From positions 72,604,001-72,668,000 of the forward strand of contig NC_087436.1 of NCBI RefSeq assembly GCF_036321535.1: 64,000 nt of DNA, in the 5' to 3' direction. Below are positions 1 to 64,000 of this stretch, in pieces. Source of the DNA: Camelus dromedarius. Taxonomy: Eukaryota. Position 1 is the first letter of the stretch. Each line of letters opens with the position of its first letter. Below the pieces are notes generated by a model, which saw nothing but the letters and a program-made list of their open reading frames with translations, had not been told where the DNA came from and made no database searches. The translations under genes were made by a program, and so were the position numbers.

Positions 1-1324
1 TTGTATCCTGTGAGTCATCGGCATCACTTCCTGCTGGCACAGTTGGCCATTTCACTGAAACAAATCCCTGAAAGGTGAAGGTAGACAGATGGACAGGAGC
101 TTTAGACACCTGAAGCCCATTTGGAAATTTAACAGAAATAGTGGCCTCCAAAGGGACTTTTATTTTCATAACATTATTGAAATAGACGTTCTAACGGCCA
201 GTTTTGAGTTTTCAGATCCTCTGCCCCATTATCATTTAGAACAGAATTCTTCTGTGTCTTAGTTACCAATGTGGAGCTGGCCACCAGATCTGTTTACTGA
301 CCCTCTGGTATTTCAGAATCTTTAACATCATAGTGAATTATTTTCTTAGCAAGGACCCATGGTCAAGATCAAAAACTCAAATGTAGTATTTGCAGTTGAA
401 TTACAGAAAGATTATCATGGTCAAATGACAGTAATGTCATGAAAAGCTGAAAGATTAGTGGAATATATGGATATGACTTTAGCATCTATTCTTTCCCTGT
501 ATGACTTTAAAATAATGAGTTGTGATTTATAAGGGTGACAGGGTGGTAGATATCAAAATTCTCCATGGCTGGGCTGTTTCAGTCGTTTGATTACTTCCAC
601 TTACTCCTTTTCTGTATTTTGCAACACTCAGGGGCAGAGATGAAGTTGAGGGAAGTTTGAGAACCACTCTTTTAAAGCAATAGAGCTGTGTAGATGGACA
701 CATGATTTAGAACCAATTTTGCTAGTTTGTTGGCTATGTACATCTGTTGGAAATATAGTCTAAACACTTTCATTTGATAGAAGCATCTAAAATTATTTAT
801 AATTTCCTCTGTAAAATACCCGGATGTTGGATTAATGTATCAAGTCTCACAGAAACCATCCTGAGTGATGGACTATGTCCAAGGGAGCGTCACAGGTTAG
901 GCCAGCCCAGTTTTTGTAGAGGCACGCCCTGCCCTGAACATTCTTTAATTCATAAAAGCAAATATTTCACTTGTGGCCTGGCCAGCTGGGACACAGTTTC
1001 CAACAGTGGAAAAACTAACAATACTAAAAACCTTTGAGGAAAAAAAAAAAAAAAAAAGACTACAAAGCAACACCTTAAAGAAATTAGCTTAATTCTATAA
1101 TAGTTGCAGTTGTAAGCAATTCTGAGCAGGAAAGACTAGGGTCTGATTTGTGCTAAGGATAAAGAAATGATTCTTTGCAGATAGAGAAATGTGCATTTGC
1201 ACCACGGACCTGGATGGCCCTTTTGCAGTGGGAGAATTGGTAATATCTCCTCCCATCACTGAAGAAGCATGGAGGAGTAGGAGCATCATGGATATAAAAA
1301 CACAGATCGAGAACTCTTCAGAAG

Positions 1325-1448
1325 TTGCAGGTCAAAATTATATTGAGAAGTAGAACAAAATTGGCTTGGATGAGAATCTAGCTCATTGCAGGTCAAAATT
1401 ATATTGAGAAGTAGAACAAAATTGGCTTGGATGAGAATCTAGCTCATT
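1325..1448. repeat. Perfect 61-bp tandem duplication (two copies plus TT)
   Basis: 1325-1385 is identical to 1386-1446. Confidence 0.97.
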
Positions 1449-2007
1449 CTTTCGAGAAGACTATGGGGACAAACTCACCTTTCTCCATCTTTGTTCAACT
1501 GACAGTGAAATCCAAACTTTAGCAATTTTTTTGTCATTTAAGAAAGATGATTTCCACCCCACCCCCACTCCGTAACAGCAATTGAAGCGTCACTTACATT
1601 GTAGGAGAAATATGGAGTGGGAAGGAGATAGTTCTAAACTTTTCAAAAGATACTTTCAAATCATTGAAAGGTTATGAGACGATGTCAAAAGATAGATTCC
1701 TAAGTTACTTTCTATGGTCACTAGATAATTGATCTTGGACAAGACATTTAATTTATCTGGGTTGAGGCTGTTTGGGGCTAATAACTGCTTCGCAGGATTG
1801 TTATAAGTGTCAAGTTTGAAACATAAGAAATCTCAAACTTTGATACTCTTGTGTAATTTAGTTTTAAATTTTTGTTTTACCCAGAGAATGTGCAGTTTTC
1901 TTAACATATACATACCTCCTCTGTTGAGAAAAAATAAAATTCTTTATTACTTAGATTTAATTATCCTTTAAAGTATCAAATTACAGAGTGATTTATAACC
2001 TTGTTAT

Positions 2008-2026
2008 AGACCAGCAGAGGGCACTA
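2008..2026 (+). promoter_or_regulatory. Candidate CTCF site in EREG intron 1
   Basis: AGACCAGCAGAGGGCACTA closely matches the CTCF core CCASYAGRKGGCRSY. Confidence 0.65.
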
Positions 2027-2369
2027 CCCACATATACTGCTGCTGGATGTTGAGTGTCATGGAGCATTCATCAAGTCTCTGGTATGTTGAACGTTTCAGA
2101 AAAATATCATTTCACTTAATTCTCCCCAAAACTCTATAAAGTAGGGAAAATTAAGATCTGGAGAAGTTAATTAATTTATCCAAAGTTACATAGCCTGAGT
2201 TTTCTCCCAGGATTGCCTTTCCACCATGTTTTGTTGCCTCCTTATGGGGTTAAATAATCTGCTTCAGTTACATTTATCCATGTTTGTTCCCTGTGATGTC
2301 CAAGCCCATTAGACTCTAGTATTATTGCCTGTTTCCAAATCTATAATGTGGCCCATTAAAGACATGGCT

Positions 2370-2540
2370 GTGTACTCTTGGGAAAGATACTTAAACTCTT
2401 TATGTCTCAGTTTTCTCATATGTCTAATGGGGAGAACAGTTGTGTCTTCTTCAAAGAGTGAGTGAGTGGATTAAATGGGACAATATAGGTAAGGAGGGTA
2501 GAACCATGCCTTCATGTAGTGCATGTTCAAGAAATGCTAA
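2370..2540. mobile_element. MIR SINE remnant
   Basis: Diverged MIR core-like sequence (…TCTCAGTTTTCTCATATGTCTAATGGGGA…). Confidence 0.6.
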
Positions 2541-3444
2541 CGGCTGCCAATTACCACCACCACCACCACCACCGATAATGTTTATTATACAGCGGTTACT
2601 CACAGAGCCTGGAAAGAGTGACTGAAGAGCAAATAGATGACTTTTAAGAAGAAGAGGCCAAACTCTCTTCAGTAAACATCCGTGCAATTAAAAGGATTCT
2701 TCTTATACTTTCTATGCAATTCAGAAACCACTTGAGTCATTCTGGTGCCTTTTTTCCAACATTTGTCTTTTCAGGGGAGACAGATGATGACAAGGCTTTG
2801 TTTAACCTCTTCCTGGGCTGACCGGATTCTAGGGGTGGATTCTAGGGCTCAGTGTGGTCCATCCAGCACGTGTGTTCATTCCCGTGTTAGATGAGATATG
2901 TTCTGACTTTAGATTACATTTTATTAATTAAAAGCTACTTTCATGTGCAATGCAAAGAGTAACTTAGGTGCTTAAAGGAACAACTAATTTATCTTAGGTT
3001 GAGAGTTCCGTTTTGTTGTTACCATACATAGAAGCTGGTTTTTTAATTTGAAGGCTTCTTTTGTGATAGATTCTGGCTTGGAGCATTGCTCTGAACACGT
3101 CATGGGTCAAACAGTGGAAATTTTCCAATTTTCCAATTGCTAAGCTTCTTAAGAAATCAAACTTCAAAATCAGGTCTTTGAAAAGGTTACTGTGAAATAT
3201 TTAGAGCAAGTCCAATCTATAACTCTGAATACAATGCCAGGGCTTTTACCCACAGAGGAGCGAGGGATTCATTTATTTTCAATTATATGCCTATTTCCAT
3301 GAATTATTTTCTTTTACGGTTTTGATGGGCCAAATTTATGATTTAATTAAAAGAACTTTATAAATACTGTAATTATGTAGAAATCTGATCAGGATTTCTT
3401 TCTTTGAAGCATTATTTATATATTTGATTTTCCTCCATAAATAG

Positions 3445-3531
3445 GTTTCCACCTTCTACAAGCAGTGCTCAGTACAACAGTGATTCCTTCATGTATCCCA
3501 GGAGAGTCCAAAGATAACTGCACAGCTTTAG
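3445..3531 (+). CDS. EREG: Epiregulin exon 2 (87 bp; signal peptide end and pro-region, (G)FHLLQAVLSTTVIPSCIPGESKDNCTAL)
   Basis: AG acceptor at 3443-3444 and GTAAGC donor at 3532. The manual translation matches proepiregulin. Phase is compatible with exon 3. Confidence 0.96.
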
Positions 3532-4483
3532 GTAAGCCCAGATTTGTCGGTGTTGCATCAAAGAATTACACGTTCTTAGCAGAAATGTAAACTCAAAGAC
3601 TATAAATACATGATAGTGGGGAAAAAAGGAGGGGATAACAGAAGAATTGTTAAAACGTCCCCCCTCCAACGAACTAGTGATCTGAAAAAATTATATAAAG
3701 GAATAACCAGAGGCAGAAGGACTGAACATCTAGTTATATATAAAGATTTGATTTTAAAGAGGTAAGGAACAAAGAAAATCAGCACTCTCTAGAGGTTTGG
3801 TCTTCCTCCCTTCCTTTTTTTGGTTATTTAAACAAGAGTATTACATTCAAGATGCTTTGTTCAAGATGCTTTGTGTGACTGTTTCACAAGCATATTTCAC
3901 ATTTTAATATCTAAAACATTCTAAGTTGAATTTTATGTGTAGGTTGCAACATTATTCTAAAGAGGCTCCTGCTTTTATTGCTGTATTTATGTAGCCAAGG
4001 CGTTTGTAACTCACGTCAGGTCTCATCTTTAGAGATGTTGAGAGACTTTGATTGATTTCCCAAACCTCAAAAGATTGGGAACGCACACAGAGATAAGCTT
4101 TGCTGGCTTAAAACCCACTATAGAATTAAGCTTTCTTAAATTAATTAATGGATTCAGCCTGCCATTGCTTTTGGAGTAATGTCAGGATTATTTTGAGATT
4201 TGAAAAAATCACCCTGACTTTGTCTGGATAAGTGAATAACTGTGATTTTTGTGTATATGTCTTAAACTTACCTTTTCGATCCTTAAAGGTTGTCTTTTGG
4301 GAATTATATCCCCAGGTTTTATATTGTTTTGTTTAGTCTGTTGGACAGTTTTTAGGGGGTCAGATGTGTGTTTATTGGTAATCACAGTGACTTCCTAGTC
4401 CTGAAAATACCTGACTGGCTTTGTTATAGCAGCTCAGTGGTTACTATTATGAAAGGGTTATTACTACTTTAAAGAAAGCAACA

Positions 4484-5346
4484 CTGCTGCACTTTGGTGC
4501 AGCCATTGTGGAAAACAGTATGGAGATTCCTCAAAAGACTAGGAATAGACTTACCGTATGACCCAGGAATCCCACTCCTGGGCATATATCCAGAAGGAAC
4601 CCTACTTCAAAATGACACCTGCACCCCAATGTTCATAGCAGCACTATTTACAATAGCCAAGACATGGAAACAGCCTAAATGTCCATCAACAGATGACTGG
4701 ATAAAGAAGATGTGGTGTATTTATACAATGGAATACTATTTAGCCATAAAAACCGACAACACAACACCATTTGCAGCAACATGGATGTCCCTGGAGAATG
4801 TCATTCTAAGTGAAGTAAGCCAGAAAGAGAAAGAAAAATACTATATGAGATCGCTCATATGTGGAATCTAAAAAAAAAACCAAAACATAAATGCAAAACA
4901 GAAATAGACTCATAGACATAGAATACAAACTTGTGGTTGCCAAGGGGGTGGAGGGTGGGAAGGGACAGACTAGGATTTCAAAATGTAGAATAGATAAACA
5001 AGATTATACTGCATAGCACAGGGAAATATATACAAGATCTGTGGTAGCTCACAGCGAAAAAAAATGTGACAATGAATATATGTATGTTCATGTATAACTG
5101 AAAAATTGTGCTCTACACTGGAATTTGACACAACATTGTAAAATGACTATAACTAAATTAAAAAAAATAAAAATAAAAATAAAAAATGACCTATCAAAAG
5201 AGCTGGTAAGTGCATCAGGATATGTTTCAAGAACATTTGTTAATGAAATTCATAATCAGAATAGTAAAAACATATAATGAAACTATTACTATTACTGTAA
5301 TTTTTTTCTTCACATTAAATAAATTTATATATATTCATATAAAAAA
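4484..5346 (+). mobile_element. Young 5'-truncated LINE-1 (ORF2 C-terminus, 3'UTR, A-tail, 3' transduction) in EREG intron 2
   Basis: ORF 4494-4871 ([13 protein letters not shown]...QPKCPSTDDWIKKMW) is an uninterrupted L1 ORF2p C-terminus. A perfect 13-bp target-site duplication (TSD) AAAGAAAGCAACA lies at 4471-4483 and 5347-5359, at a TTT/AAAG endonuclease-type site. Confidence 0.95.
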
Positions 5347-5390
5347 AAAGAAAGCAACAGAACTTACTTAACTTTCCATTTCTTTTACAG

Positions 5391-5514
5391 TTCAGACAGA
5401 GGACAATCCACGTGTGGCTCAGGTGTCAATCACAAAATGTAGCTCTGATATGAATGGCTACTGTTTGCATGGACAGTGCATCTACCTGGTAGACATGAGT
5501 GAAAATTACTGCAG
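5391..5514 (+). CDS. EREG: Epiregulin exon 3 (124 bp; first part of EGF domain, VQTEDNPRVAQVSITKCSSDMNGYCLHGQCIYLVDMSENYCR)
   Basis: Polypyrimidine tract ending TTTTACAG and GTAATA donor. It contains the mature N-terminus VSITKC and EGF cysteines 1-4. Confidence 0.98.
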
Positions 5515-6142
5515 GTAATATGCCAAATACAAACAAACAGAAGCAATTTTTAAAAAACCTATATTTCTCTATTTTTTTTAAGTTACTCTATTATTTTCAT
5601 GGGCTGCAACTTATATGTACTATTGGCATGCCGTTTATATGTACTATTAAAAACTTTATTAAGTGATTTTTTTTTTAAACTAGGGAACAAATAGTAGAAC
5701 CAACAGTAATTATCAAATTGTACAGATTCTTTGGGGGTGCAGAATGGGGAGGGCTTCCGGTGCCTTCCTCTCACACTTGCCACAGTAGCAGCTCAGCTTT
5801 TAATCTTTTCTCTGGACTTACGTGCCAGCCACTGTTATAAGAATTGATTCCACTGATTTATACGAAAAGCACCTCAAACCTACAAAACTTAAAAGGCACC
5901 GTTTTCAGCCACCTCAGCAGCTGAATCAGACTATCGTTTTAATACCACAACTGAGCTTGAGGGCTATGTGGGGCTCTTTTATCAAAGCTGGCCCAGGTTT
6001 AAGGTCAGCCTTTGAATTCATCTTTACAACTTTTGGCAAACCTTGCATGATAGTGTGAGATTAGCTCTTAGCTCTTACCAAACTAATTCAGAACCTTGAT
6101 TTCTTTTTTAAATAACTGATCTTTCTGTGCATTTTCCTTTAG

Positions 6143-6292
6143 GTGTGAAGTGGGTTACACCGGTGTCCGATGCGAACACTTCTTTTTAACCGTCCAACAA
6201 CCTCTGAGCAAAGAATATGTGGCTTTGAGTGTGATTCTTGTTATCTTGTTCCTCGTCTTAGTCGCTGGTTCCATATATTATTTCTGCAGATG
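6143..6292 (+). CDS. EREG: Epiregulin exon 4 (150 bp; EGF end and transmembrane helix, CEVGYTGVRCEHFFLTVQQPLSKEYVALSVILVILFLVLVAGSIYYFCR)
   Basis: TTTTCCTTTAG acceptor and GTAAGC donor. It has the CxxGYxGxRC EGF motif followed by a hydrophobic segment. Confidence 0.98.
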
Positions 6293-7229
6293 GTAAGCCA
6301 GCATTTTCTTTTTTTTTTTTTAACGTTCTACTTTTGTAAATTACATTTATACAATACATTACAAATTTGATAAAAATATGGCAAAGCATTATTTAGTGGG
6401 ATAAGACAGACTCTGCATTGATGATATTTGTAAAGAAGTTTTAGCAGCCGAATGTCTGGATTTGACTATATTATTGGCTCTGTTATTTATTATCTCTGTG
6501 ACTTTATGCAAGTCAAACTGGGAGTATCAATTCCTTTCTCTACAAAATACAGATGGAAATCCTTATCCTTAATGACAGAACTGCTTTCAGTATTGAATAT
6601 AACACATGTGAAAGTAAACTGTAAGGCACCATGCCAATGTTAAACTTAGTCACTTGTATTTAATTTAGTAGGTCAAATTTTGTACTTCATAAAACACGTT
6701 TTATAAATCAATAACCCCGAGGCTTAAGATTTTGAAATTTAAGGCAGACTAGTAGAAATGAGTTTCCAGGTAATTATAAAAGTTTAATTTTAAAAACTGG
6801 TTTGTGTCAGTCCCCAGAACCTCCATCTTCATCACTCCATCTTCAGGTACAATATTGTACTGACATATGCTGATAACTGATAGAATATAGAGTGGGCACT
6901 GAAATACCGACAGTCCATCGGATTGTCAGTTTTTTAGGATTAGGACCAGGATTTGGGAACAGTGTGACTTAATTAATAATAACTGCCTGTAAAATGTCTC
7001 CATGAAATCCTTCTTATTTTGGAACTGACACAAATGTTTTAGGGTAGGTTTGAGTGAATTTTATTTTATTTTTTGCTGAAAGTAATGCACCTTTACTTTG
7101 AAAGCCTGAAAGTGTGCTGTTATTACAAGATTAAATTTATTTTGCCCATGTTTGATTCTAAGTATTCATCAAATGATAATGCCTTTTTAAATTAGTTATA
7201 GTCACAGAACTGCATATTATCAAAACTGA

Positions 7230-7670
7230 AATACACTTGAAAGGTCTTTGATTACAATCCTTTTCTTTATAAAGGGGGGAAAATAAGACCCAGAGAGGTC
7301 AATTTGTATGGTCCAGCTCATTTAGCTGATAAGTGGCAGAACTGAGCCTAAATAAAAACTTTCTAATCTTATTCTTCTATGAAGCAAAAACATTATGCAG
7401 TTTCCTCAGGGCTACAAGCTTTATCTCCAAAATGGGTAGAAAATGAACTCAGAATATTAGGAAGATAGCTTTAATGATTGAGTAAATGAAGATTCTGAAT
7501 CATGATAAATATATGAATCCTAGATGGAAGAACTTGGCTAGGTTATGTAACCCATTTTTACTTCACTTTCTTTGTCTGTAAAATGAAGATGATAATGATA
7601 AATGTGAGGATAAAATAAATAATGACCATAAAGCACTTGGAACATTGTCAGTCACCTAATGAGTGACATC
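7230..7670. mobile_element. Two MIR remnants in opposite orientation (EREG intron 4)
   Basis: MIR-like motifs AAATAAGACCCAGAGAGG and TTTGTCTGTAAAATGAAGATGATAAT. Confidence 0.55.
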
Positions 7671-7733
7671 ATTGTGATGGGTAGAATGTAATAATGTAGT
7701 GTGATATTCAGAATATGTGTACTTTAATAATAT

Positions 7734-7858
7734 AGGAAAGAAGGAAGGAAGGAAAGGAAAGGAAGGAAGGAAAGAAGGAAGGAAGAAAAGAAATGAAGGA
7801 AGGAAGAAAGAATGAAAGAAAGAAAGAAAGAGAAGGGAAGACAGAAAAAGAAAAAAAG
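7734..7858 (+). repeat. (GGAA)n/(GAAA)n polypurine tract in EREG intron 4
   Basis: Directly visible and almost entirely purine. Confidence 0.9.
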
Positions 7859-8168
7859 CTAAAACAGCCGAGGATTTAATGTGGTCACACGCTTTCCTGA
7901 AATTTTACAATTTCATCATCTAATGTGAAAGCCTCTGAGAAGTCCTTTAACTGCATTTCACCATTTCCTCCCAAAATTGTTTGTCCATAAATACTAACCC
8001 CTCCTCCCCTTTTTTTCTCTCGTGTCCAGCCTAAACCTATTCACCTCTGTCATTTTGGAAATGCTATGCTAATGTACCTTTCGAGTGCATATATTTGTTT
8101 CGTTAACATACTTTGTTCTTATTACGGTGAACTACAGTGCTAACAGCTTCATTTCTGAATATTTCTAG

Positions 8169-8250
8169 TTATAGAAATCGAAAAGGCAAAGAACCAAAGA
8201 AGGAATATGAAAGAGTGACCTCAGGGGACCCGACGTTGCCACAAGTCTGA
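8169..8250 (+). CDS. EREG: Epiregulin exon 5 coding part (cytoplasmic tail (C)YRNRKGKEPKKEYERVTSGDPTLPQV*)
   Basis: TTTCTAG acceptor ending at 8168 and TGA stop at 8248-8250. The tail matches the proepiregulin C-terminus. Confidence 0.95.
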
Positions 8251-11200
8251 ATGGTGCCATTAAGCTTCTGAGCAGGGATGCACTGCATGGCTAATTATGT
8301 TAATATTCCTATTTTATTAATAATATTTATGTGGGGTCATGTGTTAAGTCAACAATGATGTATTTTTAATATACTAAGAAAAGTTTTTATTTTTGTTTTA
8401 TTTTTGACAGACTATTTGCTAATGTATAATGTATACGCAATATTTAATGTAGAAAGAAAATGGTTATTTTTGTAAAAAAAAGTTATTTCCTGGGCTAAAT
8501 GCTTTACCGAAAGCTTCAAAGCATATTTACTGGCTGCGTAAAACTCAGGAGAAGGTGATGCCCCGTACATTGTTAATAAGTATCAGCAAATGACAGATTT
8601 CTGTAAGCCTAGATATACGGTCAAATCAATTTAATAAGTATATTTTTCTGCTCCTCAAATCAATGATAATTGTTTTGACTATATCATGGTTTGATGTAAA
8701 AGTTGGCACCACTGGGGCATGTATTAAAACGGTAATGCTGTGGGAACTGGGGAGAAGCAAATATAGATCGTGTGCTACATGCTACACACTGGAAACAAAC
8801 TAAACCCAGGAGGCTATCCCCCCTCCACCTGTATCTTTAGCTGTAACTCGCTCTTTATTCACCTGGAGGGAAAGTGGACAGTTCTCTATTCTAACCCACA
8901 ACTCCTAAGATGCTCGTCAACCATGTAGCAGATTCTCCATAAGAAAATGGACTGGGAACATTATTTTATACCATCTTTTATGTAAATAGTATTTTATAGC
9001 TTCACAGTTTGTTTTTTTTTTTTTTAGTACAGCATTTATGTGAGGTAACTGTTGCTCATGAGACAAAAAAATAATTCACACATGAAGCCAAAATCCGTGC
9101 TTCTGTTTAAGACTATTTCTACAGGGACTTTGCTGAAGAATTCTAAGATTAAATCATAGTCCAAGATCTGATGGATTGATATTATTTTAATTATTATTTT
9201 AAGCACTGTAAGACAGTAGTACTATATATTGTCTAAAGTTGGAAATACAGTTATTTCATTTTCTATTCAAGAGAGTTTAAACTTAAAACAATGCAGTAAG
9301 TAAAATGATATATTTAAAATTACATCCTGATCAAAGAAGTGGGGAAAATACGAAAAATATCCTAGTGTATTTTTCCAAATGAATACATTCATTTGAAAAC
9401 TTTTAAAATGTGGAGACTTAACCACACTTTCCTATGGAGGCTGAGATGAAACCAGGGTCCTGTTGTTTGTCTTTTATTTTTTTGAAAGAGACTAAGATTT
9501 CTCCTATGCTTTGAGCCCATGGTCTCAGTGAGTTCATAAGGGTACTTGGCACAACCACATAAGGAGGCACAGCTGTCACCACCTGCAGTCTCCTGGGAGA
9601 CTGTGTTATTGAATGCTGGACCTTTGGGGACAATGTTTCAGGATCCCATACCTGGTCAGGGAGGATCTCTTCTTTCACCTTTTTCCTTGGAATATGCTAG
9701 GGCAACAAAGAGGAAATAAGTGATGGCTGACTTCTGAAGTGCCAGGTGCCAGGATTTGCCTCCATACGTATTCCTGCCTTATATACCCTGATGCATTCAT
9801 GTGACTGTCATCCAAAGTCCTGGGTCTGGCCCTCACTGTGAGGAGAACAAACAGATAAAACCATCATTTGTTGCTCTATCAACAATATATAAAACTTAAA
9901 AACAAGATAAAGAGAAATTAAATAAAATTCAGTAAGATCTAAAAGGATTTTTCTGTTTTTCACTAATACAGCTTAAATCCTGCACACACTTATTGACGTC
10001 TACTGCATGTAAAGGAGGTTTGCTTATTTTGAGTAATTTTGATTGCGTCAAAGAAAATTTCTTGACGAACCAAGAATTTAACTACAATCTATTTATTTTA
10101 TTACAAAAAGAGAGTCATATTGGTTTATCTTAAGCATCTCAGTTCATACTACGTAATTAATTTTAAGTAGTATTTTGGGGTGTTTTTTAACCCTTCTTTA
10201 AGAATGCTTAAAAAACTAACCCCTGCAAAAGTTAAATTTTTTCTTATAAACGCATATTAAATGATAAAAAGGTTTGACACAGATCTCTTTAATGGATGAA
10301 AAAAAAATCATTGTGTTAATGAGGACAATGTTGAGCAAACTTGAAAAATGATTGCTATCAGCTCATGTTTCCTACAAACAGTGGAAAAATTTTGGCTCAC
10401 ATTTAGTCTCTCTTCCTTATTCTACATATTTCTCACTATATGTATTTGCAGAAGGCGCCATGAGAACAAATGCAAATCCAATGCATAAATGCATAATTTG
10501 TGGCTTTCCACCGAGGCCACACAGTAACCCAGTTGACGTACTCTATAACCAGAGACATAAAGTTCTATGATTGGTACAAGATTCAACCTCACAGTTAAAA
10601 TTTGTGTAATATATTAAATATTAAAAATACAATCAAATGCTACTGTTCTTTTGGACATTCTTTTACTCTTATATTTGCCAAAGTCAAAGCAAGTGGAGAA
10701 ATAGTGCACTAGTATGACAGATTTTTATTTTTGAGTCTGAGAAGAGAGTTAACTAAATTCAACTGCCATGAGATAACAAATTAATCAATTTTTATGTAGC
10801 AAATACATACTAGTTTCTAATTTCTGTTGAATTTAATAGCATAGTTTTTAAAAACTCTTGTCTGACCCACCTTGCCATTTTTGCTGCAATATTCATTCTG
10901 TAGACATTTAGGGGAAAATGTGTTTAATTGGCTGCCCAATATTTCGATATTTTCTAATTTTTTTCTACTCTTATTCATCTGGGCAAAGGGGGAGTAACAA
11001 TTTGTATGAGCAGTGTTGCTGGAATACAGTTTAATCTTTTAACTGAAGAATAAATTTATCCAAAATATATGTTATTCAAATTGGATGATATTAAATGTAA
11101 GACAGTGAATTTCTCACTGCTTTCTTTGCACTCTGTAATTGCACTTTTCAAGTCTGAAGAGCCATTTTGGTATACAGCTTATATTAAAGATGCTATGGAA

Positions 11201-11430
11201 CATAAAGTTGTATTGCATACAGTTTAAAGTAACTTATTTGACAGTGAATTTTATGAGAGTACTGAATTGTATCAATTTGTTTGTGTTCAATATCAGCTTT
11301 GATAATTGTGTACCTTAAGATATTGAAGGAGAATATAGATACTTATAATATATTATTAATTTTTATTTATTTTTGTTGGAAACTGGAAAAAAAACACAAT
11401 TGAAAAATAAAAATGCATTAAACACCTTGC
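8251..11430 (+). other. EREG: EREG long AU-rich 3'UTR; end approximate
   Basis: It follows the stop codon and has AU-rich tracts (e.g. 8311-8330). AATAAA occurs at 11049-11054 and 11406-11411, with a T-rich element near 11461. Confidence 0.75.
11406..11411 (+). terminator. Probable distal EREG polyadenylation signal (AATAAA)
   Basis: Canonical hexamer preceded by TTTTTATTTATTTTTG and followed by a T-rich tract. Confidence 0.65.
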
Positions 11431-12229
11431 ATTAAAAATGTCACTGATAAATATGGTCTCTTTTTTTTTTTCTTTTTTCCATATTACATTAAAGGATTTC
11501 AAAGCAGTGACAGGTCTACAATATGTTTAAATATAAAGACATATGGCTTTAGTTTCAGAAAGCATTATATAAATTTATCATATTTTGTAGCCTACCATAG
11601 TGATGAATTTCTTTGAAATATAAGGAACTACATTAATCATGTAGGGGTTAGTATTTTTTAGAAGAATATTTTAAAGGGTATTTTTTAAAAGTATTTCTAA
11701 AATGAATAGCTGTCCCACAGAGAAATAACTTTTGAAAGGACGCATCAGCCAGAAGAATGTCCTGTGATTCCCTCAGCATCTGCCAACCAAGAGGCTTGGC
11801 TTTCCCAAGCCTTCAGAGCAGGAAACGGTCCTCTGAACCTCTGTCAGAGCAATGGCTTCCGAGGTTCGTGCTTCAACAATCTGTAGGGTGCTTTGCCCGT
11901 TTATTAGTTCCCTGGTCCACTTCATTAGCCTGTGGGTAGCGCAGGGAGGCAGAGCCATGACCATTTTCTGTGGAGGTAAACTAATTTGTCCAGGGTCACA
12001 GTGGTAGTAAGAGATGAACCTGGCATGAGAAACAAGGTCTTCCCATCCCCAATTCTACCACAGCTCTGGCCATGTCAGAGGCAGCAGAACAAACCATCAT
12101 GAGGAATTAGTCTGAGATTTAGTTTAGAATTTTGTGGGGAAGAAACAGAAATTCTTGTAAAATGAAATTCTTGGGATCTCACAGAACCATCAGATTGACT
12201 GTTCCATGTCTGAGAACCCAAAGGGTTAA

Positions 12230-12670
12230 TTAAGAAAAAAACGTCTTAAAACACTTTAGCCTCTTGGCTTCCAGGATGCCACACTCATCTGGCTTTTCAC
12301 CTGTTTTCAGTTGCATGCTGGATCTTCCTTAATATCTTCCATTCCCACCCCTGATTTGTAAATGCTAGAGGGCCCCCAGATCTCAGTCTTGGAAATTTTG
12401 TGCTCTACAGCCACTGTCTATTCCACACAGTCTTATGCCTTTAATTGTCATCAGTATACTGATCAGTCCTAGCCTTAATGTTTTTCCTGAGTCCCAAATT
12501 CATTATCCATCTACCCATCTAATATCTCCACTTGGATAGCCACTGGACATTAAAAGGTAACATGTTCAAAAACTTTTATTCCCCTCAAAATGTGTTCCTT
12601 CTACAACGTTCCCACTCAGTTAAATTCAACTTCATCCTTCTTGTATCTCAAGGCCAAAAACCTGGTCTTC
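12230..12670. mobile_element. L2 LINE remnant
   Basis: L2-like stretches (CTTGGCTTCCAGGATGCCACACTC; ATCTCCACTTGGATAGCC…AACATGTTCAAAA). Confidence 0.6.
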
Positions 12671-13188
12671 TGGAAGGTGCTGAAATGGCTCACTTTCAAG
12701 AGATTTCAGAGAGGATTTACCTTAAACTTTTTACAACAACAATGGAATCAGTCATTTTGAATACATTATGCAGAAAGAAAAAAAAATCCAGAAAACCAGA
12801 GTTAGATAGGATATTGCAATTTTTAAAGAAGAGGATATTGTAGGCACTGAATTTCACTTTGGTCAATTCTAGAACATATCTCTCCCTAAATGGTCACAAG
12901 ATATTATAAAACATAAGTGCTGTTTAATAGCCTCCACCATGGATTCATAAAGAGGGAGACATAAAACATGAATCTTAAAAAAAAAATCCTCTCTGGTAAC
13001 CAGCTAATGGTAACTGCCATCATATAAAACCAAACACAGGTACTACATTCATTTTATCTGAATTCAAAGAAATATTTGGAGAAAGTCACCCAAAAATTCC
13101 CCATAAGCCTCCAGTGCCATGCACCTAACAAGAAAATAAGCATGGGCTGGGCTAGTTTAATGCAGGTTTTGTTAATCGACCCATCACA

Positions 13189-13347
13189 TGCCAACACCTT
13201 AATGTTACCCAGTGCCAACACCTTGATTTTAGCCCAGGGAAGCCTCTGTCAAACTTCCGATCTACAGGACTGTAAGGTAATGCATTCTATTGGTTAGGCC
13301 ACTAGGTTTGTGGTAATTTGTTACAGCAGTAATGTAAATTGAATATA
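13189..13347 (+). mobile_element. MaLR MLT1-type LTR 3' fragment
   Basis: TGCCAACACCTTGATTTTAGCCCAG…GCCACTAGGTTTGTGGTAATTTGTTACAGCAG is typical of the MLT1 3' end. Confidence 0.75.
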
Positions 13348-14159
13348 ACTGGTGTTTGAGGAAAATTGAAATGAGATTATTTGAGAAGACTGATTGAGAG
13401 AAAAAGACTAGAGTCAGAGAGAGCAGCTGGTGGAGTGTTGTAATGACCTAGATGTAAACTGAAGAAAGCTTTGACTAAGGTTATGCCTGGGAGAACAGCG
13501 AGCAGGAGGAAAATTTTAGACACATCACAATGGGAGAACCCAAGTGTTTAGTGACTGGATATGAGAAATAAGAGAAAGTGAAGTGAGAAAGAATTCCGTT
13601 TGGGGAAAAAGGAAATTAATTTAGTTTAAATATGTTGAATATAAGAGCAGTGTATTTGTAGAAATAGCATGTTCAAGGTATTTGACAATACCTCAAAATT
13701 ATATGTACTATTTTACAGTTTACAAAACACTTTTACATCTATTAATTCTTTGTTTAAATGCATTCTCAGAGATGGAAGGTTGAGATGAAGAATTATATTA
13801 CCTACAAGAGAATATAGTTCCCAAAAGGTTGTGGTTTGCTCTGAGTCACAAAGCAAGTAAAGTCACAGAACTCATATATTATTTCAGGTCTCACAAGCCC
13901 CAAATTTCCATCTACTTAGAGCTGCCTCCTTGGTGTGGAACTTGAGGGTGTGGTATGAGCTAAAAATTTAACGGTGGGAACTCCCATCACAGGGACTACA
14001 CCTGATACCAGAGAAACATTTCAGGTTAAACACTTCAAAGGAATGAGGGTAGAGGAACAATGCCAAGAAAGCCAATGATTGACTCCAAGGAAGTGTCTTC
14101 ACTTAAGGAATTGGCAAAAAGAAAAGGAGCCTATGAAGGCAAAAGAGACACTTCACTAT

Positions 14160-15230
14160 TTCACTCATTCATTCAACAATTACTCACTGAAGTCTTAGTA
14201 TGTGTCTCACTGTTCTACATGCCGATAACAAGTGATTGTTGAGACAGATAATGCCTGGAATTTGTATTTTTAGTGGGAAAAGAAAGGAAGTAAATATATA
14301 CTACTAATAATAACAATATCAAACACTTATCCAGGGCTATTTACTGTGAAACTTTTAAAATGCAATAACTTGTTAAATCCTTGTAACAGCCCTATGAGCT
14401 ATATAGATACTTTTATAAGACTCATTTCTCAGGTGAGGAAACAGAAGCAGAGAGTAACTTGCCCAAGTTCTCATGGGAATTGATAAACTAAGTAATAAGT
14501 AAGGCATGATATACTCCAGTTTCAGGGCTGCTTTAGCCGGGGAGGCCAGGGAGGCATCTCTGTGGAGGTAATATATGAGAAGAGATGTAGAGAGATGGGG
14601 CAGACTCTACTACATGAACTTGTGGAGCCAAAGTCTTTTTGACCTGGAGCAGGAAATACAAGGACTCTAATGTTCAAAAGACAGAAAGATCAGCATGGCT
14701 GGAGCATGCTCAGTGAACAGTGGCAAGAGAAGTCAGAGAAGCCAGAGAGGGTAGAAAATTGAGGAGGTATAGGCTTTGGTAAGGTGTTAACTTTCTGTTA
14801 CAAATGTAACAAGTAATCAGAGGGTTGGGTATAGGGTGATGATAAAATTTGTATTTCCAAAAGGCCAGTCTATTTGCTCTGGGGAAAACAGACTAAAAGA
14901 GGGGCAAGGCAAGCCTAGAAGACAAGGTAGGGGGTTATTTTAATTATGCACTTAAATTGTAACATGGCTAGGACAAAGATGATAGTAGTGGAATGGTTGA
15001 ACTTGGGCTGTACTTAGAATGTACCTTATAGCAACAGGACTTGCTCATGGTTATAACCAGGAGAGTAACTGGGAGAATATAGTGGTATGAAAGTCAAGAT
15101 GAAAAAAATTGAAGATTTGAAGCAGTAGTCAACACTGTCTAGTATACAAGAAACCTAGGGAAAAAAAAAACTGAAGAAGAGGGAAAATGCCACTGGTTTG
15201 GACTTCTGAATGTCATGAAATTTGAAAGAG
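14160..15230. mobile_element. L2 remnant interrupted by a MIR (~14310-14470)
   Basis: CATTCATTCAACAA L2 end motif and purine-rich L2 body; MIR motif AGGTGAGGAAACAGAAGCAGAGAGTAACTTGCCCAAG. Confidence 0.55.
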
Positions 15231-15987
15231 TATTTTTAGTGGATGATGAAGGTGGAAGTTAGATTGCTCTAGATGAAAGGAGTTGGTGGTGGCTGCTGGG
15301 AGAGAATCCTTATCTAGGATCTTGACTGTGAAAGAGAATGGAAATGACAAGCTCTCAAGTGTTCAATAATCATATAAATTTTTTTATTTACCAGATCCTA
15401 TGCTTTTCTCTTTGGCCTCTTCTGTAATCATGAGAATCAATAGTTACAGTTGGCATCAGGGAGGAGCTTAAAATTATTGGTATAAAATGAAAGTTGGGGA
15501 TCACCAATGGGTTTCAGTTCTTCCAGTCGCCTCTGGCACTCATAGCACAGGTAACTGAGAGTTGGCTCTCATCCCGAGTTTCAGGAAAGGGACCAATGCA
15601 TGTGAGTCATGTGCTTACATAAGATGCAGTCTAGATTATAGTAGGAGAATCTGGCTGTGGAAATATAAATAAGCCCCTTATCACTGGGTAGGGCCTCTTT
15701 ATAAAACATGGGTTGGACTACCAACCAGAAAGCTTAACTGAAGAGCATACACTCAGCTGTACTGAGAATATATTCCCCCTCCAATGCATGTGATGGCTCC
15801 TGATCTGTTGGTTGTGTTGTATAACTCACAAATCATGAGTAGGCGATTTCAGGTTAATGGATACAATCATAGCTGACGTCTCAGAGGTAACAATCTGCTC
15901 TCTTTGACGTAACAAGACTGGGAAACTTAATAAGGGCTTGTAGTTGAAATAAAGTGCCACATTATAGCATTGTTTCTGCCTTTTACA

Positions 15988-16383
15988 TTTTTTAAAATTG
16001 AAGTATAGTTGAGTTACAAGTTGTGTTAATTTCTAGTGTACAGCATAGTGATTCAATTATAGGGGTTATTATACTAAATAAGTCAGACAGAAAAAGGCAA
16101 ATATCATATGATATCACTTATATGTGGAATCCAAAAAAATGACACAAATGAACTTATTTACAAAATAGAGACAAACTCACAGATCTAGAAAACAAACCTA
16201 TGGTTACCAGAGGGGAAAGGAAGTGGGGTGGGGAGGGATAAATTAAGAGTCTGGGATTGGCAGATACAAACTACTATACATAGACTAGATAAACAGCAGG
16301 GTCCCACTGTATAGCACGGGGAACTATATTCAAAAGCTTGCAATACCCTATAATGAAAAAGAATATAAAAAAGAAGAGATATG
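15988..16383 (-). mobile_element. L1 3'UTR insertion with internal inversion (twin priming)
   Basis: 15988-16061 is the extreme L1 3' end on the minus strand, and 16062-16383 is the adjacent upstream L1 segment on the plus strand. A degenerate TSD TCTGC(C)TTTTA lies at 15975-15985 and 16384-16393. Confidence 0.8.
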
Positions 16384-17127
16384 TCTGCTTTTAATTTGTG
16401 TTTCAAGTCCCCAACATTCAGTAGCCCCCATTGCACTAGTCCATAGCTTGGAACCCAATCTTCAGTAGTTTATATGCTGAATATATGTTTTCTGGCCATT
16501 TGTCATTCTGTGGCACTTAGTACAAGATTCAATGTTTATTACTAATATGGTAACATAAGTAATGATTCCTCATTGGGATCAATCTATGAGACTGACGTGC
16601 TACCTGCTGCGCTAACGAAGCACCTCATTAGGATCAATCTAGATTGTAAAAAAGCCCCAAACCAAGACTGTACGGACATAGTGTCTACCTCCTTAGGTAT
16701 CTCCCACACACACATGAAATACAGTTTTTTTAATAGCAATATGCATATAAAACTACAAATAAATACATCCAGAGTTGAATGACAAAGAAAAGATTTTTTA
16801 AAAATCACAGAAATAGTTTCTAAATCCAGGCCTATACTATCTGAAATTTAGGTCCTAAAAAACATGTAAGAAACTAACCTTGGAAATCGAATCACAAGAG
16901 AACTGAATTCCTTCAAGAGTCCTTGACATTGAGAAAATGCAAGTTTTATTATAAAATAAGTGTGCCTTTTTTAAACAGATTTTAATAAATCATATTGTAT
17001 TTTCTTATGTGGATGGGCAGCATTTAGTCTCAGGCTTGCTACTTTCACCAGGAAACAAATCCAACAGGCCATAGCCCTTTATAGCAGCCATAGATCTGTT
17101 TACTACGATGGTAAAAGGATTTCCTGG

Positions 17128-17529
17128 TGTTGAGTTACAAACTGGCCCCCATACAGGGAGGGCAAGGAGATACCAAAGAAAGTGGCAGACCACTCCAGAT
17201 TGGTAGCTGGCAGAATTAATAAGCAAGGGAATTTGCATATGAGGCTTGTCTTGGGAAGCAGTAAGATGGGTAAATCTCCAATACCACCCACCAGATTCTT
17301 AAAGCTTTATATAGAGGCCTGAAAAGGGTTCAGTTACATATACCTTGCAGATGGTCTCAATAACACGTTGTTTTCTCAAGGCTGTATCCTTACAAATGGC
17401 TCTCACAGTGGGATTGGTGGGCAGAACACACATTCCAAGGACATGGGAGGGGAGGAGGAGCCGCCAATTGCCCTGGTCAAGCTTGAGGGTCAACCAGTGA
17501 CCATGTCCTTTTGATGGCCTCCTCCAACA
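17128..17529 (-). mobile_element. Solo LTR (402 bp; 5-bp TSD suggests the ERVL/MaLR class)
   Basis: TGTTG…CAACA termini with a perfect TSD CCTGG at 17123-17127 and 17530-17534. Minus-strand TATAAA at 17306-17311 and a poly(A)-like ATTAAT at 17215-17220 set the orientation. Confidence 0.85.
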
Positions 17530-20500
17530 CCTGGGTATATATTCCACTAAAGGAAGAGTTTGGAGGTCACGTTGTAAATGTCACCCACCAACTTCAGCAG
17601 CAAGATCTTGTGTCATTGGGAAGAAGTTATAGTATGTACTAGGTGTGTATGTGTGTAATAAGAACAGAATTTCATTAAAATTTAAGGCTATGTATGCCTC
17701 TTTTTTAAGATGGGCTCTAGATTTGCAGCAAATCATTTAGTTTTATAACTAGTTTTTAATTACAGAATAATATGTCTGTTTTTAGCAAAATTTTAAAGTA
17801 CTATCAAGTAAAAATAACTTTAAAGTTACCCCTTTCCCCATTCCTTACAATTATCACATCTTGATTTATAGTTTTGTGACCTTTCATATGTATGGGTTTG
17901 GGACCATATTTATACACATAGAACTGGAGAAATTCTGGGTGTACTATTTTGCTTCTTGTTTTTAACCCTTAACAATGACAGTTATACATGCCATTAAATA
18001 TTATTCAATAGCATTTTAATGACTGCATAATCTCAAACCAAAGGTATATTATTGGATGTGTAAATTGTTTCTAATTTTCCAAACTTGTATACAAATTTTG
18101 ATGAATATCCCTGTAAAACCACCATTGTGCCTCTCCATAATTATTTCCTAGAATAAACACCCAAAAATAAAATTAGAGGGACAAAGTTAAGCCTATATAA
18201 ATTTTGCTTTTGATACAACTCTAAGGAATTATTTTTTAAGTCCCAGATGATAAAATAAAAGATACATTTTAATACCAAAAAAAGACATTAGCAAATTACT
18301 CAGTCATGAGTTAATCTATGAGCTTTTCATTCCACTTCCTCCATCATTCCTTCCTTCACTCTCTGCACAATTTGAGAGAAGCTCCAGCTATCTGGAATTC
18401 TGCCTCTAAATACATAGGTATTTATTTCCTAATAATAAGGATATTCTCTTACATCACCACAGTCAAGCTACCGAAGTCAGGAAATTTAACATTGATATAC
18501 TATCCTCTGATACTCATTACATTCAAATTTCCACAGGAGAGGAGCCAGAGAGTGCTATGAAGATATATAACAGAAGGACGTCAACTCTGGGAGAATCAGG
18601 GAAGAATCCCTGAGGAGGAAATGTTTAAACTGAGCCTGAGCACATTCTAGTTAAGGAGTGAAGGGAAGGAGTGAGGAGAGCAGTTTCCTGTCCAAATAGA
18701 AGGCGTTTGAGCAAAGACTGAGATGGGAGAGAACATGTCACATTTGAAGCCCCAGACAGATGCCTGCATCTAGACAGAGAGGAGGTGGATGGTGGGAGAT
18801 GGGACTAGTGAAGGGGGCAGGTTAGGTAGGGTCTTAAGGCCATATTAAAGATTAGGGACTGTCCTAAGAACAGTGACACACACCATCAAGTGTACTGCCT
18901 CACCCAACACATTTTTACAGGAGCCACTGCTCAAATCTATAACAAGGAAGCTGACTTTAAATCTCTTTATCCCCCTCTCAGGCTCCCAGACATGCTCCAA
19001 ATGAAGGGCTTTGGGTTGTCAGCTCAGACAACCAACAGGGCCCTAACTTGTGCCAACCTGTGGAAAGAAGAGAAAAAAATTCATTTAAAAAGAAGAGGAA
19101 AGAAGAGGGTTATCAACAGGCAAGGTAGATTTTCCAAGTTTCTGATAGTAGAATACATGACTTTTGTCTTCTCTTTATCCAAGTATCCTAAAATACTTTA
19201 CATTTTAGGTTTGTATTTGAGAGTCTAGTATTTCACAGATTTTCATTTTTCCTATGCCTGCAATTTTTTTTCAATGCCTGTAATTCATTTAGCTGCCAAG
19301 TAGTTTAATTGGTATGGAGTCACCTGAGGACAAATGAATAGTCTAAAATACAGCTGTAGAGTTTTTTCTCCAAATTATGTATTTACATCTATAACAATTA
19401 ATGTGATGGAAAAATTTAAAAACAGAAATATTAGTTATTTCAAATCATTTTTGTTTTCTACACTTTAAAATTAGTACAATTATCTCCCTTAACTTCTAGG
19501 AGAGTGGTGAGAATTACAAGGGATAACATATTCAATGGATATTCAGTACATGCTTGTCACTGTCCCTTGTACTGACAGAAGGACTATTCTCAGCAGAAGC
19601 CAAGGCTAACCATGAGGAGCTGACCCAATAAGTGTGTCTTTCATTTCCTCAGTCTGATTTGGAATGTGTCACTGCCAGGGTAACAGTAGAGTTGTACTTG
19701 AGGCCATGAACAGTTAGAGGATATGCAAGAGAGTTGAACAAAATCACCAGTGAATGTCATTCTGTTTTGGACTCCATTTTTCATCAAACTTGCTCTCTCT
19801 TTGCAGTCATGAATCCACACTAACTTGTCAGACTTTGTCCAGGTGGAGCTGAACTTAAAAAAAAAAATCTAGCAAAATAAACTGCCCTAGGCTATAATTC
19901 ATGTGATTCATTTGAACAGAAATGTGAAACTATTTGAAGGCATAAAGAAAATTTTATATTAAGTGATCTAAATAAAATGAATTAAATGTTGAAATATGAG
20001 TCAATTCTTTTCTCCAAAAGCACTAGAATTCTTGCTGACATCATTTATAGTCATTAGTCTTCCTGTAATTATTCCACCTTTTCCTTCACCTTGCATTCAC
20101 CCCTCTATTTTTCAGTATTTAAATCACATAGACTCTTTGAAGACAGTAAAAGCAACATACTATCATTTATGCTTTGAAATTAAGGTTGATAATTTTGCCT
20201 TTGATGGAAGGTATCTGAGTTTTTCAATAAACTTTCAATTTTGCAATTCTTTCTTTTTATTAAAAAAAGCTGCTGTAACACAGCAGAAATACCCATTTAT
20301 AGCAATGGTTCTGAGAAACTGATAATTCAAGAAATTTCCAAACTGCATCATGGGTTATTCAGCAGAAGTATTTGCAAACAAAGGATGGTTGACATAACAT
20401 AATGTCTTATTTTATCCATGTAAGATGTGCAAGGGGCAAATGCATTTCCTTCCCAGATGGTGGTTTGCATAGGTGGTGACATCTGTGTCGAAATGAACAC

Positions 20501-20809
20501 ACAGTCTTGCACGCGATTCATGCCCAGGCCTTTTCCATCAAAGAGTAATGACTAAGAGTGACCACACCAGCTCACAGGGCCAAGAATTTCAGAACAGTCT
20601 TCTTGCCCGCCCAGGCCCAACCTGTCATAGGTTCAGGGATAGAAAGCCTTTCTGGTCATCCTCATAATCACTTACAACTGGGAAAAACTAGTTAAACAGA
20701 GTAGTCTCTTCAACTGGATATTACTTAGTTATTACAGATGACCAGTGACAATAGCCAGTGACGAAACATATTTTTCCCACAATTAGATATAATTTTTTAT
20801 TATTCCCTA

Positions 20810-21145
20810 ACTCTGAGTTTATCAATCCCGGCTGCACATTACTAAAGAACTTGAAGTTTTGGTTTTGTTTTTTAAATTTTTATTTGTTTGTTTGTTTTCA
20901 GTATCTATGCCCAGGTCCTACTCCAGACAAATTCATCAGAATCTAATAAATTTATGGCTTGGTTCATAGAAGCTCCTTGTGGTATTTGCTTACATGTGAC
21001 ATAAGATTAAGAAGAATGGTTTCAACCAATGGGATCACTTGGTGTCCCACCCCCAGAGATTCAGACTTAGTTGGTCTGGGCTGTGCCTGAACATTGGGAG
21101 TTTGAGAACCCCAAAGGTGATTCTAATGTGCAACCAGGCCAAGAT
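20810..21145. mobile_element. MER5-type hAT-Charlie MITE remnants
   Basis: CCCACCCCCAGAGATTCAGACTTAGTTGGTCTGGG…AGGTGATTCTAATGTGCA is characteristic of MER5. Confidence 0.65.
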
Positions 21146-24100
21146 GATGATCTTATAAATTGCCTGCATCTTCTGTTAGAGATGTGTAGAAATATATGAA
21201 GAAGAAGCCTTCTAAGAACAGTGGTGCCACCATTTAATTTCTTTGTAAAGAACAGAGCCATTTATAACTATAATAATTTTTCACATTTATTTAGCATGCA
21301 GTACATTTCAGAGTGTTCCTCAAAGCATTGAATCATTTTAAGTTGGTATGAAAATATTTTTAAAATAACTTAAAAATACAAAGCTAATATCTGTCTAATA
21401 TTGCCTATAGTTTTCTACTTTGCATTATCAGTTATTTTAACTCATACTTAGCTCCTCTAATAAACTAAATGTTCCTTAAAGTTCACTTCCATGTCTTACT
21501 TATCTTAGTATTCCACACAACTGTTCAATAAATGTTTTTACTTGGTAAGTATTCAATAAAGTTCTCTTGAATAAATGATTGGATAATTCCATTTGCTTTG
21601 ATGAATACTAATCAGCACTTCTGTGTCCCCATTCTCTGGGGCTTCCAGACACTGTGAAACTTATGTTGCAGCTCCTATTTTCACGGTGCTTACACCCCAG
21701 GGAATGAATGAAATACTAAGATTTCAACTTCCAGGACTACTCTGTATGTCTGGCATCGATACTGACAGGCCACAGCAGAGCTCCCAACTGGCACAAGCCA
21801 ACAACTCAGAGACACATGCCTTTTCCTTTGCTTACAGTCAAGAATCAGCCTTTCTGGAATCCTTGCAATCCTTCTGTCACTTTAAATGAACAACGTCCTA
21901 TTACTCTGAGCTTCCTCACACAGGGGTCTTGAAGAGTACAACCAAAAAAAATGTATTAGCAATGCTTAGAACAGAAACCTGAAATCTTAACAGATGATGC
22001 AGATGCTTCCAGTTACCAACTAATCTATGTTTAATTTCCCCACTGGATGGACTATACCCGAGGCTTCTATTTGAGCTGGTGATTTACACCTGCAGTGTAT
22101 AAAACAGATATATGTGCCAAGGAGAATTCTTGGCATAAAAGCATTTAATATCCAATTAAAATAAAGTTAAAGGTATGCACGTGTAATGATCCAATTGAAA
22201 GCACCGAGGAGAATAAGGTGGCTTTTCCTTAGGTTGTGTGAAATTGAAGAAGGGATTAAGGAAGCCTCCAAAAGCCTGCTGATAATAAAGAGCCCCTATC
22301 CCAGACAGCTCTGGAGTCAGATACTAGTTTATAACTCTTCATCAAAGACTAAGTTCTGTACTTCCCTTTCAAGGGAAATGGCATCACCATCATCAAAGGG
22401 TGGGGACTATACATGATCTGAAGACAGGGGATTTGATAATCAGTCTCACTGGCCCTTTGGATTCCAAAACTGCCTTTGGGAAGGGAGAGGAGAAATGAAG
22501 AAAAATCATAAAAGCTCTCTTTTACTCAGAGTAGAAATTTACACCTGATTAACTAACACCTAGAGTGCAGGATGGGGTGGATAAAGTTTGGCCCCAAATA
22601 AATTTGCCTTCAGCTATTAAAATTCTGCTTTGAATTTTAGAATTCAGGGTCTTTGGATTTATAATCCAATGTCTTTTAGGAATGCTGGAAGGCCTAATGG
22701 AGCAATGGCAGGAATTCTGTTAAAAAACAAAAACACAAAAACCCTGAGCTTAACTTGGAGCCAAGGTAGTATTTAGTGCAAACAACTGACTAAATAAAGA
22801 CCATGATACTGGGACCTTGAGTGTAGAGGTGAGGTTGGGGAGAAGAGTTATTTGAGTTTTGAGTCCAAATATAAAAGTGATAAACACAGAAGGAAAAATA
22901 GTAGTCTACTTTCAAGTTCAACTTCCAACTAAAATTATTTATCATAATAACCATAATTATTTTAAAGAGCACCTTGAAAAAAATTCGCACAGAGAGTGGC
23001 AATTCATCTGCAGGTCAGAATCTTAGAGTCTCGTCTAAAATTAGTGTTTTCTTTGTTAATATCCCTTGTTGTGTTTACTATAAGTGCTAATCTCAGGTAT
23101 ATGCTTTCAAAAACAGTACCTGTCTCCCAGTCCCTTATTAATCTTTTGAAATGAAGTAATAAAAGAGCTAATTACCAAGGAAGGAAAAAAACCCTACATA
23201 TCCAAACAGCTGACCCATATTAGGGATCACTTTCCTTTTCTAAGGCAGAAGAGAGTGATGATCCAGTGGCTACTTTTAAAGACTGGAAACTGACTATATA
23301 CTGATATAACTGATATAATCTTTTGGCATGAAGCTGGTGTAGAAGAAGCTGGTTACTACCAAGTAATTAAGTGAGATGAAAATGTCAACTGATACTTGAC
23401 ATAAAGGCAAGAGATATTTTATTGAAAGCACATTTCTGTGCTGCAAATATTAATATTTAAAGGAAGATATATAGTTAAATCAATTTTCTATTATCCAGAA
23501 TTTTATTAAGCAGAATTCTCTATTAATTGGCACTTCTGACAATTTTCAGTTCATTAAGAGTTATTATTACCTCATTGGGGTATTAAAATATTGTGAAGAA
23601 TTATTTAAAGGCCAAGTATATTTGTATACTCTAATACAAAATAAACAATGCTTATGTAAATCGTGTTTGATACATCTTATAAACCATAACATTATTCCTT
23701 AGCTATCACAAATATTTTGTAAATAGCGTCTATTTGAAGATCCCCCCCACCAAGTTACATTAGTAGAAAAAGATTTGCCATTGTAGCCAATTAGAAAAGT
23801 GATTTACATAGAAGAAAAATTATTGTGTCATTAGTCTCATACTTCAAGTGACAATGAATTTGAACTCATCGGTTTCCCTTCTCCATCAATTTTCAGATAG
23901 TGAGTGGTTTTTCATTAAGGCTGGTTCTTCTTGGCTTGTTTGTCACTTTTGCCATTTGGGGAACAATGTTTTAGGCCCCCATTATTGAGTTCAAGCACAG
24001 AATGAGTTCAAGCACATGGTGAAAGTGATTACAAATTGTAGGAGTTGGGAGGTCTCAATCACTCAGAGGGATTCAAACGGCATTTTTTCAAAGCACAGTC

Positions 24101-24377
24101 CCTGGACCACTTGCATCAAGAAACCATCTGGGCTGTTTGTGGCATATGCGGCAAGTACCGCAACTGATTCGTACTCATGCTGAAGAATAAAAATATTTGC
24201 CTTAAAATGATTTATTTTTCCTAACTTTTAAAACCAAAATGTTATAAAACCTGGGAGTACTTAAACATTCAGACTTTTGCTGAGCTCTAAGCTCTGCCTA
24301 ATGTAAAACTGTCTCTGATGGAGCTGATCAATGGCCTGTTGTATAAAGCCTCTGGGAAGCTTTCCCAAAGTTACACT

Positions 24378-24456
24378 ATGATGATGATGGTGGTGATGAT
24401 GATGGTAGTGGTGGCAGTGATGATGATAATGAGGATGGTGGTGGTGGTGATGATGG
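24378..24456. repeat. Mixed (ATG/GTG)n trinucleotide repeat
   Basis: Directly visible; it explains the poly-Met/Val ORF 24318-24551. Confidence 0.9.
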
Positions 24457-24489
24457 AATCATTAATTTTGGCCAAAATTCTAGGCAATT

Positions 24490-25630
24490 GCTTGAAAATT
24501 TTAAAAGCAACACTTATCTCAGGATCTTTGCACTTACTATGTTCCCTTTGAAATGAACATTCTCTAGGTTTTAAATGGACTGCTTTTCATTTGTGCTAAA
24601 AAATCATCTTATTTGAGGGATCTTCCCTGACTACCTTAAATTGTTACTACCTTACCTTACTCTCTGTCCTCTCACTTGGATTTATTTTATTTAAAGGTAT
24701 TAATCGTGTTATGTATTTATTTGTTTACTTACGTTCTCTCTCCACTAGAATGTAAGATTGATGAGAGCAATGTCTTTGTGTGTTTTGTTCACTGCCCTCT
24801 TCCCAGTGCCTAAGATGGTAACTGGCACATGAGAAATCTTAATAAAAATTTGTTGGAAGTGGATGAGACAACATACATAGTTGTTAGTGAATCCCTTACC
24901 AAATATATGTTTTAAAGTGGTCTAAAGGGGACCTGGAATGTGAGTTTGTAAAACCCTAACTTACCCCATGCTTTCATGCTGCAGCAAAGTTGTCTACACA
25001 AAGAATGTGCTAAAGGTAAATTTATGTTCCAATGTTTTAAGACACTCCCCTAATAAACTAGTCTTCTTGCTTCCAATATTGCCACATTCTAGTTTATCTT
25101 CCAGGTGGAAGCCAGGGTGATCAGACTATATCATTCATCTGCTTAAAACCCTTCAACAGCAGCCTATTGTGTCCAGGATAAAAGACTCCTGCCCAGGCTT
25201 TGCATGGTCCAGCTTCATCTGAGTCCCAACCACTCTTTGCCTAATTGGCTCTTTCTTAGTACAAACTCTGCCAAACTGAATGCTATATCCATGCTGCCCC
25301 CTCTACCTGGACTGCCCCACTGCTCCTTGTCTTGGCAAGATCCTACTCATTCTTTACCTCTTAGGTGAACTGCCATTTTTTCTCAGAAGCCTTTCCTGAC
25401 TTTGCCATGTAAGTTAGTTCTTGTTGTATTTTCTGATAGCATCCTATGATTTTCTTCCATCATATTGATCATAATTCACATAGTTTTTGCTGGTATGATT
25501 TTTATTTTTAAAAACACTATTTCCACTAAGTTCTAAGTGGCATTTCACAAGATCTTTGTGTTCTTTTTGCACATCAGCTGTTGGCAGAACACAGTGGACT
25601 CTCAATCAAAACATGCTGAATGAATAAATG
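24490..25630 (+). mobile_element. Two L2 3'-end remnants
   Basis: CCACTAGAATGTAAGATTGATGAGAGCA…TTCACTGCCC…CCAGTGCCTA and TGCTGAATGAATAAATGAA termini. Confidence 0.6.
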
Positions 25631-27099
25631 AACTGTCCAAAGCTAACTTCTAGTAAGGATGATGTTAAACATAGCAATCTTCCACCATTGCGAGTGCTTT
25701 GAATTTCCTGGAAAGTTTAAATTTTGTAATAGTTTCATTTTAATTCTAGTGTCATCTTTTGTTGTTAATAGTAACTCTCATGCATTATCTGATGATTGGA
25801 TTTAACCCTTTAAAATCTCTCTGAAGTAATTTTATTATTCAGAGATGAGGCTCAGTACAAATGATGGATACCAGGACTTGAGCCCCGTCCTACTGACTCC
25901 AAAGCCTATGCCTTAATCTCTCCACTGTACTGTTTCAGCAATATTAGAGCCTTCCACAGATCTCTGGTTCCTTCCTGAAGCCTTGGACACTTCCACACTT
26001 GAGGAGTGCTCTGAGTTCACATTATCGAAACTTAGTCCTTTCTTCTCTGTTTACTTGGGTATTTACAGCATCTAATGGAAGTGAGTTAAAGCACCCTTCT
26101 TCATCAATAGACAAGACAATCAAATACTCACTTTAGTAATCCATGTATGGCCTCGTGTTTCTAGGTTCTGGGTTTCGGCCTTAGAAGGCAAATTCATACC
26201 TTACCTTATTTTTTTTTAAATACTGTAGTCAAAAATGTTTAATGAGTATAATGACAATGATACATGTTAAGACTGACCTAATATGCAAGATTTGTATCTG
26301 GCAGCTACCTGGCATGCTAAACGCTGAGCTTAAACATGCCTTGGCATGTGAGAATGAGTTTGCTCCCTCTGCCCTCTTTATGGCTTTCTGGCTGATAAAG
26401 AAGACCTGGAGCCAATGAGAATTCCAGATCACCTGTGGAATTTATAACATTATTTGCTTTGAATCAAAGTTCATTCAATCACCTCTGGCATTCTGGATGT
26501 TGGCCTAAGGCTTCCTAAATTGTCTTTGTTTCTTCTAAAGCAAACCTCAGTTGCTGTTTTAAAATCTTGATTAATAGGAAATCAGTGGACTCTGGTGAAG
26601 TAAGTAAAAGGCAGAAGTTCTTTTTGGGTGAAAGTTCATTAGGCTTTTGAAGACATGCATAAATGGCACATGAGTCACCAACATGAGTGAGTTTATTATG
26701 TATCACTATGAGTTTACCTTTAATCATTAATTTTTTTTAATATGAGACAATTGTCCTTATTTTACAACCATTGTAGAATTTCAATACTCTGTGTACCTTC
26801 ATGTTTATTTTAGATTAGACCCCCAAATCTTGTTATTCTTACTTAGATTAGGACAACATTCCAAGTCAGAAAATCAGAAACCTAAAGAGATATCCATTTT
26901 GTTATATGATTTACAAGAAAGACCAGGGATAGCATTTAAGAAGTTTAGAATAAATGGCAAAAATTTCAGCCACATTTAAAATAAGCATGTGCCCCTTTGA
27001 CAGACCATGAAGACTGCTTAAAAATGAAGAGTATGAGTAGTCATTTAACTTCCCATTTTTCCAAGCTTATTACGTAAATGTGCACTAAGTTAGTGCATT

Positions 27100-27880
27100 C
27101 AGATCTCAGTGCACAATTGGAATCACCTGGGTATCTTGTTAAATAGCAGATTGTGATTCCGCAGGTTTGGACCTGAGGTTCAGCCTTTATATTAATCACC
27201 CTCTGATGCTGATGGTCCTTGAACCACTCCGTCTCACACAGAGTTACAGTTCAATAGAGGCTGATTTTAATTGAATTCTTGAAAACTGATTTCATGAGGT
27301 CATGCTATGACTTTGTCATTCCTTTATTTATTGAACAAATACATTGAGTGCCTACTATGTTCCAGGCTCTGTGGTAGGCACTGGGTAACCATATTTATAG
27401 CAACCCTTATAGGCCTCAGTAGAGAACCAATTCAGAACCAGTCCTGTCTTTGCCTCAGAGTCCTGTGGAGATGACAAATACTACAGAAATAAATACATAT
27501 GCAAATATATTACTATAAATTTAGTGCAATGAAGAACATAATAAAAGAGATTAACAGATTTTTACATGAGTGTGTAGATATGTGTCAGTAGACTTGAAAG
27601 GTGCCTAACTGTTAGCCACATATAGAGGCAGAAGGGTGCCCTGGGCTTGGCTCCTAAGGCATGAAAGAGTTAGCTTCCTCATGAAACGTTGTCCTCAGAC
27701 ATTTCTGGATGGCCAGTGTGGCTCAAATGTAGTGTAAAAGAGAAGGCTTAAAGAAATGAGATTGAAGTTCAACGACCACCCACCTAATTTATCATCAGGC
27801 AATATTTCTGAGAGTAGCAGAATGCATTCTTAATAATGACTTTAAGACAATTAGCTTTAAACCAAGATGTATGCTACCAC
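27100..27880. mobile_element. Cluster of old repeats: MER5A-like (~27100-27230), L2 (~27310-27770), MER94-like (~27770-27885)
   Basis: Recognisable motifs GGAATCACCTGGG…AGCAGATT, TTGAGTGCCTACTATGTTCCAGGC and TAATTTATCATC…TGAGAGT. Family names are tentative. Confidence 0.5.
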
Positions 27881-30800
27881 CCTAGTGTGGACAGGCAGGC
27901 AGAGGCCAAATCACCCAGGCACTTTTGATGATGAAGTTGTTCTTTTTTTATTTTTTCTAATTGGAGGGTGGTTAGTTTTTCTTCTTATGGGAAGAGCTCC
28001 TAGTTATAGGACTAAAATAATCCCATTTATGGTTTAATAGATTGTTTTGGAGGGGTATGATGGTGAAATGAAAGTCTTTTACTTTTATTTCCAAGAATTT
28101 TGGGGTTTGCTTCAGAAAAACAGAGTCAAAAAAATAGAACATTAATTTGAGAAAGACTACAGTCTTATTTTTATTTTGTCCATTTCTTTGTTTCAAGAGG
28201 GCACATAAGGTTTAATTACTATCTATGGCATATGAATTTACATAGTGTTTCCATCTGTTTAATTAAAAGTGTGTAAGCATTAAGTACGAAAATTCTGGGA
28301 AGAATTTTAAGATCCTTGGCATATAAAGTGTTACATAAATTTAAAAAATTTTAAATGCTGGGAATGTAAGTATGATGAACAAGATATGATAAAAAACTTG
28401 GGCAAAGGTTGAGTATGTCTGCTAGAGGTCTGAGGTGCAGAAGTAGATATATAAGTGATGGCCCTTCTGTCTTAAAATATTAAATATTAGCAAAATATTA
28501 ATAAAAATATTAAATTATCTCACATAGATAATATAGAGAGACCTCTGGGATACCTTAAAATAACTAACTAAAAGCCACATACTTTCTTTGTGTTGCTTCT
28601 CTTCAAGAAGTGGTTTCTCATTTCCTTCCCACCCTTTCTAAATAGAAGCCCAAAATGCTGACAATTTACAATGCTCATCTATTACAATGCTCATCTAAGT
28701 GATTCTTCTTCTTTCATCATCTCTCTAACTTTGGTGTGTCAGAGTCTTCCCCAGAGCCACGCTGGTTTCTGGCAGTGATTTGGTTGCTTGGGGAACACAG
28801 TGACTCTGTCCTGACACTGAAGACTGTTCATGTACCCCAGGAGCCTGGTGTGTGTATATGGGTGTGGGAGTGAGGGCATTCAAAGGCCCCACTGCTTCCT
28901 TTCTTCCGTCTTCCCCATCCCCTCACTACACGCCCTCTGATGCCAGTTGACTCATTCATTCTCCATGACCCATTGTCTTCTCTGGAACCTGTCCATTTTC
29001 TCCCCGCCTTCCTGTTTCCTCTGCCTGGAGCTCTAACTCTAAGACAGAGAAATGCTTTCCTAAAGAGATGAGTGATATCATATCCTTTTTCAAACTGTTT
29101 CTCTTATCCGAAGCCCTTGTTACATCCAGCCAGTTTAATTCCCTCTGTGTGAGAGATGTCCTTAACATTTGTGACTGAATCGAATTTATTTTAAACGCAT
29201 TATGACATCTTTGCTACTGAAAATAGTACTCTGAGGAATGCTTTAAAATAAAGAAAATGAAGAGTTATTCCTACCCAACTACCAACATTTATCTTTTGTA
29301 AGCAAAGATTTTAACATACACTGTTTGCCAAAATGGGGTACACCTGTATAAAACAAGGCTACATGGCCACCTCAAATGAAAAATGGCCCCCCTTTTAGCA
29401 TGCAATGACTAGTGACTGATGTAACCACTGGGAAAAAAAAATCAAGATTGTTTTCTGATATTGTCTAGTTTTATGAGATGACACATCTTTAAAAATAAGA
29501 AAACTAGCTTTTTATATATGTTACAAAAAAAACCACAGCATTGCACAGTGAAAAAAATCACCCTTAATATAACCACCTAAGGATAAGCAAGGTTAACTTT
29601 GGGGACCACTTAGTTCACAAATTCCAAAATAAGTTTCCATGTTCTCATGCTGGGTAGGCAAGGCTAGAGATGGGGGTGGGGATGAGAGAATAACAATCAT
29701 GGCCAATGGTACCAAAGTATTTCTAAGTGGGTGGTAGAAGATATACATCATTTCCTTATCCAGGATGTCACACTGCCTCTGTAGAGAGAAAGAAAGGAAG
29801 TGGGAGTGAAAGCAGGGAGGGAACCTGAACAAAACTCCTGCATTCCTCTGGACACTTCCTCAAATGGTAGGAAAAGTCAAAGAATAAAATTTAATAGAAT
29901 TCACTCTATTAAGTAATTTACTAAGTCTCTTCTGGGGACACAGAAACCTGGTTCTCCTTGTAGATGTGAGTGAGCATAGATTATTAACTTGGAGACTGAA
30001 AAAAAAATCTTAGTCCATTTTATTCAGTTGAGAATGGGAGACTGGGCAGGCTTGTAACTCTACCATCTTTATAGAACACACAATTCCAACACGATTATTT
30101 GTTCCACTGCATGCTTGGTTTTAAGGGCTCCTAGGAAAGCATGTTATGCCCTAAAACAACTCCAGCCTCAGGGATTTTGCTCTTGCTTTTCCTCTGCCTT
30201 GAACATTGTCCTCCTAAATCTTTGCATGTTGTTTCCTCATCACTCATCCCAGCTCAAAGGCATACTCAGAGAACTTCCTCAACCCTCTCAATGTATAGTA
30301 GCTGCTGTAACCCCAGCCCTCTCTAACTCATTTTATTTTCTTCATAGTCTTATCAACATTTGGAATTATTCTTATTTATTGATTAGTTTGTCTGTGTTGC
30401 TACATTAGAATGAGAACAGGGGCCTCATATGTCTAGTTCACTGCTTATCTCCTATGTCTAGAAAAGCAACTGGCACATGGTGCTTTAAAATATATTTATA
30501 TTAAGTAAAAATTTATTAAATAAGAATGAATGGAACAAAATATGTGGTATAAATTATACAGATGAAAACAATGAATGAAGCTTAGATGTTACAACTATAT
30601 AACTGGTCATGTGAAAGCTGAAGCAAACAGAAGTAGCAAATTCTGGGTAAGTATACGGATTAGTCCTTCTATGAGCCAGAACCCAGAAGATGAATAGGTC
30701 CTGGGGATTCTCTTTCATCTTACTCTCTTATTTCTTTCTCTAGATGCTCTTAATTTATGCATGGGAAAACATTTGTACACTGTGAAGTAATTTACAAACA

Positions 30801-31356
30801 GAAGATGTTTTTATTTCTATTACCAAGGATCAACTTCTATCTGTCTTACTTTTTTGTTGATGATAAGGGAAACAATGGTTACATGGGGGAGAACTGAAAG
30901 ACATAAATCATCCAAGGAAGTAGGACACAGAGGGAACTAACTTTCACTGGTATCTACCATGGATCAGGAGCAATCACAGCTTTCAAAACAACCTTATAAA
31001 ATATTCCTAGTTATTCCCATTTACCCATATGGGGAAACTGAGGTTAAAAGAGTTTTGAATAGCCTGTTTGAGATCATATAAATAAAGCTAGTTTTGATCC
31101 CAAAGCTAATGCTTTTTGCTATACCATGATGACCCAAAAGGGTGATGATGTGTGAAAAAGGAAACCAACTCGATTACCACTGACCCCACTCCTTACTCCA
31201 CATTACACACAGTGTCTAAACATGATGGCTTTAGCAATGATAGAATTTCTTGCAATACGGAAAAAATGTTGATAATTTGTTTCTTCTGCCTGTTTGTGAA
31301 CATGCTTCTCTCCCTGAGCTCTCATTTCCACTGTAACTTTGTCTTAATTTATTATC

Positions 31357-31463
31357 AGAAGAAGGAAAAATGAAGGAAAAGGAGGAAGAGAAGAGGGAGG
31401 AAGAAAGGAAGGAAGGAAGGAAAGGAGGGAGGGAGGAAGGAAGGGAGGACAGAAGGAAGAAAA
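31357..31463 (+). repeat. (GGAA/GGGA)n polypurine tract
   Basis: Directly visible; it explains the E/K/R/G-rich ORF 31370-31558. Confidence 0.9.
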
Positions 31464-32339
31464 CAAATCTATTAAAGCTCTGGGCACCAGGATTGTCATT
31501 TTCAAAAAATATTTTTTGGTTTGTTTTATATAACTATGTCTCCTATTGCAGAAAATAAGGCTAAACAGAGAGCCACCTTTCCTCCATTTACATCTTGTAC
31601 CAAAATATCTGGCTCAAGATGAATTTAGATTTTGTTTCTCTCTTACTGCAGATATCACCCACCTTTCGTGCAATTTCTGCCCCTCTCAATTTGCTTTTTA
31701 TGTTCTTTGCTGAACAACCTTTAACAATAAATTTTTTTTTTTTTGCTATCTTTGTAACTTTTTAAGGAAATACTCATGTCTTGAACTAAGGTTAGGGAGA
31801 AGTTAGGGGGATGGGATATGGAAAGGATGAGATAGGAAGAAAGAAGAAAGAAGTGGAATTTAGTTTTAAATGGAAAACTTTGGAAAGGAGTACAGTAACT
31901 TCCCTCCTCCTAACTCAGCCCTCAGGAATGAAGAGATGTAGCAGGAATATCTGCTCCCTAAACAGGGCAGGTGCCTCTAGAGTAAGTGTAGCCATTTTAG
32001 TGTGAGATCTAAGATTGAAGTCCTGATGTAACTGGTGGCTCATTGCTCTCAAAGATACTCTTTATAACAGCCCTATCCCTATACAATATACTAAGACCAG
32101 TTGTGTTTCTATTGAGGTTGACAGGATTTAAAATGTCCTTGGCCACCTGTTTGGTGGTTCAACATTAAGCCATGTTTGCTGTTGGTCCTTCTCGGATCAC
32201 TATTGGTGCCTCCACCAGTCCTCCCTGATTATGGTGACTATATGCTTATATAGTTCCGGTAATTAGACTTTTGTTCATTCTATTGAGACCTTGAGTTTCT
32301 GTCCTTTTTTGCGTATCTATCTGGAGTCTCACTCTAGAC

Positions 32340-33750
32340 CCCTGACCTCAGTTTAATGAGTTTTTGACATGGACAATACATACACGCAGCCATCACCCAA
32401 AGCCAGATATAAAATGTTTTTATTAGCCCCAGAAAGTTCCTTAGTCTATTTTCCAATCAATTCACCCCTCCCCCTGCTCCTAAAGTATCTACTTTCTGAA
32501 TTATGCCCCTGTACCTTAATTTTGCCTATTCTTGGACCTCATAAAATTGAAACAGTACAATATTTAAGCTTTTTTGTCTGGCTGCTTTCCCTTAATAAAA
32601 TGCTTTTGAGGTTCATCCGTGTTATTGTATGTATCACTCTTCTTTATTGTTGAGTATTTTTCTACAACACCAATATACCACCATTTGCATATCTATTCTT
32701 CTGTTGATGGACATGGGTTGTTTCCTGTTGGGGCAATTATAAATATGATTGCTCTGAACAACCTTCAGCTCTCTTCAGCAAATACATAGAAGTGGATTTG
32801 CTAGGTCATAATTGAGAAGTGTATTTAGCTTTATTAAAAACTGCCAAAGAGTTTTCTGAAGTAGTTACACCATTTCATACTCCCACTGGCAATACAGGAG
32901 AGATCTTGTTCGTCTTCATCATTACCAACATTTTGTGTTGTCAGTCTTCTATTTTAGCCATTCTGAAGAGTGTGAAATGGTATTTTACTGTGATTTTCAT
33001 TTCCTTGACAACTAATGATACTGAGTACTTTCTCATTCACATATTCTTTGTGTAATGCCTTTTCAAGTTTTTGCCTATTATTTTATTGGGTTGTTCATTT
33101 TTGTATGGTCAGTTTGACTGAATTCTTTACATAATACAGATACAAACTCTTCATCAGATATATGTATGATAAATACATTTTCTAGTCTGTGGCTTGTCTA
33201 TTCAGTTTCTTAATAGTGACTTTTGAGACTCAGAAAATTTGAAGTCCAAAATATCATTTTTTTTCTTTTATGGTTTAATGTTTTTATGTCCTGTCCAGAA
33301 AGTCTTTGCCTACACCAAAGTCTTAAACATATTTTCATACATTTTTTTTAGAACAGCACAGTGTAATAGAACTTTCAATGATTGAGCATTCTGCCTCAGA
33401 TGCACCATCCAACACTGTGGCTTCTAGGCATATCAAGCTATTCAGCAATTTATATGTGCCTACTATGGCTGAGAAAATGATTTTTAAATTTTATTTAATT
33501 TAAATAGATACAGCTAGTGACAACCATAGTAGACAGAGCAATTCAAGAAGTTTTAAGGCTCTGGGTTTTACATTTAGATCAAAGATGAGCTAGAATTAAT
33601 TTTATGTAATGAGTTAGGAGTCATAGTTTGTTTCCATATGGATACATGGATATCCAGTTGTTACAGTCATGTTTATTACAAATACTTTCCTGCTTCAATT
33701 GACTTGGCACCTTGGTGGAAAGTCAGTTGACTGTGTAAGTATGGATGAAA
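32340..33750 (-). mobile_element. Ancient L1M fragment with a nested MER3-like DNA transposon (~33354-33540)
   Basis: Antisense L1 3'/ORF2 motifs (ATTCTTCTGTTGATGGACAT; ATTTTAGCCATTCTG; GATATCCAGTTG). The MER3-like insert reads AATAGAACTTTC…TTTTAAATTTTATTTAATTT…GCTAGTG. Confidence 0.75.
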
Positions 33751-34279
33751 AAAGGTTTCTAATGAACTATACCACTCTCCTCAAGATCTTAGTGCAATTA
33801 GGAACATGTGGCAGCCACAGGGAATTGCAATGTGGCACAGTATAGTGGGAGAAGTACAGGGTACTTAGGGCATACGTAGAAAGAACATGCAACCTGGATT
33901 TGGGGGCAAAAGTCATGGAAGGTTTTGTTAGAGGAATTACTGTCTAAATTGAAGGCTAATACAAGGTAGTCAAAGAGTGGGAAATGTATTTCAGGCAAAA
34001 GCAGAAGAAAAACATTTAAGAAAAAATGTTTGAGTCCTTGCAATTAGCCTGTGCTTCACATGGGTTATTTTAGTAAACCTTCACAACAATCGGTTAAGAC
34101 ACAATAACACTACCATTTTGTAGACAAGTAAATTGAGGCAATCAGAGATTAACTTTCCAAGTCATACATGTAGCCATTAGAAGTACCAAGATTTGAAGCT
34201 AGTCTGTCACTCCAAAATCCATGCTTTTATCCACTACTGAATAATGTTCATATTATTTGATACTTATCTCATTATTCTG

Positions 34280-34940
34280 TATTATTTTATTGAATTTTTA
34301 TTGAATTTTTTTAATATTCATCGTGTTTTACCTTAGATTCCCGGAGCTTGTTCATCTTATAACTGAAAGTTTGTACCCTTTGACCAACATCTTCCCATTT
34401 CTTCCATTCCCCTCAACCCAGCAACCACCATTCTACTCTGCTTCTTTTTGAGTTTGTCTTTTTACATTTCATATAGAAGTTAAATTGTACAGTATTTGTC
34501 TTTCTCTGTCTGACTTATTCTACTTTATATATTATATTATATATTATATATAATATATATATAAAATCTCACATTTTCTTTATCCATTCATCCATCAGTG
34601 GACACTTAAGTTGTTTCCATGTCTTGGCTGTGGTGAGTAATGCTGAAATGAACATGGGGTACAGATTTCTCTTGGAAATAGTGATTCTATTTCCTTTGGA
34701 TATACACCCAGATATGGGATTGTTAAATTAAGTAGTTTTATTTTCAATTTTTTGAGGAACCTCCATGCTATTTTCCCTGATGGCTATACCAATTTACGTC
34801 TCCTGCAGCAGTGTGAAAGCACTCCCTTTTCTCCACATTCTCAACAATACTTCTCACATCTTTTTGATACCAGCCATTTTAACAGCTGTGAGGTGATACC
34901 TGGTTGCAACTTTAATTTGCATTTCCTTGATGATTAGTGA
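34280..34940 (-). mobile_element. L1MA-type 3' fragment with internal (TA)n
   Basis: TTCATCTTATAACTGAAAGTTTGTACCCTTTGACCAACATC and TTATCCATTCATCCATCAGTGGACACTTA motifs. Confidence 0.8.
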
Positions 34941-36796
34941 TATTCTGTATTTAGATAAATGTATGTACTAAAGAAGAATAAAGAGTGTAAGCCCCCCTAA
35001 TTGTTAGATCGTCTCCATCAAGAGTCAAGGAATCCTTTTTTTTTTTTTTTTGACTAATTATCATCTCCATCAACACCTTAGCCAAAAGCTTAAGCTTCCT
35101 CTCTGATAATGTCAAAGAATTTTAAAAGTTTACTGCAGAATTCTATGAAGATTGGTTAAATCTTTTAACCAGAGTTAAGTATCATACTTGTCTGAATTTT
35201 GTCTTTTCTGATGTCCTTTGTTCATCACTTTGACACTGTGATAAAAGTTCTGGTTTTAAAGGTTCTAGTGCTCTAGCACAAGAACATTTTCCAGGTCACA
35301 GTAAGGAAAAGAAACCAGTTCGCAGAGTACGTAATGAGTCCCCAAGTTACTAAGAGCTGATAGTAATAAATTAAGAATAGCGTGTAACTCACTTCCAGAT
35401 TGTTGGTGTTCGCTCTACCGTGCTGACAACAGGGAAAGTAAACAGTCAACAAAAAGCTCATGACTCAGACGTCGTGCATGGTATGTTTATAGAAAGCCAA
35501 GCCTGGCTCTTTCTTTGTATCCCACGTAGTTCCTCTTAGGCTGAGTTTCTTTTGATGTAAATTAAAGCTTTGTAATGGAAATGCATTAAGAAACGTGTAG
35601 AGGAAAACAGTAATGTGATGATCAATGATTTAAATAACAATCATTTGGGGAAAAAAATCATCATGCCTGATTAGAAATCTATTTCAAATGATTTCCTAAC
35701 ATAATGAAGGTGACAGTCAATTATATTGAGACTAGGAAATGGATACCAAGTGTTCTCTCTTTTTTAACACTTCTCTTGTACCATTACATACATATCATAA
35801 ATATGCTTTTGTTTGTATAAAATATTTGATGATAAAAATGCATCATCACACATTTCCCATTTAAAAATGCATCAAGGAACTTAAATGCTGACCTGCATTT
35901 CATTGGCTGCGCTATTAAGCTTTTTTACTTATTGCACTAACAATTCAGTTCAAATTACAGCTGGAAAACGTAAATTTACTTACTCCTATTAAAAGAAAAT
36001 GCAAATTTTCTTTTTGATTTAAAAGCAATAACTAAAATCCATAACCAGATGTCCTAAGAGAAAAATCCTAAAAGCTTTCACAGAGACAAATGAGAGGTAT
36101 CCTAAAAGAAGTGAGCGGCAGACTGAGGACGCTGAACCTGCCGGCAGCAATGCTGAGCATTAGAAGGTAGTGAAGCAGTGACTATAAGGTTTGGAGCAGA
36201 ACTATTTTGAAACTAGAATTTGATTTGTAGTCAACTATCAGCAAAATGTAGAAGAAAATACATTTTAAGATAGATAAGAACTTGGACTACTAACATCCCA
36301 CACACCCGATGTCAGAAAGTTTATCTGAGGAGATACTCCAGGGAAAGAAAAAACTAAATGGGGAGAAGAGGAAGGAGCATGATATATGGTTCAAGAAAGA
36401 GTAGCAGCTGACTGCAACCCACAAGAAGAGAAGGAAACTAAAGACACTTGAGATAGCCAGAGATGCTAGGAAGATTCTCCTTTGAGTGACAAAATTTAAA
36501 TGACATTTGTTTCTCTATAGATGCAATATATCGCTCAGTTCTAGAATGCCACAAGTGCTATGTATTTTCAATCTTAAAATTATCTAATAAAAAAGCCAAC
36601 TGACACTGATTATAGTAATAACGTAAGACCTCAAAGTTATAAGGTAAGGTTAATGTAGTAACCATTAGAAGGAGACTAGGAAGTGAAAAAGCATAAAGAG
36701 AAGAAGTGAAAAAGAGTAAAGTGAACTTGTTTCTATTTTTCATTTGAAAGGAGTCAGTATTCCCTATGAAAAGTCAATAAATCCAAGACAATATTT

Positions 36797-36978
36797 GTTT
36801 GTTTGTTTTTTATTGAAGTATAATACGTCAGTTTATAATGTCAATTTCTGGCACACAGCATAATGTTTCAGTCATACGTACACATACAAATACTCATTTT
36901 CATATTCTTTTCCATTGTGGATTACTACGAGATATTGAATATAGTTCCTTGTGCTATACAGAAGAAACTTGTTGTTTA
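36797..36978 (-). mobile_element. Short L1 3' end inserted beside older L1-like sequence (~36050-36750, +)
   Basis: (TTGT)n tail and TTTTATTGAAGTATA terminus. A diverged 13-bp TSD reads CAAGACAATATTT (36784-36796) and CAAAACAATGTTT (36979-36991). Confidence 0.75.
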
Positions 36979-39949
36979 CAAAACAATGTTTTAAGTATGT
37001 TGTTCAAAGTTATAAAGGCAAGTGATAAAATTACAACTACAATGTTACAAAAAAATTGAGGACTAATGAGATTGGGAGACAGTATTAGTTATTAAATTTC
37101 TTTTTCTTCACTGGGGAAAGGAAGCAATGGCTAAAACTGGTCAGTCAAGAACAGAGCTACCACTGCATTATACGAAATTACAAAAGACCACGGAAGGCCC
37201 GGAAACAAGAGGACGCCAAGGGCTGCATCTGAGAAATGGCACTGGGGAAGTGGCAGTGGAAGCAGGAGCCCCTGCCAAACTATTTTATTCAGACTTCCAC
37301 TCTTGATTTGACTTAACCATGTCCAATAATTAATCTGAAAATTCAACAATGAGATGAAGAAACGGCTTGTTTTAAATTCCGTGATCCGGTCAATTTTCTT
37401 TATTCATTGACATGCCAAGAAGAATTTAAGAAGGCTTGGTTCTAGGAAGTTTCTTTTTTTTTTTGGGTTTTATATTTAGACGTTTTTTTTTCTCTCTCAT
37501 AAACAAAGCGTGTTGAATGTGTTTTTTTCTAAGATGTGCTTTGGACATCTTGAATACATAAGAAGTTGAAGGGAAAATATTCTTAAAACAGATACATGGT
37601 TGCTGCAAGGAGACATGTTAATGATTTAGGAGGCATCACAGCAACCCACCCACGTTATCCTACCCCGCCACTGACGTTCCTTGTGTTGAGTAAAACTCAG
37701 ATCAACATTAAGTAACACACACAGAAGATTTCATGTGTAAGATATATCAATAGTCTCTACTATTTTGTACTATTTCCAATATTGTTCTGTACTAAAATCC
37801 GCCTTTATTTATGTTGAAATCCTGAAGAGTTTTTTTCATCTTGCACTATGAAAGTCATTCTTTGATTCCTTCTATATAGTTTTACAGAACTATATTAGAG
37901 GCTTCCAACTGTAGACTCCAAGTCCCTGAACTACATGTCATTTGCAAACAGTGCATATATTGAGAACTCTTGAGTGCATGAAGGATGCTACATATGTTAA
38001 GGTCTCTGGAATGACTCATGTTTAATACAACTGCCACAGCAACAGTGCCACAGCCTTTCTCAAAACATGATGAAACAAAGCAAGATGATGTCATAAAGGA
38101 TCAAATCCAGCAGCGTGCCACCGACTGCCTGGGCGCTGGCTTCCTGTCTGTTTATGCAGCTCGTGTAAAAGGAAAGAGATCACAGAAGAAGAGTGCTTGC
38201 TGTTATAAGGATAAAACATCAAATATATCTTAGCTGATCTATTTCGTTGTAAGGTTGTAAGGCTGCTGACACTGGCCCAGCCAGCTAGTGGAAGAGCTCT
38301 GTCAGGAGCCAGCCCCTGGGTCCTTATTCGACACAGGCCTTTGCAAATGCTGTTACCTTTGCCTGGAACACTAGCCTTCTCCTCACCCTTATCCCCATTC
38401 CCACAATGAACTTATATACACAATCATCTACTCTGCAGCTAACTAGTCCACCTCATTCTTTCCAGATGTCACTTCTCCCAGGAAGCCTTGCTAAGTCTCC
38501 TAAGTTTAGGCTATATTCCCACACTGTGTAGATCTCGTGGTAGCATGTCTTTTCCTTAGCATCGCACCACTTCTTATATGCATTGTAATGGTTTGCTTCT
38601 CATCTTTCTCTATTTCTGCACTGTAAACTGTTTAAAAGTGTTTTTTCATCTTGGTATCCCTAAAGTCTATCACAGTTCTCAGGATATAGCAGGTAACACA
38701 TAATACATAATAGGTAACAGGCGTTGAATGAATGAATGGATGGATGAATGACTTACAGGTTCAGAACACCATCACGGCCATTCTTGAAGGAGAAAGCTGA
38801 CTTTCAGAGGTAGTCTAACTAAACTTGCAGAGAATGAGGTAGAAATCCAGATATCAATTTAGTAATTTGCCATGAGAATTATGACTGCTGATGTGTCTGG
38901 TTACAGGAATCCTCCTGGCCTGTACTGACCTTGGACAATTAAAGACACATTCTAATCAGAAAGTTGCAATGGCATTAGACTGAATGAGATGAATATATCT
39001 ATTTTTTTCAATAATGGTGTGTCAGCTACCAGAATAAAAGAGACAGACTCCTTGGGCCAGAGAAGACCCTTCCTGGAAATGTGTTCAAATGGACAGAGCC
39101 AACTTTAGCCATCTTAAATATCCCTTCAGATTAGCACATTTGTCTTTCAGTCTTACATCAACAGTCAACATCTTGTAGGCTTATGAGCCATTTTGATCTT
39201 CTAGACTTATTTCCCATGTCTGCTCTGCTCTATGAATTATAAACTCAGAGGTCAACTTATTTCTAGGTTCTTTTACACTTTGGTATTAGCATTTGGTTTA
39301 TTGAGCAACTAATTTCCATTTAAAAAAACACTTTTGAACCCCTACTGCTTGTCCAGTACTATGCTAGTCGTTTCATGTAATAGTGATTAAATGCGTGGAC
39401 TTTGGGGCAGAGAGACCTAGGTTTGGATTATACTTCCATCAAATAAACATGATCTGCAGTAAGTTATATGAACCCTCGATTTCCTCATCTGTTACAGGGG
39501 AATGGTAACACTTCCTTATAGGGTTTTATGAAGATCATATGACATGAAATATAAAAAGTACTTAGAGCATGAACTCTCAATATGCATTATCTAAATTATA
39601 TGATAATATTTACAACTTAAAGGTACTCTTTCCAGTTAGAGGTACCTCTTACTGTAAAGGAAATGGAAACCTAAACTGTTTGCTTTTTTAGTGTAGGAAA
39701 CAATGGATTTCTGTTCTTATATCGGGGCCTGTATACAATAAATAATATTATTTACTGAGAACATCCAACATACATAAAATTGTGCTAGGAATTAAGGGTG
39801 ATGAACAGATGAAGAGAATGCCTCCATGCCCGTATTCTCACAAATGATCCATGTTGGATACAGTTAATTCTCATTCTTGGTATCATTTCAAATGTCTCTT
39901 TAACTTAGCTTTGGCAATCATATTAACCTAGTCACTGTACAGTTTTCTT

Positions 39950-40117
39950 TTTTGTTGTTGCTTCTAGTATTGTTTTTGTGGGTTTTTTTTTTTTGGAGGG
40001 GGAAGAAATTAGATTTATTTATTTATTATTGTTTTTAATGGAGGTACTGGGGATTGAAGCCAGGACCGTGTGCATGCTAGGCTTGAGCTCTACCACTTGA
40101 TCAATACCCTCCCCTCA
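39950..40117 (-). mobile_element. tRNA-derived SINE (Vic-1-like, camelid type)
   Basis: Its reverse complement matches the SINE at 54081. TSD TACAGTTTTCTT (39938-39949) versus TACAGATTTCTT (40118-40129), one mismatch. Confidence 0.8.
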
Positions 40118-40914
40118 TACAGATTTCTTATGTGAAAAAAATTTATTTTAAGAAATGATATAAATTCATCCAAATGTTCTCTTGGTCGCTGCAAAATGCA
40201 GGTGGTAACTGGATGTTCTTGATTTGTTTACTAAACATCTATTAATTCATTCAATTCATTCAACCAACATTAATTGAGCCCTCACCCTGCACCAAGTGTC
40301 ATTACAAGTGACAAAGGAAAAGCAGCCCCTGACATCTGGGAGCTGGTCTGGTACTATCACCTTGGCCTTGATGTTCTCCTATTGAACATTAACAATTTCA
40401 CACAACACCAAGATCACACAAGGCCAGTGTATGGCCGTGATGGATTATGGCAAAAGCTAGACCATTTCATAATCATGTCTAAACACAGACAAAACACAAA
40501 CATAGTCCAAGTCACAGCAGTGACTAAATAGCCCCCTATTCTGACTACTGTGGGTGATCGCTGATTTTTTTTAACAATACAGCTTTAGCCTCTCTCTTTC
40601 TATAGAAGATTTATTAAGATACCCAATCATAGAACTACACCCACTTCCTGACAGCATCTAATTAAGAGCAAAATGTCTTACTTTCAACCCTCCCCTGAAC
40701 CACCCAACACAAGCCCAAATCCTCTATGTCCTTTCAACACTTACTCTACACTATTTTTTGCTGAAATACCCAAGGTTCTCCATAGTGGACATTCTCCCTC
40801 ACTGCAGTTGTTCAGCTGTATTCGTAATGGTCTTTGGCTGGAGGACATTGGTATGGAAGAGAACGTCATAATAAATACCAGGGTATCTGATTACCAAATA
40901 ATTTCATATTGAGG

Positions 40915-41395
40915 TCAACTACATATATCAGAAAACCTTAAATGACAGTAGCTTAAAAAAGGTAGAAGTTTTTCTCTTCTAAGGTAAAGAGTACAGGGCT
41001 GGTGGGCAGCTACAAATCAGAGATTCAAGCTCTTTCTGTCTTCTCTGCATGTACCTTCAGGTTCAGGGTCAATTCATGGTCCAGTATGATTCCTGGAGAT
41101 GCTGCCAAGTGTCCATATTCTAGGCAACTGGAAAGGAATAAAAGGAGCAGAACGATAGGAGTGTAGTTCCCACCTTCATCAGCGACCTTCAAGAAGTCTT
41201 CCAGGAAACTCTACCCATACTTCTGCTCACAGTTCTCCAGACCTCACTTGTACAACTTAGTCATACAGTCACCATCATTTTCAAGGAAACCTGAGAAATG
41301 GTATATAATTTTAGCTGCACACATTGTCAGTCTGAATAATATCAGGGTTCTGTTACTAAGGAAAGAGAAGGAAATGGACACTGAGTAGAGTCTGA
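40915..41395 (-). mobile_element. Old MaLR LTR (MLT1J-like)
   Basis: ACAGTAGCTTAAA…, ACTTAGTCATAC…CAAGGAAACCTGAGAAATG and GGGTTCTGTTACTAAGGAA motifs. Confidence 0.6.
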
Positions 41396-44300
41396 CAAAA
41401 TTATTGATGTGGTAATTAGTATTGAAAAATAGCTCAATTGGGTTAGTTTATGGTGAAGAAAGAAATTTCACCAATAAACAACGTATTCACAGCAGAAATT
41501 GCCTGATTCTGTAGGAAATTATGATATAATGAAATCACATGGTAAGAAAAGATTAGACAGCTGAAAAAAAAAAAAGAAAAAGTGAGAAAAGGACCTTCTG
41601 TTAGAGTTTACCCACAAGTAATGCTCTGGAAATGTCATGTGTCTGGAGTCAGCGGTGCAAGCCATTTGAAATAAGACCTCAGGAACAGGGCTCACTGTTG
41701 TTGCCTTCATCATTCTAAAAAAGTTTTGAATTCTCACAGGCTTATCTGTCACAGTAAGCAAAGCTTCTCGAGTTATGAAATCAGTTATAACAATATTTAT
41801 CTATCCTCATCCACAAATATGCATCAAAATTTTTTTCCATTGGAATCCCTAGTACTTTTTCCATTGATCTTCATATTAATAAAAATAAAAATATATAAGA
41901 TATTTTGAGCAATTATGCTCAAGGGTCAGATAACTGTTCCAAGTATTTTACATGTACTAACACATTTAAACCTCACAAGAATCCAATGGTTAAGGAGTTG
42001 TTATTATTATCACCTCCTTTTCAGAGATGAGAAAACTAGATACATAAAGTATTTAAATAATTCATCCTGGTTGGTAAGGGAAAGATCCAGTAGTCTTGGT
42101 CTCAGATGCTGCAGCCTTAACCACCTCACTCTACTTCCTTGACACCACACGACAAAGGACAGCATAGATGTGGGAGCAGTTGTTCAAGGGTTAGAAAGTG
42201 TGGGGAAAAACAGATGGCTTTAGTGATCATTTTTTTTTTTTCAAAACTGACATCCTCATTGGAAAAACCAATATAATCGATTATAGAAATCATGTCAAAT
42301 CAGTTTGCTTGGGAAATCATCTTGTTGCCGGGATTGGAGTTTTTAACTTAAAAAAACAGAAGTCATACATGATCTTTGTACATATGTTAGGACATACAGA
42401 TAAGCAGTTAATTCCTCAACCGAAGATATAGTTGATATAGAGCCTTTCAAAATTTTTCTACACATGTGTATATATATATATATATTTATATATGTACGTA
42501 TTTGTAAATATATTAAAAATTTCAACTGTACACAGTTTTGTTCATTTTTTATGCAACAAGTATCACACATTTAAAAAATGTTAATAAATATGTCTATATA
42601 ACTTTTTTCTTGTTTTACTCTTAAAAGTAATAAAATTCTAAGAAATGTAGACTTTTCTTATAGTCTTCTCTTTCCTCCTATGTGTGTATATTACCACCCA
42701 AACTCAATAGAAATAAAATATGTCTTTAGTTCTTCCCAGGAAAATCCCATTAAAACCAACCATTTTGTGAAGATTGCAATATTGTTGTAAGAAAAATTAA
42801 AATGAAACATATTTTTAAAATAAATACAGGCATATCTTCAAATCTCCAAATTGGGAAAATTTAGATACATAAAATTTAACATAACTAATTTTTAACAGTC
42901 ATTATGTCCTTAGCTGTCTGGCAGTTAAAATAACTTTTAATAGTGTGAACTGTATGACTTTTTCCAAAAATGTAATTTTAAGCAAAACATATCAAGTTTC
43001 TATTTTTTCTATCTCAATAAATGTAAGAATATTAGTAAATGCTGTTTTTGAGATGGAAACATTTGATCAAATTCATATTTCTTAAAAAAGTTCTCTAACA
43101 TTTTTGCCAATCACGTAAGTAGCACTCCCCCACTATTATATCAGGTTTAGCTCAGGGCAATTGTACTGTTGAAAAGCCAAATATTTCCTTACAGCCACAT
43201 AAGATGGTGCTTGAGAATCCCAAAATTATCCAGCAATTCTATATTTAAAGTATTTTATTGGAATGTTTATTATCTTGCAAAGTGACCAAAATGAAAGATT
43301 TTTGGAATTCCTATGGAAGGAAAAAATCTAGGAATGAAATGACATTTTCTGCAAATGGCAGAATCATCTGGGAGTACATAAACCCAGATTTAAGACCAAA
43401 ATACTGATTTTAGAAAGTACACTGAAGGACCCACAATGTTTATAAAATGTGTAACTATATTTTCAACTCTTTTTCTATGAGTTCTACATGTATCTGTATT
43501 TTTCCATATTAACCTTACAAATATTTACTTTTATTCTGGCCACATAATTTCAGTGCACACAATCAGACAGCTTTGGGACATACGACATACAAAGGCCACT
43601 TTCTTTGTGGTTTAACCTATCCCTGCCTAGGACAGACTGTACATGAGTGTCTATTCAACAAATTGGTAATTTCTTCACTTAGGCTATTTTAAAACTGCTG
43701 TTCTTAATGAACTCAGAAACAAAACCTGCTGTGTTCCTGGGAAAATACAACAGAGTCCATATATAATACAGCCTAGCTCTGCTAAATGGCACGAATATTT
43801 AAGAGGAGTATCTAAACTGATAACAGAAACACATCAAATATGGGTCATTTCTAACAGGATCGTTTAATTATTAGGGGTAAGCATATGTTGTTCGCTTTTA
43901 ACTAAAAGAGGGCGAATAAGAGAGTCCTGCAACTATGAAAAAGTGGTCATCACACAGCCCTGACCGTGCAACACCGCAGGGATAAACTGGAAAGTAAAGT
44001 GCAAGAAAATGAGGAGAGCAGAAGTCTGTGAAGATTAAGTGAATACAAAGTATGTTTTTAATTTGGAAATAATAAATCAAGGATATAATTATTTAATGAC
44101 TAAAACTGGTCATCTATAAACATCTTTCATAGGACTCTGACTATCTGCCCTCAATATATTATTTTTCTGAAATAATAAAATGCCAAATCTTACTCTGAAA
44201 TCCTAAATGTACAAAGAATTAATAATGCTAAAATTTAACATGCTTCCTCGTTCAGTGTATGATGGTTGCAGACATCTGTTTTCTGATATTACATTTAGAA

Positions 44301-47300
44301 TTGAGTGAGAACCCAACATGATTTGGTTGTAGATGTGATTCCACTTATGTGACAAATTGGATCCTGAAGAACTATATGCAAAGAGGATTTTTCTTTGTCG
44401 TATATTCAGACATATTTTCACCACATTAAGATAGTTCCCTATTTAAAGGACAGTATTTAAATCAGTTTGCAACATGAGTTTCTTAGAAGTAAAATTAATG
44501 TCTTCATCACACTTACTCATATACTTCATGTTGAAATTCATTTTGCCATCCTTCCTGTTTCCAATAAAACTTCCATCCACATGAATGTGCAGCCCCACCA
44601 GTTTACACCCTCTCTGAATGTACCTTAATTTTTTTCACTTATGTATCCCCTAGTGGAGTAGTTCTTTATCAGTGAAAACGTACACAGGCCAGGACCCCAC
44701 ACCAAACCTACTGACTCGAGAGAGGAGAAGAGAGAGTGGATTTTGCTAAGATTCTCAGGTTATCAGCTGACCTTTGGTGAGAGTGAAATCCAGAGCCCTT
44801 GTCTCTCACTGCGAAGAAGGGTGTTCGAGAAATAATTCCTGGAATGAATTCTTCCACAATGTCTTAAAATCCTCCACATTTTTGAGGCCCAATTTAAGGC
44901 CTCTGTCTGTTCACCATCCCTCATTCTCCTCGTATGTGCCTGCTCTATCCCTCACTCCTGCCCACGCCTACCTCTGCTCTTCTACACTGTTATGATTGTT
45001 CAGTGGAATAATCCTCTCCAGTTTACTCAGCCATCTGTTTCCTCTAGAGAGAAAATGTGAACTACTTAAGTCTAGGGGTATCACGTATTTCTTTTTATTA
45101 CCTTCCTCCACCATCCCAAGTCCTCTCTATCACATATTTTATTTCCTTTCTATCACTCCTCCCTATCTAAATTTATCTTATGTATTGTTTCCTTGGTTAT
45201 GATGTGTTTCTCTTTAATAGAATGTAAGGTCCTTAAAAACAAGGACACTATGACTTATTCCAAATTCTTTCCCCACTGCCTAAAACAGTGTTTAGTTCTC
45301 AAAATATATTTAATGAGTAAATGAGCTACCTAGAGGATTGACTTTTGTTTGTGTAACTGTAATCATATATTATATTTACTTACCATTATATCAAATCATT
45401 CACTGCCTTCAGTCCCATCTGCTACTCCTTGCTCTGCAAAATCCATCCCATGATGGATATAAAGGGCAAGTAATTATATTTTATTCTGTCAAGGTGCCTG
45501 ACAATCAAGCTCCTTTAAGGCCTCTTTTTTGAGGGAACTAAAAAGTATATCTTCTTTGGCATGGATACATTCCAAGGTGAAAATAGAAAATTATAGACAT
45601 CAAACTGGAGCTAATGCATTTGTTAATAACATCTGAAATATTACTTACACACTATTTCTTAATTTTAGTTTGGGAGCTCATGTACTGACTCATAAAAATT
45701 GACTGTGAGGTAATACTTACTCAGACCCTGGCACTTTCTGTACAAACTCAAGATCAGCTGTGAGAACAGACACATGAGGAGGCTCTGGGTTCTATAGCAC
45801 ACCTCTGAGCAGAGTCAAAGTGAGTTTGTTTCCACTATACATAAAGTATTATCAGGGTCCAGATACCAGGTACCAACATGAGTGGTCAGCTAAGAATATT
45901 TGCCCTTAGGGCTACCCTTAACTTCCTACTAGGTGAGAGAACCATCAATTGATGAGGATAAAGAAGAGCTGTTTCTCTACTTGAATTTCTTGAAATTGCT
46001 CCTCCTCGTCTCAGCTCAGCATACAGAATGTAAAGCATCCCACCCCTGCATTGGGCTGGTTTCTTTCTCATGCATAGATTCCAGAATGTCATGAGTCATC
46101 AAGGGGTGCCGCCATTGTGATGCAACTATGATGACGCCCCGTGATACCCTATAATGCACCATAAAATGTTCAAAATGTTTAACTTTAATGTGAAGTAGGT
46201 ACAAAGTTAATGGCTTGAAAATACTGAAGATTCATTCATGTGCTCTGTGAGTAGCTACCTTTATAAGAGTTACATAGTTCTTCAATATGATTTAACATAA
46301 TGTAACTATCATAATGTCCAGGTTAATAATAGTTACTATCTACCGAGCACTCACCACACTCTAGGATCTGTGTTACTTGTTCATGTATCTTATCTCACTT
46401 GAACTCCTTAACAGCAAGTGGGTATCTTTATTCTTATTTTCAGATGAGGAATCCATGTCTTTTAAACATTGTGTGGTGGAATTTATATATGAAAATCCAA
46501 CTGGTTTGAATCTAAAGCTCATACTAAGCAGTCTGTCCCTATGATGCGATGGTATATTCCAGACCAGCATAAATTATCACCCTCTAAATTTCCAACTGGA
46601 AAAAACTAAACAATTTCCAATGTAAAGAACCCACTTTCACTTCAAACAAAGTAAAACACTTTCAATGACAGCTATGCACAATTTGCCTTCACCTAAATAA
46701 GAAGAAAGAGTGGAGAAAGGAAAGAACAGGATTAGTACAAAATCAAAATTTAGGAGAGCAGAAAGGTTCAACAGTATAGTGACAGCCTGCACACTAAACA
46801 AAATCTCCACCATCTTTTGAAATCTGTGGGCAAGCCTCTGAATCTCTCTGAATCACAATCACCTCATCCATCAAAAAAGATGACAATGCAGGCAGGCCCC
46901 TGCTTTTCCTTGGAATGGGCTCCGCCACCTTTCTAGTCTGGTTTTCCATTCTTGTTCACACCTTGCCATCTGGTATTCTTTCCATTTCCCACTTTTTGCT
47001 AAGAAGGGGAGCAGGTCTTCATTTAATCTACCTCTTCATTACCCCCGTGCATAAAAATAAAACAAGTAGATTACACAAAACATGCTCTCAACACATGTCG
47101 ATTAGGAGAGAAGACATGATTCATGACTGCTTATTTTATCCTACTAAATGCATGGTGTTATTTAGCCTACTTTACTACAATATGCCATTAAAAAATAAGT
47201 AGCTTTTAAAAAGTTTCCAAGAATTAGGACAGATGCACTGTGACCCACATTCCTAAAAGAGTTGTTTTACTGGAACAATCACAGAAGAGATATGTATCTT

Positions 47301-48345
47301 CAGGACAGAAACCCTAAGAGACAACAATGCTTTTTTTTTTTTTTTCCTTTCTTCCTCAAGTCAAGAAAAAATCAGTTCTGGAGTTGTCTCTACATCAAAG
47401 TTGGTCATGTTAAGCAGTTCTTTCCCCCTCTCACGATCAAAAAGCCCTACTAGGTTCTAAATGGGCCCTAACAGCTGGCCCTTTCATCTTGGGATTCAAG
47501 AGGCACGGAGTTGGGCACCACCCTCCATCCAAATGCTAATACGCCACCAGTAGAGATGATTCCTTTAGGATGAATATTATTCTCCCCAGACACTCTTTTC
47601 AAAGAGAAGTTTAGCATAAACCCCTTTCATTAGAGAGAACAGAGATTTTAGAGTCAGAAAAACTTGAAGTGAAATCCATCTGGCTTCTGCCGCGACCAGC
47701 TGTGTGAAGTCCTCCTTGCTTTGTAAAGCTGACATTGGTCCCTCTCGTAAGACAGTTTGGAAAATAGTACTTTCCTAGCAAGATTTTTGAATGAGATGGA
47801 GTAGCTAGAGTGTACAGTTTGGCAACAATACATGCTCAATTAGTATTAGTTTTGATGAGGGCTTAGGACCACGTAAAGAATGGGAAGAGAGGAGGTTGAA
47901 AATTCTAGCCACGTCACAGTAGTTGACGGGAAAGGACCCTGGGTTGAGACAGGGGCCGGTGATAAATAAAGCAGCGTCTCATTAGGAGGCGCGCGCTCCA
48001 GTCATTTAGTGACCTTCTTTATCCTTGTTAAAGACATCGGGCTATCACTGCTAAGTCACTCTTGGTTTTAAAGTACTTTTACATCTTACTACGAAACTTT
48101 TCTAGTTAATCCCTGCCGTAGTATTAAGATCAACCAAAGCCTATTCGGAGGATTTCCGGATAGTATGGGATTTTTAATGTTAGATACTAGCGCCCAAACC
48201 CAACTCCCGCCCTCGAATGTGGATCTGGTATTTTTTCAGCTTGCAGTGAGGGAACTTTCATTTCCTCCCAGCGGTTCCCGTGTGTGGTTTTGGGGTAGTA
48301 ACCCCTCCCGGGGCGGCCGCCCGCCTCCACCCACCTCGCCGGCCG

Positions 48346-48390
48346 CCGTGACGTCACGGGCGATGCCTGGGTCCCCGCCCGGCCTATAAA
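48346..48390 (+). promoter_or_regulatory. AREG: AREG core promoter: full CRE TGACGTCA (48349-48356), GC box (48373-48380), TATAAA (48385-48390); TSS ~48415
   Basis: All motifs are directly visible. AREG is an established cAMP/CREB-responsive gene. The TSS is inferred from TATA spacing. Confidence 0.9.
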
Positions 48391-48603
48391 GCGGCAGGTG
48401 CGCGCCGCGCCTGCGGAATGTTCGCACACCTTGTGCCCGCGCCGGAGTCGGAGCCCAGGGATCCCGCGGCGAGCCCGGCCGGGCCTGCGAGCACAGCCGC
48501 TCGGTCCCCCCCGTCCCAGCTCCCCGCCGCCACGTCCTCCTCCCGCCCGCAGCTCCCGGCAGAGTTGCCCCAGAGACCGCGACGCCGCCTCTCCGAGGGA
48601 CCA

Positions 48604-48664
48604 ATGAGAGCCCCGCCGCTGCCGTCGGCGCCCGTGGTGCTGTCGCTCTTGATCCTCGGCTCAG
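48604..48664 (+). CDS. AREG: Amphiregulin exon 1 coding part (signal peptide MRAPPLPSAPVVLSLLILGS)
   Basis: ATG at 48604 and CAG/GTGAGG donor; matches the AREG signal peptide. Confidence 0.97.
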
Positions 48665-49157
48665 GTGAGGACATCCCGGCTCTGACCTGCCGGGCGCCTC
48701 TCCCACCGCGGGCAAAACGGTCACCTTGAATTCTGCTGCTGTTTCTCCCAAAACCCGCTCTTGGGAGGCGACCCCAGCTCTGTCCCGCGGGAGGTGGTCA
48801 CGGTGGCTCCCTCAATATAGTTAGTTACTCCCTGGGAGGAAGAGAAAAGCGTGCAGGTGTTTGAGATGTGCCGGGCCAGCAAGAGGATGCCGTAGAATCC
48901 TTGTATTTTTACTTTAGTCCAGATGAAGGAGAACCTAGAGATCCTGTGATCCAAACCCTTCGTTTTACAGGTAAAGAAACCGAAGCCAGAGAGGTGTAGT
49001 GATTTCCTCAGATCCTGGAGCAGCGTAGTTAAGTCCTGGACCGAGGAGCGCAGCCTCCTGCCTAAATTCTCCATCTCCTCTGTCAAGTGATTTTGTTTTT
49101 ACCTTTCTGGAGGTCCTCGCATCATCACAGGGAGAAGTTAAAAGCATCACTCTAGGG

Positions 49158-49158
<1 letters not shown>

Positions 49159-49190
<32 letters not shown>
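49159..49190. repeat. Pure T32 homopolymer in AREG intron 1
   Basis: Directly visible. Confidence 0.95.
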
Positions 49191-49195
<5 letters not shown>

Positions 49196-49787
49196 CCTTG
49201 ATAAAGCAGGGGCTTGAAACTTTGACCCCCAAATTTTAACCTAGTCTGTAATTTTCTTCTCTGTGTGAGAACAATAAGAAACAATGGCAATAAGAACAAT
49301 TATTGTCAACTACTATTTATATCACTTTTTACATTTTATATAGCTATTCTTTTTAAAATGTGAGCACGTATTAAGAAAATTTGGTATTTATCTTTGGAAT
49401 CTGTTTATTAAAATGGGACAGGTAGCATTACAGCAAACGCAAAAGCGTTTGGTATGTGACATGATGGCAATGTTTAGACATTGCCTGTTAAGTAATTATA
49501 TAAAATTAATTTGCCTATTTGGCAGTATTTTTTGATGTGGAGATTAATGTAGACTATCTGTGAAGAAGAAAACCTTAATGAAAGAAGCTCTGTAATTGGA
49601 ACAGCTGAGTTTGCTTGTTGGCAAAATGTGATGTTGGTTTCGTAAGTGACTCAGTCACCAACAATAGCACATGTGCAATAATTGCTTTGATATTAGAAGG
49701 TAAACAGTTCTCCCGAATGCAACTGACTGGTGAGAAAAGGCATTCTCCCTTACCTTTGCTTTTCTTCCCTTGTTCTTGCTCCTACAG

Positions 49788-50036
49788 CCTATTATGCTGC
49801 TGGACTGGACGTCAATGAAACTTACTCTGGGAAAGGGGAACCACTTTCTGGGGACCACAGTGCTGATGGATTTAATGTTACCTCAAGAAGTGACGTGTCC
49901 TGGGGGAGTGAGATTTCTCCCGTGAGTGAAATGCCTCCTGGTAGCGAACTGTCCTCAGGGATCGACTATGACTATGCAGACGAGTACGATAATGAACAAC
50001 AGATGTCTGGCTATATCGTGGATGATTCCGTCAGAG
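49788..50036 (+). CDS. AREG: Amphiregulin exon 2 (249 bp; acidic pro-region to …GYIVDDSVR)
   Basis: Long pyrimidine tract ending CTACAG and GTGAGT donor. The translation lies within ORF 49730-50044. Confidence 0.98.
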
Positions 50037-52629
50037 GTGAGTAGAGGGTAGGGTAGTGATGTAGCCAGTGAGCAAAGCTGCTTCAAAAGGAAATCTTTTT
50101 TCCCAGTCTTCTGGTGGCTTTTTGTGTGTATGACTGTTGTGTACCCTGCTAGGTAAGCTACGAACTGAGATGGAAAGAGCTACTTGTGGCACACCTTGTA
50201 TGTATGGAGCTCTAACAAACGTTTTAGGTCTATGAAGTGTAATCTTAACAACAACGTTATGAAGTAGGAATTGTCATTTCACAGATGTGATAAGTGAAGC
50301 TCAAAAGGGGTAAATGTTCTGCCCAGAGTTCCACAGCCGGCCAGCAGCTGAGCCAGAGTGAGAACTCTAGTCTGTTTGCTTCGAGTTACTATGTGCTTTC
50401 CCACTGTGCCACATGACCCCCATTCTGAGAAGTGGACGTAGACCAGTCCTGTCTACTTTGTATCTCAGCTCTTACGTCCACCTCCCCACCACGTTTCCCT
50501 AAATAACTGCATTTTAACACAAAACAAGGGAATAGAAAGAAGTAATGCGAAAAGAACGATTGGACCTTAGCCTTTAAGTATTAGGTGCTGAGAAATCGGT
50601 GATAATAATAGCAATACCACTTTCGGGAAATATAAAAGAAGGATAAATATGCCTGGATTTTACATTGCTAAAAATCACTATTTAACTAGCTCAGTAATAG
50701 TGACCCACACTTTTCTTCTCCTTTGCTATTATCTGATCTTTAAAAAAGAGCATTTGCTTAAAATGAAGGTACCAAAGTAAGGGGCCACATTGTTCATCAC
50801 CCTCATATCACTTTGTAGTCTGAGAGAAGATGGGGTCATCAGTAAATCAGACCTAGATATCCCAGGAGCATCTAGCATCGAGGCAGGAAGCAAGGCTGTC
50901 CTTTCTTGGCCTTAGTTTCCCTGTCTCCTCCCACTCTGTCTGGCTCCCAGAACTGGTGAAGAGATAACGGGTGATACCACAGGGACAGTGCCTGGATGAA
51001 GTGGCAGTTGGGAAGAACTTTAGCAAACATTCCACTTTCCTCCCTTGCATCGGAATTCTGCTTTTACGTAAGGTGGGGAAGGACCCATCTATAATTCTTA
51101 GTTTGGGGGGATGAGATTAGGCTGTCAAGGCTCTAGAATCTGTTCCCTTAAAGATGTTTCAAGTTGTTAACATTTCAAAAGGCCAAATAAATTTTTGATG
51201 GTGCGAATGGCTGGTGCCTAGAATTGCAGTGCGTTGTGAAACAGAGTGAAAGGTAAGCCTTGGGGTTAATGTCTATTGCAGCACGTTAGCGTAGTGACTG
51301 TATGTCTCTAAAATTTGCACTGTATCCGACAAAGTGCAGTAATATTGACTTACAATGTTTCTGTTAGAGGACTTATCCCAACTTCTGGTACTTTTTTATC
51401 ATCAGAAGAAAATTTCAATATAAAAATTGCAGCTCAAAAGGATTAAATGTTCTGCCCAATCTACCACCTATTAAACATTGCTCCTAATTTGACTGCTGTT
51501 ATAATAACTACTAAAATATTCATAATATGTGTCATTTCCTTAATCACAGGGTTCTATCTTTGATACCCTTCCCTATGTTTCTAGTGTCTTCTATCTAATA
51601 TGTGCTGCAGGACCATTATAACTAATTGTATTATGACATTATGATATTTTCCTCTTTTCACTGGCTCTACTAAATACTTGCTCAGATAATTCCATACAGG
51701 GATTAGTAGAACAAAATGCACAGCTCTAACATGGAAACTCCTCCTCCTACTACTTAGCGTGTGGGTAGGCTATATCCTGCGTAACTAAAACACTGAGCAA
51801 AGGTGTCTGTGGATCTGAAGAGTTAAGATGAATTTCTGAAGCATTAAGCACAAATATTTCTGGACCCCTATTTTTTCAAATAGATTGATCACAGAAATGA
51901 GCTCCCTGGAAGATATCAGTCAACTATAATCTGTTGTAATCTGGGAGTTGGAGAAAATTGATGAACGCTAATATATAATTCTCAGTTTCCTCCACCTCAA
52001 GTAATACACACTAATTCCCAATTATGATAGTGAGCACAAGACTGACATGAATAAATAAAATCATCAAATATACTCAAGTCCCACTTTAATTAATGGCACT
52101 GACCTTTTCCAAGAGAAAACATAGTCAGTAGGGAAATTATTGGCTTTCACATCCCAGCTATGCCATTTTCTAGCTACATGTCCTAGGGCAAGTTACTAGT
52201 CTTCACTCAACTTCATTTTTCTCATTTGTATCATCTGGATGGTAATAACACATCCAACCTTGGTTTGGGTTTAATTAAATTATTGCTCATTACCAAGAAC
52301 TTGGATATATTAGAAATTCAAGAAGTTTTTAAAATATTCAATGAATTTTCTTAACCAAGTATCTTCTATTATCAATAATAATACTGATATAAATAAATTA
52401 AAGACATGTTTCTACATTTATACAACAAAAGGGTTCAGATTTTTAAGTGCCACACAATATATTCTCTTTTTTCATCCTTTGTTGTGTATGAATTGTGTTG
52501 AATAATGAGGCCAATATGACTCTTCTCCCCATTAGCTTCTCACTGGTAGGACTTCTTTCCCTCATGTCTCCAAAATGGTATTCAAGATGAAGAGAGACTG
52601 TGGTCAATAAATCTCTCTCTTTTTTTCAG

Positions 52630-52831
52630 TTGAACAGGTAGTTAAGCCCAAGAAAAACAAAACAGAAAGTGAAAAGACTTCAGATAAACCCAAAAGAAAG
52701 AAAAAGGGAGGCAAAAATGGAAAAAATAGAAGAAACAGAAAGAAGAAAAATCCATGTGATGCAAAATTCCAAAATTTCTGTATTCATGGAGAATGCAAAT
52801 ATATAGAGCACCTGGAAACAGTAACATGCCA
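52630..52831 (+). CDS. AREG: Amphiregulin exon 3 (202 bp; basic heparin-binding domain and EGF start, [67 protein letters not shown])
   Basis: TTTTTTCAG acceptor and GTAAGT donor; hallmark Lys/Arg-rich segment and EGF cysteines. Confidence 0.98.
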
Positions 52832-52927
52832 GTAAGTTTCCCTAAATTATGTAGAATTCTATATTCCTAACACTGTGTCTGAAAGCTCTAGCTGCAGAAA
52901 ACCATTTATCTTCTTCAATGCATAAAC

Positions 52928-53125
52928 CAAGGGTTGGCAAACTTTTTCTTAAAGAACTACATAGGAAATGTTTTCAGCTTCATGGCTCAAGACTATGTTT
53001 GTACTTATATCACCTACTAAAATATAGCCATTTAAAAATGGAAAAACCATTCTTGTCTTAACATGCTGTAAAAGACCTGGAAAATGGTCAGATCTGACCC
53101 ATGGGCTGTAGTTTGCTGAACCCTG
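52928..53125. mobile_element. MER58-like hAT-Charlie MITE in AREG intron 3
   Basis: Imperfect terminal inverted repeats CAAGGGTTGGCAAACT … AGTTTGCTGAACCCTG. Confidence 0.75.
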
Positions 53126-53548
53126 ATGGAAACCACCATTTTACAATACGTATTTTATAAAACCTCCTGTTAAAAAGGAGCTAAAGGTCCTTTTCACATA
53201 ATGTTGTTCTGGCTCCCCACCCTCCCAAAGCCGCTAGCACATTAAATGATAGTGGAATGTATTAGCTGCATAATCGGCCACTGAACTCATCAGTTGGTCA
53301 TAGAAGGATCACAAAGAATGAAAAGGTGTGTCTTCTTGGAATATCACACCCAAACTAATCTCAACTTGTTCTTATACTAATAGAGCTTTAGGTCAAATGC
53401 ATTCTGTCTCATCATTTTGCAATACAAACATATGGCATGACTTTTTTTTTAATGTTAGAATTAATTGTTGTTTATGATCTGGAAAGTAGACATAAAATAT
53501 ACAGAATGTTTTCAGTGATTATAATTTTAAAATGTGGGTTGTTTGCAG

Positions 53549-53704
53549 ATGTCATCAGGAATACTTTGGTGAACGATGTGGGGAAAAGTCCATGAAGACT
53601 CACAGCATGGTTGACAGTGATTTATCAAAAATTGCCTTAGCAGCCATAGCTGCCTTTGTCTCTGCCATGAGCTTCACAGCTATTGCTGTCATTATTACAG
53701 TCCA
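53549..53704 (+). CDS. AREG: Amphiregulin exon 4 (156 bp; EGF end, juxtamembrane stalk and [53 protein letters not shown])
   Basis: TTTGCAG acceptor and GTAAGT donor; YFGERC motif and hydrophobic helix. Confidence 0.98.
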
Positions 53705-54080
53705 GTAAGTATGGCATGGCTTAAAATTTCCTGACAAAATAATGCCAGGTTAATTCTTTTCAGTAATTTCTATCACAATGTGGTATCAAATTTTAGATGA
53801 ATTATTCTGTTGGTGACACATGATCTTTGGTCATATTTGTTCATATGCACTTCATTGACAAAGATCACAGAATATGGTCAAATATATATTACTTTGGCCA
53901 CTATTGAAACAATATATGAAGCCCTTTTCTTGAACTTAAAAATTGATGGTCTTTTTTCATGTTTTATGTTTAATCATGGTTACTTCCAAGTTTCAGAGTG
54001 TTGGTATCTTCTGTGACTGTATTAAGCTTAAGCAAGCCTCCCAGAAGCTAATTAAGGCCTGATTCAGAGTAGGTTGTCAG

Positions 54081-54244
54081 GGGCAGGGAGGGTATAGCTC
54101 AGTGGTAGAGCATGTGCTTAGCATGCATGTAGCATGCATGAGGTCCTGGTTCAAGCCCCAGTACCTCCATTAGAAAAATATATATATATAAACAAATAAA
54201 CCTAATTATCTCTCACCCCCCCCAGAAAAAATAATAAATAAAAC
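54081..54244 (+). mobile_element. Young tRNA-derived SINE (Vic-1-like) in AREG intron 4
   Basis: A box TAGCTCAGTGG, B-box-like GGTTCAAGCCC and an A-rich tail. A perfect 16-bp TSD CAGAGTAGGTTGTCAG lies at 54065-54080 and 54245-54260. Confidence 0.92.
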
Positions 54245-55837
54245 CAGAGTAGGTTGTCAGATGTACTGCTTTAGTACTAAAAAAATCACGAAGAGCTTCA
54301 AACCAGACCAGGCGCCAAGAAAAGATACGTCTTCTGCTCCTGTTAGAATGCAAAATTCTGAGTTAGGAATATAGCATGGTGCTAACCGACTTAGAGCTTA
54401 TGTTGCCTGTTATGTTATTGTCAAATGCAATATGGGAACTCAATTATTAAAAAAGAAAAATTTCCTCCATATGCCGTGGCATAGGAAGCAAGGACAATTC
54501 TATTACTGTTCTGTTCCTGCAGTGCCTTCCCTGTGCTCATAAAAACAGATCACATACTTCCCTACATGACCAATGAATGTTAGGACTAGACTGTTCTAGG
54601 CAGCAGACACTGGTGAATATGTAAAAATGGCATTGTCTGTCAAACAAAAGTCAGTGAATTAAGGAAGTTGGGGGAGGGTGTGAATGGCTCTGTGATGACT
54701 CATGTGCTACTAGAGCTTGGGAAAAGCAATAGACTCATTATTCTAATTTTAGGTCTTGGTAAATTACTTTAACAACTGGATTGTGTACATGATCTACTAC
54801 TCCTGCCATTCAGGAAACAAGGGGTTATCTTCTGCCATTGTTTACTACTATTTTAAACTCAGATCAGATAATAATAAAATGACACATTAAAAAAAACCGC
54901 TTTTATGATGCATGTAAAGTTTGATGTGTGGTTTAAATTAGTTTTGCACAGCCTAGAAATTATTTTGATCTGTTAGTACCTCAGATATGCAAATGTGTTT
55001 GGGAAACATACCCTCAGACAAACCATTACTATTTGACATAGAATGATAGAAGAAGAAATTGCCAGTTAGGGAAGATGTTTTGAAATAATTATTTCAACTT
55101 GTAATTATTCAAGTTGGAATATTTAATAAATTCTTTGTAGAAGTATAGAAAAACCTTGTCCTTTTATATTCTCCTTGTATTTAAGACACATAGCAGATAC
55201 TAGCTGCTTTTTCATAATTGAAGTTAATTTTTTCCCAAACATCACAACTAAAATTCTTAGGATTTTAATTACAACATTTAGTAGATAAAGACCTAGTAAA
55301 AATAGAATTGCTTGTACAATACTAAGACATTTCAGACCATTGACTTTTTTGGTAGCAAGTAGTAATATATAAAACTAGATGTGCTGATTATATTTACGAA
55401 TAGATAAAACTCAATTTGTTTTGTAAGCCTTTTTTTTTAAAAATCTAACCGTTCAAATTAGTTTGTGTAAGCATACAGATCTTCTATGGTAAAACTATAC
55501 TATCTTCTTCCTCCAATTGTGCATGGCAATTGTGCTAAGCTTGGGGGAAAAAATGGATGTGTTCCATGCCTTCTGAAAGTTTGCATCTCTAGGCACATTT
55601 ATTTAAATCTCAGTCCTTTGGAAGTATGTTTTATGACGTCAACATAAAGATCCCCTTAAAAAGAACATAGGTGATACTTTTTTATCTGGGTTTGGTTTTT
55701 GGTTTGGTGGAGTGGTCCATCAGTATGTAATGGTCTATAAGGACTCACACAAAAGAATTCCTTGTATTCATAAAAACCCCAGGCACTATATACATGAATA
55801 GGGCTTTGATGACAGTAGAATATCTTGTTCTCCAAAG

Positions 55838-55931
55838 GCTTCGAAAACGATACTTCAGGGAATATGAAGGTGCAGCAGAAGAACGAAAGAAACTTCGACA
55901 AGAAAATGGAAATGCACATGCCATAGCATAA
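55838..55931 (+). CDS. AREG: Amphiregulin exon 5 coding part (tail LRKRYFREYEGAAEERKKLRQENGNAHAIA*); exon continues to 55949
   Basis: CCAAAG acceptor, TAA at 55929-55931 and CAG/GTTTGA donor at 55950. Total CDS is 61+249+202+156+94 = 762 nt, giving 253 aa. Confidence 0.97.
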
Positions 55932-57678
55932 CTGAAGATGATACTACAGGTTTGAGTTTTGAAAGATATCTTTAAATCATATCCTATGATTAAAAAATAA
56001 CATCTATTATCTGAAGAAAAATGAGAAAAGCAAGTTTTCTTAAATATATGCACATTGGCTACATTAAAGTCTTATTCTCTGAGCATGTGACAGAATTCAA
56101 TGCTGAGAGCAGACTATATCCTTAGTATCATAAAGGATCTAATGATGAGGGAGACACAGATTCTATTCTCAAAGAACTTAGTGCTTAATAGGTAGGGGGA
56201 AAAAAACTGTAAGGAACGAGAATATTAGGGGGAGCAAAGTATGTGTCCTAAGAGAGGAACTAATGGAATATGAGGAATTTCCAGTGAAGGAGAGAGAGAA
56301 TCCAGTGGGATGCATTTAGGGAGCAGGAAAGGATGTGTGTGCAGAAGGCATTGGAAGTGAGCATCAAAGAAAGAACTAATGAGAGTGGGATAAGCAACTG
56401 CAAAGGGAAAGGAAGATTCATACTGTGAGATGGACTAGATTATACTGGAAACTTTTGAAAAATGGCCCAGTTCAAATGGTGTTGGGGAAGATAAGGTTGA
56501 GATGGCAGATTGAGCTCACATGGTGGCGAGCCAATGTCAGGGAGCTTGCACCACAAATGTGAGGAAGTGGAAACAGCAGGCAGCATGTCTTTTTAAATAA
56601 AAGGGAGAAGAGGTGCAAATTTGAGAGATAGATTGGTTACAGTATATATAGTAGCTCTTATTTTAAACTTTTTTGTAAAGGGAGAGGTGAGCATGTGGTC
56701 AGGAGAGGAAAGAAGGTATAGAAAACTGAAGTGAACAGCTAGTGAAGCAAACTTCCAGAGGAAGAGGGAGACAAGGAGATCAAGGACACACTTCAAGTTG
56801 GTCAGAAGAAGGAACTCCGTTTCCTAAGACATCTAGGAAAGATGTCACATCCTTAAGTTACTCTTTTCTACCTCCAGTGGATTCAAGAATTACTTGAGGT
56901 GCTTGTTAAATACGCATATTCCTATGCCAAATCCTAAATCTACTAGATCAGTATTTCCGTTTTTAATTAACGCTCCAGATGCTTGGAGAACCACTATGTT
57001 TAGCACTGGTTAACACAAGCCTTATGTTCTGAGCCTGTTACAGAACTAGCCCAATAACTCATGAAACAGATAATTATCCATGCCAATGCTATATTCACTA
57101 CTTATTCATCAAAGTGTATAAATGAATTGGCTTCATGTTCTGAAGCTAAAACCACCAACATGAATAAGGGTAATTTTTGGTTATTTAGGACAATTGAAAT
57201 GTCTCAAAGGAGGTCTGGGGTGACTTTAGGGAAAGGAATATGCTGGGCTGGCACATAGTGGCTGCCTATTAACTGGTAGCTGCTGTTATTATGCCCTTGG
57301 TACTAATTACCTTAAATTAACTGTGTATCATAAATACACTGAGCCATTTTAATCTTTGTTTGTAATTATATCCAGTGCATAGATCTGGTTTGGAAAACTA
57401 TTTCTCATGACTTGCTGTGGTTTTATTAAGCTGAATTTGATGACACTGGTTTGAGCATATGCAGTCTTCAGTCTAAGTAGGCCTATTACCAAAGCAGATC
57501 TGGAAGTGGGATTCAAGTCAAAGTGCTAGTTTGTTTCCAGAAAGCTCTTTGCATTTTTCGCAGGACTTCTAAGAGAAAAAAATTGACAGAAATTCTGATT
57601 CCTGATTATTCTTTGACATTTTCTTAAAGCTATGTTGCAATTGAGCGTATCCTTAACTCTTTATTTAATTCCCAACAG

Positions 57679-57936
57679 GGTATCAGATCGGAGTCACTGC
57701 CAAGTCACAAGCATGAATGATGAGTTGGTTCCTCTTTTCAGTGGATCATAAGAAAACAGAACCTTTTTGTTCTGATGGTTTTAAACTTTCAATTGTCAGT
57801 TTTTAATGCTAAGTCTTATTTCTGTACATAAAGATGCATGGAGATAAAAAGTATTTTTTCAAGTTGTAAATAATTTATTTAATATTTAATGGAAGTGTAT
57901 TTATTTTACAGCTCATTAAACTTTTTTAATCAAACA
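57679..57936 (+). other. AREG: AREG exon 6 (non-coding 3'UTR) with AU-rich elements and ATTAAA signal at 57915-57920
   Basis: CCCAACAG acceptor and overlapping ATTTA motifs at 57871-57905. The 3' end is approximate. Confidence 0.88.
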
Positions 57937-59891
57937 GATTGAGAGTCTGAATATTAGTTTTGAGAGTGTAAGACTTTAGGTTATTTTTCTCCCAACACGT
58001 GGATGATCTTTAGATGATCATAGTAGAAGGAGTTCCTTCTCCTTCCTTTTTTTGTTTTTTAATGTTTTTGTGTTTATTTATAGCTTTTCTTAGAAAGCAC
58101 TCTTAATGGCAAAATTATAAAGTAGAGTCACTTATCCCACAAATACTAATATCCCAAACTGGTCTTTCTTATTCTATATAGGACTTTTTCCAGGTCCTGT
58201 TAATTATGAAAGCTTCTAAAATCAACACATGCAATGGCCTTTCTGTTACAGTAGACACAGATATTATAAAAGAAAGAGATTATACTGCTTATCATCATCA
58301 TCACCACAAGAATAGGTTTGAATTTGACATTTCGAGAGAACCAGGAAGTATTTAGATTTGAGACCTCTTTCCCTAATATCATGACATAAATGTATAAAGC
58401 ATCTAAAACCTACTCCTTTTTTTCCTCCACTTGCTACTCTTTTCCTAAACTATTTTAAACAAATATGTCTGTATTTGTGGTGGGTGTTCTTTTAAGAACA
58501 TTAATGTTATGGAATGACTCACAGTCTGGTTCCTGGCTGGTCAACTAAGTTACTCCCATGAAAAGCAAAACAACCTTTATAATGTGAAGGGAATACCTTA
58601 AGAAAATTAACCAATTATAAGCATGATTTTGGCAATCATCTCGCAGAATTTCGTAAATGAAAGGTGCCTCCAGCATCAACACTTCCATCTGTTTCTAGCA
58701 TCCCATTCACCAAATCTTTGCCCACTTAATCCTCAGAACTTCCTTAGAAGGTAAATACATTTTATAGGTAAGAAAAGTAAGCCTTAAAGAGATTAAGTAA
58801 CTTGCCACACAGCTAGTAACCGGCAATTAGGCTCTGTGGCTCCAGAGCTGGTTCACTTAAACTCCAATCTCTTCTACTTTTCCTATAGTCAAGGTGTTTG
58901 TTTTTGGTTTGGAGAATACTATCTACATACCAATTTGGCAGGTTTAAAATTGCCACTCATAAGGTACTTGGCTTATTTCTTCAAATTCAGATAAGATGAC
59001 ACTTTTTATCTACCTATTTCATCTTCACAAAGTTTTCCATTCTATAAAACTTCCCTTACAGTGTAGAATGCACACCTTAGTGTTAGCCCACTCAAAGAGT
59101 AAGAAAGCTGAAATATTTATCCAAAAATTTTATTCACAATTTTTAAAATACTTGGGTGGGTGAGATTAATTCCCTGGAACTTCCGGTCTGTGTAGGCAAA
59201 GTGAACTCCAGTAGCCAAAGAAAGTCCTCTGGCAATGAAATACAGGTGGGTTATAGGAAGGGCCAAAGTGCTTAGAAACAGAATCGCCCTAGGGTGTATA
59301 GGTGGGGCAACTGCTGAAGTGGCTGGGTTATTGCTGAACAATGCAACTCTTACTTCTTAGCTACTTTGTCATTCATTCAATAAATAACTACAAATAATTA
59401 TTAAACTCCAACTATGTACCAGGCGCGCACAGGTTACTGAAAAGCAACATCTCATAAGTCCTAAGGAGAAGTATCCGTAAACTTAGGAACAGAAGGAAAT
59501 GGCAGAATAAAAGGTTTAGGCAGGGTCAAAACAGGTAGTCATCCACTCAGTAATTAATAGTTCACTTTGTTTGATGGATTTGACCCTTATGAAGTATGAC
59601 TAAAGTAATGACACTGGTTTTCTTCCATGGCTTAGAAATCAACATAATTCCTTAGTAATACCTTGTGTAAATATATTCACCTTAATCGCCAACCTTTCAA
59701 ATTGCATATATATGTATATATATTTTATATATATATATACACGCACATACACATATACTATGTCCATTCAATCATTAATTTAATAAATCTTTATTGAGAG
59801 TCTACTATAAGCATAGTGATACTTTCGACAGTGAAATTTAACCTTCTTCCACGTCTCTCTGGGGAGACCAAGTGTGTGTCATAAATGGCTC

Positions 59892-59928
59892 TGTGTGTGT
59901 GTGTGTGTGTGTGTTTGTGTGTGTGTGT
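59892..59928. repeat. (TG)n microsatellite, interrupted once
   Basis: Directly visible. Confidence 0.95.
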
Positions 59929-59969
59929 CCTGATGGTGAGGTGGTTGGCAGTTTAAGTTATAATACAAT

Positions 59970-62900
59970 ACAATCAGAAAAAATTTTAAAGGATAACAAA
60001 AACTGTTGTATGTTTGGATATTGCACATTATAAAAATCTACTGAGTTAAAAATTATCTTAATGAAAATTACAAAATACTTAGAACTGAATGAAAATGTTT
60101 TATTTGTCAAAATTTATGACACTCAGTTAAAATAGTACTTAATAGACAGTTTGTAGATTTAAACATATTTATCAGAAATAAGAAAAGCTTAAAAAGGAAA
60201 AAAACTTAAGCTATGTATTAAACTCAAAATTTAGAAAAAGATCAATTGAATAAACCTAAGGAAATAGGAATAAAAATATTTACATAGGGCAGAAATAAAT
60301 GATAAAGATAATTGAATAACAAAGCCAATAGGCTATTCTTTGGAAAAATTAATAAGATAGATCTGTGTTAAAACTGATCAAAATAAAGAGACAATACATT
60401 AAAAAACATAGACAGAAAAAGGAGAAATACCTACAGGAAAAACAGATTTTAAAAGTAAGAAAAAAAGAGAAAGAGTATTAGAATTCACATTCATAAATAA
60501 ATTTTAGTAGCTTAAAGAGACATCACTTTCTCTAATAAATGACATAGAAAAGTATGATACTCTAAGTTTGCTTAATTCAACTGTCCAATAGTAATATTAA
60601 ATATCCAGGTCCTTTCCCTCCTGCTACTGTTCTATCCTCATGGTTGCAAGATGGCACTAATATATAAAAACCCAAGATGTAATGGATAAATGTCTACAAA
60701 AGTACCAAAAATGTGAAAAATGTTTAATAGTAAAAATAAAAAACTTAAACCAATAAGTAATAAAAAATGGAGTGATCAGAGCTCATATCCCCACCCACCC
60801 AAAGAGAAACCGAACCCATATGACTTTATAGTTGTTCAGAATATAGAGAAAGAGTGAAATCTGCCCAGCTTAATGTATGATGCTAGTGCCAATTTGTACA
60901 ACAGCAACATAAGGAAAAAAAATATGGGCACATTTTACTTATGAGCATAAATGTGAAAATTCACAAGTATATTCTTAAAATTACATTATGAGAGTAGAGC
61001 TTTTACCAGAAATGCAAGGAAAGTTCAACATAAGAAAGTATATCATTGTTATATAAAATAGAGTTTAAAAATTAGACTTTTTTTATTATACAAGATAGAG
61101 TTCAAAAGTGTTTTCTTATTAAAGGCAGAGAAAGCCTTTAAGTGCAAAATTTACTTATAATCTAAAATATTTTAAAACTAGGAATAGGACACTTCTTGTG
61201 TTTGATAAAAGCTGTATACTAAAATAAACAGCTGAATTTATACTTAGTAGCAAATCTATAGATGCTTTCCCTTTAAGATTAAGAATGAGGCAAGGATGCC
61301 CATTATGAAACAGCACAAAAATTCTTACTAAAATTGAAAGAAAATAAGTAAACATAAGAGATATAAGAATTTGTAAGAAATATGTGTCCCTGTTTGCAGA
61401 TAATATGATAATCTATCTAGAATAGCCAATACAATCAGTATGCCAACTATTAGAATTTGTAAGATAATTCCTTGAGATTGTCAGATATAATTATAAAATT
61501 CCAAAATTAATAGTACTTTCCAATGACAATTTATCTGAATCTTAAAAGATAAAATAGTATTCATATTTGCTAAAAAACTGTAAGATATACATGTATTGAA
61601 AATGAATACATGAGATTTCATTTAAGAAAAACGTGGATACCTCTTAAAGAAAACAAAGAAATCTGTCATGGATAAATACTCCTTTCTCTTAGACTGTAGA
61701 CTGTGAACAGGTTAATTCTCTTTCTGAACAATCTTTAAATTCAACAGAATGCTAATCAAAATTCCAAATGGGTCATTTGAAGAACTTCATATACCCTATT
61801 CTGTAATTCACATAAGAAAAGAAGTCTGAGAAAATTTGCCATTTTGGGGAAAAAAAGCAAAACAAGAAATCTTTTATATAAAGACATATACAAAGTAAAG
61901 TAGTAAAAGAGTGTGACTCTAGAGTAAGCATGGACAAAGGACTAATGGAACAACACAGCTCAGGGACAATTTATAGCATGATAAAGAGAGCACTATAAAT
62001 TAATAGGGAAAAAATGACTGCTTAGCAAATACTGTAGAGAAAAGAGTCTCAGAACGTGGAGAAGAATAAAATTGGAGGATTACCTTATATCATAGTCAAA
62101 GGTGAATCTCATGAAGATTAAATATCCAAATGTGAAATATAACACTGTAAAGTTAATACAAAATGATGCAGGAAAATATCCTTGTGAGTTAAGATTGAGG
62201 AAGGATTTAAGTAAAACCTCACAATTAAAAACAATGCAGAGAAAAATGAACTATTTTTTTGATTACGTCAAAATTAGGAAGTTTGGTTAAAAGAAGAATG
62301 TCATGGACAAATTTTACAGACAGTTGACAGAATGGAGAACTATGCAATGTCTAATGCCAAAAAGGGATTATGATATGTAAGGAATGACACAAAAATCAAC
62401 ATGAAAATGCAGGACCTTCAGCTTAAAAGGGGGAAAGTTTATGAGCAAGGAATTCCTAGAATGTGAAACCTAAGTGAGTAACAACCATGTTATTTGGACT
62501 AGTACTGTCCCAGATGTTGCTTTGCTGAGAATTAGCAAAAGTCAGCCTTTCCTCCAGACAGCTATTGTCCCAGGCCAGGCCAGGACACACAGCGTGGGTA
62601 TGGGCTGGAGCTCAGCTCCCACTCGCATTCTTGATTGGATGCTCTTTTGTAAGTACCTTGCACTCATCTGTATATCATGGCCCTGAATATAAAGAAATGT
62701 TCAAACTTACTGGAAATGGCAGAAATACAAATCAAAAACACAATAGAATATCTCTTTATGCCTGTCAGATTTGCAAAAATAGAAAGATGAATAATTTTTG
62801 CAGAAGCTTGTGGACATAGAGACCCTTAAACATTACTGGTTGGAGGTTAGCCTAGAACTGCCATTTGGGTAGTACTTAATCAAATTAAAAATAAATATGT

Positions 62901-63300
62901 CCTATTACCCAGAGTGAACATATTCCTAAGACATATAGGCCCACAAAGGGACGTGCATGAGGATGTTCACTGCTGTGTTGTTTATGATAGTGGAGAATTA
63001 GACGTAATCTAGCTGTTGACTACCTAATAAGGCAAAATCAAATGTGGTGGGTACACACTGCAGAACACAATGCAGCCATTAGAAACAAATGAGGTACACT
63101 CATAGTAGTATAGGCAGATTTTGTTTTAAACATAAAATTTTTAAAAGGTAGTGCTGAAGCAGATACGACATAAACTAAGACAATTTACAATTCCTTACTT
63201 TAATTAAATACACATTTTACAAATGTCACAAATTATATTAATTAAATAACACTTGTGTTTATTAAATATAAAAACTCACGTAATATATTAGAATGGTTGT
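59970..63300 (+). mobile_element. Highly degraded ancient L1M ORF2/3'UTR with small nested insertions (~60490-60660, ~62480-62680)
   Basis: A-rich sequence with colinear L1 ORF2 motifs (AAATACTTAGAACTGAATGAAAATG; CCAGAAATGCAAGGA…TTCAACAT; GCTTTCCCTTTAAGATT…GCAAGGATGCC; CTGTTTGCAGATAATATGAT). No long ORF remains. Confidence 0.8.
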
Positions 63301-63519
63301 AACAGTGAGGGAAAGGTGACCAATAGGAGTTGGGAAGTTGTGGGGAAGGTATTAAGAATTAACTAATTAAAACAATGGGAGGTCTAACTGAGAAGCATAT
63401 TTAATTCAGTCCTGTGCACCCAAGTTCAAGAAAAAAAAAAGAAACTGAAAAAAATATGCATAAAACGATGATAGGTGAAGGTAATAAATATGAGACTTAA
63501 ATTATGATTAAATTATGGG

Positions 63520-64000
63520 GTTGAGGGAGGGTTGCTGTAGACCAGATAGAAGGCCTCACTGAGGAGATGTCACTTAGTTGGTACTTGAAGGTCGAGAAAG
63601 GACCAGTCTGAGAAGAGAGGTAAGATAAGGCTGGAGGAAAGTATGAGGCCCCTTGAGGTGCTGTGATGAGGAGAGAGGGAGGGAGGGAAACTAGGCCAAA
63701 TCTTCCACAGGCCACTGGTGTTTAGACCCTTGTGTGAGTGCAGTGGGGAGTTTGACTTAAAAGTGGAAAGTCTCACAATCTGATTAACGTACTGTGTTGC
63801 TATGTGGAGAATGAACTAGAGGAGAAGGACGGAGAGGGGGCAGATTGATTGCTGAGGTGACTCAAGTCTTTCAGTGGGTCAGGCAAGGGATAAAAGTAAA
63901 TTGAAACAGGATAGTAGTGGCACTGGCAACAGAGAGAGATAAGAAACTTGGAAGAACATGAAGGACTTAGCTTGCAGGAGAGAGAATTGGGGGAAATAAA
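63520..64000 (-). mobile_element. L2 remnant
   Basis: Purine-rich L2-like sequence (GAAGGCCTCACTGAGGAGATGTCACTT; TGCTATGTGGAGAATGAACTAGAG). Confidence 0.55.

Follow-up and report, generated by a model that had tools for sequence, protein, structure and literature searches.

A Truncated L1 with a Probable Partnered 3′ Transduction in an Intron of EREG in the Dromedary

An intron of EREG in Camelus dromedarius contains one insert of 863 bp, which lies between two exons of the gene and is bracketed by an exact 13-bp duplication (4471–4483 and 5347–5359; all positions are those of the window, that is, the whole stretch of 64,000 nt that was analysed). The insertion is real, and it is probably a transduction, which would make it one more case of a common and well-known event. 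The best-fitting reading, and in our judgement a likely one, is that of a single L1 retrotransposition with a partnered 3′ transduction. Transcription of a source L1 located elsewhere in the genome would have run on through the 3′ end and the aged A-tail of that element into some 154 nt of flanking DNA, and the spacing suggests that the RNA was cut and polyadenylated 17–21 nt after the ATTAAA/AATAAA of that flank. ORF2p would then have nicked the CTTT/AA that is observed in the EREG intron, and would have gone on to copy the poly(A) and the tag, then the old tail, and lastly 676 nt of the L1 before stopping, which would have led to the 13-bp duplication; the enzymatic steps are those of known L1 biology, while the duplication and the order of the parts are observed. 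The new tail may later have been shortened to six A’s.

Anatomy of the Insert and Its Target Site

Partnered L1 3′ transduction was reportedly described by Moran in 1999 and by Goodier and Pickeral in 2000. Its anatomy, as given in PMC4859970, consists of an L1, an A-tract, unique DNA, a poly(A) signal, a second A-tract, and the target site duplication (TSD). This is the order of the parts found here, with a single TSD pair that encloses both the L1 and the tag:

4471–4483, + strand: 5′ copy of the 13-bp TSD (exact pair in the window; CTTT/AA on the rebuilt bottom strand)
4484–5159, + strand: 5′-truncated L1 of 676 nt, comprising the end of ORF2 (stop at 4869–4871) and the 3′ UTR, oriented like EREG (open frame, ORF2p match)
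5160–5186, + strand: first A-tract, A8-T-A5-T-A5-T-A6, with three AATAAA (5166, 5172, and 5178), read from the sequence
5187–5340, + strand: 154-bp non-L1 tag of 22.7% GC, which may have flanked the source L1 on its 3′ side (not repeated in the window; unmatched in Rfam, Pfam, PDB, and the protein searches)
5203–5211, + strand: putative splice-donor-like CTG/GTAAGT, with a would-be exon end at 5205, 185 nt ahead of the EREG acceptor and 19 nt into the tag
5314–5323, + strand: overlapping ATTAAA (5314–5319) and AATAAA (5318–5323), at distances of 21 and 17 nt from the second A-run downstream
5341–5346, + strand: second A-run, six A’s outside the TSD (nine, 5341–5349, if the first three of the TSD are counted)
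5347–5359, + strand: 3′ copy of the 13-bp TSD, ending 31 nt before the splice acceptor and leaving intact the branch-point-like words at 5363 and 5368

The L1 was recognized by its frame. The stretch 4473–4871 is free of stops and matches residues 1146–1273 of human L1 ORF2p (E 3e-50 in a PDB search), so 4484–5159 is the 3′ end of an L1 that is truncated on its 5′ side. With its frame still open after 132 codons, the copy would seem to be rather young. At its 3′ end, the element is intact, its 3′ UTR aligning with older copies in the window up to the tail. A Pfam search missed both the ORF2 end and the exon with the EGF domain (see below), which the PDB search recognized.

The TSD, AAAGAAAGCAACA, has exactly two occurrences in the window of 64 kb, and none of 100 dinucleotide shuffles had two matches. 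In a null of the same geometry, a common word of at least 13 nt was present in 2 of 1455 random pairs from the window. The rebuilt target has CTTT/AA on the bottom strand, which is a site of the L1 endonuclease (EN) type; the tables of PMC4859970 include CTTT/AA among the EN sites of L1 and Alu insertions. With a single TSD copy and no insert, the intron would measure about 983 nt. Directly downstream of the first tail, no word of at least 6 nt from the 5′ junction recurs, and the L1 is thus without a TSD of its own that would exclude the tag. The preliminary description had placed the 3′ copy of the 13-bp TSD only after the second A-run and had seen the L1 3′ UTR end in an A-rich tail at 5160–5186; both statements proved correct, the exact pair and the patterned tract being where they had been located. 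The second A-run, unlike the patterned first tail, is pure. The first A-tract may well go back to the source L1, as a tail that was encoded in the genome and had aged there, and a patterned tail followed by a pure one would fit an aged source tail and then a new one.

Other traces of L1 are present in the window. Older fragments at 34446–34792, 36791–36973, 15981–16333, and 32672–32760 are 71–75% identical to the inserted L1, the third having pieces on both strands. At 7184–7204, a 21-nt inverted match (20/21; E 0.003 within the window) to the end of the L1 3′ UTR and the start of its tail (5144–5164) is either a tiny L1 remnant or due to chance. An A-rich stretch at 60000–63400 looks, by eye, like a very old and decayed L1.

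The Tag, Its Poly(A) Signals, and the Donor-Like Site

The 154-bp segment, its ATTAAA/AATAAA at 5314–5323, and the A-run that begins 17 nt later at 5341 were found just as first described. The left edge of the tag is uncertain by several bases and lies somewhere in 5181–5188. Its length is ordinary since human transductions range from 8 to 997 bp, with a median of 63, among 268 high-confidence events (PMC9311842). The tag has no second copy in the window, where its best other match is a 40-nt AT-repeat; it belongs to no Rfam family, and the frames searched have no match in Pfam, in PDB, or in two large protein sets. Open frames that cross the ends of the tag, sought because they might expose a different flank, gave no match in the protein searches. 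Exact-pattern scans detected the tag at 0 loci in contigs of metagenomes, prokaryote genomes, and viruses, and the L1 3′ end at 0 loci in metagenomes; as a mammal of this kind is not to be expected in such collections, these negatives carry no information. A local tandem duplication of the flank as the origin of the tag was rejected: in six comparisons, 108–279 of 300 shuffles scored as high.

The earlier statement that the segment is unlike L1 stands with respect to the window’s own older L1 copies, to which the comparison is limited and which do not match it. Two of them on the minus strand, with 3′ ends at 36973–36791 and 16061–15981, align with the insert as far as the tail and then pass into unrelated DNA. 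When the tag was compared with the sequence after these two ends, 182/300 and 267/300 shuffles scored as high; as these copies are 72–75% identical, the comparison is no test of the 3′ end of a young subfamily. Two further regions of the window have short matches only and no downstream similarity to the tag (108/300 and 119/300 shuffles as high).

A poly(A) signal in front of an A-run is, on its own, modest evidence since a hexamer lies 10–30 nt upstream of 114 of the 735 GC-matched positions in the window (15.5%; 443/9115 for random positions). Among runs of at least nine A’s in the window, 3 of 27 have such a signal upstream, and the run at 5341 is one of these three. For known transduction ends, PMC13009371 gives a signal at this distance in 274 of 349 cases. 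The spacing at the end of the tag is, therefore, roughly five-fold enriched in known transduction ends compared to GC-matched positions here.

In several respects, then, the insert is like the known partnered transductions: it has a 5′-truncated L1, an internal A-tract, a unique segment, a signal 10–30 nt before the second A-tract, one TSD pair, an EN-type site, a length within 8–997 bp, and an intronic target (introns account for 156 of the human L1 events in Table 6 of PMC9311842). It is unlike them in its very short second tail, of just six A’s outside the TSD, and in the rare donor-like site near the start of the tag, which is not predicted by the transduction model; both features count against transduction. 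Moreover, the host here is a camel and not a primate. The preliminary description regarded two tails within one TSD pair as the established signature of transduction. The anatomy is indeed present, and transduction is the best reading of it, but this signature designates a candidate rather than furnishing a proof: in one survey of such candidates, the source was unambiguous in both of the genomes compared for only 42 of 78 (PMC3024322), and gene retrocopies have been miscalled as transductions (PMC4862182).

A further point against transduction concerns the signals of the L1 itself. At its 3′ end, there is ATTAAA (5157) where one older copy in the window has AATAAA. The tail, however, contains canonical AATAAA three times, and all three would need to be bypassed under read-through. 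Bypass of canonical signals has been reported for transductions (PMC13009371). A speculative cause of the read-through would be the donor-like site itself, as it lies 19 nt after the last hexamer of the tail, about where cleavage falls: cleavage occurs around 20 nt after the signal, and U1 proteins can inhibit poly(A) polymerase (PMC10315857). In a literature search, no paper contained all five of the terms by which U1, L1, and read-through would be linked. Such a site would also be expected to dampen the signal some 110 nt further on, which counts against this idea.

The donor-like site has the top donor score in the insert, 10.7, compared to 7.9 and 8.9 for the neighbouring EREG donors, in an approximate matrix. 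With this matrix, and in a test made post hoc, scores as good or better were found at 6 of the 3275 GT sites of the + strand and in 9 of the 830 tiles of 154 nt. The bases before the site read DLSKEL in one frame, which is open to a double stop at 5275–5280. The site may be due to chance, or the tag may consist of the end of an exon and the start of an intron of an RNA that was cleaved at a signal within the intron.

Alternative Origins of the Tag

The proposal of an L1-mediated 3′ transduction, with which the preliminary description had begun, thus retains its supports in the single TSD pair, the EN-type site, the two A-tracts, and the spaced signal; on the other hand, the donor-like site and an 8-nt direct repeat also fit its rivals. 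One of these rivals starts from the donor-like site. A cellular RNA with its end at a poly(A) site within an intron would have offered its poly(A) for the start of reverse transcription, which would then have jumped to the tail of an L1 RNA through A-rich microhomology. In that case, the tag would comprise an exon end (5205), 135 nt of intron, and AATAAA, and it would mark a host gene and not a source L1. The rarity of the donor-like site by chance speaks for this, even if the site was spotted post hoc and scored with an approximate matrix, and the poly(A) signal with its A-run fits the 3′ end of an RNA. L1 does form chimeras with mRNAs, but 17 mRNA chimeras described in PMC13174262 were joined on the 5′ side of the L1 and not on the 3′ side; there is also the precedent of gene retrocopies mistaken for transductions (PMC4862182). 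The insert is like these chimeras and retrocopies in having non-L1 sequence with a feature resembling an exon border, an L1, one TSD pair, and a poly(A) end, and it is unlike the chimeras, which are joined at the 5′ end of the L1, in that the extra DNA is 3′ of the L1 and in that no parent gene was found. In addition, no protein was found that ends in the read-through frame of the tag (107 candidates, none of them scoring), which is weak evidence. On balance, an origin from a cellular RNA is unlikely.

Two other rivals make use of the 8-nt direct repeat ATAAAAAA, which flanks the tag at 5179–5186 and 5339–5346. According to one of them, there were two events: a plain L1 was inserted first, and a later retro-insertion (an orphan transduction or a truncated retrocopy) entered its A-tail and duplicated either ATAAAAAA or A6. 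A-tails are endonuclease targets, which counts in favour of this sequence of events. TTTT/AT, moreover, is a listed EN site (PMC4859970). Yet two insertions within 27 bp would be required, and ATAAAAAA as an inner TSD would leave the second insert wholly tailless. The repeat also consists mostly of A’s and would arise by chance in around 8–23% of A-runs: AT precedes 15 of the 177 runs of at least six A’s in the window and 6 of the 26 in an AT-rich context, both ATAAAAAA runs being included. Because AT so often precedes such runs, and because nesting deprives the inner insert of a tail, the repeat is weak evidence for any rival, and we consider two events to be very unlikely. A second proposal dispenses with an RNA step. 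A break in the L1 tail would have invaded another L1 3′ end, copied the tail and some 152 nt of its flank, and rejoined at ATAAAAAA, so that the second A-run would be templated. Templated insertion during break repair may mimic transduction, and it has in common with the present case the foreign DNA beside an L1 within the TSD pair of that L1 and the microhomology at the right junction; the 8-nt repeat sits where the rejoining would occur, and the second A-run is short. What such a patch does not share is the correctly spaced poly(A) signal and the A-run directly before the TSD, as from the end of an RNA; a signal at 17 nt is what an RNA end leads one to expect, as opposed to around 15% by chance. 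Transduction, which is found in 2.5–8.8% of the non-reference L1s of three primates (PMC4862182), is also far commoner. Repair of a break has, in our estimation, the same small probability as two events.

Still less probable is that the tag is an unrecognized repeat or that a young L1 subfamily has it as a fixed part of its 3′ end. This copy would then be an ordinary solo insertion, and any transduction would have occurred once, in the founder of the subfamily. In keeping with this, the 13 words sampled from the tag are all present in sequencing runs that bear the labels of two different organisms, although these entries are possibly sources of the same DNA. Against it, the two older L1 3′ ends of the window pass from the tail into unrelated DNA, as described above, and an L1-type 3′ end with its tail is complete before the tag starts. 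The search of sequencing runs has a further bearing on this question. Among the 24 runs listed, from 8 studies, 20 hold the tag wholly or partly, and 16 of these 20 possibly derive from the same DNA; as for the other four, the set of 13 words is complete in two (from one study), while the fraction is 0.77 in an RNA run and 0.46 in a further run. The tag is nearly missing from four runs; two of these are DNA runs of large size (1688 and 657 million letters), and their samples have other runs in which it is complete. Such near-empty runs would not be expected if the tag were an L1 end of high copy number, but they are no proof of absence.

The EREG Locus and the Meaning of the Insert

The exons that flank the insert were identified by their translations:

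3445–3531, + strand: EREG exon of 87 nt upstream of the insert (AG/GT borders; match to proepiregulin 5e8d, E 0.0014)
5391–5514, + strand: EREG exon of 124 nt, in which the EGF domain begins (match to proepiregulin 5e8d, E 2.7e-24)

We take them to be exons 2 and 3 of EREG, in the human numbering, and the intron to be intron 2. The original assignment of the insertion to intron 2 of EREG is, therefore, borne out as to the gene, the flanking exons matching proepiregulin, while the number of the intron comes from the human gene, exon 1 not having been located in the window. AG/GT borders are found in all three of the EREG exons that were examined. The intron before the 3445–3531 exon contains a perfect 61-bp tandem duplication (1325–1446), with two identical head-to-tail copies, which is either a recent duplication or an artefact of assembly.

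The insert, sense to EREG, does not reach the acceptor, from which it is separated by 31 nt, and it leaves both the branch-point-like words and the pyrimidine tract intact. It is for this reason most likely a dead passenger that would be removed by normal splicing. It does add six AATAAA/ATTAAA hexamers to the intron (5157, 5166, 5172, 5178, 5314, and 5318) along with the donor-like site. A crude scan for acceptors found none that was short-range and strong and that would give a cryptic exon of normal size with this donor-like site; the ten best upstream acceptors in the scan imply exons of 564–869 nt, and routine inclusion of such an exon would accordingly seem unlikely. A more consequential role is conceivable and has a very low probability: the tag might be the end of a host exon and the start of its intron, acquired either through a chimera of L1 5′ and mRNA 3′ parts or from an L1 lodged in an exon. 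The donor, 185 nt before the acceptor, and the two sets of poly(A) signals would then compete with the splicing of EREG, some transcripts would be made without the EGF domain, and the insert would act as a lineage-specific dial on epiregulin output.

The mechanism of partnered transduction has long been known and is common, and there is little to be learned from this case alone. Its importance would be greater only if epiregulin transcripts were altered by the donor-like site or the poly(A) signals, or if the tag proved to be derived from an mRNA. If it is a transduction, the 154-bp tag would be a barcode for one source L1 and for any sibling insertions, and it would help to map the L1 loci recently active in the lineage. 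The presence or absence of the insert would, in addition, provide a clean phylogenetic marker. In titles and the opening parts of abstracts, we found no published report of the insertion in the EREG intron, a locus that supplementary repeat tables might list. Nor did literature listings and PMC8605555 yield a catalogue of transductions for the camelid lineage; in the latter, a survey of camel repeats, transduction is mentioned once, as a general ability of L1.

Further downstream in the window, a GC-rich island extends over 48000–50050 (58.8% GC at 48001–49000). The open frame at 49727–50044 presumably belongs to amphiregulin, the usual neighbour of EREG.
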